A DNA stretch of 10,937 nucleotides. Source: Octopus sinensis. Its lineage: Eukaryota. Under the pieces are notes generated by a model. It worked only from the letters and a program-made list of their open reading frames with translations. It searched no databases and had not been told where the DNA came from. The translations under genes were made by a program, and so were the position numbers. The stretch covers positions 1-10,937 of the forward strand of contig NW_021827145.1 in NCBI RefSeq assembly GCF_006345805.1, written 5' to 3'. Of the stretch, positions 1 to 10,937 are shown piece by piece. Every line of letters starts with the position of its first letter. Position 1 is the stretch's first letter.

Positions 1-110
1 TGCACGTGTCTGTGGAGTGCTCAGCCACTTACACGTTAATTTCACGAGCAGGCTGTTCCGTTGATTCGGATCAACCGGAACCCTCATCGTCGTAACCGAC
101 GGAGTGCTTC
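1..110 (+). mobile_element. 3' terminal part of a SINE-like interspersed repeat, cut by the window edge
   Basis: CACGTTAATTTCACGAGCAGGCTGTTCCGTTGAT..GGATCAAC.GGAACCCTC.TCGTCGTAACCGACGGAGTGC matches my recollection of a common octopus SINE tail. It contains a GC-rich stem-loop at 55-81. The head is not in the window, so the family call rests on recall only. Confidence 0.55.
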
Positions 111-468
111 CACATATTTTGTGTAAGACGCTTTCTATCTATATTCATTCAATACATACCGAAGGACTGAAGGAAATTTCTGCCGTGCTGCCATTCAACA
201 CAAGCAAAAGAACATAAGCTCGGAGTGAAATAACGAGAGGATCTAACGAACGGCTTATTTAAAGAATCCCCTGAAGAGGCACATTTTATACCTTGGATGA
301 ATGATAAACATTACACAGTGTCGAAACACTTGTAATGATTTTCAACTAAAGAATAGCGTTCATTCCATTTTTTATCATTTATATATTTATAAAAACTATA
401 CGGGTACTATGCAATTCCTATGTATTCCAGTAGCGGGAACATTTCCACTGATTGATGATATATATATA

Positions 469-668
469 TTCTTTTACTTGTTTCATTCATTGACTGCAGC
501 CATGCTGGAGCACCGCATTTAGTCAAACAATCGACCCTAGTACTTATTCTTCGTAAGCCTGCTACTTATTCTATCGGTCTCTTTTGCCGAACCTCAAATA
601 CACCAACATCGGTTGTTAAGTGATCGCGAGAGGGGGGACAAACGCAGACACACAAATGCACACACATC

Positions 669-702
<34 letters not shown>

Positions 703-933
703 TGTATGTATGTATGTATGTATGCATGCATGCATGTATGTATGTATGTATCTATCTATCTATCTATTTAGTAGGGGCTTCTTTCAGCTTCTATCTGCGA
801 AATCCAGTCACAAGGATTTGGTCGGCTCGAAGCTATAGTAGAAGATACTTGTCCAAAGTGCCACTCAGTGGGACTGAACCCAGAACCATGTAGTTGGGAA
901 GCAAGCTTCTTACCACTCAGCTACTCCAGCGCC
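469..933 (-). mobile_element. tRNA-derived SINE, family A, copy A1 (near full length)
   Basis: The minus strand starts GGCGCTGGAG-TAGCTGAGTGG (Pol III A box) and has GGTTCAGTCCC (B-box-like), then a CORE-like CACTTTGGACAAGTATCTT motif. An internal (TATG)n/(TATC)n tract follows, then a 3' body ending ...CAGCATGGCTGCAGTCAATGAATGAAACAAGTAAAAGAA. It is colinear with the copy at 3751-4105 on the opposite strand. Confidence 0.9.
666..770. repeat. Compound tetranucleotide microsatellite (TATG)n(CATG)3(TATG)n(TATC)n inside SINE A1
   Basis: Seen directly. It explains ORFs 620-838 and 678-893. Confidence 0.95.
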
Positions 934-1200
934 TATATATATATATATACATGCATATAATTATACACACGCGAACACACACAAAGATACGGAAAGAAGG
1001 AGAGAGATAGTGATAGAGAGACAGAGGGAGAGATAAAGAGGGAAAGAGAGAGATAAAGAGAGAGATAGAGAGGAAGAGAGCGAGGAGAGAGGGATATATA
1101 TATTATATAGATATATATATATATAATATATCTATATTATATATATACATATATATATATTATAGAGAGAGAGAGAGAGAGAAGGCGGGAGAGAGGAAGA
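934..1200. repeat. Compound (AT)n/(CA)n/(AG)n microsatellites
   Basis: Seen directly. Confidence 0.9.
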
Positions 1201-1659
1201 AATAAGGCAACAAGATATCTATCAGATAGGCAAGACCCAAGTTGGCGACATTAAATACAAATCCCGCGTTGAATATCGGAACGTCACGTGGCCCGTGATG
1301 GACGGTCGGTGGAAGATGCTCAAATTAGTTTAATCGCAAGAATTTAACGAAGCATGCAGTATAGAAATTTGGTAGAAATATTAATATATCATGGTATATT
1401 ACAATGGCTGGCACTCGGAGAGATGGGAGAAATAAAAGAATATGAAGAAAAGAAAATACAGAAACGAACGTTTAGAAATTGAAGAGAGCAAAAGAAATAC
1501 GAAGAGAAAATCTTGATTTCTATTGATGACTAAGATGGAAATCTAGCCATTCTTGAGAAGCTAATTGTTAAAACAGCCAGTGATTGATCAACCGCTTTAG
1601 CAGATCCTTGTTTTGATTCATAAGTTTATGTTTATCTCGTATAATTCTGTTGCAGGCGT

Positions 1660-1752
1660 TTAATAATAATAATATATAATAATAATAATAATAATATAAT
1701 AATAATAATAATAATAAATAATAATAATAATGAAATGATAATAATAATAATA

Positions 1753-1803
<51 letters not shown>

Positions 1804-1880
1804 TAAATAATAATAAAATAATAATAAATAATAATTAATAATAATATAATAATGATAATGATAATAATAATAATAATGAA

Positions 1881-1923
<43 letters not shown>

Positions 1924-2022
1924 TATAATGATAATAATAATAATAACTAATAATAATATAATAATAATAAAAATAATAATAAGAATAAAATAAATAATAA
2001 ATAATAATAATGATAATGATAA

Positions 2023-2055
<33 letters not shown>

Positions 2056-2155
2056 TAATACTAAAATAATAATAAATAATAATGCTAATAATAATAATAA
2101 TAATAATAATATAAATAATAATATAATATAATAAATTAATATAATAATAATATTT
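1660..2155. repeat. Imperfect (AAT)n microsatellite, about 500 bp
   Basis: Seen directly. It is the source of the poly-Ile/Leu/Tyr ORF 1660-2193. Confidence 0.97.
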
Positions 2156-2216
2156 ACTACATTAGGAATTTCATTTTCGTAAGTTTCGTCCACCTCTAAA
2201 TTATAGTTCCAAGATC

Positions 2217-2261
2217 TGTTTTTCTCTTGCTCTCTTTTTATCTCTCTCTTCTTCTCTCTTA

Positions 2262-2306
<45 letters not shown>

Positions 2307-2400
2307 ATCTACTTAACTATCCCTTAGACTATCAGTTTATATGTTTATCTCTCTCTCTTGCTCCTCTCTCTCCCTCTCTCTCTCGCTATCAATCAATCAA
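2217..2400. repeat. (CT)n polypyrimidine microsatellite with (TATC)/(ATCA) remnants
   Basis: Seen directly. Confidence 0.9.
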
Positions 2401-2455
2401 TACAACTATTTATCTATACGTTTTTATTAATATATGTTTATATACATGTATATTT

Positions 2456-2608
2456 TATACACACACACACACACACAAACACACGCACGCGCATATATAT
2501 ATATATATATATGTGTGTGTGTATGTGTGTGTGTGTGTGTGTTTTTCTGTTCTACCTTTGAATTATATATGTACACATACACACACACACACACACGCAC
2601 GCACGCGC

Positions 2609-2641
<33 letters not shown>

Positions 2642-2690
2642 GTTTGTGTGTGTGTGTGTGTATAATTCAAAGGTAGAACAGAAAAAACAC
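2456..2690. repeat. Fold-back inverted duplication built around (CA)n-(AT)n-(TG)n compound microsatellites
   Basis: The unique 26-mer TTTTTCTGTTCTACCTTTGAATTATA (2542-2567) is the exact reverse complement of 2661-2686. Also, 2456-2480 mirrors 2642-2664, and ACACGCACGCGC(AT)n(GT)n occurs twice as a direct repeat. Confidence 0.9.
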
Positions 2691-2971
2691 AACAAACGGA
2701 AATCGTGAAAGCATAACATGCGGGGAAAAGGACAACGGCAAACAGGATAGAACACGATGCACGGATCATTCGTTGCCGATTACCTCTTCAGCCGGAATCC
2801 GGAATGTCTACGTAGTTTCGCCCACTTATCTCCGATTCTATTCGAAATCGGCTGGGCCAGGGACTTAACTAAAAGCATTAAGCCTCTGGATAATGCAAAC
2901 GCATATACATATACGAGAACAAATAAATAAAGAACAGAAAGGGTCTTTCGACTATCGGACTAAAGTAACAT

Positions 2972-3681
2972 TATATATATATTTATCCGCTCAGTCGAAG
3001 TCGACTCTCGGTTACTCGGTCGATCAGTGTCCTCCAGCCTGTTCTATCCTGAGCCGCTTCTTTCAGATTGGCTATGTCCATTCCCGTATCACTCTTGATG
3101 GTGTCAAGCCAGCGGGTTCTTGGTCAGCCTCATCCTCTCTTGCCACTGACCATTCCGAGCATGATGTCCTTCTCCATGGATTTTCTCCGCATAATATGAA
3201 CAAAATATGTCAATCTATGCTTGGTGATCCTAGCTTCTAGCAACAGTTTCGGCTTGATCTGGTTAAGAACTTCTCCATTGGTGAGCCTCGCTGTCCATGT
3301 AATCCGTAAAAGTATTCTCCAACACCAAAGCTCGAATGCATTAATTCTCTTCTGGTCATCTTTCTTTAGTGTCCCGGTAGACAATTGCATTCACCAATCT
3401 GCATTTGGTAGCGAGTCTGATATCTCTACTCTTCCAGATCTTGCTCATGCTGACCATTGCCTCTCTGCCTAGTACTATCCACCGTCTTATTTCTGGAGTG
3501 CACTTACCATCTCGATTTATTTTGGAGCCAAGGAAGATGAAATCAACAACCACTTCGATCTCTTCATTATCGATCTTGATGCTAATGTTTGTTGTGGCTG
3601 CTGTTGACATGATCTTCGTTTTCTTGATATTGAGGTACAGCCCAAATTTCTCACTCTCTTTCTTGACTAGCAGGATAAGAT

Positions 3682-3682
<1 letters not shown>
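2972..3682 (-). mobile_element. 5'-truncated RTE-clade (BovB-like) LINE relic: end of the RT domain plus the C-terminus
   Basis: The minus strand reads NLILLVKKESEKFGLYLNIKKTKIMS...DFIFLGSKINRDGKCTPEIRRWIVLG...KSRDIRLATKCRLVNAIV, then a frameshift at about 3376-3379 where FPV.MYGCESW is missing. It continues TLKKDDQKRINAFELWCWRILLRITWTAR...MEKDIMLGMVSGKRG*G*PRTRWLD...DRTGWR...VTESRLRLSG* (TAA at 2983-2985), followed by an (AT)n tail. These are hallmark RTE/BovB motifs (GL.LN..KTKIM, FIFLGSKI, AFELWCWR). Confidence 0.95.
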
Positions 3683-3745
<63 letters not shown>

Positions 3746-3746
3746 T
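3683..3746. repeat. (CT)n(AT)n microsatellite between the RTE 5' truncation point and the SINE A2 head
   Basis: Seen directly. Confidence 0.95.
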
Positions 3747-3750
3747 CATA

Positions 3751-4105
3751 GGCGCAGGAGTGGTTGAGTGGCAAGGAATTTGTTGCCCAACTACTGGGTT
3801 CTTGTTTTGGTCCCATTGTGGGACACCTAGAGCAGGTATCTTGAGAGTTGATTTGATAAACGTAAACTGAAAGAAGCCCGCCGAAAAAAATATATATTGT
3901 GTGTGCTTTGTGTATGTGTTTGGCCCTACCACTGCTTCACTACCGGTGTTGGTGTGTTAACGTCCCCGTAACTTAGCGATAGAATAACAATCAGGCTTTA
4001 TAAAAATTAATACGTGACTGGGGTCGATAAGTTCGGCTAAAATTCGTCAAGCTGTCCCTCAGCATGGTCACAGTCTAATAACTGAATCAAGTGGACGATA
4101 AAAGA
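3751..4105 (+). mobile_element. tRNA-derived SINE, family A, copy A2 (older or more degraded, two internal deletions)
   Basis: GGCGCAGGAG-TGGTTGAGTGG (A box), a degenerate B box, AACTGAAAGAAGCCCG, a short AT/GT tract, CTGGGGTCGAT and CAGCATGGTCACAGTC...ACTGAATCAAGT. It aligns with the reverse complement of 469-933. Confidence 0.85.
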
Positions 4106-4117
4106 TAGACATTATAA

Positions 4118-4348
4118 GGCGGCGAGCTGGTAGAATCGTTAGCACGTCGGGCGAAATGCTTTGCGGTATTTCGTCTGCCGCTACGTTCTGAGTTCAAATT
4201 CCGCCGGGGTCGACTTTGCCTTTCATCCTTTCGAGGTCGATTAAATAAGTACCAGTTACGCACTGGGATCGATATAATCGACTTAATCCGTTTATCTGTC
4301 CTTTTTCGTCCCCTCTGCGTTTATCCCCTTGTGGACAATAAAGAAATA
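4118..4348 (+). mobile_element. tRNA-derived SINE, family B, left monomer (B1)
   Basis: GGCGGCGAGCTGGTAGAATCG head (A-box-like), GAGTTCAAATTCC B box (4190-4202), central GTCGACTTTGCCTTTCATCCTTTCGAGGTCGAT..AAGTACCAG domain and an A-rich end. It is homologous to 4357-4473 and to 9073-9283 (minus). Confidence 0.9.
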
Positions 4349-4354
4349 AAAATA

Positions 4355-4521
4355 GATATTTCGTCTGCCGTTACGTTATGAGTTCAAATTCGGCCGGGGT
4401 CGACTTTGCTTTTCATCCTTTTGGGGTTGATAAATTAATTACCAGTTGCATACTAGTGCCGATTTAATCGACTGGCCCTCTCCCCTAAAATTTCAGGCGT
4501 TGTACCTATAGTGGAAAGGAT
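4355..4521 (+). mobile_element. Family B SINE right monomer (B2): lacks the A box and has a different 3' tail
   Basis: 4357-4473 aligns without gaps to 4167-4283 (18 mismatches in 117 by my hand count, about 85%). It then continues CCCTCTCCCCTAAAATTTCAGGCGTTGTACC...GAAAGGAT, the tail type also seen in B3. Confidence 0.88.
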
Positions 4522-4695
4522 TGTACATATGTATATGCGTATATACATATACACACGCACGGACAACACACACAACACACACACACACACACCCACACAC
4601 ACACACACATGCATATATATGCACACATGTATATATATGTATATAAGCATGCTCATACATATGAGGGTGTGGATGTAAGTGCGTGTGCGCATGAC
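4522..4695. repeat. (TA)n/(CA)n/(TG)n compound microsatellites
   Basis: Seen directly. Confidence 0.85.
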
Positions 4696-4874
4696 ATAAT
4701 ATATTTAATTGTTTTAATATATTATTACTGGAGTATAAATTTCATACGGCTGGCTGGACAGGTTCTTAGAATTCCGTGTTCCAGTTGAATTAACAATTCA
4801 TGGGTGATTAGTTTTAAATTCATACTTATATTATTTTTTTACTCATATTTGTACTGTCGCTTATAAATTCTCTA

Positions 4875-5176
4875 TAGAGGAATCTCGCTTTACGAATTTA
4901 ATTTGTTCCTGAACGCCGTTCGCCAACCAAAATTTTCGCAAACCGAATCTATTTTTCCTATAGGAAATTCAAGAGAAAGAACCGATAATTCGACCAGGGA
5001 TGTACACTGAGTGAAAACTAGACACCAGCTGACACTCTCATACTGATACTCCCAGTTTGTCGTCAACCGTTGTTGCCCGCTTGCCTGTTCGTCACACGAG
5101 ACGTTTTTTGTTCGAAAATCTGTTCGTAAACGGATTTGTTCGTGATAAAAGGCGTTCGTAGGCTGCGCTTCCGCTG
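4875..5176. mobile_element. Decayed non-autonomous Tc1/mariner (pogo/Tigger-like) MITE, about 300 bp
   Basis: The left end TA|TAGAGGAATCTCGCTTTACGAAT and the right end GTTCGTAGGCTGCGCTTCCGCTG form a degenerate TIR pair (14/23 by hand). There are five subterminal GTTCG repeats at 5077-5160 and related motifs on the left. The TTTTTCC.ATAGGAAAT segment is typical of this MITE type (recall). The right TA target duplication is not preserved. Confidence 0.65.
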
Positions 5177-5686
5177 AATTTTTCTCTTTAGAATGAAGCA
5201 CAATTGATATTGGATGCTGTAGTCTATAATTCTTCCGTTTTGACAATTTGGAAGCGTTTTCAATCACAGTGCCATAATATATTTTCTTGACACGTATGGC
5301 CCGAAGGTGGGCCACTTGAATTTTTTAATGCCCAGTGCTATTGCTTGTGTATTCCTTTGTGGTAACGAGCAATGCATACGCTCTTCGTTTGAAAACAATG
5401 TTATCCCTGTTCTTTTATCATAAAACTTTTATAGGGTGTACTCTCAAACCTTTACTTATTTATTCAGTTTGTTGACAATCGAAGAAGACAAAAATGTTGT
5501 TTTAATGTATCGAAGGTCCTTTTTCTTTCTCAATTTAATGTCTCGATCTAAGACGGAGAATTCAATGTTATACAGAAAAAAGCTATATGTATATTTTGAA
5601 AGTACAGTACACCTGCACGTGTATTTCTATGCAGCAAAGTGTAATTAATTTCTTTGAATTAATCTCTTTGCCAAAAGATCCTACCA

Positions 5687-5770
5687 CAGAACGTAAGCGA
5701 GCAAGAAAAATGAAAAGATACAAAATCTATATTATGTATCTTTTCATTTGTCTTGCTCGGTTATGTTCTG
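5687..5770. other. 84-nt near-perfect inverted repeat or hairpin in unique sequence (candidate pri-miRNA or hairpin RNA)
   Basis: Arm 5687-5722 pairs with arm 5735-5770 at 33/36 Watson-Crick positions. On the plus strand there is one extra G-U wobble. The 12-nt loop can pair further (AAT/ATT). The confidence given is for the structure, not for function. Confidence 0.85.
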
Positions 5771-5871
5771 GCGTTTGCTGAATTTTCTTGAGACCATTCC
5801 TTTCTTAGTGGTAAGACCATAGCGGAACTTCTTCTAGCATAATGGATGTCCACTTACAGGTCATTCCTTTT

Positions 5872-5880
5872 ATATGTATG

Positions 5881-5936
<56 letters not shown>

Positions 5937-5990
5937 TGATAGATATATGAATGTATGTATTATGTGTGTGTGTGCATGTGTTTACACGCA
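5872..5990. repeat. (AT)n(AG)n(GT)n compound microsatellite
   Basis: Seen directly. Confidence 0.9.
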
Positions 5991-5991
5991 C

Positions 5992-6285
5992 GAACGAGCA
6001 TGGCCTAGTGGTCAGAGCGTCGTGGTGTAGTGAGTTCGATTCTCGGTGTAGGCTGTGTGCTGTGTTCTTGAGCAAGACACTTTATTTCACGTTGCTCCAG
6101 TTCACTCAGCTGTAGAAATGATTTGCAACGTCATTTGTGCCAAGCTGTATCGACCTTCGCCTTTTCCTTGGATAACATGTGTGGCATGGTCTTCCACAGA
6201 TAGCCTTGCCCTAACTTGTGCCTCGGAAGGGAACTTTCTAGGTGCAATCCCATGCTCATTCATAACCGAAGGGGGGGCGTTACCC
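5992..6285 (+). mobile_element. tRNA-derived SINE, family C
   Basis: A box TGGCCTAGTGG (6001-6011) and B box GAGTTCGATTC (6032-6042). Their spacing is shortened, consistent with a lost anticodon arm. Then come TGTGTTCTTGAGCAAGACACTT and CACTCAGCTGTAGAAATG central motifs, and a 3' end GGTGCAATCCCATG.TCATTCAT.ACCGAAGGGGG..TTACCC matching my recollection of an octopus SINE. Confidence 0.82.
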
Positions 6286-6289
6286 ATTA

Positions 6290-6625
6290 CTCTGTGCATA
6301 TATGAATATATAGTTTGTACACATACACACACACATGTATATATACAGACACGCACTCACATACAGAGGGTGAGAGAGAGGGACAGAAAGAGAGAGACAG
6401 TAAGGCATAGCGAGAGAGACAGCGAGACAAAGCGAAGAACAGAGGTTTAGAGCGAGAAGATAAAACAAGAAAACTGAAGAGAATTTCGGAAAAATGACGA
6501 GATATAGAATATAAAATAAGAGTTTATTGGTGAGTGAGGAAGAAAGACAAAGAGAAAGGAAGACATAGAGACAGGAAGAGGAAGAGTGTGAGGAAGAGGA
6601 AGAGAGAGAGACAAGTAAAGAGTGA
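6290..6625. repeat. (CA)n, (AG)n and purine-rich low-complexity sequence
   Basis: Seen directly. Confidence 0.75.
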
Positions 6626-6687
6626 GGGGGATAAAGAATGTTGCTCTATGTATGATTCATAGAAATGAAATATGCAAAACGGCTGGT

Positions 6688-6843
6688 AGTGGTGGCGGTG
6701 CTGGTGGCGATGAAATTTGTTGTGGTGGTGGTGATGCTGGTGGCGATGAAGTTTGTTGTGGTGGTGGCGATGCTGGTGGCGATGGAGTTTGTTGTGGTGA
6801 TGGCGATAGTGGTGGCGATCCTGGTAGCGATAGAGTTGGTTGT
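6688..6843. repeat. 36-bp minisatellite (3 copies plus a degenerate 4th), unit GGTGGTGGYGATGCTGGTGGCGATGRAGTTTGTTGT
   Basis: Units at 6688-6723, 6724-6759 and 6760-6795, decaying through about 6843. Confidence 0.9.
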
Positions 6844-7105
6844 GTTAATGCTGGTGGCGGCGTTGGCAGCGGTAGTGGTGGTGGCTGTAGTAGTACTGTT
6901 AGCAGTGGTGGTGGTAGTAGTGATGGTGATGACTATATTGGTGGTAGCAGTGGTGGTTGTGATGGTGATAGTGGCAGTGGTAGTAGCTGTGGTGATAGTG
7001 GTAGCGATGCTACTCTTATTGGTGATAGTGGTGATGATGGTAATGCTGATTGTAGTGGTAGTGATGCTTTTGTTGTTGTTGTTGTTGTTATTGTTGTCAT
7101 TGTTG

Positions 7106-7137
<32 letters not shown>

Positions 7138-7150
7138 GGTGGTGATGGTA
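6844..7150. repeat. Cryptic trinucleotide repeat (GGT/AGT/GAT), ending in (GTT)n(GGT)n
   Basis: Seen directly. Confidence 0.9.
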
Positions 7151-7249
7151 GAGAGTGTAATGTTTGAAGAGAGGAAGAAAGGGGGTAATAATAATTTACA
7201 ATGTGAAAGGATTGATTTCAGCCAGTTATTATGAAATCGTTATGATATA

Positions 7250-7800
7250 AAATTAACAAACACACAAAAACAAAACAATAGCAAAAACAATATAAAGATA
7301 CTAAATAAAGAAATAAATGATAACAATAAAAACCAACGCTTCAGGATATTGCTAAACAACAATAGAAACAAAATTTGGTAACCATACAATGACAATAACA
7401 ACAACAGCACCTAGTACAAGAACAACGTTAACAGCAGAAGGACATTAATACATGTGAAAATGAAGAGATACAAAAAAAAAAAAATGTAAAAAAAATATTT
7501 TAAAAATGTAAAAAAAAAAATATAAAACAAAGAAACAAACTATAAAACATTTATAGTCATCAAACATATGATGCAAATAAGCCAAGAAATAAGTTTAAAA
7601 CATGAATGAATTAATGAATAAATAAATAAATAAATGTGGCTGAAGTGCGTCAGAAGAAAATATATCGATGATGATGATGATGATGATGATTGTACTGGTG
7701 GTGGTGGTGAGGTTCGATAAGAGGAGGAGGAAGATGATGGCTGTGGTGATGATGGGGAAAACAATAATGAACATTGTTATAATGATGACAATGACTATAT
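7250..7800. repeat. A/CAA-rich low-complexity sequence followed by (GAT)n/(GGT)n tracts
   Basis: Seen directly. Confidence 0.75.
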
Positions 7801-7812
7801 CACAATGCTGGG

Positions 7813-8192
<380 letters not shown>

Positions 8193-8199
8193 ATTAGAA

Positions 8200-8299
8200 A
8201 AGTCAGATTTTGTCATGAAGATGATGGTGATTGTGTTGACAACGACGACGACGTAAAAAATGATGTTCATTATACTGATATTGGTGCGTCAGCTAAAGT

Positions 8300-8340
<41 letters not shown>

Positions 8341-8602
8341 GTGATGATGCTGAAGATGATGCTGAAGAAGAAGAAGAGGTGGAGGAGCAGCAGAATGATA
8401 ATGATGAAGACGACAATGTTGTTGGCGATGCCGATCATGATGATGATGATGGCGATGATGATGAGGATGATGATGATGATGAGGAGGAGGAGGCGGAAAA
8501 GTAGGATGACGATGGCGACAACATCGATGACAGTGATGAAGACGACGACGGTGACGGCGACAACGATGATGGTGATGATGGCAATGATGATGATGGTGGT
8601 GG

Positions 8603-8638
<36 letters not shown>

Positions 8639-8700
8639 CAACGACGAAGATACTAATGACTGTCATAACGATGATGGTGATGATGATGATGGCGATGAAG
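8200..8700. repeat. Compound (GAT)n/(GAC)n/(GAG)n/(GAA)n trinucleotide repeat
   Basis: Seen directly. It is the source of the poly-D/M ORFs. Confidence 0.93.
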
Positions 8701-8949
8701 CGAAAAATAAATCGAAATAGAATGAGACAAAAGCAAAATACTTGTTGCAACTGAATAAAATATAATTGAAATTATACCCCCACCATCACCACCACCAGCA
8801 ATGAATTAATCAATAATAAAAAAAAAACAAAATAAAAAAATAAAAAGTGTTTTATGAAATATTGAAGGAAACCTTAGAATTTTGAATTGTAAATCTAATG
8901 AGTGAGAACAATTAATTGTCGCAGAAGTCTTTAAATGATTAATGAAGAA

Positions 8950-9009
8950 GCGGTTGATGATCATGTTAATGATGATAATGATGATAACGACGACGACGAC
9001 GACGACGAC

Positions 9010-9048
<39 letters not shown>

Positions 9049-9072
9049 GATGACGATGATGACGATGATGAT
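8950..9072. repeat. (GAT)n(GAC)n tract abutting the 3' end of SINE B3
   Basis: Seen directly. On the minus strand it is an (ATC)n run immediately after the ...AAAGGAT end of B3. Confidence 0.9.
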
Positions 9073-9283
9073 CCTTTGTGCTAAAGGCACAGGGCCTGAA
9101 TTTTTGGGGAAGGGACAAGTCGATTACATGGACCCCAGTGTTTCACTGGTACTTAATTTATCGACCCCCGAAATGATGACAGACACAGTCGACGTCGGCG
9201 GAATTTCAACTCACAACGTAGCGACGGTCGAAATACCGCTAAGCATTTCATCCAGCGTGTTAACGATTGAGCCAGCTCCCAGC
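9073..9283 (-). mobile_element. tRNA-derived SINE, family B, monomeric copy (B3)
   Basis: The reverse complement reads AGCTGGGAGCTGGCTCAATCGTTAACACG...GCGGTATTTCG...GAGTTGAAATTCCGCCGACGTCGAC...GGGGTCGATAAATTAAGTACCAGT...AATCGACTTGTCCCTTCCCCAAAAATTCAGGCCCTGTGCC...AAAGG. It has the head of B1 and the tail of B2. Confidence 0.88.
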
Positions 9284-9301
9284 TTAATAATAATAATAAT
9301 G

Positions 9302-9342
<41 letters not shown>
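9284..9342. repeat. (AAT)n microsatellite, possibly the tail of repeat D1
   Basis: Seen directly. Confidence 0.92.
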
Positions 9343-9343
<1 letters not shown>

Positions 9344-9456
9344 GCCCTGGTGCAGTACCAGGCAGCGGCTCTCGTGGCTTCTGATATTAACTGATTGGAA
9401 GTGATATCATGTACATTGTTTTGTCTTGGTATAAAAGATGGGCCACAGCAAATATT
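9343..9456 (-). mobile_element. Unclassified interspersed repeat, family D, copy D1 (retains the presumed 3' end)
   Basis: 9371-9456 aligns without gaps to 9906-9991 (6 mismatches in 86, about 93%). I recall it as a frequent octopus repeat. The orientation is inferred from the adjacent (ATT)n run. Confidence 0.7.
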
Positions 9457-9619
9457 ATTATTATTATTATAATATACACATACATATGCTTTTTTGTGTG
9501 TGTGTACACTGAACTAAATGAAGATAAGAAGGGAAGTATATATAATATACAACATATAAAAAGAAAAGAAGGGATAAATATGATATTGATGATGATACAG
9601 GAGAATCTATAAGAATAAT

Positions 9620-9904
9620 CGAGAAATGCTGCCGTCGATATCTCTGAAAACCAAGGTGAAGTGCCTTCTCCAAGTCATTTTCTCCGTCTCACGGCTCTAC
9701 ACTCTTTCTATTTTCGCAACTTTCACACATCTTTCAAATAAATTCACTCAACGACAGCACCTCTACCCGCCTCACTTTTCTTTTCAAGTGAAAGTTGAAA
9801 AAGTCGGTGAGGGCTCTACCAAAGAGGAATGTCTCTGCTCTTATGTCTTTCAGCATCCTCCACCAGGCAACCTATTTCACTACAGCCACCAGATAAAGGA
9901 AAAC
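9620..9904 (-). mobile_element. L1/Tx1-like LINE relic: extreme ORF2 C-terminus plus putative 3' UTR
   Basis: The minus strand from 9904 reads VFLYLVAVVK*VAWWRMLKDIRAETFLFGRALTDFFNFHLKRKVRRVEVLSLSEFI, then after a +1 frameshift ERCVKVAKIERV* (TAG 9697-9699). This fits the FL.L.A.AK..IW..R...F...L+.++R.E.....F.ERW pattern that follows zf-RVT in Tx1/L1 ORF2. The 3' boundary is uncertain. Confidence 0.65.
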
Positions 9905-9905
9905 C

Positions 9906-10047
9906 CTCATGGCTTCTGATCTTAACTGATTGGAAATGTTATCATGTACATTGTTTTGTCTTGGTATAAACGATGGGCTACAGCAAATATTCTGCTCAAT
10001 ACCACAGACAGTTTACCATGTCCCTTAGTGGTTGACGATATGTGCAT
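9906..10047 (-). mobile_element. Family D repeat, copy D2, truncated at both ends and nested inside the L1/Tx1 relic
   Basis: About 93% identical to D1 over 86 bp. It extends about 56 bp further on one side and lacks the 28 bp at the D1 tail end. LINE-like reading frames continue on both flanks. Confidence 0.7.
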
Positions 10048-10050
10048 GAG

Positions 10051-10400
10051 AATGCCTGAATAAAAGAGGGCGCATTGATTAAAAGTTACACAACTATATA
10101 CTCAGCCGATTGTCGGATCCATCCCACATCAAAAAGTAGCTGTTCGGTCTAACTCTATAAGTCAGCAATGACCGCACACTGAATCAGTGTGTGCAGAACG
10201 GAGGGAATTTTTCACTCTTCACGCACCTCGGACAATCCCGTCTGACAGCACATCCGTACCTGTAGAGTTTATCTTAAGCCAGTTGTGTCACCCCGTAGCA
10301 CTGACAGACCAAGGACATTTGAAAATTATTCTTGGTTGTCCATAACCGGAAAATACTCCGGAACAGACAATCGTATCTACGATGATTAATGTTATTCCTA
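10051..10400 (-). mobile_element. L1/Tx1-like LINE relic: ORF2 zf-RVT (CCHC) region
   Basis: The minus strand reads LFRSIFRLWTTKNNFQMSLVCQCYGVTQLA*DKLYRYGCAVRRDCPRCVKSEK, then after a frameshift at about 10203-10208 SVLHTLIQCAVIADL*S*TEQLLFDVGWIRQSAEYIV. This gives CPRC (10223-10234) and H-X4-C (10176-10193), the CX2C...HX4C knuckle of L1/Tx1 ORF2. The 5' boundary is approximate. Confidence 0.75.
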
Positions 10401-10464
10401 GTTCAAAAACTTAAAATGGATGGTCATTGCTACAAAGATCCTAATGCGACTGCCATTTTTATTA

Positions 10465-10600
10465 TACATACGCGCACATAAACACACACACACGCGCAAA
10501 CACACATACACACACACACACAGACACACACGCAAACACACATGCACACACACACAAACATATACAAACACAGACAAAAACACAAACATTAACACAAAGA
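10465..10600. repeat. (CA)n microsatellite, imperfect
   Basis: Seen directly. Confidence 0.92.
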
Positions 10601-10614
10601 GATATTTTCTTCGT

Positions 10615-10830
10615 CGACTGTTCTTTTCGACTTCTACTCCTCTTCCTCCATCTCCGCTTCCTCATACTCATCATCGCCATCCTTCTTTTCCTCCACCTCC
10701 ACCACCTCCCCCTCCTCCTCATCGATCTCTCTCCCTCTCTTCTTCTTCCCGTCCTCCTCCTACCTCTTCTTCCCCTTCTTCCTCTTGTTGTTGTTGTTGT
10801 TCCTCTTCTTCTTCTTCTGCTTCTTCTTAA
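10615..10830. repeat. (CCT)n/(CTT)n/(GTT)n polypyrimidine trinucleotide repeat
   Basis: Seen directly. Confidence 0.9.
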
Positions 10831-10849
10831 GATGAATTATGCACGATGT

Positions 10850-10890
10850 TTATATATATATATATATATGTATGTATGAATGTATATACT
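10850..10890. repeat. (TA)n/(TATG)n microsatellite
   Basis: Seen directly. Confidence 0.9.
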
Positions 10891-10937
10891 CGAAAAAGTA
10901 TGGAATAATAAGAATATGGCAGTGTATATCCGAAAAA

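What the first reader, a model, noticed from the sequence alone, without database searches (positions are those of the whole stretch)
5687..5770. Unique-sequence hairpin with canonical pri-miRNA geometry: candidate novel cephalopod microRNA or hairpin RNA
Seen: CAGAACGTAAGCGAGCAAGAAAAATGAAAAGATACA-[AAATCTATATTA]-TGTATCTTTTCATTTGTCTTGCTCGGTTATGTTCTG. This is a 36-bp stem with 33 Watson-Crick pairs, 1 G-U and 2 mismatches on the plus strand (3 mismatches on minus). The arms are complex sequence, not microsatellite. The flanks pair poorly, there is no TSD (CCA|...|GCG), and no other copy occurs in the window. Established: Microprocessor substrates have stems of about 35 bp with single-stranded flanks, cut about 11 bp from the base, and coleoids have a large lineage-specific miRNA expansion. 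Inference: a plus-strand cut would give a 5p arm near 5698-5720 (CGAGCAAGAAAAAUGAAAAGAUA) and a 3p arm near 5737-5759. Against: I see no basal UG or downstream CNNC motif, and near-perfect symmetry also fits a young inverted duplication or a tiny palindromic MITE (CAG...CTG ends). Even so, it would be a proto-miRNA, endo-siRNA or ADAR substrate if transcribed.
Basis: partly seen in the sequence, partly recalled or inferred. Interest (0 to 1): 0.72.

Follow-up and report, generated by a model that had tools for sequence, protein, structure and literature searches.

The report
Young 84-bp DNA palindrome, unproven microRNA
The hairpin is real, but it is an 84-base near-perfect DNA palindrome in repeat-rich non-coding DNA, most likely made by one replication copying error; nothing found here shows it is a working microRNA gene, so it is probably ordinary.

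Summary
Window 5687-5770 folds into a 36-position stem (33 Watson-Crick pairs, 1 G:U, 2 mismatches) at -47.8 kcal/mol (z = -14) on the plus strand and -42.1 (z = -13.6) on the minus strand.

The "12-nt loop" is itself mostly palindromic. The feature is a spacer-less 84-bp palindrome centred at 5728|5729, with 37 of 42 positions complementary. Its edges are sharp, and chance expects about 4e-7 such palindromes per 3-Gb genome.

No evidence supports a microRNA:
- no Rfam family comes near threshold;
- there is no basal UG, CNNC, apical UGU or mGHG motif;
- the predicted apical loop is 4 nt, against a preferred 10 nt or more;
- both strands fold about equally well.

In primates, only 0.9% of comparable newly born hairpins are annotated as miRNAs.

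There is no target-site duplication, and no further copy in the window beyond the two arms.

My best reading (about 0.55) is a one-step inverted duplication by template switching or fold-back, followed by five point changes, one of them at a CpG. A palindromic MITE made only of terminal repeats is the main rival (about 0.2).

Copy number, orthologues and small-RNA reads could not be tested. Controls showed that the searchable collections hold no DNA carrying the window's own SINE-like repeat. Interest is low.

The parts
5687..5770 (.). 84-bp near-perfect, spacer-less palindrome, symmetry axis between 5728 and 5729. 37 of 42 positions are Watson-Crick complementary, plus one G:T.
5687..5722 (.). 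Left arm, 36 nt (CAGAACGTAAGCGAGCAAGAAAAATGAAAAGATACA). It would be the 5p arm of a plus-strand hairpin RNA.
   Evidence: No further copy in the window at up to 3 mismatches.
5723..5734 (.). Central 12 nt (AAATCTATATTA), itself 4/6 palindromic. A:A mismatch at 5723/5734, three A-T pairs at 5724-5726/5731-5733, C:T mismatch at 5727/5730, and T/A at 5728/5729. The predicted RNA loop is the 4 nt CUAU (5727-5730).
   Evidence: Pair probabilities are 0.61-0.77 on plus and 0.63-0.82 on minus.
5735..5770 (.). Right arm, 36 nt, the reverse complement of the left arm apart from three differences. One difference (5764 T) is a CpG-to-TpG change relative to the left arm's ACGT.
   Evidence: sequence read.

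Best explanation
This is a DNA-level feature: an 84-bp palindrome created in a single mutational step in non-coding, repeat-rich DNA. The inferred step is a replication template switch. The nascent strand either folded back on itself, possibly on the AAT/ATT microhomology around a 4-nt CTAT turn, or crossed to the opposite strand. It then copied about 40 nt in reverse complement and returned to its template. This left a sharply bounded inverted duplication with no spacer and no target-site duplication. About five point substitutions have since accumulated, one of them a CpG transition that produces the G:U wobble.

The palindrome most likely has no selected function. If the locus is transcribed, either strand would fold into a 36-40-bp double-stranded hairpin that Dicer or ADAR could act on, which would make it raw material for a new small-RNA gene. 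It is not a demonstrated microRNA.

Shown: the palindrome, its sharp limits, its improbability by chance, the absence of a TSD and of further copies in the window, and the absence of miRNA motifs. Inferred: the template-switch origin, neutrality, and the behaviour of any transcript.
For: - The palindrome reaches its centre and has 37 of 42 complementary positions.
- Inverted similarity stops exactly at 5687 and 5770, even with gapped alignment of 330-nt flanks.
- Chance expectation is 4e-7 per 3 Gb, so a copying event is needed.
- No direct repeat of 4-11 nt flanks it at any boundary within about 6 nt; only chance 2-3-nt matches occur, at asymmetric boundaries inside the left arm.
- The window holds no copy of an arm beyond the two arms themselves.
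- Both strands fold almost equally well, -47.8 against -42.1 kcal/mol, as expected of a DNA palindrome and not of a strand-specific RNA gene.
- The MFE index is 1.77 at 32% G+C. From my own knowledge this is well above the roughly 1.0 typical of established animal precursors, which points to a young, barely eroded duplex.
- The only transition among the arm differences is ACGT against ACAT at a CpG, which fits neutral decay.
- A 14-nt tandem duplication lies 17 nt upstream at 5643-5670. This is another replication-slippage signature.
- Literature: template switching creates perfect hairpins in a single event, needs no TSD, and produced over 6,000 miRNA-sized hairpins in the human lineage, of which only 0.9% are annotated miRNAs (PMC10710096).
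Against: - The ancestral state was not seen. No orthologous or empty site could be retrieved, so the template switch is inferred from the product alone.
- Genome-wide copy number is unknown. The public collections gave no hit to the arm, but they also gave none to the window's own SINE-like repeat. Those nulls therefore say nothing about copy number.
- The CAG...CTG termini and the 80-bp-class size also fit a MITE made only of terminal repeats.
- The five arm differences mean the event is not brand new, so a decayed 2-nt TSD cannot be fully excluded.
- Non-function is a base-rate argument, not a measurement.
Confidence: 0.55

Rival explanations
1. A miniature inverted-repeat transposable element made of little more than two terminal inverted repeats joined head to head, like human Made1. 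It would have been inserted by a DNA transposase supplied in trans.
For: - Made1 is 80 bp, made of two 37-bp TIRs and 6 bp between them. It is a near-perfect palindrome and the source of the mir-548 genes (PMC1784062). The present element is 84 bp with 36-40-nt arms.
- The edges are sharp.
- From my own knowledge, 5'-CAG...CTG-3' termini are common among cut-and-paste transposons.
- The window is dense in other mobile elements.
Against: - There is no target-site duplication of 4-11 nt at any boundary within about 6 nt, and the flanks read CA|...|GC, not TA.
- The internal TA/TA pair at 5694-5695 and 5762-5763 would leave 7 further complementary positions outside the element unexplained.
- The 10.9-kb window holds no further copy or solo arm, although it carries several SINE-like repeat copies.
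- The ORF spanning the hairpin shares no words with any of 5.8 billion predicted proteins. This is weak, because no DNA of the source genome appears to be in these collections.
Confidence: 0.2
2. A genuine, lineage-restricted microRNA gene, whatever its mutational origin. It would be transcribed, cut by Drosha about 11 bp above the base and then by Dicer. This would yield a 5p product near 5698-5719 and a 3p product near 5740-5761.
For: - The stem has 36 positions, and on the plus strand the flanks are mostly single-stranded.
- The predicted duplex has 21 of 22 pairs, with one mismatch at position 10 of the 5p arm. This meets the structural criterion of at least 16 paired nucleotides (PMC12539619).
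- Octopuses gained 90 novel miRNA families, and the authors state that species-specific ones were missed by design (PMC9699675).
- Template-switch hairpins are a documented source of new miRNAs.
Against: - No Rfam family comes near its gathering score.
- No basal UG, no CNNC on either strand, no UGU at the 5' side of the loop and no mGHG (read).
- The apical loop is predicted at 4 nt, against the preferred 10 nt or more.
- Both strands fold alike.
- The candidate seed-site 8-mers are absent from the held, truncated supplements.
- The base rate is 0.9% of suitable newly born hairpins.
- There is no evidence of transcription. No exon or protein-family match lies nearby.
Confidence: 0.05
3. A transcribed but non-miRNA double-stranded hairpin, for example inside an intron. 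It would act as a Dicer substrate giving endo-siRNAs, or as a site hyper-edited by ADAR.
For: The 36-40-bp near-perfect duplex is stable in its native context on both strands. From my own knowledge, ADARs act on duplexes of this length, and coleoid nervous tissue edits heavily.
Against: There is no evidence of transcription. From my own knowledge, the stem is far shorter than known hpRNA loci, which run to hundreds of bp. Nothing here was tested.
Confidence: 0.12
4. An assembly or library artefact: a fold-back chimera.
For: Palindromic chimeras do arise in some library preparations (own knowledge).
Against: The two arms differ at 5 of 42 positions, one of them a CpG transition. An artefactual fold-back would be an exact copy and usually much longer.
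Confidence: 0.02

Closest known systems
Hairpins generated by template-switch mutation, including de novo primate miRNAs such as hsa-mir-4713 (Monttinen, Frilander and Loytynoja 2023, PMC10710096)
   Same: A short, sharply bounded inverted copy lies next to its source and gives a near-perfect stem of miRNA size in a single event. It has no target-site duplication, is single-copy, and sits in non-coding DNA.
   Different: Those cases were inferred from reconstructed ancestors across many genomes, whereas here only the product is seen. The present palindrome has essentially no spacer, and no expression is known. Only 0.9% of such hairpins are annotated miRNAs.
Made1 MITE and the hsa-mir-548 family (Piriyapongsa and Jordan 2007, PMC1784062)
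   Same: An 80-bp-class element that is almost nothing but two inverted arms of about 37 nt. It forms a very stable hairpin from either strand.
   Different: From my own knowledge, Made1 is multi-copy and derives from a mariner with TA duplications. Here no TSD was found, the window holds no further copy, and no parent transposon is known.
Octopus or coleoid novel miRNA families in MirGeneDB (Zolotarov et al. 2022, PMC9699675)
   Same: The presumed host lineage and the hairpin size.
   Different: Those genes have reads from both arms, 5' homogeneity and 2-nt offsets, and are present in two octopus species. None of this is known here. The candidate strings are absent from the held supplement files.
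Microsatellite palindromes that mimic miRNA precursors (the mir-3149, mir-297 and mir-466 type Rfam models)
   Same: They fold as long hairpins on both strands. Several occur in this window at 2459-2661.
   Different: The finding is complex, non-repetitive sequence with arm periodicity 0.47 against 0.8. It is not explained by a microsatellite.

Membership tests
Canonical animal microRNA gene (MirGeneDB criteria) | Imperfectly paired hairpin precursor with at least 16 paired nucleotides in the stem | tested here: met
   33 Watson-Crick pairs and 1 G:U in 36 stem positions; the predicted 22-nt duplex has 21 pairs. Criteria quoted from PMC12539619.
Canonical animal microRNA gene (MirGeneDB criteria) | Small-RNA reads from both arms | not testable with these tools
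   No small-RNA read data are accessible.
Canonical animal microRNA gene (MirGeneDB criteria) | Homogeneous 5' ends and 2-nt 3' offsets (Drosha and Dicer signatures) | not testable with these tools
   No read data.
Canonical animal microRNA gene (Microprocessor substrate preferences) | Stem of about 35 bp with single-stranded flanks | tested here: inconclusive
   There are 36 positions up to the A:A mismatch, but 40 up to the 4-nt loop. Flanks are 0.71-0.74 unpaired on the plus strand and 0.49 on the minus strand.
Canonical animal microRNA gene (Microprocessor substrate preferences) | Unstructured apical loop of 10 nt or more | tested here: not met
   The MFE and centroid structures give a 4-nt loop. 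The three apical A-U pairs form with probability 0.61-0.77 on plus and 0.63-0.82 on minus. The preference is quoted in PMC10710096.
Canonical animal microRNA gene (Microprocessor substrate preferences) | Helper motifs: basal UG, apical UGU/GUG, downstream CNNC, mismatched GHG. These enhance processing and are not strictly defining (own knowledge). | tested here: not met
   None is at the expected position on either strand (sequence read).
Canonical animal microRNA gene | Membership of a described miRNA family, or presence in a second species | tested here: inconclusive
   The best Rfam scores are 29.2 against gathering 117 and 26.9 against 67. The held supplements and papers lack the strings, but the files are truncated. 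No related genome could be searched.
MITE (non-autonomous cut-and-paste DNA transposon) | Terminal inverted repeats and small size | tested here: met
   84 bp, with arms of 36-40 nt at about 90% complementarity.
MITE (non-autonomous cut-and-paste DNA transposon) | Target-site duplication flanking the element | tested here: not met
   No direct repeat of 4-11 nt was found at any boundary within about 6 nt. Only chance 2-3-nt matches occur, at asymmetric boundaries.
MITE (non-autonomous cut-and-paste DNA transposon) | Many dispersed copies in the genome | not testable with these tools
   The window holds one copy. The public collections hold no DNA with the window's SINE-like repeat, as the control shows, so searches are uninformative.
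Template-switch (TSM) inverted duplication | Inverted fragment of 15 nt or more lying next to its source, with sharp limits | tested here: met
   A roughly 40-nt inverted copy abuts its source, with no extension beyond 5687 or 5770. The threshold comes from PMC10710096.
Template-switch (TSM) inverted duplication | An ancestral or sister sequence lacking the inverted copy, with the change explained by the four-point switch model | not testable with these tools
   No orthologous locus was retrievable.
hpRNA / endo-siRNA locus | Long inverted repeat (hundreds of bp) producing 21-22-nt siRNAs (own knowledge) | tested here: not met
   The stem is only 36-40 bp. Small RNAs are not testable.

The most novel reading that the evidence does not exclude
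The palindrome is a very young, species-restricted small-RNA gene of a cephalopod. It would have been born in one step by template switching, be expressed from a host transcript, and be processed into a microRNA or endo-siRNA despite its tiny loop. That would be a direct snapshot of how the coleoid microRNA expansion is fed.
Probability: 0.05. Interest if true: 0.45.

Novelty: new member of a known kind. Interest (0 to 1): 0.17.

Why it matters
As it stands the finding matters little. Short near-perfect palindromes of this kind are a known and frequent by-product of replication template switching or of tiny MITEs, and fewer than 1 in 100 become annotated microRNAs in the one lineage where this has been counted.

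It would matter modestly if small-RNA data showed precise processing. It would then be a datable, single-event birth of a small-RNA gene in a lineage noted for its microRNA expansion.

The case is also a caution for scans. In this window, hairpin geometry alone picks out DNA palindromes, and microsatellite palindromes score even higher against Rfam miRNA models.

Tried and rejected
1. Arm 22-mer scans. Exact-pattern scans with GCAAGAMAAATGAAAAGATACA in metagenome, GTDB genome and IMG/VR contigs gave 0 hits. A control with the core of the window's own SINE-like repeat also gave 0 in all three. These collections therefore appear to hold no DNA of the source genome, and the nulls say nothing about copy number.

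2. Contig look-ups. I searched for the ORF spanning the hairpin (5587-5781) and for neighbouring ORFs (4890-5315, 6055-6450). None is on record.

3. Protein searches. The hairpin ORF and the 141-aa neighbour gave nothing. The LINE-tail ORF gave only metagenome fragments at 56% identity or less. I found no route to orthologous DNA, and the tools did not confirm the source organism.

4. Rfam at a permissive threshold gave only structure-driven sub-threshold matches for the hairpin.

5. Octopus miRNA paper supplements. The arm strings and six plausible seed-site 8-mers are absent. The files hold no precursor sequences and are truncated, so this is weak evidence.

6. Full-text search for arm strings and SINE strings in 8.3 million papers gave none.

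7. Extension of the inverted repeat by gapped alignment found none.

8. The TSD scan found none.

9. Coding or exon evidence nearby from Pfam: none. The bacterial promoter and terminator scan is irrelevant here.

10. Rejected readings: Helitron 3' hairpin (stem far too long, no CTRR end); excision footprint of a hAT-type element (palindromic additions are only a few nt); microsatellite palindrome (arm periodicity 0.47); artefact (the arms differ at 5 sites).

Full report
**Observation.** Counting pair by pair gives 33 Watson-Crick pairs, one G:T (5693/5764) and two mismatches (5697/5760, 5707/5750) over the 36-position arms.

As RNA the 84-mer folds at -47.8 kcal/mol on the plus strand (z = -14.1) and -42.1 on the minus strand (z = -13.6). 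None of 200 dinucleotide-preserving shuffles folds as well. As single-stranded DNA it folds at -34.3 (z = -15.7). The hairpin survives in 164-nt context on both strands.

**Sharpened anatomy.** Complementarity continues inward: an A:A mismatch at 5723/5734, three A-T pairs at 5724-5726/5731-5733, a C:T mismatch at 5727/5730, and T/A at 5728/5729. The object is therefore an 84-bp palindrome with its axis between 5728 and 5729. It has 37 of 42 complementary positions.

The predicted RNA has a 4-nt loop. The three apical A-U pairs form with probabilities of 0.61-0.77 on the plus strand and 0.63-0.82 on the minus strand.

Gapped alignment of 330 nt on each side shows that the inverted similarity stops exactly at 5687 and 5770.

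With the window's base composition, the probability of at least 37 of 42 complementary positions is 1.5e-16 per centre. That is about 4e-7 expected in a 3-Gb genome, so a copying event or selection produced it, not chance.

**Context.** The window is eukaryotic, non-coding and repeat-dense.
- It holds several SINE-like repeats.
- It holds a broken LINE-type reverse-transcriptase tail on the minus strand near 3130-3610.
- It holds long tri- and dinucleotide arrays.
- No ORF near the hairpin matches a protein family.

A scan of all centres and spacers finds this as the only palindrome of complex sequence. The runners-up are (AC)n(AT)n(GT)n and (TA)n microsatellite palindromes. Those microsatellite palindromes give the highest Rfam 'miRNA' scores in the window, though still below gathering.

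No copy of an arm occurs elsewhere in the window at up to 3 mismatches. BLAST with short words adds only a 19-nt A-rich match at 7457-7475 with no inverted partner.

**External comparison.** All external routes came back empty, and controls show why.
- The arm 22-mer has no exact match in the metagenome, GTDB genome or IMG/VR collections. The core of the window's own SINE-like repeat has none either. These collections appear to contain no DNA of the source genome, so they cannot speak to copy number.
- Exact-protein look-ups for the ORF spanning the hairpin and for two neighbouring ORFs found nothing.
- Homology searches with the hairpin ORF and the 141-aa neighbour found nothing.
- The LINE-tail ORF matched only metagenome fragments at 56% identity or less.

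Copy number, orthology and the identity of the organism therefore remain untested.

**MicroRNA tests.** MirGeneDB requires four things (PMC12539619): an imperfect hairpin with at least 16 paired nucleotides, reads from both arms, 5' homogeneity and 2-nt offsets. Only the first can be tested here, and it is met.

The evidence against a microRNA, or failing to support one, is as follows.
- Microprocessor prefers a 35-bp stem and an unstructured apical loop of 10 nt or more (PMC10710096). The stem length fits; the 4-nt loop does not.
- There is no basal UG, no CNNC downstream on either strand, no UGU at the 5' side of the loop and no mismatched GHG (read). The motif definitions are from my own knowledge of Auyeung 2013 and Fang and Bartel 2015.
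- Rfam gives only structure-driven matches far below threshold: MIR837 29.2 against 117, and mir-60 26.9 against 67.
- The octopus miRNA study annotated 164 genes and required presence in two species. Its held supplements contain neither the arm strings nor six plausible seed-site 8-mers. They are truncated and hold no precursor sequences, so this is weak evidence.
- No held paper contains the strings.
- Both strands fold nearly equally well.
- The MFE index of 1.77 marks a barely eroded duplex, not a matured precursor (own knowledge).

**Origin.** Two known processes make such objects.

Template switching during replication creates a perfect inverted copy next to its source in one event. It produces no target-site duplication, and it generated more than 6,000 miRNA-sized hairpins in human-lineage genic regions (PMC10710096).

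MITEs made only of terminal repeats are also near-perfect palindromes. Made1, for example, has two 37-bp repeats and 6 bp between them (PMC1784062).

Four observations bear on the choice.
- No direct repeat of 4-11 nt flanks the element at any boundary within about 6 nt. The flanks read CA|...|GC, not TA.
- The window holds a single copy.
- The central AAT/ATT pairs around a 4-nt turn could be a fold-back priming microhomology.
- A 14-nt tandem duplication lies 17 nt upstream.

Together these favour template switching. They do not exclude a MITE, because genome-wide copy number is unknown.

The arm differences look like ordinary decay. The G:U wobble is an ACGT-to-ACAT change at a CpG, and only one of the three stem differences is wobble-compatible on the plus strand, which is no more than neutrality predicts. 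Five differences in 42 positions mean the event is not brand new, and they argue against an assembly artefact.

**Verdict.** The probabilities are:
- one-step inverted duplication with no demonstrated function: about 0.55;
- palindromic MITE: about 0.2;
- transcribed non-miRNA dsRNA substrate: about 0.12;
- bona fide lineage-specific microRNA: about 0.05, guided by the 0.9% base rate in primates and raised somewhat for the good stem geometry;
- artefact: about 0.02.

The finding is real but ordinary. It is a new instance of a known kind. Its interest would rise only if small-RNA reads showed precise processing.

Noticed in passing
window 4111-4284 (+) and 9117-9291 (-); partial copy 4357-4473 (+): Two copies of one SINE-like repeat lie in opposite orientation 4.9 kb apart, 80.6% identical over 175 nt. 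A third, partial copy is 84.6% identical. If co-transcribed, the inverted pair would form a much longer double-stranded RNA than the hairpin in question.
   Followed up: partly
window ~760-930 (-), ~3750-3880 (+), ~5996-6110 (+): Further repeats have heads resembling tRNA A and B boxes. The third begins only about 225 nt downstream of the hairpin. Neither ARAGORN nor Rfam calls any of them a tRNA.
   Followed up: partly
window 9371-9456 and 9906-9991: An 86-nt direct repeat, 93% identical and 535 nt apart. The first copy is followed by an (ATT)n run. These may be tails of another repeat family, or a local duplication.
   Followed up: no
window ~3130-3610 (-): A fragment of a LINE-type reverse-transcriptase C-terminal region with a broken reading frame. 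Its closest database relatives are only 56% identical or less, and are metagenome fragments.
   Followed up: partly
window 2459-2542, 2579-2661 (whole 2536-2691 self-inverted): Compound microsatellites (AC)n(AT)n(GT)n fold as hairpins on both strands. They give the best Rfam 'miRNA' scores in the window (mir-3149 70.9 bits against gathering 100; also mir-297 and mir-466). They are look-alikes, not genes.
   Followed up: yes
window 5643-5670: A tandem duplication of a 14-nt unit (AATTAATTTCTTTG / AATTAATCTCTTTG) lies 17 nt upstream of the palindrome. It is a second local slippage-type rearrangement.
   Followed up: partly
window 1661-2152, 7813-8179, 8300-8691, 6689-6819: There are very long trinucleotide arrays. 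(TAA)n and (ATT)n are mutually inverted 5.7 kb apart, and there is also a (TGA)n array. A 36-nt minisatellite is present in 3.6 copies. GC skew is strongly positive across 6500-9000.
   Followed up: no
window 7457-7475: A 19-nt A-rich stretch matches the left arm (5707-5725) at 18 of 19 positions, with no inverted partner. It is probably a compositional coincidence next to an A-rich repeat.
   Followed up: partly
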